In this document: in pieces, positions 1 to 64,000 of the stretch
Layout: each line of letters starts with the position of its first letter
How positions within the stretch are numbered: position 1 is the stretch's first letter
IMG/VR virus record: IMGVR_UViG_3300017763_004709
Span: 11,829 to 75,828 of that record
Strand: one strand, 5' to 3'
Origin: a virus
Length of the DNA: 64,000 nucleotides
Notes under the pieces: generated by a model
What the model was told of the DNA's origin: nothing
Database searches by the model: none
The model's input: the letters and a program-made list of their open reading frames with translations, nothing else
Position numbers and translations under genes: made by a program

Positions 1-142
1 TTATTCCTTTGCCACAAGCTACTACTGAACCTTCTGCAGGTTTTTCTTTAGCACTTTCAGGAATTATAATACCTCCTGAAGTAGTTTCTTCTGTTTCTGT
101 TCGTCTAACAAGCACCCGATCTTGAAGAGGTGTTAATGCCAT
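1..142 (-). CDS. groES: co-chaperonin GroES (truncated by window edge)
   Basis: Manual translation [46 protein letters not shown]; Cpn10 signature; GGAG SD upstream. Confidence 0.95.
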
Positions 143-154
143 AATATTTTCTCC

Positions 155-820
155 TTATGTTAATTTATTTACTATAGGGAATATAGATGCAATAACATCA
201 GCGCATGCATGTGCTATATCCATGTGTTCTTTTTGTGTGCCGTTAGCACTTCTTAGCTCAATATAGTGTACCCAGCTACGTATAGACCCATTCATATATA
301 GCTTAGTTTTAGTATTACCCTCTGGCAGTACCGCTCGTGCTTGTTCTTTTGCTATACCATTATCTATAGCCCACTCATAAGCCGTAATAGCAGAATGCCA
401 AACATTACGCTGATGTTGTTCCCATACTGTGTGTAAATTTACATCATCAGTAATAACGCTATTCTGTCTATTTTTAGTATCCTGTAGTCTAGCTTTTCTA
501 GGAACAAAAACATCTCCCATTTCTGAAGGATTTGCGTACCTCTGAGAAAACTCTTGAAAAGCAAAAGACCTGTGCCTAACTATTTGATGAGCAATATCTC
601 TAGTAGTTTCGATCTCCATTACTACATTTGCCATCTCTAAAGGCGACCAATGTTGATGTTTAATTAAATACTTAATAAGTCTTTCACTTGTTTCTGTGTT
701 TATCTGTGCCGCAGGGTTTGATACTTTTGCACAAAAAGCAATTAGCTCTTGTAAGTCAGTTAACCCTTCTTCTTCAAATACTTCTGTAGCTTTACTATAG
801 CTTACTAATTTTACTTTCAT
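155..820 (-). CDS. thyX: flavin-dependent thymidylate synthase
   Basis: HWSPLE and RHRSFAFQEFSQRY ThyX motifs. Confidence 0.96.
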   Translation of the reverse strand: MKVKLVSYSKATEVFEEEGLTDLQELIAFCAKVSNPAAQINTETSERLIKYLIKHQHWSPLEMANVVMEIETTRDIAHQIVRHRSFAFQEFSQRYANPSEMGDVFVPRKARLQDTKNRQNSVITDDVNLHTVWEQHQRNVWHSAITAYEWAIDNGIAKEQARAVLPEGNTKTKLYMNGSIRSWVHYIELRSANGTQKEHMDIAHACADVIASIFPIVNKLT

Positions 821-822
821 TA

Positions 823-1674
823 TTATACCTTTGTTAGGGCTTCACCCATAATTGTTTTTATAACTTCAGGATTTTCTGACATATTAATAGCTTCTTCTAA
901 ATAAGTATTTAGATCCATTAGTTGTTTATTAAGTAATAGTATTTCTTTACCACTATTTAAGTTTTGTATGTATTTAGCCTTACCTGCTATAGGTAGATTG
1001 TTAATCAGATTATCTAAATTTTTGTATTCTTTTACTAAAGATTGACTACGTTTTTTACCTATACCATCAATACCCATAATCCCATCACTTTTATCTCCTT
1101 CAATAATTCTAGAGAATAAAAACTCTTGAGGAGTAAACTGCCAATCTTCATGTAAAGAGTCTAGAGTTATTTCTTTTCTAGAGAATAGATTGAATATATT
1201 AACATTATGATCTAGTAGTTGATATAAATCTCTATCGCTAGATACAATCCATACATTGTCATACTGTTCTTTTAGATTATTTGCTAGGTACGTTATTAGA
1301 TCATCAGCTTCAATACCTTTAAATTTGTAATGTTCAAAAGGTAATAACTCTGTGGTATCTTTTAAACAGTTGAAAAAACCTGTGAATCTAATTTTTTCTT
1401 CTTCTGTTCTCTCTACTTTTCTATTTTGTTTATACCCAGGATAAATAGCTTTTCTATAAGAAGAAGCGCCTACATCAAAGCAACAAACTATTCGTTTCGC
1501 AGAATAGCTTTTTCCTAGACTACTAATAGTTTTAATGTACTCTTGAGAGTAATCATCAAAGTTAGGTCTATGTAAGTATCTAAAAGCTACATTATTCGCA
1601 TCAATCAAAAGAAGGTTGTTTTCTTCATATTTATCTTGTTCTAGCTCGGCTAGATCATTCCAACTTGCACTCAT
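823..1674 (-). CDS. 5'-3' exonuclease/flap endonuclease (T5 D15-like)
   Basis: LLIDANN, YKQNR, EADD, SSDRD, GDKSD..GI.GIG motifs; MSASW N-terminus resembling T5 D15. Confidence 0.92.
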   Translation of the reverse strand: MSASWNDLAELEQDKYEENNLLLIDANNVAFRYLHRPNFDDYSQEYIKTISSLGKSYSAKRIVCCFDVGASSYRKAIYPGYKQNRKVERTEEEKIRFTGFFNCLKDTTELLPFEHYKFKGIEADDLITYLANNLKEQYDNVWIVSSDRDLYQLLDHNVNIFNLFSRKEITLDSLHEDWQFTPQEFLFSRIIEGDKSDGIMGIDGIGKKRSQSLVKEYKNLDNLINNLPIAGKAKYIQNLNSGKEILLLNKQLMDLNTYLEEAINMSENPEVIKTIMGEALTKV

Positions 1675-1740
1675 TAAATTTTCTCCATATTTATACTTTA
1701 TAATATAATATATTTAATCACTAAGCAAGTTAAATCTAAC

Positions 1741-2187
1741 TTAAGTAGGTTCTAATTTTACAGCCTCTAACACCCACTCATCAAATAAACCCATTTTAAA
1801 GTATAAGTCATCTACTCTAACAGTTATTTGATTAGACACCTCAACTTCATTAGCCCAACAACAGTATACTTTACCTCTATCCCACTTATATATTAATAGT
1901 GGTTCTTTTTTCATAGTATCTGCTTCTCTTATAGTTTGTTTCCAAAAGTCTAATAGTAAAGCAGATTTTTTAGCTGTTAATAAATTATTCCAATTTATTT
2001 CTTTGTGATGTTTAGCCTCTATACAATATGTAAAATTTGGAAGCCAAGGACAGTATACGTCTCCTTTGAGATACTCTAATGCGCCTGATAAGGGCACTCT
2101 TTCAAACTTATTATTAAAATGTTTAGAAAAAAGATCTCTAACTACGTACTCAAAACTTCTTCCTTTAGTTTTACTTTTACTACTCAT
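1741..2187 (-). CDS. PD-(D/E)XK endonuclease / Holliday junction resolvase (T5 D14-like)
   Basis: SKTKGRSFE, RVPLSGA..KGD, IEAK; adjacent to D15; start moved to the ATG after AAGGAG. Confidence 0.85.
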   Translation of the reverse strand: MSSKSKTKGRSFEYVVRDLFSKHFNNKFERVPLSGALEYLKGDVYCPWLPNFTYCIEAKHHKEINWNNLLTAKKSALLLDFWKQTIREADTMKKEPLLIYKWDRGKVYCCWANEVEVSNQITVRVDDLYFKMGLFDEWVLEAVKLEPT

Positions 2188-2281
2188 AATATCTCCTTTG
2201 TACAATACTAATATAAAAAAGAACCATAAGTCTAATATAATATAAAAAAAGAGCCCTTATTGGACTCTTTTTACTTTTATA

Positions 2282-2455
2282 CTACAAGTATTTACCATCA
2301 GGAGTATGAGTACTTGAGTTATACCAAGCCCATATAATACAATTAAACTTACTGTAACGACTATACCAAGGGCCTATATCCGTTACACCAAGACACCAAC
2401 CTTGATGTCTTAAGTGATAATACCAGTCAACAATTCTTTTATATCGTTGGATCAT
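2282..2455 (-). CDS. hypothetical protein
   Basis: ORF at end of the cassette; likely start MIQRYK after GGAGAG. Confidence 0.45.
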   Translation of the reverse strand: MIQRYKRIVDWYYHLRHQGWCLGVTDIGPWYSRYSKFNCIIWAWYNSSTHTPDGKYL

Positions 2456-2627
2456 ACTGCTCTCCATTATAGCCTGGATATGTATCTTTATCTTGAACAC
2501 CAGAGTTGCAGCCCACAACTACGATTAATAAAAATACTATAGACCATAAGGTTACTCTTTTACTCCACATAATAAACAAGTTAAAAGTTTTCTCTGCTTC
2601 TATTTGTGCTTGCTCTCTTGGTGTCAT
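2439..2627 (-). CDS. small membrane protein resembling aa3-type cytochrome c oxidase subunit IV
   Basis: AEKTFNLF followed by one TM helix ending in N, like the EKTFxxF motif of Rhodobacter subunit IV. Confidence 0.5.
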   Translation of the reverse strand: MTPREQAQIEAEKTFNLFIMWSKRVTLWSIVFLLIVVVGCNSGVQDKDTYPGYNGEQYDPTI

Positions 2628-3025
2628 ATTCTATTACCTTTTAGTGCAAAATACATTCCACCTACCCATAGTAAGACATGGAAATGATCATACAATATTA
2701 CGTCCCAAAAACTTTCTGGTTGGCTTGTCCATATAACTCCAGTCAATATACTTGCAATAGTAATACCTGAGAAACGTGTAATTAGATCGCCTATCTCTTT
2801 AAAATACTTTTGATGGATGATCAAACCTCCTACTAACAATCCTAACCCTGCTCCTAGTTCACCTAGTACAACAAAAGCCCAGACAAGTAATGTTAGTTCT
2901 ACAGGGGAGTCTTCTACATTAATTGGCCACTTGTCAAGACCTTGCTGTAGAAAAACTACAACAAGGGGGATTCTTAACAACCAATGAGTCATACAAAACT
3001 CTGGAATACGGCTTACCCAACTCAT
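2624..3025 (-). CDS. DoxX-family membrane protein
   Basis: LLRIPL..VF...G..K and GEL.AG.GLLVG...TR; four hydrophobic segments. Confidence 0.8.
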   Translation of the reverse strand: MSWVSRIPEFCMTHWLLRIPLVVVFLQQGLDKWPINVEDSPVELTLLVWAFVVLGELGAGLGLLVGGLIIHQKYFKEIGDLITRFSGITIASILTGVIWTSQPESFWDVILYDHFHVLLWVGGMYFALKGNRI

Positions 3026-3441
3026 AGCTCAGCCAATAGTTCTTTTAGTTTCTTCTTTGACTTGCCACGAACTTTGGCACCTGAGATATCATTGTCTCCG
3101 TCACCTACAACAACAATAGCAATCATGCCCATTGTTTTGTGTGGAGTACACTGATACAAATACACACCCGGTGTATCAAATGTAATAGAAACTTCTTTGC
3201 TAAGTTTTGATTTTTTTGGTGCTTTCCATCCATCTGGGCCCGCAATAAATTCTACATTGTGACCTTTTTGTGTTGGTAGCCAAGTAATTGTATCGCCTAC
3301 ATCAATACGTGCGATATCTTCACTGTACACCATTTTAGCGCCATCATCACGCTTGTTTAACATTTCGATAGTCATGTCTTCTGCAAATGCTGGTGTCGCT
3401 AATGATGCCATTATAGCAACTGTATATAGTAATTTTTTCAT
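3022..3441 (-). CDS. pseudoazurin (type-1 blue copper protein) with signal peptide
   Basis: Signal peptide ending AFA; IEMLNK, GHNVEFI, YLYQCTPHKTMGM give His/Cys/His/Met ligands; start at MKKLL. Confidence 0.93.
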   Translation of the reverse strand: MKKLLYTVAIMASLATPAFAEDMTIEMLNKRDDGAKMVYSEDIARIDVGDTITWLPTQKGHNVEFIAGPDGWKAPKKSKLSKEVSITFDTPGVYLYQCTPHKTMGMIAIVVVGDGDNDISGAKVRGKSKKKLKELLAEL

Positions 3442-3442
3442 T

Positions 3443-3625
3443 TTATTTCCTTTTGTTATGCATTTCTTGAATCTGCAATATACAACGTTTGGCTTCCTCG
3501 TGGTAACCCATTCTTGCGAGCTCCGCTGCTGCTCTGGAGTACCCAATCGTCTGTGTAAACCGATCTAAGGAAGACCACAAACCCGACAAGGGTGAGAAGA
3601 TATAGTTTGTTACTAAAGCTGTCAT
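3443..3625 (-). CDS. small hypothetical protein
   Basis: GYSRAAAELARMGYHEEAK; TAATG-coupled to the upstream gene. Confidence 0.7.
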   Translation of the reverse strand: MTALVTNYIFSPLSGLWSSLDRFTQTIGYSRAAAELARMGYHEEAKRCILQIQEMHNKRK

Positions 3626-3858
3626 TATAGCCACCCCCTATTTTCAATTTTAGAGCCTGAACGAGCTACATGGTAAATGTCGCCTCGGGTAAGACCTATA
3701 TCTTCTAAGTCATAGTCTGATAATCTAGATAGCTCTTTTATAGTTTGTTTAGTTATGCGCTTTTGTTTATAATACTGTGCAAAAGTTCGTAAAGAATCTA
3801 TTAAGTTTTCAATTATTTTAGTAGAGAAATTATGTGCTATTAATATATGCTGTGTCAT
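3625..3858 (-). CDS. DUF1127 (YjiS-like) small protein
   Basis: TIKELSRLSDYDLEDIGLTRGDI signature; TAATG coupling at 3858. Confidence 0.9.
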   Translation of the reverse strand: MTQHILIAHNFSTKIIENLIDSLRTFAQYYKQKRITKQTIKELSRLSDYDLEDIGLTRGDIYHVARSGSKIENRGWL

Positions 3859-4019
3859 TATACCCATCCTCTTAAGTTAGGATTCATGTTCCCGTATATT
3901 AATTTCTTTTGTCTTCTCTCTAGGTCTACTAGGTCAGTAGATTGAGCTAGGTACTCATTAATTCTTTCTTGCTCTGTTTTTGGTTTTAATTTACTAAATA
4001 GTCTTTTTAAAAGTTTCAT
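3858..4019 (-). CDS. 53-aa protein, DUF3563-like (absent from ORF track)
   Basis: MKLLKRLFSKLKPKTEQERINEYLAQSTDLVDLERRQKKL...; AAGGAG SD. Confidence 0.7.
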   Translation of the reverse strand: MKLLKRLFSKLKPKTEQERINEYLAQSTDLVDLERRQKKLIYGNMNPNLRGWV

Positions 4020-4091
4020 GTTTTTCTCCTTCTATACTTATAGTATATAATAAAAAGGCTCAAAAAACAACTATAATTATGTCAAACCCGG

Positions 4092-4108
4092 TATGCACAG
4101 TTTGCATA
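4092..4108. promoter_or_regulatory. LysR-type operator palindrome (ATGC-N7-GCAT)
   Basis: TATGCA-CAGTT-TGCATA about 70 bp upstream of the DUF1127 cassette. Confidence 0.55.
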
Positions 4109-4128
4109 GCTTAGAGGTACAAAATGCT

Positions 4129-4162
4129 AAAATAAAATAACCAGAGATTGCTCTCTGGTTAT
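4129..4162 (-). terminator. intrinsic terminator after nrdB/tRNA-Thr
   Basis: TAACCAGAGA/TCTCTGGTTA stem, GCAA loop on minus strand, U-rich tail. Confidence 0.8.
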
Positions 4163-4168
4163 AATTAA

Positions 4169-4244
4169 TGGTGCTCCCACACGGACTCGAACCGCGGACC
4201 TATTGATTACAAATCAATTGCTCTACCAGCTGAGCTATAGGAGC
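4169..4244 (-). tRNA. tRNA-Thr(UGU)
   Basis: GCTCCTATAGCTCAG...TTTGTAA...GGTTCGAGTCC...GAGCACCA cloverleaf with encoded CCA. Confidence 0.96.
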
Positions 4245-4245
4245 T

Positions 4246-5376
4246 TTATAAACTAAATCCTTCGAATGATTTATCACTAACATCTTTTTTTGTGCCACCG
4301 ATAACATAACTAGAAATTTCAGTTTCTTGAGGGGCTACTTGTACTTCTGCCCCACTTATCCATTTTTGAGTCCAAGGAAGAGGGTTAGCTCTAGGAACAC
4401 TAAAATCAGGCTTTACTCCTGCAGCTACTAGTCTTTTATGAGTTATCCACTCTACGTAGTCACTTAGTAATTGAGCATTCAAACCAATCATTGAACCATC
4501 TTTAAATAAGTATTCTGCCCATTGTTTTTCCTGCTCCATAGCTTCTGTAAACATACTTCTAACAGTATCCTCACACTCAGGAATAATAGTAGCATAATCA
4601 GGATCATCTTTAGGTAATAATTTAATCATTTGCTGTGTGGAGGCAAGATGTAAGTTTTCATCGCGGGCAATTAATTTAATAATCTTAGCGTTGCCTTCCA
4701 TCTTCTTTAGTTCGGCAAATGCCCAACTACATGCAAAGCTTACATAGAAACGAACACCTTCTAAGATATTAACACTAGCTATGCAAAGATACAATAATTT
4801 TTTAAGCTCATACATATCAACTACGTACTTTTCACCATTAATTGTGTGGGTTCCCTCACCAAATAATTGATATAGTTTGCTTAATCTTAGAAGCTCATCA
4901 TAGTACTTAGTAATATCAGAGGCGCAGTCTGTGATCTCAGTAACATTCATCATCTCATCAAATATAATACTAGGATTAGTATAAATATTTCTAATAATAT
5001 GAGTGTAGCTACGAGAGTGAATAGATTCACTAAAAGTCCAAGTTAAAATCCAATTTTCTAACTCTGGAAGACCTACTATTCCTCCAAAAGCTTCTACAGG
5101 AGCTCTTCCTTGAACAGAATCTAGTAAGATTTGCCGTTTTAAGTTTGCAGTAAAAATATGCTGCTCATGCTCTGTTAAACCTCTAAAATCTTTACTATCT
5201 TTAGTTACATCTATCTCTTCTGGGCGCCAAAAGAAACCTAACTGCTTATCTGTAAGTTTATCAAATTGTTTATACTTTAAAGTATCATACCTCTGAATGT
5301 CTACTCCTCCTTCGGGATCTAAAAACATTAGGGAGGTTAAGTGTTTATTTCTGCTGTTTTCATTTAATACTGACAT
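4246..5376 (-). CDS. nrdB: ribonucleotide reductase class Ia beta subunit
   Basis: FFWRPEE, ESIHSRSY, LEGVRFYVSF, RDENLH, APQETEISSY. Confidence 0.97.
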   Translation of the reverse strand: MSVLNENSRNKHLTSLMFLDPEGGVDIQRYDTLKYKQFDKLTDKQLGFFWRPEEIDVTKDSKDFRGLTEHEQHIFTANLKRQILLDSVQGRAPVEAFGGIVGLPELENWILTWTFSESIHSRSYTHIIRNIYTNPSIIFDEMMNVTEITDCASDITKYYDELLRLSKLYQLFGEGTHTINGEKYVVDMYELKKLLYLCIASVNILEGVRFYVSFACSWAFAELKKMEGNAKIIKLIARDENLHLASTQQMIKLLPKDDPDYATIIPECEDTVRSMFTEAMEQEKQWAEYLFKDGSMIGLNAQLLSDYVEWITHKRLVAAGVKPDFSVPRANPLPWTQKWISGAEVQVAPQETEISSYVIGGTKKDVSDKSFEGFSL

Positions 5377-5387
5377 AATTTTTTCCT

Positions 5388-7703
5388 TTATAATACACAA
5401 CTTTCACAATAGTCATCATACTCTTCGTCTGAGTCAAAACTATCTCTGTCTAATTCTTCTTTATCTTCTAAGCTACTTAAGTCTAATTCCCCTTGTCCAT
5501 CATAGGTATTAAAGTAGTATAGTTGTTTACCGCCATACTTATAAAACATTAATAGATGCTGTAACATTAAACTCATAGGTATTTTTTCTTCTTCAAAGTA
5601 TTGAGGATTGTAACTTGTATTAACACTAATTCCTTGATCAATATACTTCTGCAGTACGGCCATAATCTTAATATACCCTTCTGGAGAACGTTGATCCCAT
5701 AATAAATCATATTTATTCTTTAGTTTATGTATACCAGGAACTACTTGTTTTAATACTCCATGTTTAGACTGTTTAATACTTACTAAACTTCTGGGAGGTT
5801 CAATACCGTTAGTACTATTACTTATCTGTGCGCTAGTTTCTGCAGGCATAAGAGCCATTAGTGTTGAATTACGAATACCTGTTGTTTTTAACTGCTCACG
5901 TAGCCCTTCCCAATCCATACGCTCTACATGAGGAACTAGTTCATCTACGTCTTTCTTATATGTTTGATTAGGTGTAAGGCCGTGTCCATATTTTGTTTCC
6001 ATAACTCCTGGGCAGGCACCCTTATCAACAGCTAAATCTGCGCTTGCTTTAATTAAGTAATAACTCCATGCTTCTGCCCATTCATCTATCAGAGACAATC
6101 CTTGCTCATCTATATCTTGATAATTAAGATTATTTTTAGCTAACCAGTATGCAAAATTAATAATACCAACGCCTAAAGGCCTTCTTTTTTCTGTAGATAG
6201 CTGTGCTGCACGTAAAGGATAATCTTGATAACTTAATAGAGCATCTAGTCCTCTTACGGCTAAAGCCCCTACTCTCTCAAAATCCTCTTTACATTTTACA
6301 TTGCCCCAATTAACAGCGCTCAAAGTACATAGACTTATTTCACCTTCTTCATCAAATATGTCTTTTAAAGGCTTAGTAGGTAAGTCTATCTCTGCACATA
6401 GATTAGACTGATGAATAGGAGCTATCTTTTCATCAAAACTAGAATGTGTATTAGCATGATCTACATTTTGTAAATAGATACGTCCTGTATTTTTACGTTC
6501 TTCCATAAAGGAAGAAAATAGATCAATAGCACTTACAGTTTTCTTTCTTAGCTTTGTGTTTTTTTCTGCGCCCTCGTACATAATTTTAAAAGTATCAGGG
6601 TCATTAAAGAATGAATCGTACAATCCTGGAACATCACTAGGAGAGAATAAGGTTATATCTCCTCCAGTAATTAAGCGCTCATAAAATAACTTATTGAATT
6701 GTACTCCATAGTCCATATGTCTTACACGGTTTTCTTCTGTGCCTTTATTATTCTTTAATACTAATAAGTCTTCTACTTCAAGATGCCATATAGGGTAATA
6801 TAAAGTAGCCGCCCCGTTTCTAACACCTCCTTGAGAGCAACTTCTTGTAGCTGCTTGAAACATCTTATAAAAAGGGATTACCCCTGTATGATAGGCGTCT
6901 CCTTTACGTATGGGAGAACCGATAGACCTAATTCTTCCTGCTCCAATACCAATACCGGCTTTTTGACTGACGTATTTAACGATACTAGAACTAGTAGCAT
7001 TAATACTGTCAAGACTGTCATCAGCTTCAATAAGTACGCAAGAAGAGAATTGTCGTTGTGGCGTACGCAGACCCGCCATGATAGGAGTAGGCAGGCTAAG
7101 CTCATGCAAACTAATAGCGTCATAATAATCTTTTACCCATTTTAATCTAGTTTCTTTAGGATAGTTAGCGAACAGTGTCATAGATATTAACATATAGGCT
7201 ACTTGAGGTGTTTCGTATATAATCTCTTCAACTCTATTTTGTACTAAATATTTACCTCTAAATTGCTCCATAGCAACATAAGTTAATTTATCATCTCGTA
7301 CATGCTTTATATACTTATTAATAGTTGAAAATTCTTTTCTAGAGTAGTTTTCTATAAGTTCAGGATCATAAAATCCTAATTTTACATTTTTATCTACTAT
7401 AGAATAAAGATCAGGAGGGTCAAATTGACCGTATACTTCTTTACGAAGATTATAGTTTATTAGTCTTCCTGCTACCCATTGATAATTAGGAGTTTGCTCG
7501 GATATTAAATCTGCGGCACTTTTTATAAGTGTTTCTTGTACGTCTGAAGTTTTAATACCGTCAAAAAACTGTATTTGACTTTTAATCTCTACTTCACTAG
7601 GACTTACTCCTGCTATACCCTCACAAGCTAAAAAAACTACCTTATGTAGTTTTTCAATGTTTAGATCTTCTTTTTTACCTGTTCTCTTTATAACCTGTAT
7701 CAT
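5388..7703 (-). CDS. nrdA: ribonucleotide reductase class Ia alpha subunit
   Basis: ATP cone, PTP, FSSC, SNLCAEI, LYY and C-terminal CESC. Confidence 0.97.
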   Translation of the reverse strand: MIQVIKRTGKKEDLNIEKLHKVVFLACEGIAGVSPSEVEIKSQIQFFDGIKTSDVQETLIKSAADLISEQTPNYQWVAGRLINYNLRKEVYGQFDPPDLYSIVDKNVKLGFYDPELIENYSRKEFSTINKYIKHVRDDKLTYVAMEQFRGKYLVQNRVEEIIYETPQVAYMLISMTLFANYPKETRLKWVKDYYDAISLHELSLPTPIMAGLRTPQRQFSSCVLIEADDSLDSINATSSSIVKYVSQKAGIGIGAGRIRSIGSPIRKGDAYHTGVIPFYKMFQAATRSCSQGGVRNGAATLYYPIWHLEVEDLLVLKNNKGTEENRVRHMDYGVQFNKLFYERLITGGDITLFSPSDVPGLYDSFFNDPDTFKIMYEGAEKNTKLRKKTVSAIDLFSSFMEERKNTGRIYLQNVDHANTHSSFDEKIAPIHQSNLCAEIDLPTKPLKDIFDEEGEISLCTLSAVNWGNVKCKEDFERVGALAVRGLDALLSYQDYPLRAAQLSTEKRRPLGVGIINFAYWLAKNNLNYQDIDEQGLSLIDEWAEAWSYYLIKASADLAVDKGACPGVMETKYGHGLTPNQTYKKDVDELVPHVERMDWEGLREQLKTTGIRNSTLMALMPAETSAQISNSTNGIEPPRSLVSIKQSKHGVLKQVVPGIHKLKNKYDLLWDQRSPEGYIKIMAVLQKYIDQGISVNTSYNPQYFEEEKIPMSLMLQHLLMFYKYGGKQLYYFNTYDGQGELDLSSLEDKEELDRDSFDSDEEYDDYCESCVL

Positions 7704-7712
7704 GGCACTCCT

Positions 7713-9536
7713 TTATACTATCCTACTCATATTATTTTCTTTTACTATCTCTATCTTAGGTATTAGAGGGTGATTATAGTCGTGACTAATAAGAAAAACA
7801 TTCAATCCTTCTTCTACAGATAGAACTTCAAATAGCTTTTCTTTTCCTGCCTCATCTAATACCCCTGTTATCTCATCTAAAAATAATAGATTTAAACTAT
7901 TGCCGCCTATTTTAGAAAGAGTAGACCTTACTGCAAGTAATACGCTTGTTTGTACTCTACTAAACTCTCCGCCTGATAAAGACTCAATAGTTACTTCTTT
8001 ACCTTCATTAATAACAATTACATTTAGTTTTTCTCCTGTTAACCTAAATAATACTGAAAATTGACCATCAGATAGTATAGATAGATATTTATTAATAGTT
8101 TGTTCTAAATCTTTTGCTACATTTTCTAGTTTAAAGGCTACAATACCTGATGAAGAAAATGCTTTTTTAAGTATTTGAATATTGTTAACCTTATCTTGAA
8201 GATTTAGTATATCATTTCTTAATACTAGCTGTCTAGATAAAAATTTTTCCTTTTCCTCTGAAAATAGATCTACTTTTGTGTTATGCACCCTAATATCTTC
8301 GTTTATTTTTTCTGTATAATTTTTTTCTGTTCTTTGATTTTTTAAGGTCTTTTTTAAACTACTTAATTCTGTTTGTATTTCTCTTTTATCAGGAACGTCA
8401 GTAGGAAGAGTCTTATCAATTAAGTTAGAAATAGTCTCAAATTTTTCTATGTTTTTTTGATTTATCTCATATTTTCTAAGTAAAGATTTATACATATCAT
8501 TTTTAGCCGTTAAAGAAATAAACTTATCTTTATAGTTATTATAAATAGTCTTACTATCTTCTATTTGTTGTTCAAATTTATTTTTTTGTATTATAGATTG
8601 AGATATGTCTAACTCTTGCCCACAGGCATAACATTTATCTTCTAAATCTAGTCCTTTTAACTTTTTACTAGTATCTTCAACAACTCTTTTAGCATTATTA
8701 GCCGTTTCTCTAGCTTCTTGTATTTCTTTATCTAAGTTTGGATCTTCTGGTTTTTCTAAAGACACATCAAAAGAAATAGCTTCTAACTCTTTAATATTTA
8801 TATTATTCTTATCTATCTGTCTAGTATCTTTTTCTAGGTTAGCCAGAGAAGCTTCTAGTTTAATAATTTCTTCCTCTAAGGACGGGTCTATATCTATTAT
8901 CTCTACAAACTCTTTTTTACTTCCTATATTTATATTTGAGATACTAGTTTCTATTGCTTTCTGTTCGCCTTTCAAAGAAACTAATTTACGTTCTTCTTCT
9001 GTGCCTGTTTTTTTTATCTCTTCTCCAATAGTTAAATATTTTTCTAAACTAAATAGGTTTATTAAGAATTTTTTTCTATTAGAGTCTGTAGCTTTTAAAA
9101 AGTCTAGTAAATCTGTCGAGCTTTGATAGGATAATTGAGAAAACACTTCAAAAGTCATGCCAAACAGAGAGTGTAATTTTTTATAAGTATCTAGAACTTT
9201 ATGTTCTGATATATCTTCTTTTCCTTTATATAAAACTACTTTAGTTTGTGCTCCTGATCTTTTAACGTCTAAGGTGTATTCTATAGAGTCTACAGAAAAA
9301 ATTAAATTAGCAGACCAGTTTTTTGAGTTGGAGTATTTGTTTAGTATGTCTCCCTTTTTAATTCCTTTAATATTTTTATTAAATAGTATTTCTTGTAGTA
9401 TAAAAGCAATAGAGCTTTTACCGCTACCATTAGGAGCAGATAACTGAGTTATCTTTTCTTTATCTAGTTGTATAGATATATTTTCTCCATAACTATACAT
9501 ATTACTAAATTTTAAAGTTTTTAGAATAATAGACAT
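7713..9536 (-). CDS. SbcC/Rad50-like ATPase (T5 D13-like)
   Basis: NGSGKS Walker A, CYAC zinc hook, LSGGE, LFLDE, SH. Confidence 0.93.
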   Translation of the reverse strand: MSIILKTLKFSNMYSYGENISIQLDKEKITQLSAPNGSGKSSIAFILQEILFNKNIKGIKKGDILNKYSNSKNWSANLIFSVDSIEYTLDVKRSGAQTKVVLYKGKEDISEHKVLDTYKKLHSLFGMTFEVFSQLSYQSSTDLLDFLKATDSNRKKFLINLFSLEKYLTIGEEIKKTGTEEERKLVSLKGEQKAIETSISNINIGSKKEFVEIIDIDPSLEEEIIKLEASLANLEKDTRQIDKNNINIKELEAISFDVSLEKPEDPNLDKEIQEARETANNAKRVVEDTSKKLKGLDLEDKCYACGQELDISQSIIQKNKFEQQIEDSKTIYNNYKDKFISLTAKNDMYKSLLRKYEINQKNIEKFETISNLIDKTLPTDVPDKREIQTELSSLKKTLKNQRTEKNYTEKINEDIRVHNTKVDLFSEEKEKFLSRQLVLRNDILNLQDKVNNIQILKKAFSSSGIVAFKLENVAKDLEQTINKYLSILSDGQFSVLFRLTGEKLNVIVINEGKEVTIESLSGGEFSRVQTSVLLAVRSTLSKIGGNSLNLLFLDEITGVLDEAGKEKLFEVLSVEEGLNVFLISHDYNHPLIPKIEIVKENNMSRIV

Positions 9537-9539
9537 AAT

Positions 9540-10505
9540 TTATTTTATACCTAACTCTTTAAATTGATTTATAATAGGTTGTTTATCTTCTATTTTTATA
9601 TAAGATAAGTACTCTTCTAATTCCTCTACTAAGCTTTTATTTCTAAGATCCAGTTTAGAATCTTCTGTGGGTTGTATAGCTATTTTTTTATCTATTAAGT
9701 CTGAGTTCTCTATTTTAGATACTTCATCTATAGACCCTGTAATTTCATATATTACATGGTCATACTCATGAGGAATTATGTCTTTTTGTTTAGATACTGT
9801 TTTTCTAATTAATTTAGGAAGCTTTAAATCTACAAACTCTCGTGAATAGTTTTGAGAGTCTATACAGTTAAATATATCTATACCATACTGTCGTTTAAAA
9901 TCTCTATCGAAGTGAGTATTTAAAGGGCTGCCAGGATAGTAAGCACTATAATCTTTGTACTTATGATTAAAATGCAAGTCTCCTAGTAGTATTAAAGGCC
10001 ATTCTCTTAATTGTTCAAAATCAAACTCTTCACTTACATGAGGAGGGACTTCTCCTCTTATATGTGTTACTAAAATATCATCCTTTACATACTTAGGTAT
10101 ATTACCTATTTGCATCTCCCCGTAAGGAAAAAACTGAAACCATTTGTTATGGGAAGAGTATCTAGCATTTTTTGTTACTATTTTTACTTTGGTGTTAGTT
10201 ATAGCATTATCTTGATTAAAGTACTCTAAAAAGGTCTCTCCTTTTTTAGTGGCTTCATGGTTTCCAGGTATTATAAAAGTATCTATAGTTACTGAGTTAA
10301 TATAACTAAGAAATAAACAAATCTCATCAGGTTCCGGTTTTTTATCAAAAACATCTCCTGCTATAATATGAACGTCACAAGAAGATTCAAGCTCACGTAA
10401 CTTTTGAAACATGAGCTTAAATCTATTTTCTTGCCAAGCATATGGCACTTTCTTTTTTCTTAATAGTATATGCCAGTCTGCGCTGGAAAGAATTTTAACC
10501 GCCAT
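9540..10505 (-). CDS. SbcD/Mre11-like nuclease (T5 D12-like)
   Basis: ADWH, AGDVFD, PGNHE, GDLH, YPGSP. Confidence 0.93.
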   Translation of the reverse strand: MAVKILSSADWHILLRKKKVPYAWQENRFKLMFQKLRELESSCDVHIIAGDVFDKKPEPDEICLFLSYINSVTIDTFIIPGNHEATKKGETFLEYFNQDNAITNTKVKIVTKNARYSSHNKWFQFFPYGEMQIGNIPKYVKDDILVTHIRGEVPPHVSEEFDFEQLREWPLILLGDLHFNHKYKDYSAYYPGSPLNTHFDRDFKRQYGIDIFNCIDSQNYSREFVDLKLPKLIRKTVSKQKDIIPHEYDHVIYEITGSIDEVSKIENSDLIDKKIAIQPTEDSKLDLRNKSLVEELEEYLSYIKIEDKQPIINQFKELGIK

Positions 10506-11508
10506 AATTAAATATTTTGTTTAAGTTTCCTTGAAAAGTAAAAGAACCAACATGATTAAGCTTAGTATTGGGGTCTACCCATATCTTACCCCCTAAAGCT
10601 TGCCATCTCCTACAAAAAGTATAGTCCTCAGATAAATACCTATTATCTTTAGGATCATGTATTGTATCAAATAGAGAATAACAGTACTTATTAAACTTTG
10701 GATCTATAGAGCTATCGTTCTTATAAAATAAATCTGGATAGGCTTCAAACATAGCTTTAACTACTTCTTTTTTTATAATAAAAAATCCTGTAGAAGCATC
10801 TAACACTTCTACGGCGCCATCTGAACTAGCTACTTTTTTAGTTTCTCTGTTTTCAAACTTTAAATTTATAGCATACTCAGCCCCAAAAGTTGCAGGATCT
10901 TCTTCTTTTCTTTCTACTGCTCTACTAACTCCTGCCCAGTCTACTGTTTTCTTTGGGTAAGCTGCAGCAGTTATATTCTTATTCATAGCTAACATTCTTA
11001 ATACTGAATCCGCCTCGAATTCTATATCAGCATCAATAAACATTAAATGAGTAGCTGACTCATCTGCCATAAACATAGCTGTTAATATATTTCTAGCTCT
11101 AGTTACTAAGCTTTCATTTCTTAAGGTTGTAATTCTAAAATTAATACCGTTTTGAATCATAGCTTGAGACAGCTTAAACATACTTAAAAAATATTGATCT
11201 GTAACCATTCCTCCATAACAAGGGGTAGCAAAGAATATATTCATTTTTTTAAGCTCTTCAGAGTCTAACTTTACTTGTTGAGGCCCTACCTGATTAAAAT
11301 ATGCTTTTCCGTCTTCAGGTATTTTTACCCCTTCTAAAGAGGGATTACCTATTCCCTTAGGAGTAGATAGCTCTTTAAAAGCTTTAGCATCGATAGATGT
11401 TTCTGATTGAGATTCTTTAGGTTTGTTATTAGCCTCAGAAGAAGTTTTAGGGGAGCTGGAAGGCTCCCCTTTACTACCTGAGTACTCAGATAATTTTCTT
11501 TTAGTCAT
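10495..11508 (-). CDS. GT-A fold glycosyltransferase-like protein with low-complexity N-terminus
   Basis: FATPCYGG, ESLVTRARN, FIDADI (DxD), SEDYTFC..W, HVG. Confidence 0.75.
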   Translation of the reverse strand: MTKRKLSEYSGSKGEPSSSPKTSSEANNKPKESQSETSIDAKAFKELSTPKGIGNPSLEGVKIPEDGKAYFNQVGPQQVKLDSEELKKMNIFFATPCYGGMVTDQYFLSMFKLSQAMIQNGINFRITTLRNESLVTRARNILTAMFMADESATHLMFIDADIEFEADSVLRMLAMNKNITAAAYPKKTVDWAGVSRAVERKEEDPATFGAEYAINLKFENRETKKVASSDGAVEVLDASTGFFIIKKEVVKAMFEAYPDLFYKNDSSIDPKFNKYCYSLFDTIHDPKDNRYLSEDYTFCRRWQALGGKIWVDPNTKLNHVGSFTFQGNLNKIFNYGG

Positions 11509-12176
11509 TAAATATCTTCCATTCTTTCATCATCGTCTACTCTTAAATCAGCAGCTACTGCTTCTGAAAAATAGGCGGTATTACGAAGTAAAAATTCTTT
11601 TTGAGCTTCATAGGTTGGACGTTTGAAGATTTTCTCTAGCTCAAAAAGTTCAGCATTTTTTTCTTCTTCTGTAAGAGGTACAGTTCTTCTAGAAGGGATA
11701 CAAGTATATTTTACATTCATAACTTGTGGTCCAGTTTTTTCTTTCTTGATAGTAATGTCATATCCTTCTTCTGTGTCTGAAGGATTACCGTACTCTGGGT
11801 TCATAGCATAATCTAAGATTTGTCTATAAATAGTAGGTTTAAGATCGAATAGCTTAATAGTACCATCTTTTCTATCTACTGCATTACATACATAAGAGAA
11901 TACAGGTTTATCTTGATAAATATCAGGATCAATTTCTTTTACAGGATCAATGCCTTCCTGCTCTTGAAAGGTTTCATTTTCTCTTACGAAACTTAGACAC
12001 TCGATAGGAGTTCTTTTACCTTCGTTATTGGTTACCCAATAAACAAAACGAGGCATCACGTCTCCAATTAATCTAAGTTTATTTTCTCCTTCTGTGAGCT
12101 TAATACGCTCAATATTTCTATTCCCCCCGCTATTATTTGCAGGTTGTACTTTTAAGTTTGTCCATTGTAAGGCCAT
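11508..12176 (-). CDS. single-stranded DNA-binding protein (T5 D11-like)
   Basis: GEN.LRLIG..MPRFVYW, IECLSF, GYDI...K.KTGP...NV.Y; acidic tail; synteny. Confidence 0.8.
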   Translation of the reverse strand: MALQWTNLKVQPANNSGGNRNIERIKLTEGENKLRLIGDVMPRFVYWVTNNEGKRTPIECLSFVRENETFQEQEGIDPVKEIDPDIYQDKPVFSYVCNAVDRKDGTIKLFDLKPTIYRQILDYAMNPEYGNPSDTEEGYDITIKKEKTGPQVMNVKYTCIPSRRTVPLTEEEKNAELFELEKIFKRPTYEAQKEFLLRNTAYFSEAVAADLRVDDDERMEDI

Positions 12177-12177
12177 A

Positions 12178-12615
12178 TTATTTCTCCAATATAAGTTTTA
12201 TTTTCCGATCAGAATGGTTTATAAGAGGATTTTTATGATATTTTGTATCTACAAAATAATCAGGCAAAAATCTATTTTTATTATCTAAACTTCTCTGACC
12301 AAGGATATGTAGGTAATCGCTTTTGATATTACTAGGAAGAGAATAGTGTAACCATGAACCGTTTGTCATATAACACTGAGGCTCTTCTATTGTAAATCTA
12401 GAGACGATTTTATCAGGATATTTATCAAAATATCCTTTAGTAATAAGAAATTGTGGAAAGTTATCTATTTTTAACTTTTCTTTTAAGTTATAAAAGTTAT
12501 TAGATATTATTTTATTAGGTCCTATAGCTACGGCAAAGGTTAATAAAACTTCTGCATCTTTAATATTTTTAGCAGCTTTTTTTATTTCTAATATATTTAA
12601 TAGTATACGCTTCAT
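12178..12615 (-). CDS. hypothetical protein between D10 and D11 homologues
   Basis: ORF, synteny with the T5-like module. Confidence 0.6.
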   Translation of the reverse strand: MKRILLNILEIKKAAKNIKDAEVLLTFAVAIGPNKIISNNFYNLKEKLKIDNFPQFLITKGYFDKYPDKIVSRFTIEEPQCYMTNGSWLHYSLPSNIKSDYLHILGQRSLDNKNRFLPDYFVDTKYHKNPLINHSDRKIKLILEK

Positions 12616-12632
12616 GAGACCTGCTGTCAATA

Positions 12633-13940
12633 TTAATTTGAATTTATATGAAATTGTTGCTTATCATACCATTGTAATCTTTTTTCTTGCATGTTTTTTA
12701 CTATAGGTCCTCGTAGCCAAAAGTCTACAATGAGAGGAAATTTCTTTTCCTCGTGTTCTCTTACTATCCTACCTATTCTCTGTTCTAGTTTAGCATAGTT
12801 ATTTTGAGGACAGGTAAAGAATATAGTATCTAATCTATGACAAGATATTCCTTCATCAAATATTTTTGTACTTAGTATAGCACTAATAGACTTACCAGCA
12901 TTTTCTAATATATATTCTCTATCCGAATTTTTAGTTGCGCCTACTAAAAGCCTAGACCCTTCTAACTTTTCATGTATACCGTTGAGCATATCAATTCGTT
13001 CACTTACTATTAATATACATCTACCTAGTGCTATTTTTCTTCTAGCTGTATCGCATATTAAATCTATATAGTTGTCGTTTCTTGCTAAAGTATTTAGAGC
13101 TAATGCCCAGTCTCTAGCAGGATTTCTTATTCTAAAATTAATATCTGTACGTACAACCTCTACGGAGGGGGTAAGACGTGCTTTATCTATTGCAGTTATT
13201 CTGTTAGGACCAAAGTAGTCAGATAATACTATATGCATACCATCTTTTCTAGTTGGGGTAGCAGATAAGGCTATTTTAGTTCTGGCACTTAACCCGTTGA
13301 CTACTTTGCTAAACATTTCAGCAGGGCATAAATGTGCTTCATCTACTAACACTACTTCAAAATTATTTTTTAGCGTGTCTAGATGATTTATAAGAGTTTT
13401 ATATATAGCTACTGTAATATCTTTTACCTGTAGTTTACCATCGCCAATAAACCCTATATCTTCTCCAGGTATTAATTCTTTTAAAGAGTCATACCACTGA
13501 TATGCTAATAGTTTAGTATGTACTATAATAACGGTAGGTTTAGAATTATTAGCTATCAAATAACAACCAAGAAAAGTTTTACCCCAACCACAAGGAGCTT
13601 TTATAAGACCGTTATACAGTCTTTCATTTTTATATATTTTATTAGCTACTTGTTGCTGTTCTGTTTTTAGCCTGCCTTTAAATTTCCAGTTTCTTCTATT
13701 AAAAAGAGGTCTATTATCTACCACATTTTTAAAGTCTATTTTATAAAAAGACCCTGAAGGTATAGAATGAGTATATTCTCCTTCTTCAGGAAATTGAAAA
13801 GTAGTAGCAAATTCATCACCTATTTTATAGTGAAAATGATCATAAAATATATCATCTACTTCTTGTTCTAAATCTTCTTTTTTGAAATAGATTTTATCTG
13901 AGATTGTAGCATTTTTTAAAACAAATTTAGTATAGCTCAT
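12633..13940 (-). CDS. superfamily 2 helicase (T5 D10-like)
   Basis: APCGWGKT, DEAH, SAT, EQRIGR. Confidence 0.93.
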   Translation of the reverse strand: MSYTKFVLKNATISDKIYFKKEDLEQEVDDIFYDHFHYKIGDEFATTFQFPEEGEYTHSIPSGSFYKIDFKNVVDNRPLFNRRNWKFKGRLKTEQQQVANKIYKNERLYNGLIKAPCGWGKTFLGCYLIANNSKPTVIIVHTKLLAYQWYDSLKELIPGEDIGFIGDGKLQVKDITVAIYKTLINHLDTLKNNFEVVLVDEAHLCPAEMFSKVVNGLSARTKIALSATPTRKDGMHIVLSDYFGPNRITAIDKARLTPSVEVVRTDINFRIRNPARDWALALNTLARNDNYIDLICDTARRKIALGRCILIVSERIDMLNGIHEKLEGSRLLVGATKNSDREYILENAGKSISAILSTKIFDEGISCHRLDTIFFTCPQNNYAKLEQRIGRIVREHEEKKFPLIVDFWLRGPIVKNMQEKRLQWYDKQQFHINSN

Positions 13941-14461
13941 AATCTTATTCTATCCTTTTTATTATAGAAAGCGCTAAATTCATAAATATGCCAACAAAAA
14001 TCTATGTAGACTAATCCTGCCCATAAGTTTTTTAAATTTTCAATATTAAGTAAAAATTTAGGTAGCTCAAAAGGGTGACTTATATCTTCTACCCAAAAAG
14101 CAGTTTCTTTTACTTTTATTATTTTTCTATAACTCATTTTATAGTGCTTATAGTAGTTATCGAAGTAGTGGGTATTTAAATTACTATCATAACCCCATTT
14201 ACTTTTACTAAGAAGTAGCGCACTTAAATTTGTACAAGTATAATCGTATTTTATAGTATAGTTATTAATACTATTTAAGTACTCTAACCTCTTTAAGTAG
14301 TTATTATTAGACATATTATCCCAGCTATCTACTAATAGTAAACTATCAGAAGAGATAAAATCCTTTTTAATAAATAACTTTTTATCTCTAAATATCTCAT
14401 CTACAGGAGAATTTTTTAAAGTAAATATAGGATATTTTATATTATAAAACTTACTTCTCAT
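13937..14461 (-). CDS. hypothetical protein
   Basis: ORF coupled to neighbours. Confidence 0.6.
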   Translation of the reverse strand: MRSKFYNIKYPIFTLKNSPVDEIFRDKKLFIKKDFISSDSLLLVDSWDNMSNNNYLKRLEYLNSINNYTIKYDYTCTNLSALLLSKSKWGYDSNLNTHYFDNYYKHYKMSYRKIIKVKETAFWVEDISHPFELPKFLLNIENLKNLWAGLVYIDFCWHIYEFSAFYNKKDRIRL

Positions 14462-15092
14462 AGCCTCTTAGTCTTAACCAATTATTTAGTCTGCTGTTAT
14501 GCTTATAGTTTTTTTCAGATATATAGTTTTTAAAGTTTGTGTGCTCTAGATTAATATGATTATGATGATACATAGTAATAGGATCTTGCTCACCGATAGT
14601 TAACTTATTTGATATTAGTATATTCTTTTGTATACTATTACTATCAGATAGCTCATCTAATATATACTTAGGCAGTAGTAAATTTAAATATCTAACTATT
14701 TTGTAAATCGCTCTATCTATATTTAATATATCATACTCATACCTAAGACTGAGTACTTTTAAATCTTCTTTTATAGCTTTATCAAATACTAAGTGATCAT
14801 AGTCTAGTAAAAAGTCAAACCAATCTTTAAAGGTATTTACATTAAATTGCTTATAGGACCACTCGCAGAATTCTTCTTCCGTTAAGTTTCTTTTTCTCAT
14901 AATAGAAGCAGTTATAGATCTTAAATCTCTATAGGAATATATATTAAAGTCTGTAGAGCATACAGGATATGTTATCCATTTCTCATGACACTTTTTTACA
15001 TTTGTAACTATAAATCTCTTATTGATTAACTGTTTACAGATATTAAAAGAAACAGTAGTGCCGCTTCTATAAAGCCCGTTTACATATATCAT
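14451..15092 (-). CDS. sulfotransferase-family protein
   Basis: G.YRSGTT 5'-PSB loop, KCH, YRD.R...AS 3'-PB motif, LRYE. Confidence 0.75.
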   Translation of the reverse strand: MIYVNGLYRSGTTVSFNICKQLINKRFIVTNVKKCHEKWITYPVCSTDFNIYSYRDLRSITASIMRKRNLTEEEFCEWSYKQFNVNTFKDWFDFLLDYDHLVFDKAIKEDLKVLSLRYEYDILNIDRAIYKIVRYLNLLLPKYILDELSDSNSIQKNILISNKLTIGEQDPITMYHHNHINLEHTNFKNYISEKNYKHNSRLNNWLRLRGYEK

Positions 15093-17344
15093 CGATAGTC
15101 TTTAAGCTCCCCCCAACTAGGACCTACTTCAATATCTACTTTAATAGGCTTGCCCTCAATAAACACGCCTCTATCTTTTTGTAAGTTCAAAGCTAAGTTA
15201 TCTGCGTAAATATCTATATAGTCTTCTCTAACCTCTGCGATAGTAGAATCATGTACTGTAGCAAAAATTCTAATATTATCTTGGTGCTGATTATCTTGTA
15301 CCCATTTAACAGTGTCTACAATACCCAGTAAGTTAATATCTGACGCAACACTTTGAATTAAAAAGTTCAGGCCGGACCGCTCTGCATGAGCAGCTACCCC
15401 TCTAGAATCAGCTCCTGCTTCTGGAAGACGTCTTTTACGTCCGAATGCACTATAAGTAAAATGATTTTCTTTAATAAAAGAAATATTACCATCAATCCAT
15501 CTTTTTAAATCTTTTGCTTGAGTAAAATACAACTTGATAAAGCGCTTAGCTTCTTCAATAGATACATTAGCAGTTTCTGCAATTTTAGAAGGGCCAGCAC
15601 CATATAAAATACCAAAGGTAATAGCTTTTGCATTTTGTCTTTCAGCAGCATATAAATTTTTTACTTCGTCAATCTCACAAGGAAGTTTAAACATGCTGTG
15701 AGCTACGTAAGAGTGAAAATCTAATTCTTCTACAAAAGCTCGCTGTAAAAAAGAGTCTTCAGCTAGCGCAGCAGCTACATATACTTCTGCTGTTCCTAAA
15801 TCCGCTTGTACTATTTTAAATCCTGGAGAGGCTTTAAAAAACTTTTTAATACCTGAGTCTTTATCTCTAGGAAGATTTTGGTAATTAAGAACTCCAGAAG
15901 ACGATAGACGCCCTGCAGCAGTTCCAATAATGTTAAAGCTAGAACGAAGTCTATTATCTGCGTCTACTCCGTTCTTAATATTTTTAATATAAGTTGTAGA
16001 AAGTTTTACTTTCTTACGGAGATCAAGGATAGCATCTGCAAGAGGATTATTCATTTCAGAAAGTACTTCTGCATCTGTAGATTTAGCACCTGTTGCAGTC
16101 TTCTTAGTAGAAGGAAGCTTTAATATGTTAAATAGCACCTCTCGTAGATGAAAAGTACTGTTAGGATTAAAAGTCTTTTTTTCTTGTTCCTCAAAAATTT
16201 TAATAGCAGGGTGCATAGATATTTCAGCCATACACTCTTCAATATCAATTTTAAAATCTTCTTCAATATCAGTTAGTACTTGAAGCTCAATAGGGCCTCC
16301 AGTATCTTCTAAATACATAAGAGCCTCAGTAGCAGGTTTTAATAATTCTTTGTATACATAAGAAAATTTAGAGTTCTTATCTATTAAAGGTTTAAACTTA
16401 TCATAAAGCTGAAAAGTAGCATCAGCGTCTTTACAAGCATAAGGAGATAAAATATCTAAAGGTAGCATACCATAATTAAAATCTGCCAGTAAGATTTTAT
16501 TTTTTCTACAAAACTCTTTCTTATAGTCATGTAAATCTTTGTCATAATCTCCTAAGTCAGTGAATTTCATAGCTAGTTGTTTTAGACCATGAGAGCCTAC
16601 CGTTTCATCTAAACAATAGTGCATAAGAATAGTATCTTCAAACTTTGGAAACTCAAACTTTAATGCTTGATACATAAATTGTACATCAAACTTAGCATTA
16701 TGTAGTACAATAGTTTTATCTATAAACATTTGTTTTACTTCGTCATAGAACTCTTCTACCACATCACAAGCTACAAAAATACCTTGATGAGAACGGGCAG
16801 ACATAGCTATACCAATAATAGAACCTTTTCTAGCAGATAGCGCAGTAGTTTCAATATCTACAACTAAAGTATCGGCTTTTTTAAACTGCTCTAGGTAAGG
16901 CAAAAACTCTTCTGAAGTACTAATATAAGCGTAGTCTTTTTCGTATACTAAAGGCTGCTCTCCTGCTAGAACACTTCTTACTTTGTCAAAACATTTTTGC
17001 AGCTCTAATCTGTACTGAGGTTTAATAGATAGCATATTAGGATCAATAATAGGTATATACTTCTCTTCTACTATCTGACCTGCATACTTAAGTATGCCTG
17101 TAAGTCCTGAAGTATATTTTAAAGATTCTGCACCTACAGGACAGATAATATCATACTCATCTAGCGTAGTTAAATCTAGATCTACATTTTTCTTTAGAAT
17201 TTTTTCTAAAGGTTCAGAGGATAGGTATTTTACTTCAAAATCAATTCCTTTAGAGAAAGATTTTAATTTTGATACTGTATCTGCTTTTAAAGGGCTACTA
17301 ATAACTAACGCTACTTTTAAATCTTTACTCATACTCTTCTCCAA
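15089..17344 (-). CDS. family A DNA polymerase with 3'-5' exonuclease
   Basis: DIETT, HNAKFD, YACKDAD, GRLSS, RQNAKAITFGILYG, TVHDS. Confidence 0.96.
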   Translation of the reverse strand: MEKSMSKDLKVALVISSPLKADTVSKLKSFSKGIDFEVKYLSSEPLEKILKKNVDLDLTTLDEYDIICPVGAESLKYTSGLTGILKYAGQIVEEKYIPIIDPNMLSIKPQYRLELQKCFDKVRSVLAGEQPLVYEKDYAYISTSEEFLPYLEQFKKADTLVVDIETTALSARKGSIIGIAMSARSHQGIFVACDVVEEFYDEVKQMFIDKTIVLHNAKFDVQFMYQALKFEFPKFEDTILMHYCLDETVGSHGLKQLAMKFTDLGDYDKDLHDYKKEFCRKNKILLADFNYGMLPLDILSPYACKDADATFQLYDKFKPLIDKNSKFSYVYKELLKPATEALMYLEDTGGPIELQVLTDIEEDFKIDIEECMAEISMHPAIKIFEEQEKKTFNPNSTFHLREVLFNILKLPSTKKTATGAKSTDAEVLSEMNNPLADAILDLRKKVKLSTTYIKNIKNGVDADNRLRSSFNIIGTAAGRLSSSGVLNYQNLPRDKDSGIKKFFKASPGFKIVQADLGTAEVYVAAALAEDSFLQRAFVEELDFHSYVAHSMFKLPCEIDEVKNLYAAERQNAKAITFGILYGAGPSKIAETANVSIEEAKRFIKLYFTQAKDLKRWIDGNISFIKENHFTYSAFGRKRRLPEAGADSRGVAAHAERSGLNFLIQSVASDINLLGIVDTVKWVQDNQHQDNIRIFATVHDSTIAEVREDYIDIYADNLALNLQKDRGVFIEGKPIKVDIEVGPSWGELKDYR

Positions 17345-18206
17345 ATAATTTCATTAATTCTGATTTACTTAAGTCTCCAGCATCTCTACCTTCAGGGGGT
17401 TGAACAATAATAGTTTCTATGTCCCTAGCTTCTAGCAGTGCAGTAATATTTTCTGCAGCTTTATTGCCGCTTATATCATTATCCATAAATATAGTAACCC
17501 TGGTACACCCTAAGTTATCTATCATAGATGCTTTTTCCTTACGAAAATTGTTTGTTCCAAAAATACAAACTGTATTTTTATATCCGTGTTGCCATAAGTT
17601 TAACATATCAAATAACCCTTCAACAAGTATTAAGTGACTTTTATCTGTTATTTTGTCTATAGGAAATAATAAATCACTAGTAGAAGCGTTTGAGGGTTTT
17701 CTCATATATCTTGGACTCTGTGTTTTTACATTTAATATTTTATACCTTCCTTCTATAAACCTAAGCTTTCCTTGTTGATAGACAGGAAAACATAAATAGT
17801 CTACTAATCCTAGTTGTCCAGTAGTAAAACTTTCAAACTCTTTCATTACAGAGCCGCTTACGCCTTTAAAGTCTAGAGTAAAGTTTATCTTATCTGAAGG
17901 CAATATTATGTCCATTCCAAAAAACTTAGAATGAAGTTTATTTTTTAGTTTTTTAATCTTATAAGTCTGTTTAGTTTCTATCTCTACAGAAGAATCTTCT
18001 CCAATAGCTTTTAGCAGTTTTTTATAGCTTCCTCCAAACCCACAAGAAAAACAATTAAATACGTTTTTATCTAAGTTAAATCTCATACTAGGGTTAGAGT
18101 CTTCGTGCAGACCACTAACACATTTAATAAGAATTTCTTCACTATGGTTAGGATTATTTGCGTACTCAATTTGTTTCTTATCTAATATAGAGTATATATC
18201 ATGCAT
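17325..18206 (-). CDS. DNA primase
   Basis: C..H.D.NPS..CFSC zinc-binding domain; VEGLFD and DND Toprim. Confidence 0.92.
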   Translation of the reverse strand: MHDIYSILDKKQIEYANNPNHSEEILIKCVSGLHEDSNPSMRFNLDKNVFNCFSCGFGGSYKKLLKAIGEDSSVEIETKQTYKIKKLKNKLHSKFFGMDIILPSDKINFTLDFKGVSGSVMKEFESFTTGQLGLVDYLCFPVYQQGKLRFIEGRYKILNVKTQSPRYMRKPSNASTSDLLFPIDKITDKSHLILVEGLFDMLNLWQHGYKNTVCIFGTNNFRKEKASMIDNLGCTRVTIFMDNDISGNKAAENITALLEARDIETIIVQPPEGRDAGDLSKSELMKLFGEEYE

Positions 18207-19582
18207 TAACCTAAATCCCTGCCTTGCTCTTTACTATCGTCTCCGTACTTGTTTAGTATTCTTCCACCAATAGCTTTAGACTTATTGGAGTCTATTCGTA
18301 GACAGTCCCAATCCATGTGCACATTAAACTTTATAGCTTTACCGTTTCTAATCTTAGCTACTTCAAAAGGCAAAGCAGTAGGATCTTCCGATAAATCACT
18401 AGGCATAAATCTAAAACTTTTATCAGCACTATCAAGAACGCCTTTAGCAAATCTAGCTTCTCCTGATGCATCAATTTGATATGGAGATATCATAATAACT
18501 TTATACTTTCTTGCAAGAGTTTTTAGAGAGTCAGATATATTAATTTGACTTTTCCAATCCATACGGTCTTCAACTTTTACAATATTTAAGTAGTCAATAA
18601 CACACATTTTAATATCATGCTTAGTAGTCATCATATTTAGATAGTGATCTATTCTAGCCAGACTTAATTGTACGTCATCAATAATATGGAAACGATTATC
18701 TTTAAAAGGGACAACACCTCTTTTAAGTTCTTGATCAAAATTATTAAAGCTACCAGAGGTTAATAAATTACTGTATATAGAGTCAGATGCCTCACCTGGT
18801 TTATAAAAAGTATCTAATTTACTTTTAGCTATAGAAAACTTTTGATCTTTAGTTAAATTATTAAGCATAAAGTCACTAAAAGGTACTCCACTAATCATAC
18901 TCATAAGACGATAGTATACTTCTACGTATCGCATCTCAATACTCATGAACATTACAGAATTATTAAGTAGGAAGTTATTTAAAGCCATATTTAGAGTAAT
19001 AATAGATTTACCTGAGCCTCTTCTACCTCCAAAAAGTACTAGTTCTTCTAAGCCGAAACCTCCATTTGCAGCATCAAAGTCTGTACTTAGACCACTAGGA
19101 AACATAACAAAATTATCTTCTTGAGGTACTGTTTCAATAGTTGCTACATCAAACAGTTCTTCTCCTTCTGGAATAAATTTTTGTACAGACAGTACATGTT
19201 CTTGTATTTTGTCTATGATCTCAGTTTGTTCTAAATTCTCTAAGTCATCTATAAATTTATCAATAAAACCAATAGTCTCTTCTCTTATATAATAATCTTG
19301 TAATTGAGAAGAAATGAAGTTAGAGTCAATAGAAGTTTCACCTTCTAAAGTAATATCTATCAATTCTGAACGTAAGTAAGCTTTTGAGCTTTCTTGCTTT
19401 TGTATTTCATAGAACTCCTGCATAGAAGGAATTCTTAAGTTTTTAGTATAGAAATTGTTAATTTTTCTAAACAGCACAAGATTATTACCTGTGAAATATT
19501 TATTCACAAGTTTATTGAAAAAATCAGGGCTCTGAGTTGTTAATAGCCTTTTCAAGGCCAACTTTTGTAAATCTACTGACAT
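18206..19582 (-). CDS. DnaB-like replicative helicase (T5 D6-like)
   Basis: GGRRGSGKS, SIEM, IDYLN, SPYQ, K.RNG. Confidence 0.92.
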   Translation of the reverse strand: MSVDLQKLALKRLLTTQSPDFFNKLVNKYFTGNNLVLFRKINNFYTKNLRIPSMQEFYEIQKQESSKAYLRSELIDITLEGETSIDSNFISSQLQDYYIREETIGFIDKFIDDLENLEQTEIIDKIQEHVLSVQKFIPEGEELFDVATIETVPQEDNFVMFPSGLSTDFDAANGGFGLEELVLFGGRRGSGKSIITLNMALNNFLLNNSVMFMSIEMRYVEVYYRLMSMISGVPFSDFMLNNLTKDQKFSIAKSKLDTFYKPGEASDSIYSNLLTSGSFNNFDQELKRGVVPFKDNRFHIIDDVQLSLARIDHYLNMMTTKHDIKMCVIDYLNIVKVEDRMDWKSQINISDSLKTLARKYKVIMISPYQIDASGEARFAKGVLDSADKSFRFMPSDLSEDPTALPFEVAKIRNGKAIKFNVHMDWDCLRIDSNKSKAIGGRILNKYGDDSKEQGRDLG

Positions 19583-20338
19583 CTATTTTTTAATTACCGG
19601 AAATAATTCATGACGAGGAACAAACATTCTTTGGTGAGAGTAATCACCTTCTATCCATAAAAGATAGCTTTCTCTTCCATAGTCCTCAATGTGTTTTAAT
19701 ACAGATTTAATATGATTTTTTAAAGAAGGAAGTTTCCAAGTTACTCCGTCTTCTAAAATCCAATAAATATTAAAGTGTACGTCTTCTACAGGTTCTTTGT
19801 GCTTCTTATAATCAAAAGGAGTAAGCTCTACATATTTCTGTACTCCTTGCTGTAAATATTCTATGTATTCTTCATCCATAGTTTTTTCTATGACAGCAAA
19901 ACAATTAGTAGGAGCATGAAATACTTTATCCCCCTTAGAAAATCTAATATCTAAGTCTTGAATAACATGATCTGTTTGAGCTGGAGCACTCTTTTTTCTA
20001 GAACGAATAGGCACTCCTAGTTCTAGTAAAAAAGATTTTACTTTTTGAGAAGATATATAATTTCTCTTTGCTATGCCGCTTACGCTATCTCCATCTTGAT
20101 AGTCTTTAGCCATAGTAGTTTTTTCTGCATTAGTAAACTCTTTAGTTTTAGCAGCTTTTTTAAGTCGAAGAGTTCTCTCTTCTTTTTCTAAAAAGTCATT
20201 AATAATATTATCTAATCTTTTAGTGTTATATGCGATACCTAAATGTTCACAAATAGCCTTCTTAGTTTTTTTACTTTTAATCATCCAAAGAGCTTGACGT
20301 ATTTTTGCTTCTGGAATTTCTATATTTTTAATAACCAT
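19583..20338 (-). CDS. T5 D2-like DNA-binding protein
   Basis: TKKAICEHLG and Y..GDS...IA.RNY.S...VKS.L resemble T5 D2 as recalled. Confidence 0.7.
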   Translation of the reverse strand: MVIKNIEIPEAKIRQALWMIKSKKTKKAICEHLGIAYNTKRLDNIINDFLEKEERTLRLKKAAKTKEFTNAEKTTMAKDYQDGDSVSGIAKRNYISSQKVKSFLLELGVPIRSRKKSAPAQTDHVIQDLDIRFSKGDKVFHAPTNCFAVIEKTMDEEYIEYLQQGVQKYVELTPFDYKKHKEPVEDVHFNIYWILEDGVTWKLPSLKNHIKSVLKHIEDYGRESYLLWIEGDYSHQRMFVPRHELFPVIKK

Positions 20339-20364
20339 TTAAGCCTCCATATTAACTTAATACC

Positions 20365-20394
20365 AGTATATAGTATAGAAGGCCTAAGTGTCAA
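20365..20394 (-). promoter_or_regulatory. sigma70-type promoter
   Basis: TTGACA ... TATACT upstream of the D2-like gene. Confidence 0.65.
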
Positions 20395-20402
20395 TATATA
20401 AT

Positions 20403-20723
20403 TTAATTAATCTGATACTTATACTCTTCCATCATAAAATATAAGTCATTACTTAACTCTCTAACTAGTCCTGTTTTTGTGTACACACAGGTAAAAGAGT
20501 CTGCTATTTCTTCGTCTTGTCTAAACACATATTCTAATGCAAAACTAGCATTATATGCTTTAATTAGCCCTTCAAACTCTTCCGCTGATTCTACATCTGG
20601 ATAAAATCTCTTTATTAAGTTGGTAAAGTACATTATCTTATCTTCTCCAGACATATTTAAAATATCTTGAAGTACTTTGTCAGGTAGATTATGTAAAAAT
20701 AAAGAACTGTCACTATTACTCAT
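20403..20723 (-). CDS. hypothetical protein
   Basis: ORF; start moved downstream of the terminator. Confidence 0.6.
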   Translation of the reverse strand: MSNSDSSLFLHNLPDKVLQDILNMSGEDKIMYFTNLIKRFYPDVESAEEFEGLIKAYNASFALEYVFRQDEEIADSFTCVYTKTGLVRELSNDLYFMMEEYKYQIN

Positions 20724-20736
20724 TTCGTTATCCCAT

Positions 20737-20767
20737 AAAAAAGGGCACGACAATTGCTTGCCGTGCC
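20737..20767 (-). terminator. intrinsic terminator after the D5-like gene
   Basis: GGCACGGCAA-GCAA-TTGTCGTGCC then CTTTTTT on minus strand. Confidence 0.8.
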
Positions 20768-20793
20768 AGTTATTGCAGTTAGTAATATAACTC

Positions 20794-21489
20794 TTAGGCT
20801 TCTAAAGCTTTTGGAGTATAATCTGTTGCAGAAATTCCGCGACGAGTTAACACAGTTTTAACACCGCGCTCACTTTTGCCAAATTGATCTGCTAACTCTG
20901 CAACACTCATACTGGTTGCCATATCTTCAATTCCTTCATAGGAATCGCTCTTAGCTGCTTTTTTATCACGCTGAGGTGCTTTAAGCTGCATAGAAAGAAG
21001 CTTTCCGCGAACGGAGTTTACAGATTTGCCAAGGGCATCTGCAATATCTTCTAAGAAAGCGCCCGAACCTGCCATATCAGAAATCTGAGCTTCTTCCGCC
21101 TCTGAATAGGTGCGTGGAGCTACTTTTTTCTCAGCTGGTTTAATATGAGCTGTCATTTCTAATGAAAGAGCCTTGCCGTTAACTTGACGAGAAGTTACTT
21201 CACGACCCCACTCACCAGTAAAGTGAGCTGCAATTTCTTCCGCAGTGTGTACACCGCTATTGCCTTCTAGAAATGAGGTTAAAGCGGCTGTTTCGTCTGC
21301 ATCAAATGCAGGAGCTGCTTTAGGTTTTGTTGGAACGTCGTAACCAAGTTTACGAAGTTTTGCCGTTACAGAACGACGAGGAAAGTCAAACTCATCGCAA
21401 AGAGCGATAATAGTATCTTCCGTAATGCCGCCTGCGCATACTTGCTCCATACGAGCAACCATGTCTTCAGTATATTCAAATTTTGCCAT
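20794..21489 (-). CDS. T5 D5-like multi-HTH DNA-binding protein
   Basis: RSVTAKLRKLG, GKALSLEMT, SVRGKLLS, GKSERGVK..L.RRG repeats as in T5 D5. Confidence 0.85.
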   Translation of the reverse strand: MAKFEYTEDMVARMEQVCAGGITEDTIIALCDEFDFPRRSVTAKLRKLGYDVPTKPKAAPAFDADETAALTSFLEGNSGVHTAEEIAAHFTGEWGREVTSRQVNGKALSLEMTAHIKPAEKKVAPRTYSEAEEAQISDMAGSGAFLEDIADALGKSVNSVRGKLLSMQLKAPQRDKKAAKSDSYEGIEDMATSMSVAELADQFGKSERGVKTVLTRRGISATDYTPKALEA

Positions 21490-21559
21490 TTTTATTCCCC
21501 TCTGGTTTCAAATGTTTTGTGTTATTAATAAATGTGAAACTTTTTGTTTCGATAAGATG

Positions 21560-21588
21560 ATATTATCAAATATCAGTATACTTAGCAA
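21560..21588 (-). promoter_or_regulatory. sigma70-type promoter
   Basis: TTGCTA-17-TAATAT. Confidence 0.6.
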
Positions 21589-21663
21589 GAAAAATATGAA
21601 AGTGTTTTTGTTTTTTGGTTGTTATTTTATAAATTGCTAAATTCATATATTTGTAATTTTATC

Positions 21664-21978
21664 TTATATTACTATCTTACCTTTTAAAGCATCAACAAGC
21701 AACTCTAAATTTGCTTTTTTTGTCAGGTTTAGACCTTCTATTTCAATTTCTAACATTTCTTCTATGTCTCTAATCATAGTTTTTACGCTACGCTTATCTT
21801 CTTTTTCTTCTTCTGGTTTTCTGTATATCTTCATTTGAACCAGTTTACTTATTACACTTCTGTGTCCTTTTTTAAAGTGATCTGCTACGTCATATACGTC
21901 TAGTCCTTGATCTACATATAATCTTGTTAGAATCTCTTCTTCTTCATCACTCCAGGCTTTATTAGATTTAGTAGCCAT
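21664..21978 (-). CDS. T5 D3-like HTH protein
   Basis: W..EE...L..LY, SVISKL....IY. Confidence 0.6.
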   Translation of the reverse strand: MATKSNKAWSDEEEEILTRLYVDQGLDVYDVADHFKKGHRSVISKLVQMKIYRKPEEEKEDKRSVKTMIRDIEEMLEIEIEGLNLTKKANLELLVDALKGKIVI

Positions 21979-22262
21979 TAAGATTCTCCTTCATCTTCAA
22001 ATAATTCTAGTTGTTTACTTTTAATCTTACTTAAATAAGTTTTGGTAAGTATATCTCCCGCCTTGTCTAGAAGGTGAGCAGCCATATCTACAAATTCGGG
22101 TCTTAAAGCTAATCCCTTTTTAGTAGGGAACCAGTTACCCGTATCTCCGTCTCTCATATACTCTCTTATATGAATATACTCTTGACCTCTAAATTCGTTT
22201 ATAGTTATTTTTATAGCTTTATCTTCTGTTATATAACCTACAAAACCTAAATCAATTTCCAT
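21978..22262 (-). CDS. PC4/p15-like ssDNA-binding protein
   Basis: INEFRGQEYIHIREY...W.PTKKGLAL. Confidence 0.88.
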   Translation of the reverse strand: MEIDLGFVGYITEDKAIKITINEFRGQEYIHIREYMRDGDTGNWFPTKKGLALRPEFVDMAAHLLDKAGDILTKTYLSKIKSKQLELFEDEGES

Positions 22263-23385
22263 GAACTCTTTTTATCCTTGGATAATCATGTATCTTTTTA
22301 AGAGCATGATTATACATAATTCCTGCTTCTTCCCAGTTTTTTATTTTACTACTTTTAGGAATAGCACGTTTCTTCGTATCGTATAACATTTTCATTTTAG
22401 ATATCAAGTCTTGAACTTCTGGTTCTACTAACCAAGTATGAGAGCCCATTAAGTTAAAGCTATCTCCTGGTTTCCCTGCAAAAATATTATTAATGTCTAC
22501 GATTTTTTGAGAAGACTTTATTTTATAATCTGTAACAAATTCATCAGTACAGCCTCCTCCAGTAACTAAAGGAATAGTCCCACAAGCTATTGCTTCTTGA
22601 ACAGGCATTCCAAAACCCTCTCCTCTATAAGGATGAACTAGTACGTCCACACTTCTATATAAATCTGCCATATCTTTTTCTGAATAAGGATCATCTATAT
22701 AAGTTATTTTAGCTAAGCTATTAGTGTACTGTAGTTTAATTAATTGTTCTTGTAAGGCTGTTTTTCCATAAACTTGAGGGGTGTCTTTTACTATAAGCTC
22801 TACATTATCTTCTTTTTTAAATGTATTAGCCCATGCTTGTAGTAATATATCAAAACCTTTTCTATATTGATCACATCCTACAAATAAGAAAGTATATTTA
22901 TCTCTTTTAGGAGTATCTCTGTCTACATAAAAGATACTTGGATCATATCCTATAGGTATACAAAAAAGCCTTTCTGGGTTAATACCGCCTTCTTGATATA
23001 CTGCACCTGTCCAGCGAGTAAAAGTAATAAGAGCATCTGCAAAAGTTTCAAATTTGTATTGCCACTCAAAAGGCACTTTTGTAAACTCCCAAGGCTGTAT
23101 ATATACTACTTTTGTATCATTAGAATGAGGCCATCTCCATATAGGAGGATAACTATGCCTTATTTGTATATCAGGAACTACAGCAGTCTCCTCTTTAGGA
23201 AGTAAATTTTCTAAGTTTTGTAATGTTTCTTGGCTAAGTTTAGCCTCTGAAGTAAAACTATCTATAGGAGAAATAACTACATTGTTATACTTAGATAATT
23301 CAATAGCTAAGTACCTATTTACAATAGACAAAGAGTGGTTATCATAAAATTTACCTATAATTTCTAAATTCATATTATTTTGCAT
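22252..23385 (-). CDS. GT-B glycosyltransferase (GT4-like)
   Basis: FLFVG...RKG.D, PYRGEGFGMPVQEAIACG. Confidence 0.9.
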   Translation of the reverse strand: MQNNMNLEIIGKFYDNHSLSIVNRYLAIELSKYNNVVISPIDSFTSEAKLSQETLQNLENLLPKEETAVVPDIQIRHSYPPIWRWPHSNDTKVVYIQPWEFTKVPFEWQYKFETFADALITFTRWTGAVYQEGGINPERLFCIPIGYDPSIFYVDRDTPKRDKYTFLFVGCDQYRKGFDILLQAWANTFKKEDNVELIVKDTPQVYGKTALQEQLIKLQYTNSLAKITYIDDPYSEKDMADLYRSVDVLVHPYRGEGFGMPVQEAIACGTIPLVTGGGCTDEFVTDYKIKSSQKIVDINNIFAGKPGDSFNLMGSHTWLVEPEVQDLISKMKMLYDTKKRAIPKSSKIKNWEEAGIMYNHALKKIHDYPRIKRVHGN

Positions 23386-24202
23386 ACATAATCACCGCTT
23401 GTTCTTTACAATAGTTTAGTAGGTCTTTTTCTTTAATTTTTAATAGAGACTCCCATTGAGGGCCCATATTGCTAGTTTTAAAGTTTTTTAACTGTGTGTA
23501 GTTGTTAATATCTACTTTAGCTTGTATATCATAAAACGGGTCTTGTTTACTCTCAATACTGTGTCCAAAGTTATTAATTTTTAAATCTAATTCATTTTCT
23601 GGTCTACAGAAGCTCCAATGTAATATAGCCAAAGGAGATTGAATTCTCTTTTGATTATTAGTCCATCTACAATAATTAAATGTATTATGTTTTAAAGTAG
23701 TAAAACCTTGAACTTCATTATTAGGAATACTCTTTCTATCCTCTTTTGATATCACTAGTATTTCACCGTCTCCAACTCTTTTATAAGGCAAAACCCAATA
23801 AAACATTAAGTCTACATCATAATTCTCTACTATAGGACAAAACTTATTAAAAAAGTCATCTGCATTTATTAGTATTTCATCAGCATCAAAAGAAAAAATC
23901 CAATCGTTAGAACATTGCTCTTTTAAAAAGTTTCTTTCATAGTTATCATTTTCAATAGGTACAGCGCTTCTATGAAAGTTTCCTTCTACTACTTCTATTT
24001 TATTATCGCCATCAATACTACTTAGCTCTTTCCATAACTTATCTTCATCAAAAGAAAACTTATTACCGCTCCAAGATATTCTATCTTTATCTAATCCTAA
24101 TATTATTTCATCTACATAGTTATAATAACTTTTTATAGAACTTACTAAATAACTAGCATCGTAAGATATTAGACTGATTACACTTTTTTTACGCATTTTC
24201 AA
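23375..24202 (-). CDS. GT-A glycosyltransferase (GT2-like)
   Basis: VDEII, ERN, DWIFSFDADE. Confidence 0.8.
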   Translation of the reverse strand: MKMRKKSVISLISYDASYLVSSIKSYYNYVDEIILGLDKDRISWSGNKFSFDEDKLWKELSSIDGDNKIEVVEGNFHRSAVPIENDNYERNFLKEQCSNDWIFSFDADEILINADDFFNKFCPIVENYDVDLMFYWVLPYKRVGDGEILVISKEDRKSIPNNEVQGFTTLKHNTFNYCRWTNNQKRIQSPLAILHWSFCRPENELDLKINNFGHSIESKQDPFYDIQAKVDINNYTQLKNFKTSNMGPQWESLLKIKEKDLLNYCKEQAVIMYAK

Positions 24203-24959
24203 CTACTCTGTCTACTGTTTCAAATTCTTTTTTGCCTATCCATTTATCCATGAATATTGATCTATTTATAGACCATTTTTCTTGAAGATTCGGATTTTGA
24301 GCTAATAGTCTTTTGTTATCTTTTCCTTCAAAATGAAGTAACGGAATACCCGTTTGATAAATTTTATGGCCAGCGCGGCGGGCAGAAAGACACCAATCCA
24401 CATCACGATAGTAAGTCCAATAGAACTCAGGATCAAAATTACCAACGGAATTCCTAACAGAAGCTTTGAGGTAAACTCCGCCCATAGTAACCCAGGCAAC
24501 TTCTCTGACTTTGTCGTATTGGCCCTCATCGATTTCCAATTCTTGATTTGCTTTTCCATCATAGAGGTTAAGTCCTCCTCCGAAATGTACTGCTTCACCA
24601 TTTTTACTAAATCTCCCACCAGCGTGCTGAATTATATATTTATTTTCCTCAGTTTTTTGAGGATATAAAAGTTTCATTCCAAATATATCAGCTTCTGGAT
24701 ATTTAACTACAGTATTTATTAATTCTGTATACCATTTATTTTCTGTATCCTCTTGAAGAGGCAACATATCTGCATGTAATATAATTACATCTCTATGCTT
24801 ATGTTTATTCCATAGATACTGATAAGCCATATCACTGCCTATCTGACCTGTATCTTGCCAAAACTCATATTCAAGCTTCCATCCAAGGGCGGCTTTTAAT
24901 TGTTGTATCTCTTGTTCAAATAAATAAGGAACTATAATAATAGGATTAGGAGTTGTCAT
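24189..24959 (-). CDS. GT2 glycosyltransferase
   Basis: G.KLLYP..IQHAG, VG.FD..F..YY.DVDWC..A...G. Confidence 0.85.
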   Translation of the reverse strand: MTTPNPIIIVPYLFEQEIQQLKAALGWKLEYEFWQDTGQIGSDMAYQYLWNKHKHRDVIILHADMLPLQEDTENKWYTELINTVVKYPEADIFGMKLLYPQKTEENKYIIQHAGGRFSKNGEAVHFGGGLNLYDGKANQELEIDEGQYDKVREVAWVTMGGVYLKASVRNSVGNFDPEFYWTYYRDVDWCLSARRAGHKIYQTGIPLLHFEGKDNKRLLAQNPNLQEKWSINRSIFMDKWIGKKEFETVDRVVENA

Positions 24960-25935
24960 TATAAATATCTAACCAATTTTTAAATTCGTCTAATACGCTC
25001 TCAGCGCTATGAGTTTTAGTACAAGCAAAACTAGTACTAGTATGGGGGCAATGTCTGGGCCAAAAAGTAAAGTTAGCTGTGGGATTGCCAGGCTCTGTGT
25101 TAGTATCGGCATCTTTACTTAGTTTAGGAACTACACACTTAAAATCTCCACAATGATTATTAGTAGACGGTTTTATAGTTTTATGATATCCATCAGAATA
25201 AAACTCAGGACTATCGTACTCTGTAGGAAACACACTAGGAATACTAATAGTATTTACGTCCATAGCTGCCGAAGCATGCACTAAAGATCCTAAAGGAGAT
25301 ATAAATAAGTTTTGACGCTTTAATATCTGTAAAGATTGATATAAATTAAAATTTCCACACTCTATGCCTAAAAAAGATAGCTCATGTTCTATATTTTTAT
25401 TAGTCAGTATCTCTCTTATGCCTTGTATTATATCTAATCTCATTGTTTCTGACTGTAATTTTCTATTCCAGTCTAAAGGGCCTGACATACCTATTCTTAA
25501 TATTTTATCATCAGGCTTAACAGAGTCTATGTTTAGTATGGTGTTACCGTCTAAAAACTGATCTTCGGTAATGTATTCTTTTATAGGTAAATTAGCACTC
25601 TTAGAAATTCCTAAATCTGAAAACCACCGCCAGTGTAAAAACATTTTATCTACTTTTTTAAACTGATCTTCGCTTTTATTTAAGTTTACGTTTTTTACTT
25701 GACCTCTATTATCAAATTCTATTAATCCTATAGAATCTAACCAAGGCTGTTTACTAATAACTTCTAAAACTTCTGATATACCACTAGGTTGTTCATGAGT
25801 AGTAAGCATAAAATTACTTCTTAAACAATAACTTACTAAATGATCAGGGTTATTTTCTTTATATCTTCTAGCAGCATTTATGCCTAGAATTACGTCTCCG
25901 AATGCTTGTGTGTTTGCAAATAGTACATGAGTCAT
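24946..25935 (-). CDS. GT9/heptosyltransferase-like protein with C-terminal four-Cys cluster
   Basis: AFGDVIL N-terminus, FIS..GS.VHASAAMDV, C....C...CP.....FACT. Confidence 0.6.
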   Translation of the reverse strand: MTHVLFANTQAFGDVILGINAARRYKENNPDHLVSYCLRSNFMLTTHEQPSGISEVLEVISKQPWLDSIGLIEFDNRGQVKNVNLNKSEDQFKKVDKMFLHWRWFSDLGISKSANLPIKEYITEDQFLDGNTILNIDSVKPDDKILRIGMSGPLDWNRKLQSETMRLDIIQGIREILTNKNIEHELSFLGIECGNFNLYQSLQILKRQNLFISPLGSLVHASAAMDVNTISIPSVFPTEYDSPEFYSDGYHKTIKPSTNNHCGDFKCVVPKLSKDADTNTEPGNPTANFTFWPRHCPHTSTSFACTKTHSAESVLDEFKNWLDIYNDNS

Positions 25936-26963
25936 TTATTAAATAGCCTATCTGTCCATGTTTTAGGTGTTTTATCATTTATTATTTCTAAATCTATATG
26001 ATAATCAAAGTCTCTAGTAGTTTGGTCTCTCATCCACACCACAGTATCTCTTATAGTTTCTTCAATATCTGTGTCTGCTTTATAGTTTAGTACGTCCTCT
26101 GCCTTATCAGTAGATACCCAAGCATTTTTTACTTCTCTAGGTCTTTCAGGAACAAAGTTTATTTCTGCAGTTTTGTTAAAATATTTAGCTACTTTATTTG
26201 CTAGTGCTGCTATAGAAGTTTCGGTTCCATGGCTAGGACCTATATTAAATACTTCTTTGCTTTCTATTTTATCTCTTTTATTATAAACTGTTACAAAAGC
26301 TTCTACACAATCTTTTACATGAGAAAAAGATCTTTTTTGTGTTCCGTCACCATAAATATATACAGGTTTATCTTTAGATATTAGATTTGCAAAAATACTC
26401 ATAACGTTTCTAAAAGGATCACTATAGCACTGATGAGGGCCGCACACATTATGAGGAACCATATGAAATACTTTTATTCCATGAATGTCACTCATTAAAT
26501 TTAAATGCTGCTCTGCGTGTAATTTAGCTAAGCCATAAGGATCTACAGGATTAGGAGTATGATCTTCTTGAAAAGGAGGATTTCCTTCGCCATATCTTGC
26601 CATAGAAGTGGTATTTATAAACATAGGTACATTATTACTTACAGAAGCACTACACACAGAAGCTGTTCCTGCATATATGTTCTCAACTATTTTTTTAGGA
26701 GAAAAAACACTTAATCCTTCGTGGGCTAAAGCAGCACAGTGTATTACAAGCACAGGAGAGTAAATACCCATTACATTAGACAGCTCTTTAGTATCTAGTA
26801 TGTCTTGCTCATAATAAAAAAAGTTTTTATTATCAGGCATGTTGGTTATATAGCCACCTATTAAAGAGTCTATACCTATTACTCTGTACCCTAACTCTAA
26901 ATACTTATAACATAGATGACTACCTATTAATCCTGCAGATCCTGTAATTACAACTGATTCCAT
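25932..26963 (-). CDS. NAD-dependent nucleotide-sugar epimerase/dehydratase
   Basis: TGSAGLIG, YGLAK, GDGTQKRSF.HV.D. Confidence 0.93.
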   Translation of the reverse strand: MESVVITGSAGLIGSHLCYKYLELGYRVIGIDSLIGGYITNMPDNKNFFYYEQDILDTKELSNVMGIYSPVLVIHCAALAHEGLSVFSPKKIVENIYAGTASVCSASVSNNVPMFINTTSMARYGEGNPPFQEDHTPNPVDPYGLAKLHAEQHLNLMSDIHGIKVFHMVPHNVCGPHQCYSDPFRNVMSIFANLISKDKPVYIYGDGTQKRSFSHVKDCVEAFVTVYNKRDKIESKEVFNIGPSHGTETSIAALANKVAKYFNKTAEINFVPERPREVKNAWVSTDKAEDVLNYKADTDIEETIRDTVVWMRDQTTRDFDYHIDLEIINDKTPKTWTDRLFNK

Positions 26964-27721
26964 ACGTCATTCCAATCTACTAAGGGGGTTACACAATTAT
27001 CTTGTAGGTGTGTAGCAGTTCCAGGTAAAGGACAAACAGCTACATTCTGTCTAAAAGCTTTCCAGGTCCAAGAGTCGTCTGAAAACAAACCTGCTTGAAG
27101 TATAGAAAACTTAAAAGGTAAGAATGTTTTTCCTTTTGCGGCTAAAGTTAAAGTAGCACTGCTAACTGTTTTTAAGTGACAGTCAGGTCCTACTAATACT
27201 TCTACTGTTCTGTCTTTATCAAAATACCTATCTGGATAGTCATAAGGCAAATAAAAACCTTCATACCCTGCTTTAAAAACATTTTTCATAGTTTTTATGG
27301 CAGTTTTAGTATGAAGGTAATCGTCTTCGCATAAATATATTAGCTCTTCAGTATTTGCTTCTGCTATTTCTATTAAATTTTCCATTAACGGAATACAAGT
27401 ATTTATTGTAACAGGATGATACTGAGGATAAGGATGCTCCCCAAATGGGGGTACTTCAGTTCTGTTAGGTATATCTTTTATTTCTAATTTAGTAGGTATA
27501 GAGCAGGTTTCTCGCATCCAAGATTTAGTTTCTTCAGTAACTGTATCTGCTAATACTATAATCTTATCGTCCCAGCCTTCTAAATCTTGTTGTAAAGAAA
27601 GCCAACATTTTCTAAAGATTTCATCTTTCTTTTTTCCATTCCATCTAGCTTTATCTTGTGAGCCGTCTGATATACTTCCTGGAGACTTATTAGCTTCTGA
27701 AGCTCTATATATTATTATCAT
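26948..27721 (-). CDS. putative GT-A glycosyltransferase
   Basis: IYLCEDDYLH, YDYPDRY, C.P.PG.ATH; within glycan operon. Confidence 0.65.
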   Translation of the reverse strand: MIIIYRASEANKSPGSISDGSQDKARWNGKKKDEIFRKCWLSLQQDLEGWDDKIIVLADTVTEETKSWMRETCSIPTKLEIKDIPNRTEVPPFGEHPYPQYHPVTINTCIPLMENLIEIAEANTEELIYLCEDDYLHTKTAIKTMKNVFKAGYEGFYLPYDYPDRYFDKDRTVEVLVGPDCHLKTVSSATLTLAAKGKTFLPFKFSILQAGLFSDDSWTWKAFRQNVAVCPLPGTATHLQDNCVTPLVDWNDVWNQL

Positions 27722-28314
27722 TTTGTTACTTTTTTTCTTGAGAAATTTCTATATTCATCAATAATACTTATAATATAAGGATCTAAAGGTTCTATACCTT
27801 CTCTTACAAATTTTTCTATTTCGTCTTTTTGATTATTATTAAAGTTACTTTTATAAATAGAAGAACGATATACTCCTCTTGTTTTAGAAGGATTACCAAA
27901 CACTTTAGAGAAAGGTTTTACATCTTTTATTATGGGCGAAAATGTTCCTATAAAAGAATGACTACCTACTGTAGAGTAATTTTGTATATGAGCATTATAC
28001 TCTATATAAACATTATTTTGAATAACACTATGAAAACCTAAGTAACAACAACCTGTTATAGTATTATTATTGCCTATCAAAGTATCACTATTAATAGTAG
28101 TACTTGGGCCTATATAATTGCCACTTCCTATAACAGTATTCTCTCTGTAACCAGTTGCGCAGTTAATAACACATGCTGAAAGTATGGTATTGTTTTTACC
28201 TAGAGATATTCCATATTTATCATCTTTTACTAAAAACACCACTGAAGGGTCAATAGTATTAGAAGAATCTATAGAAAATTCTATAATAGCTTTGGAGGCA
28301 GAGTATACTTTCAT
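27718..28314 (-). CDS. hexapeptide-repeat (LpxA-like) acyltransferase
   Basis: IG.N hexapeptide repeats; KDV.PF..V.GNP. Confidence 0.75.
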   Translation of the reverse strand: MKVYSASKAIIEFSIDSSNTIDPSVVFLVKDDKYGISLGKNNTILSACVINCATGYRENTVIGSGNYIGPSTTINSDTLIGNNNTITGCCYLGFHSVIQNNVYIEYNAHIQNYSTVGSHSFIGTFSPIIKDVKPFSKVFGNPSKTRGVYRSSIYKSNFNNNQKDEIEKFVREGIEPLDPYIISIIDEYRNFSRKKVTK

Positions 28315-28336
28315 AGTGCTATTCAAAATAATGAGT

Positions 28337-28595
28337 GTCACTTTTTCTGTTGCTAGGCAAGTGACCAGCCCCCTTAATCATGCAGCTAGTGCGTAATTAG
28401 ATGGTGCAAAGTTATCGTTTGCGTTTGTAGTTTTTGGCTGAATATCGTAGGCCAACACGGTAATCTACTCTCATCTCTACACACCTGTCGATCCTAGTTC
28501 AGCCCCATAAGAAACACACTTATCTTAATGTGTTTATGGTGGAGCTGTCGGGTACTGCCCCCGAGTCCAGTATGTATGTTGAATTGTATCAACGA
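28337..28595 (-). ncRNA. ssrA: tmRNA, circularly permuted two-piece (alphaproteobacterial type); tag ANDNFAPSNYALAA
   Basis: Acceptor piece ...GGACTCGGGGGCAGTACCCGACAGCTCCACCA (ends 28537) precedes a 30-nt spacer and the coding piece GGGGCTGAA..GGATCGAC (starts 28506); tag ORF 28422-28378; PK1 and terminal pseudoknot pair; outer ends approximate. Confidence 0.95.
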
Positions 28596-28633
28596 TTACA
28601 AAAAAGAGGTTTAAAACGATAGATGTATCGAAG

Positions 28634-28753
28634 TTAGTGACCCCTTAATTCCTTATTTATTTTTTGTCTTGTTTTCTTATTAGATAGTTGTTTTAGTTTC
28701 TTTTTCCATGCCCTAGATAGTGCATGAGGTATTACGCCGTTTTTAGGATTCAT
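28634..28753 (-). CDS. 39-aa basic protein (absent from ORF track)
   Basis: MNPKNGVIPHALSRAWKKKLKQLSNKKTRQKINKELRGH; AGGAG SD. Confidence 0.5.
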   Translation of the reverse strand: MNPKNGVIPHALSRAWKKKLKQLSNKKTRQKINKELRGH

Positions 28754-28763
28754 TTTTATACTC

Positions 28764-28931
28764 CTATAAAGAAACTATGCTAGTACTTCCTTTTTCCTTA
28801 TTAATAATCTTACTATTATACTTTCTAAGCCTATTAAACTGGCTAGGCCGTCTATAGGGTGCAAACTTTAAAGGATTATTATGGAGTTTTTCTACAGCTT
28901 CATTGATAATTTTATCTTTTTCAGTATTCAT
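28764..28931 (-). CDS. 55-aa hypothetical protein (absent from ORF track)
   Basis: MNTEKDKIINEAVEKLHNNP...; follows a TTGCTA-17-TAATAT promoter at about 28960-28988. Confidence 0.45.
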   Translation of the reverse strand: MNTEKDKIINEAVEKLHNNPLKFAPYRRPSQFNRLRKYNSKIINKEKGSTSIVSL

Positions 28932-29002
28932 GCGTTACTCTCTTTTTTATTATATAGTTAATATTAACACTAAAAATAGTAGTTAGCAACAAAAATTTAA
29001 AT

Positions 29003-29269
29003 TTAAGATTTGGAGTTTGGTGTATTTTTTTGCTTCTTTGTGTAGCCTGCTTTTCTTTCTAACTTTTGCATAAGAGCTTGTCTTTTAGCTTCTGCTTTTC
29101 TGTACCTAGCTTTACCAGCTTTTTTAGCTTCTCTAAGTTTTTCAGATTTAGAAACATAGTAACTTTGTCTTTTAGCATCTGTATAGAACCCATCGGCATT
29201 TAGTTTTCTCATCATAATTTTATATGCTTTAGAGACATCATTATTATATTTTTTTATACTTATTTTCAT
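29003..29269 (-). CDS. rpsU: ribosomal protein bS21 homologue
   Basis: MKISIKKYNNDVSKAYKIMMRKL..G.....KR..YY...SEK.R; TAATG-coupled start. Confidence 0.8.
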   Translation of the reverse strand: MKISIKKYNNDVSKAYKIMMRKLNADGFYTDAKRQSYYVSKSEKLREAKKAGKARYRKAEAKRQALMQKLERKAGYTKKQKNTPNSKS

Positions 29270-29577
29270 TAATTTACCTTTATATAGTTTTGTATCCAAG
29301 AAGATAAGTGTCCTGCAGAATATTTACCTATAAGTTTGGATATAACTCCATTATTTTTAGTTACCACAAACATAGGTGTTGTAATATTTTTTGAGAGGTC
29401 TGCACTGTTTACACTTTCTGTATTAATTCCTAGATCTTGCAGGGTGAGCAGTTCTCGTTGCACATAGGTTTTATTAAATTTGTTAAAATATCCTGTAACC
29501 TTCTTCAACTTATTTCTCCTATTAGTCTGACACTTTTTAAGAGTAGACATATTTTGATTTAATTTTATTCTTGCCAT
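29269..29577 (-). CDS. hypothetical protein, possible thioredoxin-like fold without CxxC
   Basis: ITTPMFVV.KN.G....LIG....L..WI C-terminus; start uncertain. Confidence 0.4.
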   Translation of the reverse strand: MARIKLNQNMSTLKKCQTNRRNKLKKVTGYFNKFNKTYVQRELLTLQDLGINTESVNSADLSKNITTPMFVVTKNNGVISKLIGKYSAGHLSSWIQNYIKVN

Positions 29578-29599
29578 TTATAATTTTTCATGCTAATAT
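29571..29599 (+). promoter_or_regulatory. sigma70-type promoter at the strand switch
   Basis: TTGCCA-17-TAATAT with TG extension. Confidence 0.6.
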
Positions 29600-29628
29600 T
29601 AATTTATAACAACAGGTAAGCAAATAAT

Positions 29629-29868
29629 ATGAAAGACTATCAGAATGAATTGAGCCGTTGTCTATCCGTAGTAAAGTGGAATCCTAATGAAGCACTCTCT
29701 GAGATGAACCTCTTAAGAGACGAAGCATTAAGTTCTCCTTTAAAAGAAAAACTTTGGAAGCGTAAGGCTCGTGAAATAAATAACTTTTTAGACTCTTTAG
29801 AAAACACACGTTACTATAAAGAATCTGAATTCTGGAAAAACTCAAAACCAAGTAGGTTAATAATATAA
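29629..29868 (+). CDS. hypothetical protein
   Basis: ORF. Confidence 0.6.
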   Translation: MKDYQNELSRCLSVVKWNPNEALSEMNLLRDEALSSPLKEKLWKRKAREINNFLDSLENTRYYKESEFWKNSKPSRLII

Positions 29869-30203
29869 TGAATAAGTATCAACAAGACTTTAACTCTTTG
29901 AAAACACTACTAGCTAACTCTTTTAACTCTGTAGAAGATGTTGTAAAGTTAGTTAAACCACTTTTATTAAAGATGAATAATCCAACCTTTTATAAAAAGT
30001 ATTTATACACTAAGCCCGAAGAGGCTTACGGGGGAGTAGGGAGTTATTCCAACAATATGTTTACCATATTTACTAACGAGTGTATCAAAATTATTAATGA
30101 ATGTCAAGACTTAAATGAAATGCTCAGGAAGCTACAAGTAGAATACTCATGGACAAATCGACACTCCGAGCCCTACTGGTTTAAAAATACAAAAAATACT
30201 TAG
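29868..30203 (+). CDS. hypothetical protein
   Basis: ORF, TAATG coupled. Confidence 0.6.
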   Translation: MNKYQQDFNSLKTLLANSFNSVEDVVKLVKPLLLKMNNPTFYKKYLYTKPEEAYGGVGSYSNNMFTIFTNECIKIINECQDLNEMLRKLQVEYSWTNRHSEPYWFKNTKNT

Positions 30204-30221
30204 TATAAGTTCAAATAAAAT

Positions 30222-30252
30222 CAGCTGCAGACTACTCTTGCGGCTGTTTTTT
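30222..30252 (+). terminator. intrinsic terminator
   Basis: CAGCTGCAG/TTGCGGCTG stem plus T-run. Confidence 0.7.
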
Positions 30253-30274
30253 ATTAACATAAGGGGAGTAGTGT

Positions 30275-30748
30275 ATGATAAAATCAATAACTATTTTTTT
30301 ATTATTACTTAGTGCAAAGACAGTGCTGGCAGATACGAGTAAAGAAATAGAGTGCTTAGCAAAGAATATTTATTTTGAAGCACGCAATCAGTCAGTAAGA
30401 GGTCAAATAGCTGTAGGAAACGTAACCATAAATAGGGTAAAAGATAGTAGATTTCCAAACTCAGTATGTAAGGTCGTAACTCAAGCCAAAAAAGACAAAA
30501 ATAATAATATAATACTTAACAAATGCCAATTTAGCTGGTATTGTGATGGAATAAAAGATACTATGTTAAATAAAGAGGTAAAAGAATTTTCTTTTAAACT
30601 TGCTAAAGCGTTAATTTTAGGGCAAATATCAGACGTAACACACAACTCAACGCACTATCATAGTAAAAAAGTCAAACCTTATTGGAGTAGCCATCTATCA
30701 AAAACGGTTACTATAGAGGATCACCATTTTTATAGGTGGGAAAAATAA
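30275..30748 (+). CDS. cell wall hydrolase, SleB/Hydrolase_2 family, with signal peptide
   Basis: CLAKNIYFEAR, V.INRV..RFP.SVC.VV, CQFSWYCDG, HYH, H.FY. Confidence 0.93.
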   Translation: MIKSITIFLLLLSAKTVLADTSKEIECLAKNIYFEARNQSVRGQIAVGNVTINRVKDSRFPNSVCKVVTQAKKDKNNNIILNKCQFSWYCDGIKDTMLNKEVKEFSFKLAKALILGQISDVTHNSTHYHSKKVKPYWSSHLSKTVTIEDHHFYRWEK

Positions 30749-30793
30749 AAATTTAAGATTGACTAACATAATAAGCGTTTGGTACAATAAAAA

Positions 30794-31105
30794 ATGATAG
30801 AAGAAAGTAGTTTAAGCGATGATGTTAAAAAGAATATAAACTGGCTGCACGAAAGGTCGCAAAAAACAAAAAGTGATCTAGAAACACATGAAGCTGTGTG
30901 CGCAGAACGTTATATTCACATTAGTCAATCTTTATCGGCTCTAAGTGAAAGTATAGAGCAAAGTAATAAAAGAATACAAGAACTTCATGATACTGTGTCT
31001 GCTAGTAAAGTAAGTTTAAAAACTCTAATGTTCATAGGTTCTTTCATATTAGCAATTTCAGGATTTATTTATACTATTATAGGAATAATTAATCAAGCAC
31101 AATGA
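30794..31105 (+). CDS. coiled-coil protein with C-terminal TM helix
   Basis: HEAVCAERY then hydrophobic tail; possibly lysis-related. Confidence 0.6.
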   Translation: MIEESSLSDDVKKNINWLHERSQKTKSDLETHEAVCAERYIHISQSLSALSESIEQSNKRIQELHDTVSASKVSLKTLMFIGSFILAISGFIYTIIGIINQAQ

Positions 31106-31446
31106 CTAAAGAAAAAGAATTATTAAAATATCTATTATCTAGTCCTCCTATGGATGTTTACAATGAGGATAACATGGATATTCAAGAAAGTAATTTAGAG
31201 TTAGTAGAGCCCAGACCTATTAAAGCTAACGAAGAAGAACTAGAATCTAGAGAAATAGGTTCGGCTAACTTATTTTTGGCTTCTGCATTTTTGAGCACTA
31301 TAAACGACATAGATTTACCGGCTAAATCAGACGAAGACGTAACTAAAGCTCAAAAACTATGGCAACAATGGATGACAGAGCTTAAAGAAGATAACTTCTT
31401 ACGAGAAAAACCTAATACGTTACGAGAAAGTTTTAAAATTGTTTAA
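31102..31446 (+). CDS. hypothetical protein
   Basis: ORF. Confidence 0.6.
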   Translation: MTKEKELLKYLLSSPPMDVYNEDNMDIQESNLELVEPRPIKANEEELESREIGSANLFLASAFLSTINDIDLPAKSDEDVTKAQKLWQQWMTELKEDNFLREKPNTLRESFKIV

Positions 31447-32125
31447 CTATGAAAAGTGTTTAGAAGCGTATAACATAGATAGAGAGTCTGGAAGAGTATA
31501 CAAAACTCCCGATGGCGAGTACCCTAGTATAACTACTATTTTAGGAGCGACTTCGAATAATTCTTTTTTACATAAGTGGAGAGAAAGAGTAGGCGAAGAA
31601 GAAGCTAATAGAATATCTAAAGAAGCTACTGATAGAGGTACTGCAGTACACGACTATATAGAGCAGTACTACTTACAAGAAGATAGAGTTTTTAGCGACT
31701 GGTTTGTATCTTCTGGACTTTCCAAAGAGCCAAGAAAAATTAAACAACCTGCTAGAGACATTATAAAAGAATGTGATAGAAATAACTTTACTCCCTATGC
31801 TCAAGAAATACCTTTATGGCATCCCAAACTAAAATTTGCCGGAAGAGTAGATGGCATTGGGTTATGGAATGGTGTACTATCTATAATAGATTTTAAAACT
31901 TCAAAAAAGAAAAAATACACCTCTCAAATAAAAAACTACTATATACAAGCTACTGCATATGCTGTTGCCCATAATTATTTATTTAATACTGCTATAAATA
32001 ATTTTTCAATAGTTATTGGAGTAGACGAAAAAGAATCTCAATGTTTTACAGGTAAAGTAGTAAATTTTATACCTGAGCTTAAATATAGGGTTAGATCTTT
32101 TTATAGTCAACAGAAAGGAAGTTAA
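31439..32125 (+). CDS. PD-(D/E)XK exonuclease (phage Cas4-like family)
   Basis: YPSITTIL, RGT.VH, AGRVD, IIDFKTS, Q..AYA. Confidence 0.9.
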   Translation: MFNYEKCLEAYNIDRESGRVYKTPDGEYPSITTILGATSNNSFLHKWRERVGEEEANRISKEATDRGTAVHDYIEQYYLQEDRVFSDWFVSSGLSKEPRKIKQPARDIIKECDRNNFTPYAQEIPLWHPKLKFAGRVDGIGLWNGVLSIIDFKTSKKKKYTSQIKNYYIQATAYAVAHNYLFNTAINNFSIVIGVDEKESQCFTGKVVNFIPELKYRVRSFYSQQKGS

Positions 32126-32126
32126 T

Positions 32127-32816
32127 ATTAAGAACTCTTTAAAACAACAAGAATACTATCGTCTAATAGAAAAATATGACTTACTATTTTTAACAGGCGC
32201 AGCGGGTACTGGAAAAACCTATGTAGCATGTAACTCAGCTTTAAATTTTTTAGAAAGAGGTCTTATTGAAAAAATTATTATAACAAGACCTGTTGTAGCT
32301 ACAGAAGATATAGGTTTTTTACCTGGAACTTTAGAAGAAAAAATAAATCCTTTTATGGACCCTATACTAGGAGTATTATCAGAGATTTATAATCCTAAAG
32401 AAATAAAAAGGATGGTTGCTAATAATGTTATAGAGGCAGTTCCGTTAGCTTATATGAGAGGAAGAACTTTTTCTAACTCTTTTATAATACTTGATGAAGC
32501 TCAGAATACTACTCAAAAACAGATGAGTATGTTTTTAACTAGATTTGGCAGAAATATTAAGTGTTGCGTAACAGGAGACTTACTACAATCAGATTTACCT
32601 ACTAGAGAAAATGGATTAAACTGGGCGTCATCAAAACTAAGCCCCTCAGAGTTAGTAGCTTTTCTTACTTTTACTAGTGATCACGTTGTAAGAAGTCCTT
32701 TAGTCAAAGAAATTATGAGATATTTATATGCAGAAGAAACGTCGTATCCCATTAAAAAAACTTTTAGAGCTGGAAGCCTTGAGTCTATTGCCCCGAGAGA
32801 GGTCGTTAATAGTTAG
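32127..32816 (+). CDS. phoH: PhoH-like ATPase, probable AUU start
   Basis: Frame open upstream of the track start with GAAGTGKT, RP.V, GFLPG; YMRGRT, DEAQN, GD..QSD, VRSP. Confidence 0.92.
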   Translation: MKNSLKQQEYYRLIEKYDLLFLTGAAGTGKTYVACNSALNFLERGLIEKIIITRPVVATEDIGFLPGTLEEKINPFMDPILGVLSEIYNPKEIKRMVANNVIEAVPLAYMRGRTFSNSFIILDEAQNTTQKQMSMFLTRFGRNIKCCVTGDLLQSDLPTRENGLNWASSKLSPSELVAFLTFTSDHVVRSPLVKEIMRYLYAEETSYPIKKTFRAGSLESIAPREVVNS

Positions 32817-32919
32817 TATTAAAAAGGCTCAAAGGGATTATCCTCAAATAACTCCCAAAATGTATGCTGCATTTAATGGTATATACGATAGCTATTTTTA
32901 TACAGGAGAAGAGCAATGA
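32728..32919 (+). CDS. hypothetical protein overlapping the phoH 3' end
   Basis: ORF; ATGA-coupled to the next gene. Confidence 0.5.
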   Translation: MQKKRRIPLKKLLELEALSLLPRERSLIVSIKKAQRDYPQITPKMYAAFNGIYDSYFYTGEEQ

Positions 32920-33077
32920 TAAGTAAAGAAAGATATTGTAAGTCTTGCGGTCATAGATGCCACTGTTATTCTCCTGATTGTTCTGAGTGTAAAAATGATG
33001 TATGCATAAGTTGTAAATGTTCTTCTAGTGAGAAGAGCTTTTGGCCTGATAATCCAGGAGAAGCATACTCTATTTAA
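32916..33077 (+). CDS. 53-aa Cys-rich metal-binding miniprotein (absent from ORF track)
   Basis: MISKERYCKSCGHRCHCYSPDCSECKNDVCISCKC...; 9 Cys; AGGAG SD. Confidence 0.7.
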   Translation: MISKERYCKSCGHRCHCYSPDCSECKNDVCISCKCSSSEKSFWPDNPGEAYSI

Positions 33078-33087
33078 GGAGATTTTT

Positions 33088-33222
33088 ATGCCCGTAAAAA
33101 AAGTAAAAGGCGGTTATAAGTGGGGAACCACTGGAAAAGTTTACAAAACTAAAAAAGCTGCAACTAAGCAAGCTAGAGCCGCTTATGCAAACGGTTATAA
33201 AGGTAAAAAAAGGAGAAAGTAA
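33088..33222 (+). CDS. 44-aa Lys-rich protein
   Basis: MPVKKVKGGYKWG..GKVYKTKKAA; AAGGAG SD. Confidence 0.75.
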   Translation: MPVKKVKGGYKWGTTGKVYKTKKAATKQARAAYANGYKGKKRRK

Positions 33223-33223
33223 T

Positions 33224-33265
33224 ATGCCACATTACGGTAGAAAAGGTAAAGGAAGAAAGAAGTAA
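33224..33265 (+). CDS. 13-aa basic peptide MPHYGRKGKGRKK
   Basis: AGGAGA SD; packed between basic ORFs. Confidence 0.45.
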   Translation: MPHYGRKGKGRKK

Positions 33266-33289
33266 TTATACTTATAAAGGAGATATAAT

Positions 33290-33442
33290 ATGCCTAAAAT
33301 GAAAACAAAAGCCCCTAAATATACAGTAGGTAAAAAACCAGCTAAAAAGGCTGCAGCGAAAAAAGGACTTACTGCTGCTCAAAAAAAACTGCCCCCAGCA
33401 CTTCAAAAAGCTATACTTAAAAAAATGAAAGGCAAGAAGTAA
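33290..33442 (+). CDS. 50-aa Lys/Ala/Pro-rich protein (absent from ORF track)
   Basis: MPKMKTKAPKYTVGKKPAKKAAAKKGLTAAQKKLPPALQKAILKKMKGKK; AAGGAG SD. Confidence 0.75.
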   Translation: MPKMKTKAPKYTVGKKPAKKAAAKKGLTAAQKKLPPALQKAILKKMKGKK

Positions 33443-33445
33443 CTA

Positions 33446-33622
33446 ATGGCTGCAACACCTACCAATCCTAGTCTTTGGTCTAGAGCTAAGACTCAGGCAA
33501 AAAAGAAGTTTAACGTTTATCCTTCTGCATATGCTAATGCATGGGCAGCTAAATGGTATAAGTCTAAAGGCGGTAAATGGAAAGGTGCTCCTACCAATAA
33601 AGTGAGAAAAAAACGTGGCTAA
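33446..33622 (+). CDS. 58-aa basic protein (absent from ORF track)
   Basis: PTNPSLW...K..AKKKF.VYPSAYANAW..K.YK.KGGKW. Confidence 0.75.
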   Translation: MAATPTNPSLWSRAKTQAKKKFNVYPSAYANAWAAKWYKSKGGKWKGAPTNKVRKKRG

Positions 33623-33842
33623 AGGCGGGTTAGGTAAATGGTTTTCTGAACAATGGGTTGATGTTAAAACAGGCAAACCTTGTGGAAGATCAGGCAAAAA
33701 AGATAAAAGAAAATATCCCGCCTGTAGACCTAAAGCAGTTGCTTCTAGAATAACTAAACAAGAAGCAGCTAAGAAAAAAGGCCGTAAAAAAGTTAAATGG
33801 TCTGTGACCTCTTCCGGTAAAAAGAGAAAGTCAAAAAAATAA
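33615..33842 (+). CDS. basic protein with WF.E.WVD and C-GR/C-RP motifs
   Basis: GGLGKWFSEQWVDVKTGKPCGR...YPACRP. Confidence 0.75.
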   Translation: MAKGGLGKWFSEQWVDVKTGKPCGRSGKKDKRKYPACRPKAVASRITKQEAAKKKGRKKVKWSVTSSGKKRKSKK

Positions 33843-33853
33843 GGAGAGTTTAT

Positions 33854-34021
33854 ATGATTAGTAAAATATTATCTTGGACTAAATCAAAACTTAAAGAAAG
33901 AACTTCATGGGACGGAATAGCCTTAGTTGGAACTGGCGTAGTAATGATTATGATGCCTATAGATCTAGTAGCTTATGCAGCTATAGCATGGGGACTGTGG
34001 ACTATTTGGAAAAGTGAATAG
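33854..34021 (+). CDS. 55-aa membrane protein (absent from ORF track)
   Basis: KERTSWDG then two hydrophobic segments; AAGGAG SD. Confidence 0.7.
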   Translation: MISKILSWTKSKLKERTSWDGIALVGTGVVMIMMPIDLVAYAAIAWGLWTIWKSE

Positions 34022-34027
34022 TATACT

Positions 34028-34306
34028 ATGTTAGAAATTATACAACAGATGGCCTCAGATAGACTATGGATTTATACTGCTTTAGCAGGTAGTCTGTTTG
34101 GGGCTATATTTGTAGCCTATGTTAGCACTACTAAATTAGGTCTTTGGACATATGCTAAGATAGATAAAATGTTAGATCTACTAATAGATAGATTAGGATG
34201 GACTTGGTTAGAGCAACCAAAAGACGCTTGGAAGCAAAAGCTACCAAAAGGTCTTATCAAAAAAATAGACGATATAGATAACAGATTAAAATACCTAGAA
34301 AAGTAA
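34028..34306 (+). CDS. membrane protein
   Basis: N-terminal TM helix. Confidence 0.65.
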   Translation: MLEIIQQMASDRLWIYTALAGSLFGAIFVAYVSTTKLGLWTYAKIDKMLDLLIDRLGWTWLEQPKDAWKQKLPKGLIKKIDDIDNRLKYLEK

Positions 34307-34355
34307 CTATTATTTTGGTATATATGTTAATATATGATAAAATAAGGAGATAATT

Positions 34356-34715
34356 ATGGCAAAAGCTAAAAATGCTAGACGGTTACCTAGCGGCAAGTTA
34401 GAATACAGAGGAGAAACCTATCCTGGATTCAACAAGCCTAAAAGAAATACTTCATCCTCTAAGCATAAACAAGTTGTTTTAGCTAAAAAAGGAGAAGACA
34501 TAAAAGTAGTTAGGTTTGGTCATAAAGATTATGGGCATAATTATTCTGAAGATGCAAGAAAAAATTATTTACAAAGAAGCGCAGGAATAAGAGATAAATC
34601 AGGAAGACTAACTAAAGATGACAAGTTTTCTGCTAATTATTGGGCTAGAAAAGAGCTATGGGCAGGATCTGGAGGCTCTAAGAAGTCTCCTAAAAAAGGT
34701 GGACCTAGAAAATGA
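34356..34715 (+). CDS. basic hypothetical protein
   Basis: PGFNKPKR, V.RFG, FSANYWAR..LW; AAGGAG SD. Confidence 0.75.
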   Translation: MAKAKNARRLPSGKLEYRGETYPGFNKPKRNTSSSKHKQVVLAKKGEDIKVVRFGHKDYGHNYSEDARKNYLQRSAGIRDKSGRLTKDDKFSANYWARKELWAGSGGSKKSPKKGGPRK

Positions 34716-35029
34716 TTATTAAAGATAGTGAAGGCCAAGAAGCCAGAATGATTAAAGCTAAAGTAAGAAAAATGATAGCACAGAATCAAGAATTACTAAG
34801 TATGATAAAAGAAAATATGGACGTAGAAGAGTGGGTTCAGAATAAAATAGTTTTAGCGTCTCACAATATAGATGCTATATATGATTATATGAAATACTCC
34901 TCTGACCCTGTAGAGACGCAACTAGAAGAAGACTCAGATAGTGTAACTATAACACTAGCATTAGAAGAAGAGATAGACTCTTCTGATGTAATAGAAATAT
35001 CTTTAACAGATAATTCTTTAGATGCCTAA
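34712..35029 (+). CDS. hypothetical protein with acidic tail
   Basis: EEWVQNKI..A...I..IYDYM. Confidence 0.6.
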   Translation: MIIKDSEGQEARMIKAKVRKMIAQNQELLSMIKENMDVEEWVQNKIVLASHNIDAIYDYMKYSSDPVETQLEEDSDSVTITLALEEEIDSSDVIEISLTDNSLDA

Positions 35030-35435
35030 AGAGTATTTAATATCAGAGGCATTTAATAATGTTTTTTGTACCTTAGCACCTTCACCAATACATGGTGTAG
35101 GTGTTTTTGCGCTAAAAGACATACCCAAAAATATAATTGTATTTTCTTCTATATCATGGGATACCTTAGACAACTCTATTCTAAAAAAGCTAGATGAAAG
35201 TGTACTACTTGAGTATGCTAAAAAATTTAAAACATCTTATGAAGGATTAAAGATCCCTGCTAGAGGGTATAATTCAATTGACTTTAGATTTTACTTAAAC
35301 CACGCTACTTCTTGTAATCTTAATTATGATTCAGAGAATGATTTAATCATAAGTAAAGATACTATTTATAAAAATACTGAATTAACAATAAACTATAAAG
35401 CTTACGGACTTAGCATTGATAACAGTTTTCACTAA
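35022..35435 (+). CDS. SET-domain protein (putative lysine methyltransferase)
   Basis: SPIHGVGVFA..DI, FYLNHA..CN, ELTINY. Confidence 0.85.
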   Translation: MPKEYLISEAFNNVFCTLAPSPIHGVGVFALKDIPKNIIVFSSISWDTLDNSILKKLDESVLLEYAKKFKTSYEGLKIPARGYNSIDFRFYLNHATSCNLNYDSENDLIISKDTIYKNTELTINYKAYGLSIDNSFH

Positions 35436-35814
35436 CGGATGTTATGATATCTTACATCCTGGACATATAGATTTGTTTAACTATGCCTCTACATTAGGTG
35501 ATAGACTAATAGTATGTCTAGACAGTGACGATAGGGTAAGAAGAAATAAAGGTTTTTGTAGACCTATAAACACTTTAGGTATTAGATCTAAAATTATAGG
35601 AGCTTTAAAACCTGTAACGTCGGTAATATCTTTTGATTCTGATGATGATTTATGTTCTATATTTGATACTTATAACGCTGACTTATTAGTCATTGGAGAA
35701 GAATATAAATACAAAAATATTGTAGGCGAAGATTTTGTAAAGAAAGTTATATTTTATGAACGAGACAATAGATACTCAACAACTAACATCATTAAGAGTA
35801 TTAATAATAGGTGA
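35416..35814 (+). CDS. heptose-1-phosphate adenylyltransferase-like (HldE/RfaE domain II)
   Basis: VFTNGCYDILHPGH, DSD..VR..KG..RPIN, STT.II. Confidence 0.85.
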   Translation: MITVFTNGCYDILHPGHIDLFNYASTLGDRLIVCLDSDDRVRRNKGFCRPINTLGIRSKIIGALKPVTSVISFDSDDDLCSIFDTYNADLLVIGEEYKYKNIVGEDFVKKVIFYERDNRYSTTNIIKSINNR

Positions 35815-36550
35815 GTCATGTCTGGATGAGTACAGGCTAGGTTCTGTAACTAGAATATCTCCAGAGGCTCCTGTACCTGTTATACAGTTTAAAGAGTTAA
35901 ATACTGTAGAAGGTATGGCTGCTAATGTTAAAAATAATGTTCAAGCTTTTAATGTAGGTAACATAGATTTAATAACTAATAGATCTAAAATTATTAAAAG
36001 AAGATTTATAGATATAAAATCTAATCAACAATTACTACGAGAAGACATAGGCGACTCTGTATCCTCGTTAATAGACTATAATATAAAAGTAATGAGTTCT
36101 AATGATTATGATGTAGTCATAATTTCTGACTACTGTAAAGGGCTATTAACACCTGATACGGCCAAACTAGTATGTGAAAAATTTAAACATAAGGTGTATG
36201 TAGACACTAAAAAAGAAGACTTAAGTTGTTTTCCATATTCTATTATAAAAATAAATGAATATGAGGATAATAGTAGTTATAACTTACCTCTATCTTCTAC
36301 TAAAATAGTAACTTTAGGGTCTAAAGGTTCGGTATGCGAAGGTGTATTCTCTAGGCCTTCTCCTGTAAAAGTTCATGATGTTACGGGGGCTGGAGACGTA
36401 TTTTTATCTTCTCTTGCAGTATTAAATAGTTTTAACTCTATTCATGACTCTATAGACTTAGCAAATAAACTTGCGTCTTATTCAGTAGAACACTTTGGAA
36501 CATATGTTATAAATCAACTAGATATAGAAAGGGCTTTTAATGAGACTTGA
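35756..36550 (+). CDS. heptose-7-phosphate kinase-like (HldE/RfaE domain I, PfkB fold)
   Basis: RISPEAPVPV, ISDYCKG, DVTGAGD. Confidence 0.88.
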   Translation: MNETIDTQQLTSLRVLIIGESCLDEYRLGSVTRISPEAPVPVIQFKELNTVEGMAANVKNNVQAFNVGNIDLITNRSKIIKRRFIDIKSNQQLLREDIGDSVSSLIDYNIKVMSSNDYDVVIISDYCKGLLTPDTAKLVCEKFKHKVYVDTKKEDLSCFPYSIIKINEYEDNSSYNLPLSSTKIVTLGSKGSVCEGVFSRPSPVKVHDVTGAGDVFLSSLAVLNSFNSIHDSIDLANKLASYSVEHFGTYVINQLDIERAFNET

Positions 36551-36893
36551 AGGTTTTGTAAAAAAAGGATGGGGTCACGAACTTATTTGGGCAACAAATG
36601 ATAAATATTGTGGCAAACTGATGAAGTTTAATGAAGGTGCTAAGTTTTCTATGCATTTTCATAAAGATAAAGAAGAGACTTGGTATGTATTAGGCGGCGA
36701 GTTTATAGTTCATTGGATTAATACTTTTGATGCCTCTAAGATAAGTACAAAAATTAAAGAGGGAGATACTTGGCATAATGAACCTTGTAGCCCTCATCAA
36801 TTAGAATGTTTAAAAGAGGGTACTATATTAGAAGTTAGTACTCCAGACAGCGTAGAAGATAATTATAGAGTGTCTCCTGGGGATTCTCAATGA
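36540..36893 (+). CDS. cupin (sugar isomerase-like)
   Basis: V.KGWG.E, SMHFH..K.ETW, PH, EVSTP...DNYRV.PGD. Confidence 0.8.
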   Translation: MRLEGFVKKGWGHELIWATNDKYCGKLMKFNEGAKFSMHFHKDKEETWYVLGGEFIVHWINTFDASKISTKIKEGDTWHNEPCSPHQLECLKEGTILEVSTPDSVEDNYRVSPGDSQ

Positions 36894-36903
36894 TACAATT
36901 AGT

Positions 36904-36932
36904 TTGACACTTACTTTTTTATTAAGTATTAT
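36904..36932 (+). promoter_or_regulatory. sigma70-type promoter
   Basis: TTGACA-17-TATTAT. Confidence 0.7.
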
Positions 36933-36957
36933 ATAGTATAACCATATAGGATCTACA

Positions 36958-38025
36958 ATGGAATATTTCAATAAAACTAGTGAAGACTGGCGTATTTCTC
37001 AATGCTGTCAGTTCCATGATAAAGCAAAAGCTAAATCTTACAATTTTGGAACTACTACTAAAACTTATGCTCTAAAAGAGGGCGGAAAAGAAAGAGTGCA
37101 ACAAAAAGCTTTACATAATTGTAATCAGCTTTTATCTGTGCTAAAAAATCATTTCCCTACACAACCTAAAAATCTAAGAGCTTGGAGAATATCTTCAGAG
37201 CTTTTTCCTTGCTACACTTTAGATTTTACTAAGCCTTGGTACGAAGAAATTTGGGATGACATTTGTGCTATACTAGAAGAATGCGGTAGACTAGCAAAAA
37301 AACATGAAGTAAGACTCAGTGTGCATCCTGGACAGTATACTGTTCTAGCGTCTAACAAAGCTGAGGTAGTAGAAAACTCTATTAAAGATTTAGAGTATCA
37401 TGCTCTATATGGTAGTTTGATGGGATTACCCGCTAAAGACTTTGTAATGAATATTCATCTTCAGGGTCTATATGGAGGAAAGCACGAAGACGGCATAAAG
37501 CGTTTTGCTACTAATTTTCATTACCTATCTGACTACGCCCAACAGTGTCTTACTGTAGAAAATGAAGATAAACCTAATGGTTATGATATAAGACATACTA
37601 TAGAGCTATCTAAGCGTGTACCTATTCGCTGTTGTTTAGACACTCACCATTATGCATGCCATAGAATGAGAGAGTCGGAAAAAGTTGTACTAGAAGGCAA
37701 AACTGTTAATAGGAAGATTAGGGATGTAGAACATATTACTTATACCCATGAGTACTTTGCAGAGGCTGTAGTATCTTGGAAAGGGGTTAGACCTTTATTT
37801 CACGTGTCTCAATCTTTCCCTCCAGAAAATTCTGCCTATTGGATGAAGCCTAATGCTCACTCAGAAGTATTCTGGGATGAAGAACTTATGGCAAATCATG
37901 TGCCTATGTTACAGTATGCAGACTTTGATATAGAAGCTAAACATAAAGAAGTAGCCGTACTAGGTTTTTACAATTTTATAAAAGAAGAAGAAGAGCTAGC
38001 AGGAGAGCCCTTAGTAGCAATATGA
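36958..38025 (+). CDS. uvsE: UV-damage endonuclease
   Basis: RISSELFP, RLSVHPGQY..L.S, NIH, L.VENED, D.HH, HS, EAK.KE. Confidence 0.88.
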   Translation: MEYFNKTSEDWRISQCCQFHDKAKAKSYNFGTTTKTYALKEGGKERVQQKALHNCNQLLSVLKNHFPTQPKNLRAWRISSELFPCYTLDFTKPWYEEIWDDICAILEECGRLAKKHEVRLSVHPGQYTVLASNKAEVVENSIKDLEYHALYGSLMGLPAKDFVMNIHLQGLYGGKHEDGIKRFATNFHYLSDYAQQCLTVENEDKPNGYDIRHTIELSKRVPIRCCLDTHHYACHRMRESEKVVLEGKTVNRKIRDVEHITYTHEYFAEAVVSWKGVRPLFHVSQSFPPENSAYWMKPNAHSEVFWDEELMANHVPMLQYADFDIEAKHKEVAVLGFYNFIKEEEELAGEPLVAI

Positions 38026-38294
38026 TAGATTATAAATTTAATGAAGATCAATATATAAAAGAATTTAAAAAGTATGTTGATTCCACTTATAACCAACACT
38101 ATTCTAATAATAAATTTCAATCTACTGAAGTAATTATTGATAGAGGTCATGGAACAGGTTTCTGTATGGGAAGTATAGATAAATACTCTAATAGGTATGG
38201 TAAGAAGGGCACTGTAGAAGATGCTCGTAAAGATTTAATGAAGATATTACACTATACTCTACTTCAGCTGTATATACACGATAGTAACTATTAG
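38022..38294 (+). CDS. DUF3310-like phage protein
   Basis: HY, GFC.G...KY..RYGKK, DL.K..HY. Confidence 0.7.
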   Translation: MIDYKFNEDQYIKEFKKYVDSTYNQHYSNNKFQSTEVIIDRGHGTGFCMGSIDKYSNRYGKKGTVEDARKDLMKILHYTLLQLYIHDSNY

Positions 38295-38305
38295 AGGAGT
38301 TATTA

Positions 38306-38701
38306 ATGACTAAATATTTATTTAGGAACCCAGAAGTTCCTGGGCAAATTGAACGAGAAATAATTGCTAGAAATCTAGTAAGAAATTTAGAGAAACTAGG
38401 TAAGTTTCAAATAGAGCAATTATCTGGGGAAAGCTGGACACATTTAAAAATACATGCCCCTGATAATTTACTTAAAATATTTAAAGGAATAAAAAGTACT
38501 AAATATAAACCTATTATAAAAGGTAAACACGTATTTATGTATATAGATAGTAATGTTACGTCATTAGACGTGAGAATGTTTATAGGAGAGTTAATAGCGT
38601 GTATAAATACTAAGAATAATAAATTATCTCATAGAATTAGAAGAAAAATAGGAATTTTTCTATTTAATTTAGCAAAACTAATATATAAACCTAAAAAATA
38701 A
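38306..38701 (+). CDS. hypothetical protein
   Basis: ORF with GAGGAG SD. Confidence 0.6.
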   Translation: MTKYLFRNPEVPGQIEREIIARNLVRNLEKLGKFQIEQLSGESWTHLKIHAPDNLLKIFKGIKSTKYKPIIKGKHVFMYIDSNVTSLDVRMFIGELIACINTKNNKLSHRIRRKIGIFLFNLAKLIYKPKK

Positions 38702-38710
38702 GGAATAACT

Positions 38711-38980
38711 ATGTCAGAAGATAAAGATGTCAAAAAACCTATAAAAGCTATTAACCCAGAAGATGTAGCAGAACAGTTAGATATTATTGTATCTTTCTTA
38801 GGCGCAATAGAAAGCTCCAGAGACGAAATTAATAAAAGAGTAAAGCATTTAAAAGAAGAATACGGATTACAATCCACAGCTGTTAGAGCTGCTGCGACTG
38901 TTCTACATAAGCAAAATCAAGAACAGTTAGATGAAAAAGAGTCTCAAATTAGAAACATTTTAGATATTTGTAAAGGTTAG
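38711..38980 (+). CDS. small helical DNA-binding protein (T4 DsbA-like)
   Basis: I......I......LKEEYG.......A...HKQ pattern. Confidence 0.5.
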   Translation: MSEDKDVKKPIKAINPEDVAEQLDIIVSFLGAIESSRDEINKRVKHLKEEYGLQSTAVRAAATVLHKQNQEQLDEKESQIRNILDICKG

Positions 38981-38983
38981 AAT

Positions 38984-39793
38984 ATGTCTAGCATAGTACT
39001 GGTTACTGGAGGTTTTGACCCTCTTCATTCTGGCCATATAGCTTACTTTAAAGAAGCTAAAAGGTTAGGACAAAAATTAGTGGTCGGACTAAATAGTGAT
39101 GATTGGCTAACAAGAAAAAAAGGTAGACCCTTTATGAGCTGGTCTGAAAGAGCTGAGATACTTGAAAATATAAGCTGTATTGACAGAGTTATTAAATTTA
39201 ATGACTTAGACGATACTGCTAATGACGCTATATATAAAACTTTAAAAATGTCTCCTGATAGTAGAATAATTTTTGCTAATGGAGGAGATAGATCTATAGG
39301 TAATACTCCTGAAGAAAAAACTTATGGAGGAGTACCTTGGGTTAGGTTTGAATGGGGAATAGGAGGAGAGAATAAAGTAAATAGTTCTTCTTGGATTCTA
39401 GACAAATGGAAAACTCAAAAAACAGAAAGAGATTGGGGGTACTGGAGAGTTTTAGATGATAAACAACCAGCATTACCTCAAAAGATAAAAGAGCTAGTTA
39501 TTTATCCTAATTGTAGCTTATCTGATCAAAAACATTTAGATCGCTCAGAACATTGGTATGTATTAGAGGGAGATTTACAAATAGAACTAGAATATCCAGA
39601 TGCTACTTGGAAAACAATGATTCTTAGCCCTCATACTACTTTTGTTATACCTACTAATACTTGGCATAAAACTACCAATATTGGTAGTTTTAACGCTCAT
39701 GTTCTTGAAGTACAATACGGAACTAAATGTATTGAGTCAGACATTGAGCGAAGGCAGATACTTAATGAAAAGAATAAACGAGACGACATATAA
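38984..39793 (+). CDS. nucleotidyltransferase fused to mannose-6-phosphate isomerase-type cupin
   Basis: TGGFDPLHSGH, FANGGDR, K.NSSS; R.WG, LS.Q.H..RSEHW, H, EVQYG. Confidence 0.88.
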   Translation: MSSIVLVTGGFDPLHSGHIAYFKEAKRLGQKLVVGLNSDDWLTRKKGRPFMSWSERAEILENISCIDRVIKFNDLDDTANDAIYKTLKMSPDSRIIFANGGDRSIGNTPEEKTYGGVPWVRFEWGIGGENKVNSSSWILDKWKTQKTERDWGYWRVLDDKQPALPQKIKELVIYPNCSLSDQKHLDRSEHWYVLEGDLQIELEYPDATWKTMILSPHTTFVIPTNTWHKTTNIGSFNAHVLEVQYGTKCIESDIERRQILNEKNKRDDI

Positions 39794-40259
39794 TCAGTCT
39801 ACCTATCCTACAGAGGTAGAAAACTTAATAATAGAACATCTAGATAAGACAGATAAATTAATATTCAGCTGGGGAAGAGATAGTTCTACTTTTTGGCTAG
39901 CTAGACGATGTACTTCTATGTGTGTAGTAGAACATGATCTTGCATCCTTTAATGCAACAAAAGACTTTTTATCTTTCAAAAACATTAATAATATAAAGAC
40001 TAAGTATTCAAAAGAAAACTATGTAGATAGTATCAAAGAGTATCCAAGTAATATATTTGATACTATCATTATAGATGAGCATGAAAAAGAAAAGTGTTTT
40101 GTGTCTGCAATATCAGAAGCTAGATCAGGAGGTATTATAATAGCTCCTTATCTCAATATAGATTTATTAGAAGAATACTCTAACAGAGTTAAAAGCTACT
40201 CATCTTTCTCAGGAAAAGGGTATATAAATGAAGAAACGGTTATTATCCGGAAAAAATAA
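39765..40259 (+). CDS. SAM-dependent methyltransferase-like protein (divergent)
   Basis: WG...ST.W, VEHD, FD.IIID, SGGII. Confidence 0.65.
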   Translation: MKRINETTYNQSTYPTEVENLIIEHLDKTDKLIFSWGRDSSTFWLARRCTSMCVVEHDLASFNATKDFLSFKNINNIKTKYSKENYVDSIKEYPSNIFDTIIIDEHEKEKCFVSAISEARSGGIIIAPYLNIDLLEEYSNRVKSYSSFSGKGYINEETVIIRKK

Positions 40260-40635
40260 AACTATTCCTTTTATACCTTTTTATATAAGAAGAGCAGGAG
40301 GATGGGTAATACCTACTGCTTATGATATATTTACAGATAAAAAAAGTTTAATCATTTTTTTAAAAGGTGCATATATAGATAGTAAATTATTAGTTCATTA
40401 TGATGATTCTGATTTAATATCAAATTATAATAATACTTATTGTTGTTGTCCTAATGACTCTTATGTAATGAATCAATGGGCTACCGACTTAAATATTAAA
40501 AATATAGATATGTTACCTGACGGTAATAAAGAGTTTTTTGACTATTTAGACTTACTAGAAAAAGAAACTCCTATACGCCAAAAGGTAGAAATAAGTAATT
40601 CAGAAATAAAATATTTAGGAGATGTACGTGTCTAA
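40228..40635 (+). CDS. degenerate Prx5-like redoxin lacking the peroxidatic motif
   Basis: KGAYID in place of PGAFTPTC; NDSYVM.QW, LPDGN.EF. Confidence 0.6.
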   Translation: MKKRLLSGKNKTIPFIPFYIRRAGGWVIPTAYDIFTDKKSLIIFLKGAYIDSKLLVHYDDSDLISNYNNTYCCCPNDSYVMNQWATDLNIKNIDMLPDGNKEFFDYLDLLEKETPIRQKVEISNSEIKYLGDVRV

Positions 40636-40888
40636 AGTTATAGTTTATTCTTTACCTAGCTGTATAGCATCTAATGATTTTATTATATACTGTAAGAGTA
40701 AGGTACGTGACTTAGAAACCTATGTAGTAAAAGACTCTTCGTGGCCTCAGATTAGGCATGATGTAACTATAGACTCTTTAGAAAGTAAGTATAATAGAAA
40801 ATTTTTTAGTTATCCTATTATATATATAAACAATCAATATGTAAATTCAATACAAGAAGCAAAGAAGATTATAACAAAAGGACTATAA
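40622..40888 (+). CDS. glutaredoxin-like protein (CxxS)
   Basis: IVYS.PSCIAS, SYPIIYIN..YV. Confidence 0.55.
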   Translation: MYVSKVIVYSLPSCIASNDFIIYCKSKVRDLETYVVKDSSWPQIRHDVTIDSLESKYNRKFFSYPIIYINNQYVNSIQEAKKIITKGL

Positions 40889-40889
40889 T

Positions 40890-41117
40890 ATGGATATACT
40901 TATATACTCTAAAACAAATTGTAACTTTTGTGTGAAGGCAAAAAATTTATTAAATGTAAAAAATCTAGAATTCACTGAGAAGGTACTAGATAAAGACTTC
41001 ACTAAAGAACAATTATTAGAGATACTACCTAATGTAAAAACCTTGCCACAAATACAAATAAATGGCAAGCATATAGGCGGTTATAGAGAATTAGAAAGCT
41101 ATTTAAATACTAATTAA
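40890..41117 (+). CDS. glutaredoxin
   Basis: CNFC, TLPQI, HIGGY. Confidence 0.93.
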   Translation: MDILIYSKTNCNFCVKAKNLLNVKNLEFTEKVLDKDFTKEQLLEILPNVKTLPQIQINGKHIGGYRELESYLNTN

Positions 41118-41165
41118 TGTAACTTATTAGTTGCTTAATAGTTTATATTTAATTATTATTGTATA

Positions 41166-41516
41166 ATGGAAAATTTATTTAGCGCTTTTATACTATTGTT
41201 TTTTGTTATACTTCCTTTGGTAGCTATATTCAGCTTTACATCAAAGGTAACAAGTGGTATATATTACTGGGCAGATTCTCAGCACCCACAAGAAACCTAC
41301 GATTACACAGAACAGCGGGCATTCCCAAAAACTACTACACCCCTTATTAAGGATTCTCCTCTAGTATTGAAATACCCATTAGCAAAATCAGATAAAAATA
41401 AAATGGAAGATTATTTAGGGTACTCACTAGAATATGAAGATTCTAGTGAATTCAAAAACTTTTTAGATAATAATGACTTTGATGTTAGGGAGCATTTAAA
41501 AGTTAAAAAAGGATGA
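41166..41516 (+). CDS. membrane-anchored hypothetical protein
   Basis: N-terminal TM helix; candidate leaderless gene. Confidence 0.6.
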   Translation: MENLFSAFILLFFVILPLVAIFSFTSKVTSGIYYWADSQHPQETYDYTEQRAFPKTTTPLIKDSPLVLKYPLAKSDKNKMEDYLGYSLEYEDSSEFKNFLDNNDFDVREHLKVKKG

Positions 41517-41520
41517 TTTT

Positions 41521-41730
41521 ATGTACAATAAAGAATTTAAACTAGATATAAGAGACATAGAAATAATTGAACAAGCTCTAGAAGCTAAAGTAGCTCGTAG
41601 GGCTGCTTCTTTATTGATCGACTCCGACTCAAAAAAACAGTTAGAACTAAGAGAGATAAGAGAGTTATTAGGAAGAATTTCTTATCAAAAGAACTGGTAC
41701 AGACCTAAAAAAGGATATATAAGTGGATGA
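41521..41730 (+). CDS. hypothetical protein
   Basis: F.L.I.DI.IIE.AL...LLGRI..QK.WYRPK. Confidence 0.7.
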   Translation: MYNKEFKLDIRDIEIIEQALEAKVARRAASLLIDSDSKKQLELREIRELLGRISYQKNWYRPKKGYISG

Positions 41731-41867
41731 GTATATATGTTAAAACAGGTTTCTATATTATATGTCTTACCTTTTCTATTATAGCTACTCAGCAGATGCT
41801 AACTTTTAGCGGAGAGGCTTTTAACGTCTTAACCTCTATAGGGCAAGAACTAGATAAATTACCTTGA
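41727..41867 (+). CDS. 46-aa membrane peptide (absent from ORF track)
   Basis: ATGA-coupled; hydrophobic N-terminal half. Confidence 0.45.
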   Translation: MSIYVKTGFYIICLTFSIIATQQMLTFSGEAFNVLTSIGQELDKLP

Positions 41868-41892
41868 CAATTATTAATAATTAAGATATAGT
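41864..41892 (+). promoter_or_regulatory. sigma70-type promoter
   Basis: TTGACA-17-TATAGT. Confidence 0.75.
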
Positions 41893-41915
41893 AAGTATAT
41901 ACAAGAAAGGTTACT

Positions 41916-43655
41916 ATGAAACAAGATTATAATTCTCTGCTAAATACAGTTAAGCATCATTCTAAACTGTATTATGACGATAACGCCCCTATATTATCTG
42001 ACTATGAATATGATCAGCTATATGACAGACTGAGTTCTATAGAGCTTAGACAAGGATGGGCAGACTCGTCTAGCCCTACAGTAAGAGTAGGAAACTCTAA
42101 AGGTAAAATTAAGCACCCTTTCCCTTTATACTCTTTAAAAAAAGTATATGAACAAGATGAAATAGATCCCGAATTTATAATTGAGACTATAAAAATCGAT
42201 GGAACTAACCTGTCTGTAACTTACGATGAAAAAGGTAATTTACTTCATGCACTTACTAGAGGTGATGGAGAGTTTGGTGAAAATGTAACTCATCTAGTAG
42301 ATTATATTGCTTCTATACCTCTTACTGTTCCTGCACAAAACAAAATAATTACTGTTATAGGAGAAGTAGTAACTGATAAAGAAAACGTACAAAACTTTAG
42401 AAACTTTGTAAGCGGTTCTCTCGGTATAAAAAACGCTGAGGAGATTATAGATAGATCTTTACGTTTTATAGTTCATGACGTTGCAGGTATAGAAGAAGAT
42501 TATTCTATAAGAGTTAAGAGTCTTCACAGTTTCGGGTTTGTATCTACTTTCAATTGGGATTGCTCTTCTTATCCTAGTGATGGTATTGTTTATCGAGTAG
42601 ACTCCTATAAAAGAGAAAAATTATTAGGAACAACCTCTAAATATCCTAGATATGCTGTAGCCTTAAAAACTAGAGGGGCTATGACAGCAGTAACTACCAT
42701 TCAAGATATTTTTTGGAGTATTGGTAGAACAGGAGTTGTTACTCCTGTAGCAGTAGTAGATCCTGTAAATATTGACGATGCTACTATATCTAGAGTAATA
42801 CTTCATAATATTGACTTCATAGAACAACACGAGCTTGGACTGGGAGATGAAATACTTATTGAAAGACAAATTACTCCACAATTCGTAAAGGTGCTATCTA
42901 AATCTAAATTTGCTAGATTCTGTGTAGCAGATGCAGAAAAAAAACTAGGGCTAAAACTATATAGAGAAGGTCCTAAACTTTTTACTTCTGCTAAAGACGG
43001 TAACAAATCTGTAGAGTATTTTGTTAAACAGCTAGGCATTAAAGGCTTAGGCCCTGCATGGATTCAAAAATTAGATTTAACTCATCCTAATGACTTATTT
43101 AAGGAAGAAGTTCCTTGGGAACATATGGGTAAAAACGGTGAAAAAGTATTAGAAGAGCTATCTAGACCTAAAGAGTACTACTCTGTATTAGGAGCTTTAG
43201 GCATACCTGGAGTGGGCAAAAATACTGCTAAGCGTATTACTCAAAAAATACCTTCCTTTGATAGATTAAGAGAAATAGAGTATGAAGATATTAACGGAAT
43301 AGGGCCTAAAACAGTTGATAGCATACTGGCCTGGTTAGATGTTAATGAGTCCTGGGTTAAGAGCTTACCTTATTCTCTAACGGCTTCTACTTTTGTAGAA
43401 GAGGCTACTAATAACTTAACAGTAGCTGTATCAGGTAAGCTAGACATGACAAAGCAAGATTTATCAGATCATTTACAAGATCTTAATATAGTGCTCAAAG
43501 ATAGAGTAACTAAAGATATAGATTATTTAATTAGCTCTGGAGAAGAAACTTCTAAAGTAGCTAAAGCTAGACAGTATAATATTCCTATTATAAATTACTG
43601 GCAGAATAAAAAATACATCTTAAGAGGAGAGCTAACTCATGGCGGAAGTTATTGA
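41916..43655 (+). CDS. ligA: NAD-dependent DNA ligase
   Basis: YY...P..SD.EYD, KIDG, TRGDG, DGIV, GRTG..TPVA, HhH repeats, BRCT. Confidence 0.95.
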   Translation: MKQDYNSLLNTVKHHSKLYYDDNAPILSDYEYDQLYDRLSSIELRQGWADSSSPTVRVGNSKGKIKHPFPLYSLKKVYEQDEIDPEFIIETIKIDGTNLSVTYDEKGNLLHALTRGDGEFGENVTHLVDYIASIPLTVPAQNKIITVIGEVVTDKENVQNFRNFVSGSLGIKNAEEIIDRSLRFIVHDVAGIEEDYSIRVKSLHSFGFVSTFNWDCSSYPSDGIVYRVDSYKREKLLGTTSKYPRYAVALKTRGAMTAVTTIQDIFWSIGRTGVVTPVAVVDPVNIDDATISRVILHNIDFIEQHELGLGDEILIERQITPQFVKVLSKSKFARFCVADAEKKLGLKLYREGPKLFTSAKDGNKSVEYFVKQLGIKGLGPAWIQKLDLTHPNDLFKEEVPWEHMGKNGEKVLEELSRPKEYYSVLGALGIPGVGKNTAKRITQKIPSFDRLREIEYEDINGIGPKTVDSILAWLDVNESWVKSLPYSLTASTFVEEATNNLTVAVSGKLDMTKQDLSDHLQDLNIVLKDRVTKDIDYLISSGEETSKVAKARQYNIPIINYWQNKKYILRGELTHGGSY

Positions 43656-43977
43656 TTTTTTACAGAGATCTAAACAAATAAAGCAATCTTATATAGACGA
43701 AGATATAGATATAGAAGATGCTAAGGTAATAAGTAAAGACATATTTTATGAAACCTTAATGACTTTAGAGGAGTTAGGCTATTCTCCTAACCAAAATTCT
43801 CAGTTATTAAAAGATTTAGAAGCTTTATGTTTTATATCTTGTGCTATGATATTTAGAGCGCATAACAATAAACATCCTGCTAATAGACTACTAGATGCAG
43901 CTTTTAAAGACTTAGAAAATACTATAGAAGTTGTGGGAGAATCTTTACATGCCGAAAATGATAATAAGATTCAGTGA
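43639..43977 (+). CDS. hypothetical protein
   Basis: ORF with GAGGAG SD. Confidence 0.65.
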   Translation: MAEVIDFLQRSKQIKQSYIDEDIDIEDAKVISKDIFYETLMTLEELGYSPNQNSQLLKDLEALCFISCAMIFRAHNNKHPANRLLDAAFKDLENTIEVVGESLHAENDNKIQ

Positions 43978-44218
43978 TTCTGGATTAACTAAGCAAGAAG
44001 CTAAAGAATTTGCGACTGAGCATAATGCAGATCTATCTGCGTATCGTAATGATAGTAAATCTAAACAATCTTTTCTTGACTTAACACTAGAAGACCATTA
44101 TTATGGTAACGAAGTTTTAGAAATGTATAGTGATCAGGCGCAAGGTTATCTTCAGTTTGATGACGGTACCGTTAGTAGACACTTTATAAGACGAGAAAGA
44201 AATTTTACTGAAGATTAG
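43949..44218 (+). CDS. hypothetical protein
   Basis: ORF; start MPKMII after GGAG. Confidence 0.6.
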   Translation: MPKMIIRFSDSGLTKQEAKEFATEHNADLSAYRNDSKSKQSFLDLTLEDHYYGNEVLEMYSDQAQGYLQFDDGTVSRHFIRRERNFTED

Positions 44219-44227
44219 TACAAAAGG

Positions 44228-44506
44228 ATGAACAATATGTATAATTTAATTAAAAACTTAACTACTAAAGAAGAAGTTAAAAAAGTATTAAGAGCAAATG
44301 ATGCTGGAGCCTCTTTAGAAAAAAGCTTAACTGATAGGTGGTTAGCAGAAAAAGAAGCAGCAGATATTGCAGCAGAGCAAAAAACTATTGCCCCCACACA
44401 GAATGTAGTAAAAAAAGCTACATTAGCTGCAGATAAATTGGTAACTACTAAGGTTTCTGAGAGTATTACAGAGTATAAAATGCCTAAAGAAACTGACCCC
44501 GAATAA
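44228..44506 (+). CDS. hypothetical protein
   Basis: ORF. Confidence 0.6.
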   Translation: MNNMYNLIKNLTTKEEVKKVLRANDAGASLEKSLTDRWLAEKEAADIAAEQKTIAPTQNVVKKATLAADKLVTTKVSESITEYKMPKETDPE

Positions 44507-44527
44507 CTTACTAATTTAACTTTTTTA

Positions 44528-44680
44528 TTTACATAAACTTATTTATTTGATATATTTATTATAGTTTCTTTTAGTGTTGTCTTCGGAGACCTAAAACAAA
44601 CTACTAGCCCTATAGGGCAACAAGCAGTAATAAACAAGAATACTGCTATTATAATCTTGCTTATTAAAAGGAGAAAATTA
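44528..44680 (+). promoter_or_regulatory. promoter plus ROSE-like RNA thermometer leader
   Basis: TTTACA-17-TATATT; multi-hairpin leader; UCUUGCU (44655-61) pairs with SD AGGAGA (44669-74) with bulged G. Confidence 0.6.
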
Positions 44681-44902
44681 ATGATGAGTTCGTATATAAC
44701 AGATTGGGGAATTGATTCCCTTCAAAATACAAAAAAATACTATGTAGATGCATTAGTAAAGGAAGAGTCTTTATCAAAACCTTTACACTCATTTATAGAC
44801 GCCCAAACAGAGTTTACTAAATCTGCATTTAAGTCTGTAGACTTATTTGTTCAAGCTTTAGGAGAGTCAGCACAAAGTTTTGCTAAAGGAGGTCTAAAAT
44901 GA
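44681..44902 (+). CDS. small amphipathic helical protein coupled to hsp20
   Basis: ID..Q..KK..V....FIDAQT.F.K; ATGA overlap. Confidence 0.65.
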   Translation: MMSSYITDWGIDSLQNTKKYYVDALVKEESLSKPLHSFIDAQTEFTKSAFKSVDLFVQALGESAQSFAKGGLK

Positions 44903-45333
44903 ATATGAGAAATGCTTCTTTATTAGATATCAATAAATTTACCCCCTATGCGGTAGGATTTGATCGTCTTTTCGATCAGATGAATAAGTATTTAGACAAC
45001 CAGGCACAAAGTACTGGGTATCCTCCGTATAATATAACTAATGTCAATAATCAATATACTATTGAGATAGCCTTAGCGGGAGTATCTAAAGAAGATATTG
45101 ATATGGTAGTCACTGATAATGTACTATCTATTTCGTATAAACCTGATCAAAGTGATAATAACGCCGATTCGTGGGTGTACAGAGGTATAGCTAATAGAGG
45201 ATTTACCCGTAAGTTTACTATTGCAGACGACATAGAAGTAAAAGACGCTCGTATGAGTAATGGATTACTTAGCGTGGTACTAGAAAGAATAGTTCCAGAC
45301 ACTAAAAAACCAAAAAAAATTGATATTTCGTAA
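44899..45333 (+). CDS. small heat shock protein (Hsp20/IbpA)
   Basis: VGFDRLF, YPPYNI, IEIALAG, YRGIA.R.F.R.F, NGLL. Confidence 0.95.
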   Translation: MNMRNASLLDINKFTPYAVGFDRLFDQMNKYLDNQAQSTGYPPYNITNVNNQYTIEIALAGVSKEDIDMVVTDNVLSISYKPDQSDNNADSWVYRGIANRGFTRKFTIADDIEVKDARMSNGLLSVVLERIVPDTKKPKKIDIS

Positions 45334-45347
45334 AAATAAATAACAAG

Positions 45348-45373
45348 TAAGGGTCCCTATTAGGGGGCCCTTA
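45348..45373 (+). terminator. GC-rich hairpin / terminator after hsp20
   Basis: TAAGGGTCCC/GGGGCCCTTA stem. Confidence 0.6.
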
Positions 45374-45397
45374 TCTATAACTTATAATGAGTATTCT

Positions 45398-45724
45398 ATG
45401 ATAAAAAAACACTTTTCAGACTTAGACAGATTAATGTTCACTAGAGAGAATAAGTATACTAAATCTTTTAATAAAGATAAAACTTCTTCTCCTATAATGT
45501 ATCAAGTACTTAAATTTATAGACTTAGAACATCCTAATATTAAAAAAATATTAAATTGGTGCTCAGAGAACTGTAAATTTAGATATGATATATGTCAGTG
45601 GCATTTAGGATATGATAATAATATATTTTTAAGATTCCACTCTAAGGAAGACTATAACAACTTTTATACTTTTTATGATTCTAACTTTTTTTCTAGAATA
45701 GACGTTAGAATAGGAGACAGATAA
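45398..45724 (+). CDS. hypothetical protein
   Basis: ORF. Confidence 0.55.
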   Translation: MIKKHFSDLDRLMFTRENKYTKSFNKDKTSSPIMYQVLKFIDLEHPNIKKILNWCSENCKFRYDICQWHLGYDNNIFLRFHSKEDYNNFYTFYDSNFFSRIDVRIGDR

Positions 45725-45725
45725 A

Positions 45726-46073
45726 TTGGAAACTAATATTGTTAACTCACAGCAAATGCTTCAAGGAAACTCTAGTATGCCTATGAATGAAGGTGATAAG
45801 TCTGTACAAGGTAATTCAAAAAACATGCCTTTTAATCCTAATACTTTTCCTAATGCAGAAAATATCAGACCCCCAAATACAGAAGAAAGAAGAGTAGTAG
45901 AACCCTCTACTCGAGCAGCTGTTATATTGAAAAAGTTTCAAGAGCTGCAATATATGTGGAAAGATTATAACAGTAAACTAAACGATAGGAGTTACGCAGA
46001 AAAAGCCTATCTAAGAGAAGAGTATGCTTTAAAATTAAGCGGTCGAGAATCAACAGTAGATATTAGTGTGTAA
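45726..46073 (+). CDS. hypothetical protein
   Basis: TTG start with AGGAG SD. Confidence 0.55.
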   Translation: METNIVNSQQMLQGNSSMPMNEGDKSVQGNSKNMPFNPNTFPNAENIRPPNTEERRVVEPSTRAAVILKKFQELQYMWKDYNSKLNDRSYAEKAYLREEYALKLSGRESTVDISV

Positions 46074-46580
46074 ATGAAAATAATAAATTTTGAAAATAAA
46101 CAGTATCCTGCTTTTCAAGCTACTGGAAATGCAGCTAGATTTGCTATTCCTTTTGCTAAAGAGCTTATAGGATTAGACAAAGTAGGTTATGATATAGGGT
46201 GTATGAAAAAAGAATGGTCTTATCCAGGGTCTATAAATATAGACATAGATATAGACGACCCTTGGGACGCCTATAATTTACCTGATTTAGAAGTAGATTA
46301 TATATTTTCTTCTCACTGCTTAGAGCACTTGCCTGATTGGGTAGGAGCTTTAGACTATTGGAATTCTAAACTAAAAATAGGAGGAATTTTATTTTTGTAT
46401 CTACCTCATAAGAGTCAGAAATACTGGAATCCTTGGAACAATAGAAAACATTATCACATGTTTTCTTCTTCACAGTTTAATAAATATTTTAAAAGTAAAA
46501 GTAAAAACTGGACTAATACATTTGTAACAAAAGGTCATGATTTAAATAACAGCTTCTACTGTGTAGCAAAAAAATACTGA
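46074..46580 (+). CDS. class I SAM-dependent methyltransferase
   Basis: DIGC, DYIFSSHCLEH, LK.GG.LFLYLP. Confidence 0.88.
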   Translation: MKIINFENKQYPAFQATGNAARFAIPFAKELIGLDKVGYDIGCMKKEWSYPGSINIDIDIDDPWDAYNLPDLEVDYIFSSHCLEHLPDWVGALDYWNSKLKIGGILFLYLPHKSQKYWNPWNNRKHYHMFSSSQFNKYFKSKSKNWTNTFVTKGHDLNNSFYCVAKKY

Positions 46581-46642
46581 TAGTATTTGCATAGATACTT
46601 ATTAAATGTTAATATATAATATAGCATTTAATGAGGTAACTA

Positions 46643-46939
46643 ATGTACGCAGTGAAAAAACTAAATAAAAGCAATTTTGAAGTTGTTAATATATTAGAAG
46701 AGCCTAAAACTTACAAAGTTAGTAAAAATACACAAGGACACTATCAGTGTGATTGTATGGGTTTTGCTAGACAAAAAAATAAATTAGAACACAAGCATTG
46801 TTTAATGGTACAAGTTCTAGAAGATTTAGACTATGATAGCTTTGTGCTTGATACAGATAGAGAATGGAAAATTGTATCAGCACATACTATGCAAGATGCT
46901 ATAGACAGTATAGAATCTTTTATTGATAGCTTAATGTGA
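46643..46939 (+). CDS. SWIM-type zinc finger protein
   Basis: Y.V......CDC.GF.......HKH. Confidence 0.6.
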   Translation: MYAVKKLNKSNFEVVNILEEPKTYKVSKNTQGHYQCDCMGFARQKNKLEHKHCLMVQVLEDLDYDSFVLDTDREWKIVSAHTMQDAIDSIESFIDSLM

Positions 46940-46949
46940 AGAGGAAAAT

Positions 46950-47282
46950 ATGCTAGCTAATATTACTAATCTAAACACAGAATATTCTGATTGCACTATT
47001 TTAATAGATCCAAGCGATTCTTGGACTACAGATAAGACTATATCTGTTCTATTGTCAAGACTTTTAGCTAACTACTCAGAGTATTGCGAAGAATATCCTA
47101 GCGATTTTTCTTCTTTAGAAGAGTGGAAAATGGAAGTTAACTATCATTCAGATTGTTTAAGTGAGTATTTTTATTGTCAAGAATCAGATAATGCTGAGTT
47201 TGAAGCAATTCTTAAAGACACTAAAAAGTCTTTTAAATTTATCTCTGAATATTTAGAAGATTTATGGATAGTTAACGAATGA
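46950..47282 (+). CDS. hypothetical protein
   Basis: ORF with GAGG SD. Confidence 0.6.
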   Translation: MLANITNLNTEYSDCTILIDPSDSWTTDKTISVLLSRLLANYSEYCEEYPSDFSSLEEWKMEVNYHSDCLSEYFYCQESDNAEFEAILKDTKKSFKFISEYLEDLWIVNE

Positions 47283-47995
47283 CTGCTATAATATTTGATG
47301 TAGACGGTACTCTTACAGACCCTAGAGAAAAAATAGATCCTTTCTTTTTACAAGAACTTGTAGGATTATCTATGTCTTATAGTATTTATTTAGCTACAGG
47401 AAGCGACTACGTTAAAACAGAAGAACAACTAGATACGTGGTTTTTAGAGAACATAATTTCCTATAGTTTTAATTGCTCAGGAAACTCTGTATGGCAAAAA
47501 GGACAAGAAGTATATAGAGAAGACTGGATTACTCCTACCGAAGTATTAGATTGGCTTAACAGTGAACTAACTGAAAGTACTTTTGAACACAAGACAGGGT
47601 TTCATTTTGACAAAAGACCTGGTATGCTAAACTTTAGTATAGTTGGAAGAAATGCTACACCTCTACAAAGAGTATTATATTCTGAGTTTGACAAAAACAC
47701 TAAAGAAAGGTTAAACTTATCTATAAAGTTTAATAATGCTTTTAAAGATAAATATAATATTACAGCACAGATTGCCGGAAGAACTGGTTTTGACATATAT
47801 AGAGACGGTAAGGATAAGAGTCAAATATTAGATTACTTTGAAAATATTCCTATATTATTTTTTGGCGATGACACTCAAGAGGGCGGTAATGATCATACGT
47901 TAGCTAAAGCTATCGAAGAAAGAAACAATAAAGAAGATAAAGTATTTAAAGTATCTTCTCCTTCTGAAACAAGATATTTAGTTTCTCTTCTTTAA
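47279..47995 (+). CDS. HAD-IIB phosphomannomutase (PMM/Sec53-type)
   Basis: FDVDGTLT.PR, TGSD, R.GMLNFS.VGR, FFGD...GGND. Confidence 0.85.
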   Translation: MTAIIFDVDGTLTDPREKIDPFFLQELVGLSMSYSIYLATGSDYVKTEEQLDTWFLENIISYSFNCSGNSVWQKGQEVYREDWITPTEVLDWLNSELTESTFEHKTGFHFDKRPGMLNFSIVGRNATPLQRVLYSEFDKNTKERLNLSIKFNNAFKDKYNITAQIAGRTGFDIYRDGKDKSQILDYFENIPILFFGDDTQEGGNDHTLAKAIEERNNKEDKVFKVSSPSETRYLVSLL

Positions 47996-48011
47996 ACACT
48001 TGTTTAAGATG

Positions 48012-48145
48012 AGGGGCTGGTCAAGTGATGCCAGTAAACCATAAAAATCACTATGGGTTATGTTAAACTATCCTATCCGAAAAAAATTGTTTAACCACTA
48101 TTCTGCTAGTGTAACTAAGTCCGTTATTTCGGAAACGGCAGCAGA
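48012..48145 (+). ncRNA. candidate structured ncRNA 1 (five hairpins, three tertiary pairings)
   Basis: Intergenic; complementary loops AGTGAT/ATCACT, TCCGAAA/TTTCGGA, TCTGC/GCAGA. Confidence 0.6.
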
Positions 48146-48146
48146 T

Positions 48147-48190
48147 AAAAAGGCGTTCTAACTTATAGTAAGAGCGCCTTTTTACTTTTT
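48147..48190 (+). terminator. intrinsic terminator (A- and T-flanked)
   Basis: AAAAAGGCGTTCT/AGAGCGCCTTTTT. Confidence 0.8.
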
Positions 48191-48210
48191 TAATTATAAG
48201 GAAAATATAA

Positions 48211-48789
48211 ATGTCTACCGTACATAAGATATTAAAAAATGCGTTAAAAAACATGAACTATGTAGGCTCCGGGTGTTATGCTGCTGCTTTTGATAGTAAT
48301 AAAGAAATAGTTAAAATAGGAGCAGATATATTTGACCCTTATTTATATTATCTAAGAGAAATAAAATCATTAAAAAATACACATTTTCCTAAATTTCATA
48401 GTTTATATGTAGATAACTATAATGAGTTTTATACTGTAAAGCTAGAGAAACTATATCCTTTAAATGATAAACAACTTAAAGATTACGAACAACTATACGA
48501 CTGGGCAGTAAAAGGAGAAGATAAACCTTGTTGGGCTAGTGAAGAGCTAGAAGAAGCTGTTAATAAGATAGTAGATTTAGCAGATGTAATATCTTTACAA
48601 CCTTCAGAGGATTTAGAGTATGAAGGGCAGACAGGAGATTGTAGATTAGACCTTCATGAAGCCAATGTAATGAGTCGATCTGATGGGACATTAGTATTTA
48701 CAGATCCTCTTTCAGATGCCCAAATGTTTGATGCCCCTGCTATAGAAGAGTGGATAGATGACTATCTTTATTATACCAATAAAAAGTAG
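48211..48789 (+). CDS. protein kinase, T7 gp0.7-like
   Basis: GSGCYAAAF, VKIG...D, YTV.LE.L, DLHEANVM, TDP. Confidence 0.75.
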   Translation: MSTVHKILKNALKNMNYVGSGCYAAAFDSNKEIVKIGADIFDPYLYYLREIKSLKNTHFPKFHSLYVDNYNEFYTVKLEKLYPLNDKQLKDYEQLYDWAVKGEDKPCWASEELEEAVNKIVDLADVISLQPSEDLEYEGQTGDCRLDLHEANVMSRSDGTLVFTDPLSDAQMFDAPAIEEWIDDYLYYTNKK

Positions 48790-48832
48790 TTTTATTCTTG
48801 CTTATTACTTATTTTAATAGTATTATGATTAT

Positions 48833-48985
48833 ATGATGAAAAAACAAATAAAATTTAATATAAAATCTGTAGAAGATTTACATAAACAAATGAATGAGTG
48901 GGTAGATGCAAATCTACCTATAGAAGAGATAAATAATACTAACTTAGCGGCTACAATGCTAAAAAGTATAGGAATAAAAGTATAG
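48833..48985 (+). CDS. 50-aa hypothetical protein (absent from ORF track)
   Basis: ATG 7 nt after TTGCTT-17-TATTAT; stop overlaps first base of tRNA-Arg. Confidence 0.5.
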   Translation: MMKKQIKFNIKSVEDLHKQMNEWVDANLPIEEINNTNLAATMLKSIGIKV

Positions 48986-49061
48986 GTCTCTTAGCTCAGC
49001 TGGATAGAGCAAGTGCCTTCTAAGCACTAGGTCTCAGGTTCGAATCCTGAAGAGATCACCA
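48985..49061 (+). tRNA. tRNA-Arg(UCU)
   Basis: Cloverleaf, CTTCTAA loop, CCA encoded. Confidence 0.95.
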
Positions 49062-49242
49062 AGATAGGCAAAGGGGAAAGCCTAGCGATTTCGCTAAACG
49101 TACCCAACAAAGGTCCTAGACATGGAAGAGTGGCCCTCTAGTCTAGTCCGGTATAAGCACTGGTACCGCATAACCCAGTCGGTTGCTGCATACGTCAAAT
49201 GCAGATACGTGGGGAGGCACTGCAGAAAGCCTCCCCACCGAT
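49062..49242 (+). ncRNA. candidate structured ncRNA 2 directly after tRNA-Arg
   Basis: GC-rich island with about seven stems and an H-type pseudoknot. Confidence 0.65.
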
Positions 49243-49278
49243 TCTATAGAGTTATATCTATGTAACAAAGGATACACT

Positions 49279-49437
49279 ATGAGAAGAGGTACTAAGCCTA
49301 ACCCCATAGATTATATTAAAGTAAGAATAGATCTACTACGTGAAGAAAAGAAAAAAAACGAAGATAATACTGCTCACTTAGTATTAGATAAAGCAATTTA
49401 TGAGTTAAGTGTTGTTTTAGATCTTCTAATAAGATAG
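49279..49437 (+). CDS. 52-aa hypothetical protein
   Basis: AAGGA SD; start MRRGTK rather than track start 49183. Confidence 0.6.
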   Translation: MRRGTKPNPIDYIKVRIDLLREEKKKNEDNTAHLVLDKAIYELSVVLDLLIR

Positions 49438-49449
49438 TAGTTATACTAT

Positions 49450-49524
49450 TCCGGCGTAGCTCAGTGGTAGAGCAGTTGACTGTTAATCAATTGGTCGTAG
49501 GTTCGACCCCTACCGCCGGAGCCA
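49450..49524 (+). tRNA. tRNA-Asn(GUU)
   Basis: Cloverleaf, CTGTTAA loop, GCCA end. Confidence 0.95.
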
Positions 49525-49529
49525 AATTA

Positions 49530-49605
49530 GGGTCTGTAGCTTAGTGGTTAAAGCTGCCCGCTCATAACGGGTAGATCGTAGGTTCGAATCCTACCGGACC
49601 CACCA
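49530..49605 (+). tRNA. tRNA with CAU anticodon, probably Ile2 (lysidine type)
   Basis: G1-C72 paired so not an initiator; CCCG-CTCATAA-CGGG arm resembles Ile2. Confidence 0.88.
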
Positions 49606-49608
49606 TAT

Positions 49609-49680
49609 ATGGGTGAAGTGTTAATGGTTGCACATCGGATTCCAAATCCGAAAGACAGAGTTCGATTCTTTGCACCTATG
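49609..49680 (+). tRNA. tRNA-Trp(CCA)
   Basis: ATGGGTG/CACCTAT acceptor, TCGGA-TTCCAAA-TCCGA arm, GTTCGATTC; followed by CCCA. Confidence 0.85.
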
Positions 49681-49697
49681 CCCAAAGGAATATTAGT

Positions 49698-49922
49698 ATG
49701 TATACAGTAGAATTTGATCATGATGAAGTAATTATAACTATATTAGACGACTCAGGAAGTTTACCAGATCTAATAATAAATAGTTATGACGATGGAGTAT
49801 ACATTACTCAAATGGATGAAGATGGTGATTATGATGATATACTTAACATAACTCCAGAAATGTGGCAAGAGTTGATTTTAGCTATAAACAGCTCAGAAGG
49901 AGCTTATGTTATAAAGAGATAA
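49698..49922 (+). CDS. acidic hypothetical protein inside the tRNA island
   Basis: ORF with AAGGA SD. Confidence 0.7.
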   Translation: MYTVEFDHDEVIITILDDSGSLPDLIINSYDDGVYITQMDEDGDYDDILNITPEMWQELILAINSSEGAYVIKR

Positions 49923-50006
49923 GCCCGCGTGATGGAATGGTAGACATAACAGACTTAAAATCTGTGGCCGCAAGGCGTGCCGGTTCGAGTCCGGCCGCGG
50001 GTACCA
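49923..50006 (+). tRNA. tRNA-Leu(UAA)
   Basis: Type II cloverleaf with variable arm, CTTAAAA loop, CCA encoded. Confidence 0.95.
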
Positions 50007-50010
50007 ACCA

Positions 50011-50147
50011 GCGTGACAACTACGCACTCAAATATACTCCGGACTCTGTATTGGTTGAGAAATAGTTGTACTTGTAAGTCGTACTTTGTAGAGTATTTAC
50101 TTATTATCTGAGGGGGTTATATAAGTAAACATTCCAAAGAGCGACCA
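50011..50147 (+). ncRNA. candidate structured ncRNA 3 ending in ACCA
   Basis: Pseudoknot domain plus long rod between tRNA-Leu and the terminator. Confidence 0.55.
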
Positions 50148-50184
50148 CAGCCCTCCTAGTTTTTTATACTAGGAGGGCTGTTTT
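50147..50184 (+). terminator. intrinsic terminator closing the tRNA island
   Basis: ACAGCCCTCCTAGT/ACTAGGAGGGCTGT 14-bp stem plus T-run. Confidence 0.88.
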
Positions 50185-50250
50185 ACATCTAAACTTAATA
50201 AAATAAAATTTAACATTAGTCATAAATAATGATACTATAGAGTATATAAA

Positions 50251-50739
50251 ATGTTTACAAAACAACAAATTGAAGAATTAGTAGAATTACTAGTGACGCT
50301 GGATTCTAATACAAAAATATATCTAGGCTGCGATTCTGTAACTTACTTTAAAAATAATAGAAAAAAAGCAAAATATGCTACGGTACTTATAGTACATAAA
50401 AATAGTAAAAATGGTTGTAAATTATTCTCTAATACCTCTTATGAAGTAGATTATGATTTAAAAAAAGACAGACCTAAAATGAGAATGATTTATGAGGCTA
50501 GAAAAGTTTGTGAATTATATATACAAGTAGCGCCTTTTATAGATGAGTTTGATATAGAAATACATTTAGATATAAACACAAATCCTAAGTTCGGATCTAA
50601 TTGTGCTGCATCGGAAGCCGCTGGATATATTTTAGGTATGACAGGCATCACACCAAAATTAAAACCTTTTGGTTTTGCAGCGAGCTACGGTGCAGATAGT
50701 GTAGCCAAAGGTAGAGGAGTAGTTATTGTACCACACTAG
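50251..50739 (+). CDS. RNase H-fold YkuK/DUF458-family protein
   Basis: IYLGCDS, R...E, IEIHLDIN, S, KP...AAS..AD. Confidence 0.85.
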   Translation: MFTKQQIEELVELLVTLDSNTKIYLGCDSVTYFKNNRKKAKYATVLIVHKNSKNGCKLFSNTSYEVDYDLKKDRPKMRMIYEARKVCELYIQVAPFIDEFDIEIHLDINTNPKFGSNCAASEAAGYILGMTGITPKLKPFGFAASYGADSVAKGRGVVIVPH

Positions 50740-50974
50740 AATTAAAAATCTAGAAATCTTTAATAAGAGACTTCTAACTATGATGAAGGATTATTCTATC
50801 TCTCTTAGAGAAGCTCTAATGTGGGATCACGAAGGTTTTGGTTTCTTAACTCTTGATGATTATCTGATAGTAAACGGAGTTACTTATACAAATGACAAAG
50901 AGTTCTATATTAGAATACTTATTAAAAAAACTCCTGATATAACTTTATCTGAGCTAACAGAGGATGACAAATGA
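50726..50974 (+). CDS. hypothetical protein
   Basis: TTG start with GAGGAG SD. Confidence 0.55.
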   Translation: MYHTRIKNLEIFNKRLLTMMKDYSISLREALMWDHEGFGFLTLDDYLIVNGVTYTNDKEFYIRILIKKTPDITLSELTEDDK

Positions 50975-51303
50975 AAATAAATACTCACGGTTTTGAAAAA
51001 GAAGAAAACGAGCATGATGTCATTGATAAAGGAGATAACTATGTACGATGGGGTATTACTCCTCGCGCTGTTCAAAGTGAGTGGGTAAAAAAACTAAAAA
51101 ATAAAGCAGGAGAAGAGTGGAAATCTAGATGCACAGAACATTATGCGTGGAAAGCTGCAGAATACATTGAGTTTTTAGAAAATAAAGTACAACAGCAATT
51201 ACTTAAGTCTGATGCCTTTATTGGTACTGATTACCCTCTTCAAGAAAGATATCATGAATATCTACTAAGAAAAACTAAAGAACAAAAAAATATATTTGAC
51301 TAA
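50971..51303 (+). CDS. hypothetical protein
   Basis: ORF, ATGA coupled. Confidence 0.6.
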   Translation: MKINTHGFEKEENEHDVIDKGDNYVRWGITPRAVQSEWVKKLKNKAGEEWKSRCTEHYAWKAAEYIEFLENKVQQQLLKSDAFIGTDYPLQERYHEYLLRKTKEQKNIFD

Positions 51304-51337
51304 TGCCTAAGAAGAGTATATTATAAAGAATACAAAA

Positions 51338-51859
51338 ATGACATCTTACTATATTGATATATTAGTACCTTCTGTTTCTTTAAAAGAAGTTTCCAGCACG
51401 ACTATCGAAGACACAACGAGTAACTGCCTTTTTGAAGATAAAAAAGTGGTTATTTTTTCCGTGCCAGGAGCTTTTACTCCTACTTGCTCCTCTAAACAAG
51501 TACCTGATTTTGATAAAGAGTATGAACAATTCATTAAATTAGGTATTTCAAATATATATTGTATATCTGTAAATGACCCTTTTGTAATGAGTAATTGGTA
51601 CTCTCATCTAGACATTAATAGTATAAAATTTATATCTGATTATAGTAGTTCTTTTACTAAAGAATTAGGTATGTTAGTAGACAAGAGTCATCTAGGTATG
51701 GGAATGAGATCTTGGCGATATGCCGCCCTCATAGACAATATGTTAGTAAAAGCTTGGTTTGAAGAACCAGGTCGTAACATATTAGGATCTTACAAAGATC
51801 CTTATGGAGAAACTTCTCCAAAGAAAATACTAGAATATTTAAAAATAAATATGAAATAA
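51338..51859 (+). CDS. peroxiredoxin (Prx5 type)
   Basis: PGAFTPTCS, SVNDPFVM, G.RSWRYA. Confidence 0.94.
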   Translation: MTSYYIDILVPSVSLKEVSSTTIEDTTSNCLFEDKKVVIFSVPGAFTPTCSSKQVPDFDKEYEQFIKLGISNIYCISVNDPFVMSNWYSHLDINSIKFISDYSSSFTKELGMLVDKSHLGMGMRSWRYAALIDNMLVKAWFEEPGRNILGSYKDPYGETSPKKILEYLKINMK

Positions 51860-51892
51860 CAGGAATCAAACCTGTATATAAGGAAAATTATT

Positions 51893-52654
51893 ATGAATCG
51901 TTTATCACAAACTTTATTAACTACTACAGCTATTAGCTGTATGGCTTTTTCTGCTTTAGCTAATCCTATTACAGGTAGTGTAGAAGTAGAATTAAAAGAA
52001 AATTCGTCAGACAAATGGGCGTCAACTACTACTTTAGGAGCTTCTATGTCCTCAGAAGGTTCAGCTTTTGGAGGCTTTAATATAGAGTCTGTAGACGGTG
52101 CTACTTTTGCTTTAGACGAGTGGAATCTAGGAACTACCGTGGGTGAAGTAAGTGTGTCTTTAGGAAACCAAGGAGATATTTGGATCGGTGCTGAAGGTGA
52201 GCATACTATTGCAAATATGAGCATGGATGAAAGCTTAAGAATTACTATGGGTACTACCTCTGTAGCCCTAGAGTTTGAAGACTATAAGAATGATGTATCT
52301 GACATTGAATCTGTAGCATTAGCATCCACAGTAACTACTGGGGGCTTAGGTATTACCGGTGCTGTAGATTATGATCTAGACTCAGAAAATTGGGTTATCG
52401 GAACTAGAGTAGATATGGGTACTTACGGTACTGCACTAACCTACTCAGAAGATACAGAAAAATTAGCTTATGAAGTAGATGGTAACTTATCTGGTATTAC
52501 TATGTATGTAAATGGTGATGAAGATGAATTAGCTCGTAACTTAGGAGCTTCTTATTTAGTAGATGTTTCAGGTTTAGATATTGAACCTAAATTAAACTAT
52601 AATCTAGACGCAGAAGAACTAACTCCTAGTATTGTTCTTACACTAAACTTCTAA
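51893..52654 (+). CDS. outer-membrane beta-barrel / porin-like protein
   Basis: Signal peptide (SALA), alternating beta-strand pattern, acidic, C-terminal LTLNF. Confidence 0.7.
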   Translation: MNRLSQTLLTTTAISCMAFSALANPITGSVEVELKENSSDKWASTTTLGASMSSEGSAFGGFNIESVDGATFALDEWNLGTTVGEVSVSLGNQGDIWIGAEGEHTIANMSMDESLRITMGTTSVALEFEDYKNDVSDIESVALASTVTTGGLGITGAVDYDLDSENWVIGTRVDMGTYGTALTYSEDTEKLAYEVDGNLSGITMYVNGDEDELARNLGASYLVDVSGLDIEPKLNYNLDAEELTPSIVLTLNF

Positions 52655-52721
52655 TTAAGTAACGAACAGGAGCTCTCGTTATAAAATAAACTCCTTTTAA
52701 CTTAATCTTAGAAAGTATCTA

Positions 52722-53132
52722 ATGAAAAACGTTGATTTAAATAAATACAAGAATTTCGTAGAAAAAGTAACTTCAACAGAAAGTAATGAAGTTAGCTCTC
52801 TTACAGGGCGTCTATGCCAACTAGAAACTGATACGGGAGTTAATATTTCCTTACTTTTAACAGGAAGTATAGGTATTGCTAGTGAAGGAGGAGAGTTCAG
52901 TGAGATTGTTAAAAAATGTATATTCCAGGGTAAGCCTTTGGATGATGACACCAGATTTCACATCAAACGTGAACTTGGCGATATTGCTTGGTATTGGATT
53001 AATTCTTGTCGTGCACTAGACTTAGATCCTAACGAAGTAATAGCTGAGAATGTAAATAAGCTTAAAAATAGATACCCAGACGGTAATTTTAATGTTTGGT
53101 ATAGTGAAAATAGACAAGAAGGCGACTTGTAG
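52722..53132 (+). CDS. mazG: MazG-like nucleotide pyrophosphohydrolase
   Basis: G.ASEGGEF.EIVKK, RELGDI.WY, N..KL..RYP. Confidence 0.9.
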   Translation: MKNVDLNKYKNFVEKVTSTESNEVSSLTGRLCQLETDTGVNISLLLTGSIGIASEGGEFSEIVKKCIFQGKPLDDDTRFHIKRELGDIAWYWINSCRALDLDPNEVIAENVNKLKNRYPDGNFNVWYSENRQEGDL

Positions 53133-53899
53133 TGTCTTCTTTAGTTATAAGTGGTATAGGCTTTGTAGGGTCGGCAGTTATGTCGGCCCTTAGTCATGAG
53201 TATACTATACATATTTCTGATCCTAAAATAAATGATAATAAAGTTTTTGACTTTGATAATGCTAAAGGAGTTATACTATGTTTACCTACACCACAAAAAG
53301 ACGATGGTAGCTGCGACTTAAGTTATATAGATGAAGTATTAAGCGAGTGTTACGATAATATACCTATACTTATTAAGTCTACTATGAGTTTAGATGGTTT
53401 TAGAAAATTACGAGAAAAATATTCTTTACTATCTATAACTTTTTCTCCTGAGTTTTTAACAGCTAAAAACGCAGAGACTGACTTTAAAAATCAAAAGACT
53501 ATGTATTTTGCAGGAGATAAGAGTGCTTATTGGGCTTCTATTTTTACAACAGCTATGCCTAATTTAGTTACTAAAATATATGATAATATAGATACTCTTA
53601 TACTAGCTAAATATTTTAGAAACTCATTTTTAGCTTTAAAAGTAGCTTATGCTAATCAAATGTTTGATGTTTGTGAAAAACTACATATATCGTTTGACGA
53701 TTTAATTGATATTTTTGTAGATGATAATAGGATAGGCAATAGTCATACAAAGGTTCCTGGAGACGACGGAAGAGGGTTTGGGGGCGCTTGCTTTCCAAAA
53801 GATACCTCTGCGTTACTACATACTATGAATAGATACCAAATAGATTTATCTATACTAAATGCTGCAGTGAGCTATAATAATAAAATAAAGGAAAATTAA
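53132..53899 (+). CDS. UDP-glucose/GDP-mannose dehydrogenase family
   Basis: G.GFVG, CLPTP, IKST, SPEFL, K...N.FLA.K, GFGGACFPKD. Confidence 0.9.
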   Translation: MSSLVISGIGFVGSAVMSALSHEYTIHISDPKINDNKVFDFDNAKGVILCLPTPQKDDGSCDLSYIDEVLSECYDNIPILIKSTMSLDGFRKLREKYSLLSITFSPEFLTAKNAETDFKNQKTMYFAGDKSAYWASIFTTAMPNLVTKIYDNIDTLILAKYFRNSFLALKVAYANQMFDVCEKLHISFDDLIDIFVDDNRIGNSHTKVPGDDGRGFGGACFPKDTSALLHTMNRYQIDLSILNAAVSYNNKIKEN

Positions 53900-54510
53900 T
53901 GTCAGGTCATTATATAGAAATAAAAGGTCATAAAATATTCGGGTACTCAAGGTATATACCTTTTTATGCTGATATAGTATCTAACTCTGAGGATGGGGCT
54001 CTTTTAGTAGAGGTAGGAAGTTTTTTAGGTCAGTCTACTGCAGCTATGGGTACCTTCATTAAAGAAAGTGGAAAAAGAATAGATTTCCATGCAGTAGATA
54101 TATTTGAGCTGTCTGACTTTAGTGATGAGCCACATTTTGACGCTATAAAGCAGCATGGAGGTAACTTTTATAAAGTATTTGAAGACAATTTAATTGCTGC
54201 AGGTGTTAGAGATTATGTAAACCCAGTAAAAGCCACCTCATTAGAGGCCTCTAAGCAGTATGAAGATAGAAGCATATCCTTTCTAATGATAGATGCTTCT
54301 CATGCATATAAAGATGTAGTTGAAGATATTGAATATTGGTATCCCAAAATAAAAATGGGAGGAATTATATCAGGAGACGATTACGATTTTGAAGAAGTAG
54401 CCAAAGCAGTAAAAGATACTTGCGGAGATAACATAAAAGTTTATCCTAACACTACTTGGTGGTTTAGAAAAACTAAAGATACTTTACAGGAGCATAGAAA
54501 TGTTAAATAA
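53899..54510 (+). CDS. class I SAM methyltransferase (Methyltransf_24-like)
   Basis: VEVGSFLGQS, IDASHAY, GG.ISGDDY. Confidence 0.88.
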   Translation: MSGHYIEIKGHKIFGYSRYIPFYADIVSNSEDGALLVEVGSFLGQSTAAMGTFIKESGKRIDFHAVDIFELSDFSDEPHFDAIKQHGGNFYKVFEDNLIAAGVRDYVNPVKATSLEASKQYEDRSISFLMIDASHAYKDVVEDIEYWYPKIKMGGIISGDDYDFEEVAKAVKDTCGDNIKVYPNTTWWFRKTKDTLQEHRNVK

Positions 54511-54925
54511 GTTAGTACTTACATCTATTTTATGTCTACTAGGCACTATGGCTGTATCCGAAATAAAAATGAGAGAATACAGAGACAGAGTTTGCTATGA
54601 TGGAGATACTTGTTATATAATATACGAGTCTTTACCTAAGAGCCTGCAAAAAATGAGTGTTAGAATATTAGGAATAGATACTCCAGAAATAAAAGCTGAA
54701 TGTGCTCAAGAAAAAGAGTTAGCGCTTAAAGGAAGAGAGTTTGCTAATCAGGCATTTAGATCTGCTAAAAAAATAGAGTTTAAAGATTTAAAGTGGGACA
54801 AGTACGGAGGAAGAATATTATCTAATGTGTACCTAGATGGTGTTCTTTATTCAGATGCTATCATAAAAGAAGGCCTAGCAAGAAGTTATGATGGTGGTAA
54901 AAAAATATCTTGGTGTGAGGCATAG
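54500..54925 (+). CDS. thermonuclease (SNase) with signal/TM segment
   Basis: DGDT, VRILGIDTPE, DKYGGRIL, GLA. Confidence 0.9.
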   Translation: MLNKLVLTSILCLLGTMAVSEIKMREYRDRVCYDGDTCYIIYESLPKSLQKMSVRILGIDTPEIKAECAQEKELALKGREFANQAFRSAKKIEFKDLKWDKYGGRILSNVYLDGVLYSDAIIKEGLARSYDGGKKISWCEA

Positions 54926-54928
54926 CTT

Positions 54929-55408
54929 ATGGGTACAGAAGGAAAAAAATTATGGAAAAAGGTGAAGAAAATGGATCTAGGAAACCCGGTAATAACAGCC
55001 CTTGTTGGTCTGGTTATTTTTTATATTGGACTTAAGACGTTCTCAGGGGGAATGAAATCTATGGGTAATATGGAGCATTTAAATTGGTTTTTAGGTAGTC
55101 CAATATATATGTTCTTTGGAGGGATTATAATGACTCTTTTATGGCAGTCATCATCGCTGTCTACTACTGCAATTATAGCTTTAGTAGCCGCAGGAGCTCT
55201 ACCCCTACCTGCTGCTATTGCTTGTGTGCTTGGTGCTAACATCGGTACTACAGGTACTATATGGCTAGCAGGGCTATTTGTATCTGATGGGATGCCGAAA
55301 GGTGATACCCTTAGAATAGCTATAGCCCACACAGGAATGAACTTACTGATGGCCATAATGCTATTGCCTTTTGTAGGCAGCTTAGCTAAGATATTAAATA
55401 AGTTTTAA
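54929..55408 (+). CDS. single-repeat Na+/Pi cotransporter-family protein
   Basis: T.LWQSSS.ST, GANIGTT, R.A.AH...N. Confidence 0.85.
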   Translation: MGTEGKKLWKKVKKMDLGNPVITALVGLVIFYIGLKTFSGGMKSMGNMEHLNWFLGSPIYMFFGGIIMTLLWQSSSLSTTAIIALVAAGALPLPAAIACVLGANIGTTGTIWLAGLFVSDGMPKGDTLRIAIAHTGMNLLMAIMLLPFVGSLAKILNKF

Positions 55409-55412
55409 TACA

Positions 55413-55820
55413 ATGAGAGTAGGATTTACCTGTAGTACTTTTGACTTACTACATGCAGGCCATATAATGATGTTGAGAGAAGCTAAATCTCAGTGTGACT
55501 ATTTAATAGTAGGCCTTCAATTAGATCCTAGTTTAGACAGAAAAGAAAAAAACTCTCCTATACAAAGTATAGTAGAAAGACAAGCCCAGCTATCAGCTAT
55601 AAAATATGTAGATGAAGTTTTATTATATAGTACAGAATCTGATCTTTTAGATATACTTAATATGTATCCTATAGATGTTAGAATATTAGGAGAAGAATAC
55701 AGACAAAAAGATTTTACAGGAAAAGATGAATGTAGAAATAGAGGTATTGAGCTATATTTTAATAAGAGAGATCATAGATTTAGTTCTAGCGATTTAAGAA
55801 AAAGAGTATGTGAAAAATAA
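55413..55820 (+). CDS. cytidylyltransferase (TagD-like)
   Basis: FDLLHAGH, YVDEV, R.H.FSSS.LR. Confidence 0.88.
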   Translation: MRVGFTCSTFDLLHAGHIMMLREAKSQCDYLIVGLQLDPSLDRKEKNSPIQSIVERQAQLSAIKYVDEVLLYSTESDLLDILNMYPIDVRILGEEYRQKDFTGKDECRNRGIELYFNKRDHRFSSSDLRKRVCEK

Positions 55821-55924
55821 ACACTTTAGTTAGCTATATGTCTATAGATTATTTAAAAAAATAATTGACAGTTTAGCCTTTTATAATATATTATTAATAG
55901 TAATCTAAAAAAAGGAACATAAAG

Positions 55925-56197
55925 ATGGCTAAAAGAAAAGGTGGTAAGTCTAAAGGCAACGTATCAGCGGGCGTTCATTCTAATGTTAGTAAGTCTTTAC
56001 GCAAAGAAATGCGTAATGATTATATGAACTCTGGCGATCGAATTGTTAACCAAATGAAAGCATTACGCCAAGGAAAACGCGTAATGGTAACTATCTCAAA
56101 TCCTAATAAATCTGAAACTAATAAACCTTTTATCCGAGTTACAGCACAAGAAGCAGGATGGAAATCTGGTGGTTCTTTTGCTAGACAAGGAGCATAA
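55925..56197 (+). CDS. basic hypothetical protein
   Basis: ORF after TTGACA promoter at 55865; TI.NPN..ETNKPFIRV. Confidence 0.7.
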   Translation: MAKRKGGKSKGNVSAGVHSNVSKSLRKEMRNDYMNSGDRIVNQMKALRQGKRVMVTISNPNKSETNKPFIRVTAQEAGWKSGGSFARQGA

Positions 56198-56199
56198 CT

Positions 56200-56397
56200 T
56201 TGACACTTTTTGAGCTTAAAGATATTCTGTATATAATTTTTATTGTTACTGCTTGTTGGTATTCATACAGAAAAGGATTTATCGAAGGTCTAGATAACGG
56301 CGTAGATAAATCTTTAATCTTTCTAGATAAAAAAGGATATATTACTCTTACTAGAGACGACAATGGAAATATTGTAGAATTCGAAAGTAACGAGTAA
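56200..56397 (+). CDS. small membrane protein
   Basis: TTG start, AAGGAG SD, TM helix. Confidence 0.6.
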   Translation: MTLFELKDILYIIFIVTACWYSYRKGFIEGLDNGVDKSLIFLDKKGYITLTRDDNGNIVEFESNE

Positions 56398-56960
56398 TGA
56401 AGTACTCAGATATCGAGCAGTATGAAGATATTGCAAAACATTATATTAATGTCTCTTCTAAAGAGATCTGCAAGTTGATAGACCTTCACGAATTTGAATT
56501 AGCTTTTTATAAACTGGATTGGTCTAAACGTAGATGCTCTTCAAGAGGAGGATGGTATCCTAATAAAGGCGGTGCTGGCATCAGCATCGCTATGAGTGCT
56601 ACAACCAACATAAAAAAAGGCAAAGTTTCTAAAGTATATGAGTATGCTTCTTTTCAAGACTGTCCTGTAATAGGGAGTATATATACAAAAAATACGGAAG
56701 ATAAAATTGCCCTACACTGTTTACATGAAGTAGCTCATGCTGCTCAATACTGGTCTAAATATTTAAAAGGTAAATCTGCGGGAAAACCGCATGGAGATAT
56801 CTGGAAATCATTATATAGGCACCTTAGAGTAAATATTCTTAATCCTTCTTTAGAAGATCAAACAACTCTTAAAAAAGAATATGAAGAAATAATATCTTCT
56901 ATAAAAAAAGTTAGAACTAGAAGTTATAGTTTAACTGGGCAAATAGCAGCCTCTAAATAG
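56397..56960 (+). CDS. SprT-like zinc metalloprotein
   Basis: HEVAH...PHG..W. Confidence 0.7.
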   Translation: MKYSDIEQYEDIAKHYINVSSKEICKLIDLHEFELAFYKLDWSKRRCSSRGGWYPNKGGAGISIAMSATTNIKKGKVSKVYEYASFQDCPVIGSIYTKNTEDKIALHCLHEVAHAAQYWSKYLKGKSAGKPHGDIWKSLYRHLRVNILNPSLEDQTTLKKEYEEIISSIKKVRTRSYSLTGQIAASK

Positions 56961-56974
56961 CTAGGAGAACAAAT

Positions 56975-57799
56975 ATGAAATTTAATTTTACCGTTGAAAT
57001 GTTGAACGAGCTTATAGGCAAAGGCAACAAAGAAGTACCTGCTTGGTATAAAGCTATAGTAGATATTTTACCCAAATATAATATAGACACCCCTGAAAGA
57101 GTTGCTGCTTTTATAGCTCAGTGTGCCCATGAAAGTAGAAACTTCACAGTATTAGAAGAGAATCTAAATTATAGTGCTTCTGCCTTAGAAGCTGTATTTA
57201 CAAAATACTTTAGAGACAGATCTTCTAAAGCTTATGCTAGAAAACCAGAAGCAATAGCTAATGTAGTATATTCTAATAGAATGGGTAACGGCAGTGAAAA
57301 AACTGGAGATGGTTGGAAATTTAGAGGTAGAGGTATTATTCAGTTAACAGGTTGTAATAATTATACCGCTTTTGGAGAATCTATAGATAAAGATGTAGAT
57401 CAAGTTATAAAATATGTACAAACTAAAGATGGCGCATTAGAAAGTGCTTGTTGGTATTGGAATTCAAGAAATATTAATAATGCAGCAGATGCTAAAGATA
57501 TCGTAAAAGTAACAAAACTTATTAATGGTGGTACTATAGGATTAGAAGATCGTAAAAAACACTATGAGCATGCCTTAGAAGTATTTGGGGTTAAAAAAGT
57601 ATCTACAAAGACTCCTACAAAGAAAGTAGAAAAAGTAACACACACTTTAGTACATATTCAAACAGCTTTAGGATTAAAAGCAGATGGGATATCAGGACCT
57701 AAAACTAAAGCAGCTATAAGTGCTTTTCAAAAAAGAAAAGGGCTTACTCCTGATGGGATAGCTGGACCAAAAACACTTAACGCACTATTCGGAGATTAA
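56975..57799 (+). CDS. GH19 endolysin with C-terminal peptidoglycan-binding domain
   Basis: FIAQCAHES, ENLNYS, DGW.FRGRG.IQLTG, INGG..GL.DR; DGI.GPKT twice. Confidence 0.93.
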   Translation: MKFNFTVEMLNELIGKGNKEVPAWYKAIVDILPKYNIDTPERVAAFIAQCAHESRNFTVLEENLNYSASALEAVFTKYFRDRSSKAYARKPEAIANVVYSNRMGNGSEKTGDGWKFRGRGIIQLTGCNNYTAFGESIDKDVDQVIKYVQTKDGALESACWYWNSRNINNAADAKDIVKVTKLINGGTIGLEDRKKHYEHALEVFGVKKVSTKTPTKKVEKVTHTLVHIQTALGLKADGISGPKTKAAISAFQKRKGLTPDGIAGPKTLNALFGD

Positions 57800-57800
57800 A

Positions 57801-58019
57801 ATGTATGTAAGAATGACAGTAAACTCTAATCATGATGATTGGGAAAAAGATGCTTCTGGTAGAATCCCAGACATTGAAATGAGTATGGAATACGATACAG
57901 GAAAAGTTCCTACTAGTGAAGAACTTAAAGATTTATTTTCTAGATTTTTACTATCAATTACTGCAGAGCAGCATACTTCAAATAAGCCTAAAGCTAATAG
58001 GGAATTAGGAAGTGGCTAA
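57801..58019 (+). CDS. hypothetical protein
   Basis: ORF with GGAG SD. Confidence 0.6.
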   Translation: MYVRMTVNSNHDDWEKDASGRIPDIEMSMEYDTGKVPTSEELKDLFSRFLLSITAEQHTSNKPKANRELGSG

Positions 58020-58185
58020 AAAACATAATTTAAAACAATTAGAAGACTTTGCTAGAGACTGGGGTATTTATAAATGGATGCACGCAGATAACCCAGATAA
58101 TGAACCTGTCAGGTCTAACAAACACAGAAAACCTTACAATAAAAACTTTAATAAAAATAAGAAAGGTTTTAAAGGAAGAAAATAA
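58012..58185 (+). CDS. 57-aa basic protein (GTG start, absent from ORF track)
   Basis: Fills the gap before the fibre gene. Confidence 0.45.
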   Translation: MAKKHNLKQLEDFARDWGIYKWMHADNPDNEPVRSNKHRKPYNKNFNKNKKGFKGRK

Positions 58186-58188
58186 TTA

Positions 58189-61100
58189 ATGGCCGTTAAC
58201 TTTCCAGACTCTCCAGCAAATGGAGACTCATTTAGTGTAAATGATACTACTTATGTATATAACGCTACTGCGGGTTACTGGGATATAACATCTACAGTAC
58301 AGGCTTCTGCAAGCACCAGTACTAATGCCCCTTCTAATCCTTCTTCTGGAGATTTATGGTTTGACCCTTCTAGTCTCACTACTTATATTTACTATTCTGA
58401 CGGTACCAGCTCTCAGTGGGTTCCCGCAAATTCTGTAGGAGCAAGAGGCGCACCTGGACCAGGGTACCCTACTGCTTATTATTCAGTAGACTACACTAGT
58501 ACCGCTACAGGAAATGTAGTTTTTAATTCTAGTAGTTCTCCTACCCTACCTTCTTATACTGTAGGTAAGGTTAACGCATGGGTCAATGGAGTACTAAGAT
58601 CAGACATAGATGCAAGTGACGGTTCTAATGTAGAAATATCTTTATCTACAGGTGATGAGGTTCAAATAATTAATTTTGGGGATACTGATATATTAGACCC
58701 TACCGCCTCTTCTAATGACCACACTACATATACTACTTTATCTAGTTTAATAGATACTGTACAAGCAAATGTTACCTCAGCTGGATCAGGTGTAGCGGTT
58801 TATGCTACACCTGATCTTTTGCCATTATCAGGTACTGATGCGGGAGACCAAGCATATGTCAATTCTACCAATAGGCTTTATATTAACAATGGTGCTGGCT
58901 GGTATAGCATCGGTCTTGTAAATAGTAGTCCAAGTATTACAAGCGTATTAGATGAAGATTCTAATGCTACACCCTTTACCTTATCAACTGACGGATCAGC
59001 TAGTGTTATAACAATTACTGCAACCGATCCAGAAGATGTACCATTAACTTATACCTATTCTGTTACTGGTGGTTCACTAACTAATGGTGGGGGTACAACT
59101 GCAACCATTGTACAAGGCACAGGATCTAATACTAACAAGTTTACCGTTACGCCCTCTACTATCGAAGCGTATGCTGGTACATTCAGTCTAACATTTACAG
59201 CTTCAGATGGAATTAATACTGCAACGAGCGCTAATAGCTTTACATTACAGTTTATTACTATAGTTTCTAATAGTAAGTATACAACTTTGTTAGCTACCGC
59301 AACTGGTACTTCCGATAATAACAATATTACAGACGCTTCTACTAATAACCATTCAATCACTGTAAACGGTGATGCCTACGCTGGTACGTTTAGCCCTTAT
59401 AGAAGTGGGGGTTATTCAACATCTTTTGATGGTACTGGTAACACTTGGTTTAAATTTCCTACCAGTACAGACTTTAATCTTACAGACCAATCTTTTCATA
59501 TTGGTTTCTGGTGCTATCCTAAAGTATTAGGAGATTATGATACAATAATTGCACAGATTGGAACAATGGGAATAGAACTTCTAAGTGGTTCTATGAGAAT
59601 GTGGCTAGGAACAGGCACGAACGGCACTTGGAATTTACTTAATGCTGCCCAGATTTCAAATACTTTAAATGTAAATGAATGGGCATATATTACTGTAGTT
59701 AGAGATACAGACAACAATACATTAAAGTCATATCATAACGGCACTTTAGTATATAACAATACAAGTTTTACTGGCACCGTAGGTGATAGTACTAACTCAA
59801 TGGATATTGGAAAATATAACAATAGTAATATCAATTCTTGGAACGGATATATTAGAGACCTTAGATATAGAGTTGGCACTGGTTCTGAAGATACTTCAAA
59901 CGCTGTACCAACAGAAGCAGTTACATCAGAAGATTCTTTAACAAAACTTCTTACGTGTCATTCACCAATCATTAGTGATGGTTCATCTAGTGCGAGAACA
60001 CCCGAAGGCAAGATGATTAGTGGAAGTATGACTGCTGGTTGGAAAGTTACAGAACCCTTCTCACCCTACGATTACACTGAATACTCAGCAACAGATCACG
60101 GGGGGTCAGTACATTATGATGGGTCAAACGATGATATTACAATTACAGATCATAGTGCTTTTGATTTAAGCACTGTAAATTGGACTGTTGAGTTTTGGTG
60201 GAACCCTAAAAGTGTAAACACAAATGAAGGCCCAATGAGTGTGGGCTATGGATCTGGTAGCACTCCAACAGGTTTAAAGTTTTCATGGGAAAACAATAAG
60301 CTGTACGCATTTTCTATGGACGGCTCAACTCTGCAGACGGGCCTTTACCACGATGCTACTGCTGCTAGTTTGATTAATAGATGGAACCACGTTGCAGCGG
60401 TTTATAATGGGACAAATACGGATTTATATCTAAACGGTGTTGCTTCAGGCCGTGCGCAATCAACTAACTTTGGTGAAAATAGCTCTGACGATGTGAGAAT
60501 TGGCTCTGTACGCCGTTTAAGCTCTATACATTATTCAGAATGCTCAATAAGTGATGTCAGAATTGTAAAAGGCACCGCTGTTTACTCTGGTAACTTCACT
60601 CCACCAACAGGCCCACTAACGACTACTGGTGGAACATATCCAAGCACTACTAATGTAAACACCAGCATCACGGCAAGTAATACTTCACTGCTTATCAAAG
60701 GTACAGACGCCTCAATTATAGATAAATCTCAAGTAAATAATTTAAAACTGATTGGGGGCCCTGCAGGTTCAACTACTCAGGCTAAGTTTAGTAATACTAA
60801 GTCAATAGACTTTGGAGATGGAAGTTTATCATATGTAATGGAGGTGCCATCAGGAGCAGGTTACACAGGCGAGTTTACGATAGAATTTTGGATGTATAAC
60901 ACATTCGTTACAAGCACATGGCAATCATTAATATCTAATAGCTATGTAAATGGTAGTGAGTATTTTAGATTTTATAAGAATAATGGGAGTGGAACATTTG
61001 CTTTATATCATAATTCAACTAGTGCTAAATTAACAGGTATTGGTAATATAACTAATAATACGTGGACTCATGTTGCAATTGTGAGAGATTCTTCTAATGA

Positions 61101-61314
61101 TATAACAGTTTATCAAGACGGTACTAGTATTGGTAGTTATAATAATAACCAAATATTTGGTACAGCTTCTAATCCTATCAATGTTGGAAAAGGTGGGGTA
61201 GGAGATACTACAAACTATCCTATGAGTGGATATATCCAAGATTTAAGAATCACTGATGGTTTAGCTCGCTACACCGCAAACTTTACACCGCCAACAGCAC
61301 CATTAGAAGGTTAA
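58189..61314 (+). CDS. virion fibre/adhesin with Ig-like domain and three LamG (ConA-like) domains
   Basis: MAVNFPDSP N-terminus, GDLWFD, repeated F.IEFW / W.H.A.VR / GYI.DLR; Ser/Thr-rich. Confidence 0.85.
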   Translation: MAVNFPDSPANGDSFSVNDTTYVYNATAGYWDITSTVQASASTSTNAPSNPSSGDLWFDPSSLTTYIYYSDGTSSQWVPANSVGARGAPGPGYPTAYYSVDYTSTATGNVVFNSSSSPTLPSYTVGKVNAWVNGVLRSDIDASDGSNVEISLSTGDEVQIINFGDTDILDPTASSNDHTTYTTLSSLIDTVQANVTSAGSGVAVYATPDLLPLSGTDAGDQAYVNSTNRLYINNGAGWYSIGLVNSSPSITSVLDEDSNATPFTLSTDGSASVITITATDPEDVPLTYTYSVTGGSLTNGGGTTATIVQGTGSNTNKFTVTPSTIEAYAGTFSLTFTASDGINTATSANSFTLQFITIVSNSKYTTLLATATGTSDNNNITDASTNNHSITVNGDAYAGTFSPYRSGGYSTSFDGTGNTWFKFPTSTDFNLTDQSFHIGFWCYPKVLGDYDTIIAQIGTMGIELLSGSMRMWLGTGTNGTWNLLNAAQISNTLNVNEWAYITVVRDTDNNTLKSYHNGTLVYNNTSFTGTVGDSTNSMDIGKYNNSNINSWNGYIRDLRYRVGTGSEDTSNAVPTEAVTSEDSLTKLLTCHSPIISDGSSSARTPEGKMISGSMTAGWKVTEPFSPYDYTEYSATDHGGSVHYDGSNDDITITDHSAFDLSTVNWTVEFWWNPKSVNTNEGPMSVGYGSGSTPTGLKFSWENNKLYAFSMDGSTLQTGLYHDATAASLINRWNHVAAVYNGTNTDLYLNGVASGRAQSTNFGENSSDDVRIGSVRRLSSIHYSECSISDVRIVKGTAVYSGNFTPPTGPLTTTGGTYPSTTNVNTSITASNTSLLIKGTDASIIDKSQVNNLKLIGGPAGSTTQAKFSNTKSIDFGDGSLSYVMEVPSGAGYTGEFTIEFWMYNTFVTSTWQSLISNSYVNGSEYFRFYKNNGSGTFALYHNSTSAKLTGIGNITNNTWTHVAIVRDSSNDITVYQDGTSIGSYNNNQIFGTASNPINVGKGGVGDTTNYPMSGYIQDLRITDGLARYTANFTPPTAPLEG

Positions 61315-61332
61315 TAAAAGGATAAAAGAAAC

Positions 61333-64000
61333 ATGGCAATAAACTTTCCAGATAGTCCTACAAACGGGCAGCAAACTTCTGCAGGAGGAAACACCTGGCA
61401 GTATAATAGTGCTAAATCAGTTTGGGAAAAGACTTTAACTAGTGGTAGATCTAGCTTAGGTATCGCTACTTATGCAAATATTTCAGATTTACCTCTTAGT
61501 GGGGTATCTGCAGGTAAACAAGCCTTTGTTACGGGATCAAATAGACTTTATATTAGTAACGGCACTGGATGGTATTCTATTGGATTAGTAAATACTAACC
61601 CTGCTATTACTTCAGTTCAAGATTCTGCAGCAGGAACAACTCCGTTTACTTTAACGACAGATGGCACCGCAACTGTAATTACTATAACTGCTGCAGACCC
61701 AGAAGGATTCCCATTAACTTATAACTATTCTGTTACTAGTGGTTCACTAACTAATGGTGGTGGTACAACCGCAACTGTTGGCCAAGGTACTGGTGAGGGT
61801 TATGCTATAGCAAGCGCTTCTCTGCTAAGCGGAACTCATACTGTTAATGCGAATGTAGGAGCGCTTACATTTAAACCAGATGGTACTGAAATGTATTATG
61901 TGGGTACTCATAATGATCGTGTTAATAGGCATACTTTAAGTACTGCTTGGGATGTAAGTACAGCAAGTTTTGTAGGATCTAGTCCAAACACTCTTAGTCA
62001 GGTTAGTCAATTAACTGATGCTAAGTTTAATAATGACGGCACTAAAATGTATATGGCTGATAAATCTACCAACACTATATATCAATATAGTTTAAGCACT
62101 GCTTGGAATATTGGTACGGCAAGTTACGATAATAAATCATACGATTTTTCTACTCAATTAACCAGCGATGAATTAAATTGTTTTGTATTTAATAACGATG
62201 GTTCTGCCGTGTATCTAGCAGAGCTTGGGACTAGCAGAGATATTTTTCAATATACTCTAAGTACTCCTTTTGATATAAGCACCGCATCTTATGCTAGTAA
62301 AAGTCTTAGTCTGGCCTCTGTAGCTTCAAATGGTTATATTGGAAGACAGTATTTTCAATTCACTAATGATGGCAGTAAATTATTCTTAATTCATACGTTT
62401 CATCCAGCTGGGTTTGTAGGAAAAATTTATGAATATAGTTTAACAACAGCATACGATATAAGCACTGCATCTCATACCAGCGTTACTTATACACCTACTG
62501 GTATAACTACAGGTCGTTCTGCTATAGCATTTAAACCTGATGGCTCAAAAATGTTTATAATGGGTACGGATAATCATACTACCATTTCTCAATTTAACTT
62601 GCCTGTTTATAATGCTAATCAATTTACAATAACTCCAACAACTACAGAAGCGCATGCTGGTACGTTTGAACTAACTTTTACTACTAGTGACGGTATCAAC
62701 ACAGCTACAAGTGCTAATAGCTTTACATTAAATTTTATTACTATAGTTACTAATAGTAAATATACTACCTTATTAGCGACAGCAACTGGTACGTCAGACA
62801 ATAATAATATTACTGATACATCTTCAAACAATCATACTATTACTGTAAATGGCCCTGCCCACGCTGGTACGTTTAGCCCTTATCGGAGTGGTGGGTATTC
62901 TACTTATTTTGACGGCAACGATTATTTAACAACTACACAAACTACCCCATTAGGAACGGCAGATTTTACTATTGAAGGTTGGATAAATTTTGATAATGTT
63001 GGTGGAAATAGAACCTTTATGACTTTAGATAGCACGACACAACTATATTTTAGAAATAACGGATCATCTATTGCGATATATAAAAACAGCAGCGCATATA
63101 ACTTTTCTACTGGAACACCAGAGGTTAATACTTGGTATCACTTTGCTTTTGTAAGACAGTCAGGATCTGTAACTTTATATTGGAATGGTCAGTCTAAAGG
63201 TTCTACTAGTCACGCGCATGATTATACTATTGGAAATCTACACATAGGATGCTGGTCGGCAATAAGTGAATTTTTTCAAGGACATCTTACGGATATAAAG
63301 ATATCAAATACAGCAGCATATACATCTAATTTTTCTGTGCCAACTGAAAGATTATCTTCTGATTCATCAACTAAACTGCTTATTTGTCACCTACCGTACA
63401 TTGCTGATGGTTCTAATCTTAATGAGACAATCGCAGTAAACGGCGACCCCACTACAAAACCATTATCACCCTACGACAATTTAGAATACTCAGCAACTGA
63501 TCACGGTGGGTCTGTGTATTTTGGAGGCGGTACAAGAGAGCATTTATCAACATCATTGCCTGCATTTGGTACTCAAGATTTTGAAGTAGAATTTTGGATT
63601 TATGGAGGAGCATTAACTTCTAGCACTTGGTATACCTTGTTTAGTAGAGACTATAATGTAAATGGAAGTTTTAGAATATATTGTGCTGCTGGTTCGGATG
63701 TGGATAAATTTATATACATAGCTAATGGGACAGCATATAATTATACTTCAGCTGGAAAAATAAGAGATAATGTTTGGAATCATATATTACTTTCCAGAGT
63801 CTCTGGTACAGCAAAATGGTTTATAAACGGTATTGAAGATACTTCTTGGTCTGATTCACAAAATATGACTAGTACTGCTACCCTATATATAGGAGACACT
63901 GGAGCAGATGAGACTTCTAATTCGTCATATCCATTTGTAGGTTATATGTCAGATATTGCAATTAGAATGGGCGGTAGTGGGTATAGAACATCTAGCTTCA
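61333..64000 (+). CDS. paralogous fibre/adhesin with inserted beta-propeller and LamG domains (runs off the window; absent from ORF track)
   Basis: MAINFPDSP start; no stop seen in frame; shares long blocks with 58189-61314. Confidence 0.85.
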   Translation, partial: MAINFPDSPTNGQQTSAGGNTWQYNSAKSVWEKTLTSGRSSLGIATYANISDLPLSGVSAGKQAFVTGSNRLYISNGTGWYSIGLVNTNPAITSVQDSAAGTTPFTLTTDGTATVITITAADPEGFPLTYNYSVTSGSLTNGGGTTATVGQGTGEGYAIASASLLSGTHTVNANVGALTFKPDGTEMYYVGTHNDRVNRHTLSTAWDVSTASFVGSSPNTLSQVSQLTDAKFNNDGTKMYMADKSTNTIYQYSLSTAWNIGTASYDNKSYDFSTQLTSDELNCFVFNNDGSAVYLAELGTSRDIFQYTLSTPFDISTASYASKSLSLASVASNGYIGRQYFQFTNDGSKLFLIHTFHPAGFVGKIYEYSLTTAYDISTASHTSVTYTPTGITTGRSAIAFKPDGSKMFIMGTDNHTTISQFNLPVYNANQFTITPTTTEAHAGTFELTFTTSDGINTATSANSFTLNFITIVTNSKYTTLLATATGTSDNNNITDTSSNNHTITVNGPAHAGTFSPYRSGGYSTYFDGNDYLTTTQTTPLGTADFTIEGWINFDNVGGNRTFMTLDSTTQLYFRNNGSSIAIYKNSSAYNFSTGTPEVNTWYHFAFVRQSGSVTLYWNGQSKGSTSHAHDYTIGNLHIGCWSAISEFFQGHLTDIKISNTAAYTSNFSVPTERLSSDSSTKLLICHLPYIADGSNLNETIAVNGDPTTKPLSPYDNLEYSATDHGGSVYFGGGTREHLSTSLPAFGTQDFEVEFWIYGGALTSSTWYTLFSRDYNVNGSFRIYCAAGSDVDKFIYIANGTAYNYTSAGKIRDNVWNHILLSRVSGTAKWFINGIEDTSWSDSQNMTSTATLYIGDTGADETSNSSYPFVGYMSDIAIRMGGSGYRTSSF
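61795..62607 (+). repeat. five protein-level repeats (F..DG..[MVL][YF] ... LST.[WFY]D.STAS)
   Basis: FKPDGTEMY, FNNDGTKMY, FNNDGSAVY, FTNDGSKLF, FKPDGSKMF. Confidence 0.8.

What the first reader, a model, noticed from the sequence alone, without database searches (positions are those of the whole stretch)
49062..49242. ncRNA candidate 2: GC-rich multi-stem RNA abutting tRNA-Arg
Seen: TAGGC/GCCTA, TAGCG/CGCTA, and CTAGAC/GTCTAG with inner AGAG/CTCT. An H-type pseudoknot forms from CGGTA/TACCG (49149-68) plus ACTGG/CCAGT (49159-79). A junction closed by TCGGT/ACCGA holds CTGCAT/ATGCAG and GGGGAGGC/GCCTCCCC. GC content is far above the flanks; it is not a cloverleaf and shows no SRP or RNase P core. 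Loops carry palindromes (ACGT, CTGCAG) that could mediate dimerisation (inference).
Basis: seen in the sequence. Interest (0 to 1): 0.75.

Follow-up and report, generated by a model that had tools for sequence, protein, structure and literature searches.

The report
Self-pairing pseudoknot RNA of marine phages
The GC-rich stretch after tRNA-Arg is a real gene for a small, tightly folded non-coding RNA of an uncatalogued family found only in uncultured marine phages; two of its loops stay self-complementary, so copies probably dock onto each other, but its job is unknown.

Summary
About 120 distinct relatives from marine viral and metagenome contigs support the fold: 35 core pairs are 96% paired, 18 show compensatory changes, and both pseudoknot stems covary. 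That part is an optional module, which also occurs joined to other RNAs.

Rfam 15 gives no hit. A model built here finds nothing in T4 rnaC/rnaD, in 636 kb of unrelated viral DNA, or beside gp32 in two cultured relatives. Only one short contig among 185,579 species genomes carries the core motif.

The family spans T4-like phages, where it follows gp32, and this distant T5-like phage. It is single-copy in the five large phage contigs checked.

The last hairpin loop always carries a palindromic hexamer (CUGCAG, CCUAGG, CUCGAG or CCGCGG), and the P1 tip always carries a GC-rich palindrome. This holds even where the pseudoknot and P4 sequences are entirely different. Such palindromes indicate symmetric pairing between two RNA copies, as argued for OLE and GOLLD. 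The ACGU loop palindrome is not conserved.

Function and expression are untested. This scan has already met the family on other DNA (e1-5410137).

The parts
48985..49061 (+). tRNA-Arg(UCU) with encoded CCA. The RNA starts at the next base.
   Evidence: ARAGORN; Rfam tRNA 68.4 bits.
49062..49242 (+). Whole structured RNA gene: 5' pseudoknot module plus core.
   Evidence: Model R1 scores 142.4 bits, E 7.7e-36, over 49098-49257. The stretch is identical or 84-93% identical in related contigs.
49064..49106 (+). Optional 5' module, an H-type pseudoknot. AGGC 49066-69 pairs with GCCU 49080-83. Inserted hairpin AGCG 49084-87 pairs with CGCU 49092-95. GGG 49074-76 pairs with CCC 49103-05.
   Evidence: Alignment A4 of 30 sequences is 100% paired. 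The pseudoknot pair is GC in 21 and AU in 9 sequences, never broken. The module is present in 41 of 109 unique members. It also occurs without this core.
49115..49147 (+). P1 hairpin. Base CCUAGAC/GUCUAG, inner AGAG/CUCU, tip loop UGGCC carrying the palindrome GGCC (49132-35).
   Evidence: Four of the 7 base pairs show compensatory change. In every P1 type seen, the tip carries a palindrome, nearly always GC-rich.
49149..49179 (+). H-type pseudoknot. Stem 1 is CGGUA/UACCG and stem 2 is ACUGG/CCAGU, with no base between stem 2 (5' strand) and stem 1 (3' strand). Loop 3 is A-rich.
   Evidence: Stem 1 pair: CG 41, UA 9. Stem 2 pairs: AU 33, GC 7, UA 5 and GC 37, AU 8, GU 5. Divergent members use GCUAG/CUAGC, CCGG/CCGG, or wholly different sequences in the same topology.
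49180..49241 (+). Three-way junction. A short closing helix (C49180-G49240, G49181-C49239) encloses P4 and P5. The joining strands GUUG and AUA are invariant in the main group, and GA follows at the 3' end.
   Evidence: Closing pairs: CG in 48 of 50; the second pair GU in 36 and GC in 14. Invariant columns are listed.
49186..49204 (+). P4 hairpin: CUGCAU, loop ACGUCAA, AUGCAG.
   Evidence: The first pair is CG 37, UA 12, AU 1; the rest is invariant. Leaving the loop free in a collection scan found no further true members. Divergent members carry other stems and loops.
49209..49238 (+). P5 hairpin, 10 pairs. The loop is A-CUGCAG-AAA, with the palindromic hexamer at 49220-25. This is the proposed symmetric kissing loop.
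   Evidence: All 10 pairs show compensatory change. All 109 unique members carry CUGCAG, CCUAGG or CUCGAG, and a divergent group carries CCGCGG. No U-run follows in the window.
49279..49437 (+). 52-aa ORF that travels with the RNA in some phages. Function unknown.
   Evidence: It is 88-100% identical in other contigs, in three different arrangements relative to the RNA. No PHROG or Pfam match.
49450..49684 (+). Co-oriented tRNA-Asn, tRNA-Met and tRNA-Trp. Together with tRNA-Arg they place the RNA inside a tRNA operon.
   Evidence: ARAGORN.

Best explanation
Window 49062-49242 (+) encodes a small structured non-coding RNA of an uncatalogued family restricted to uncultured marine phages.

Shown:
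- The RNA folds into an optional 5' pseudoknot module, a P1 hairpin, an H-type pseudoknot, and a three-way junction bearing P4 and P5.
- The fold is kept by compensatory substitutions on the + strand.
- It is one copy in each of the five large phage contigs checked.
- It sits in unrelated gene contexts, always on the strand of its neighbours.

Inferred:
- In this phage it is transcribed with the tRNA operon. It is released when tRNA-Arg is matured, since it starts at the base after the encoded CCA and has no terminator of its own.
- In about 40% of relatives P5 also serves as an intrinsic terminator.
- Copies of the RNA bind one another through two symmetric kissing loops, the P5 hexamer (CUGCAG here) and the P1 tip (GGCC here). 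This gives dimers, and with two separate self-pairing sites possibly rings or chains.
- By analogy with GOLLD and ROOL, the assembled RNA would act as a stable particle or scaffold during infection. Its partner is unknown.

My odds: real structured RNA gene 0.97; self-association through the loops 0.7; assemblies larger than a dimer 0.3.
For: - Structure: on 50 non-redundant relatives, 35 pairs are 96.3% paired and 18 show compensatory change; 0 of 500 shuffles reach this. Both pseudoknot stems covary. The 5' module is 100% paired, with a compensatory pseudoknot pair.
- Strand: many G-U pairs would be C-A mismatches on the other strand, for example 36 G-U at one pair.
- Not coding: loop 3 length varies by steps that are not multiples of three.
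- Spread: 76 viral contigs and 117 metagenome stretches, which by run and record labels are marine. Fourteen seawater or viral metagenome runs hold at least 83% of the sampled words of a 901-base stretch around the RNA.
- Restricted to phage DNA: one short contig in 185,579 species genomes. None in 50,697 deposited phage genomes by blastn.
- One copy in each of five 121-221 kb phage contigs.
- Self-pairing: all 109 unique members have a palindromic hexamer in the P5 loop, and a fourth palindrome, CCGCGG, appears in divergent members. The two central bases are adjacent and always complementary. They cannot pair within one chain, which is the argument used for OLE L9.3 and GOLLD L21a (PMC12286853).
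- CUGCAG and CCUAGG both occur within at least five P1 types, with no non-palindromic intermediates.
- P1 tips carry at least 16 different palindromes.
- Both palindromic loops persist where the pseudoknot and P4 sequences are entirely replaced.
- Hexamer duplexes are worth -7.3 to -10.7 kcal/mol. RNAcofold favours a homodimer of the window RNA by 13 kcal/mol.
Against: - No experiment or read-level data show a discrete transcript. RNA-library contigs were inconclusive.
- Self-pairing is inferred from sequence only.
- In some P1 types the tip is a perfect hairpin whose palindrome may simply be stem plus a 4-base loop. A GGCC inside a 5-base loop is a tight fit for a kissing complex.
- My idea that the two sites avoid each other's sequence fails in L312, which has CUCGAG at both.
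- The number of independent palindrome switches is uncertain, because relatives share ancestry and modules recombine.
- The invariant P4 and junction sequence of the main group suggests a specific partner that this model does not name.
Confidence: 0.55

Rival explanations
1. It is a stable non-coding RNA that works as a monomer. It binds or mimics a conserved host or phage factor through the invariant P4 hairpin and junction. The loop palindromes would then be incidental, or would serve a dimeric protein.
For: A 27-base stretch (junction, P4, AUA) is invariant at all but three positions across phages of two unrelated lineages, as expected for a specific binding surface. P4 has the size of an anticodon arm (stem plus 7-base loop, GUN at the anticodon position); this is my own reading, untested.
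Against: Four different hexamers at one loop, and more than 16 at the P1 tip, argue against recognition by one protein. Divergent members replace P4 and the pseudoknot sequence altogether, yet keep both palindromic loops.
Confidence: 0.2
2. It is a cis-acting element of the transcript: a riboswitch, attenuator or terminator, a processing signal, or an mRNA end protector. It would not be a free-standing RNA.
For: Of 109 members, 45 have a U-run after P5. In the T4-like group the RNA begins at the gp32 stop codon and ends a transcription unit. In several loci a ribosome-binding site and start codon follow within 2-25 bases.
Against: Downstream genes are unrelated (ferredoxin, endonuclease, unknowns, tRNAs) or convergent, so there is no common gene to regulate. 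The window copy has no terminator. No alternative pairing competing with P5 was found. The only competitor proposed by RNAalifold (AACC/GGUU) has no compensatory change and is broken in one member.
Confidence: 0.12
3. It is a self-cleaving ribozyme that separates the tRNA from downstream RNA.
For: It abuts a tRNA 3' end in about a third of loci. It has a pseudoknot and a junction with invariant unpaired bases.
Against: No ribozyme family of Rfam 15 matches even at E up to 10. The strand order of the helices does not fit the HDV-like fold (read from the sequence). Two thirds of members have no tRNA nearby.
Confidence: 0.06
4. It is a DNA-level element, such as an origin, a recombination or packaging site, or a protein-binding palindrome cluster.
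For: It holds several DNA palindromes. Its modules appear to be shuffled between phage lineages.
Against: The compensatory changes include many G-U pairs that fit one strand only. Interleaved pseudoknot pairing is kept. The element always lies on the strand of its neighbouring genes.
Confidence: 0.03

Closest known systems
GOLLD and ROOL RNAs (also OLE): RNA-only homo-oligomers (PMC12286853)
   Same: They are phage-encoded, often beside tRNA genes, with no known protein partner. They have symmetric kissing loops whose palindromes covary between relatives, the same kind of evidence as for the P5 loop here.
   Different: Those RNAs are about 500-800 bases; this one is 130-180. There is no sequence or model similarity (Rfam scans). 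Assembly is shown for them by cryo-EM and is only inferred here.
Phage T4 species 1 and 2 RNAs (rnaC, rnaD)
   Same: They are small stable RNAs of unknown function in a phage tRNA cluster. In T4, rnaD starts one base after tRNA-Arg, the same position as here.
   Different: Model R1 gives no match on the T4 tRNA region even with filters off. T4 rnaC ends in a tRNA-like T arm, which this RNA lacks.
HIV-1 dimerisation initiation site
   Same: A 6-base palindrome flanked by purines, in a 9-11 base hairpin loop on a GC-rich stem. This comparison is from my own knowledge and from reading the sequence.
   Different: The HIV site belongs to a viral genomic RNA and serves genome dimerisation. Here it is one of two self-pairing loops of a small phage RNA.
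phi29 packaging RNA (pRNA)
   Same: A phage RNA of similar size that forms rings by loop-loop pairing between copies (my own knowledge).
   Different: pRNA loops pair with a different loop of the neighbour and are not palindromes. pRNA is confined to phi29-like phages and binds the portal. No link to packaging genes is seen here.
The same uncatalogued family noted earlier in this scan (e1-5410137, after tRNA-Pro in a marine T4-like phage)
   Same: The same pseudoknot words (CGGUA/UACCG, ACUGG/CCAGU) and self-complementary loops.
   Different: This copy lies in a distant T5-like phage, after tRNA-Arg, and carries the 5' pseudoknot module.

Membership tests
Any Rfam 15 family | Match to a covariance model at or near its gathering score | tested here: not met
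   The gathering scan of the window hit only tRNAs and tmRNA. The scan of 48800-49500 at E up to 10 gave only chance-level hairpin matches at 16-22 bits, against cut-offs of 50-90.
tRNA or tRNA-like RNA | Cloverleaf with T arm and acceptor stem | tested here: not met
   ARAGORN and the Rfam tRNA model stop at 49058-49061 and resume at 49450.
T4 rnaC / rnaD | Sequence or structure similarity to the T4 RNAs | tested here: not met
   R1 with filters off, run on T4 69500-74500, gave no match over rnaC or rnaD.
T4 rnaC / rnaD | Lies directly 3' of tRNA-Arg in a phage tRNA cluster | tested here: met
   The window RNA starts at 49062, after tRNA-Arg, which ends at 49061. T4 rnaD starts one base after tRNA-Arg.
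GOLLD / ROOL | Match to the family model; length above about 500 bases | tested here: not met
   No Rfam match. The element is 181 bases here and about 125 without the 5' module.
GOLLD / ROOL / OLE kind (RNA-only oligomers) | Symmetric kissing loop shown by switching between palindromes | tested here: met
   The P5 loop is CUGCAG, CCUAGG, CUCGAG or CCGCGG in every member. The criterion is taken from PMC12286853.
GOLLD / ROOL / OLE kind (RNA-only oligomers) | Oligomer observed physically | not testable with these tools
   This needs a native gel, mass photometry or cryo-EM.
Intrinsic terminator | GC-rich hairpin followed by a U-run | tested here: not met
   The scan calls no terminator at 49209-49250. 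The window P5 is followed by CGAUUCUAUAG. In contrast, 45 of 109 relatives do have a U-run.
Riboswitch | Conserved aptamer upstream of a consistent class of genes, with a competing expression platform | tested here: not met
   Flanking genes are diverse or convergent. No supported alternative pairing was found.
Marine-phage self-pairing pseudoknot RNA (uncatalogued; model R1 built here) | P1 hairpin, H-type pseudoknot, junction with P4 and P5, palindromic P5 loop | tested here: met
   R1 scores 142.4 bits on 49098-49257. The helices and the hexamer are present. As a control, 636 kb of unrelated viral DNA gave no match.

The most novel reading that the evidence does not exclude
This may be the smallest natural RNA building block that assembles on its own. 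With two separate self-pairing loops on a rigid pseudoknotted body, copies would join into closed rings, cages or filaments, as GOLLD and ROOL do with four times the mass. Marine phages of two unrelated lineages would carry it as a portable cassette, to make an RNA particle that holds or sequesters some host or phage component during infection.
Probability: 0.3. Interest if true: 0.85.

Novelty: new variant of a known kind. Interest (0 to 1): 0.7.

Why it matters
RNA-only assemblies were shown only recently, and only for very large RNAs. A family of 130-180 bases carrying the same evolutionary signature of copy-to-copy pairing would be easy to synthesise, mutate and image. That could make it possible to test what such phage RNAs do.

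The family is also absent from Rfam and from cultured phages, yet widespread in seawater viromes. It is shared by T4-like and T5-like phages, and it is built of modules that recombine, so it bears on how phage tRNA islands evolve. Function remains unknown.

Tried and rejected
- RNA libraries: contigs of four marine RNA runs were laid on 48000-50400. Depth is dominated by cross-matching tRNAs. Contigs cannot show ends or strand. One cDNA contig runs from the shared 5' module into a relative's core. This was inconclusive for expression.
- A mis-specified collection pattern (wrong spacing) returned 67 unrelated loci. These served only as a negative control for model R1.
- Leaving the P4 loop free in a scan gave four extra loci, none a true member.
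- ACGU as a third kissing site is rejected. It is invariant in the main group, its duplex is worth only -1.7 kcal/mol, and divergent members lack it.
- Pairing of the 5'-module ACGU with the P4 loop is not supported. Members keep one without the other.
- The idea that the P1 and P5 palindromes are always different is contradicted by L312.
- Homology to T4 rnaC/rnaD: none.
- A cultured representative was not found. Methylophilales phage Melnitz and phage C48C1, the closest gp32 relatives, have no match beside gp32. Three blastn searches of deposited phages found nothing.
- An obligate protein partner next door was not found. The 52-aa ORF is linked in only 11 of 81 loci with enough flank.
- Palindrome avoidance in the window was uninformative.
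- Literature searches found no description of this RNA. The catalogue of 10,006 viral candidate RNAs (PMC10690425) could not be checked, because its tables are not held.

Full report
**The thing itself.** The window is an AT-rich contig (about 33% G+C) from IMG/VR, 75.8 kb long and estimated 67% complete. Its family-A DNA polymerase is closest, at 38-40% identity, to those of T5-like phages. It also has a DnaB-type helicase, an NAD-dependent ligase, ribonucleotide reductase and a two-piece tmRNA.

On the + strand lies a tRNA operon. tRNA-Arg(UCU) occupies 48985-49061, and tRNA-Asn, Met, Trp and Leu lie between 49450 and 50006. The finding fills the first 181 bases after the encoded CCA of tRNA-Arg. 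G+C there is 0.49-0.53, against 0.23-0.35 around it. On its own the sequence folds only moderately better than shuffles (z = -2.46), so the case rests on comparison.

**Relatives.** The upstream 192-aa gene led to six related contigs. In these the RNA is 100%, 93% and 84% identical, or shortened. A 17-base pattern from the P4 hairpin found 76 viral contigs, and by inspection every one carries the same RNA core. A stricter 22-base pattern found 117 metagenome stretches, which by their labels are marine. It found only one 3.6-kb contig among one genome each of 185,579 bacterial and archaeal species.

Fourteen seawater or viral metagenome runs hold at least 83% of the sampled words of a 901-base stretch around the RNA (48800-49700). 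Blastn of three family members against 50,697 deposited phage genomes found nothing. Rfam 15 has no matching family, even at E up to 10. Five phage contigs of 121-221 kb each hold exactly one copy.

**Structure.** I aligned 50 non-redundant cores (A2) and counted pairs for a structure with the pseudoknot written in.
- 35 pairs are 96.3% paired, and 18 pairs show changes on both sides.
- None of 500 shuffles reaches this. Sliding the partners by 1-3 columns gives 33-44% pairing.
- Pseudoknot stem 1 has a pair that is CG in 41 and UA in 9 sequences.
- Stem 2 has pairs at AU 33, GC 7, UA 5 and at GC 37, AU 8, GU 5.
- All ten P5 pairs covary.
- Many G-U pairs fix the strand as +.
- Loop 3 of the pseudoknot is A-rich and varies in length by steps that are not multiples of three, so the stretch is not coding.

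The closing helix of the junction is only two or three pairs. RNAalifold offered AACC/GGUU in place of stem 2. That helix has no compensatory change and one broken member.

**The 5' part.** AGGC pairs with GCCU. A small covarying hairpin follows. The GGG in the first loop then pairs with CCC at 49103-05.

On 30 sequences this structure is 100% paired, and the pseudoknot pair switches from GC (21) to AU (9) without exception. Only 41 of 109 unique members have this module. A scan for the module itself found 35 further contigs:
- 18 carry divergent cores.
- The other 17 carry no core. In the sequences inspected, the module joins either to a different, larger RNA or to nothing but a terminator right after the gp32 stop codon.

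The RNA is therefore modular. Four contigs lack the central pseudoknot but keep P1, P4 and P5.

**Context.**
- About a third of loci have a tRNA within 260 bases, usually Arg(UCU), Pro or Met just upstream.
- In a second group the RNA begins at the stop codon of a T4-type gp32 gene (PHROG 224, E 7e-114). That gene is 62% identical to the one in Methylophilales phage Melnitz. In this group the RNA faces a convergent large gene.
- Elsewhere the downstream genes are unrelated: ferredoxin, an endonuclease, or unknowns.
- A U-run follows P5 in 45 of 109 members, but not in the window.
- A 52-aa ORF (49279-49437) is found with the RNA in three different arrangements, at 88-100% identity, but only in 11 of 81 loci with enough flank.

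The RNA is thus a portable, single-copy gene shared by T4-like and T5-like marine phages. It is not the regulator of one particular gene.

**The palindromes.** In all 109 unique members the P5 loop holds CUGCAG, CCUAGG or CUCGAG, flanked by purines. Divergent members add CCGCGG. The two middle bases are neighbours yet always complementary, and such bases cannot pair within one chain. The same reasoning was used to confirm the symmetric kissing loops of OLE and GOLLD seen by cryo-EM (PMC12286853). CUGCAG and CCUAGG both occur within at least five different P1 types, and no non-palindromic form was seen.

The P1 tip carries at least 16 different palindromes. These include GGCC, GGGCCC, GCGC, GGCGCGCC, GGUACC, GGAUCC, CUGCAG and AGCGCU. 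Others are perfect hairpins with UCGA, GUAC, ACGU or UUAA at the tip. As an internal control, the small hairpin of the 5' module has mostly non-palindromic loops.

The strongest point comes from one divergent group (L299, L300, L301). There the pseudoknot keeps its topology with wholly different, mutually covarying sequences, and P4 is replaced by another hairpin. Both palindromic loops nevertheless remain. Hexamer duplexes are worth -7.3 to -10.7 kcal/mol, and RNAcofold favours a homodimer of the window RNA by 13 kcal/mol.

**Limits.**
- The ACGU in the P4 loop is invariant in the main group. It is absent from divergent members and is weak (-1.7 kcal/mol), so I do not count it as a pairing site.
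- My idea that the two sites always differ in sequence fails in one member (L312).
- Expression is not shown. Contigs from four RNA libraries were dominated by tRNA cross-matches.

**Comparison with known RNAs.** T4 places rnaD one base after tRNA-Arg, followed by rnaC. This is the same position as here, but the model built here finds nothing there. GOLLD and ROOL share the phage origin, the tRNA neighbourhood and the palindrome signature. They are four times larger and unrelated in sequence. I therefore class this as a new variant of a known kind: a compact, uncatalogued, probably self-associating phage RNA.

This scan met the same family before on other DNA, after tRNA-Pro in marine T4-like phages (e1-5410137). 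My tests were made independently and agree. They add the 5' module, the modular variants, the T5-like host phage, the gp32-linked group and the fourth palindrome.

Noticed in passing
window 48012-48200 (+): A second conserved structured RNA lies just upstream of the 192-aa gene. It has hairpins, a loop-to-downstream pairing (UCUGC/GCAGA, which becomes UCUAC/GUAGA in relatives), CCGUU/AACGG (which becomes CCAUU/AAUGG), and then a terminator. Model R1 gives it a weak 18 bits, and the order of its elements resembles the main RNA. Whether it is a distant paralogue is open.
   Followed up: partly
window 28287-28630 (-): A two-piece (permuted) tmRNA of the alphaproteobacterial type, with tag peptide ANDNFAPSNYALAA, is encoded by this phage. 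It may hint at an alphaproteobacterial host.
   Followed up: no
window 49279-49437 (+): A 52-aa ORF of unknown family is 88-100% identical in otherwise different phage contigs. It lies about 40 or 200 bases downstream of the RNA, or about 500 bases upstream, as if the two move together as a cassette.
   Followed up: partly
L282, L285, L293, L295, L302, L311 (5' module and about 250 bases after it): The same 5' pseudoknot module is joined to a different, larger conserved RNA that model R1 does not match. This is probably another uncatalogued phage RNA family.
   Followed up: no
L291 and L294: Right after the stop codon of what reads like a gp32 gene end, the 5' pseudoknot module occurs alone, followed by a terminator. 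This recalls the T4 gene 32 mRNA pseudoknot, although that one lies in the 5' leader. A link to gp32 binding is only a lead.
   Followed up: no
window 48983-48985: The stop codon of ORF 48833-48985 shares its last base with the first base of tRNA-Arg (48985). Maturation of the tRNA would therefore cut the mRNA within its stop codon.
   Followed up: no
L009, L020, L032, L046, L048, L079, L080: In the T4-like group the RNA sits between gp32 and a convergent ORF of 550-724 aa. The one tested (L009) has no PHROG match.
   Followed up: partly
whole window: CCTAGG is absent (5.2 expected from base composition), while CTGCAG occurs 26 times (5.2 expected).
   Followed up: no
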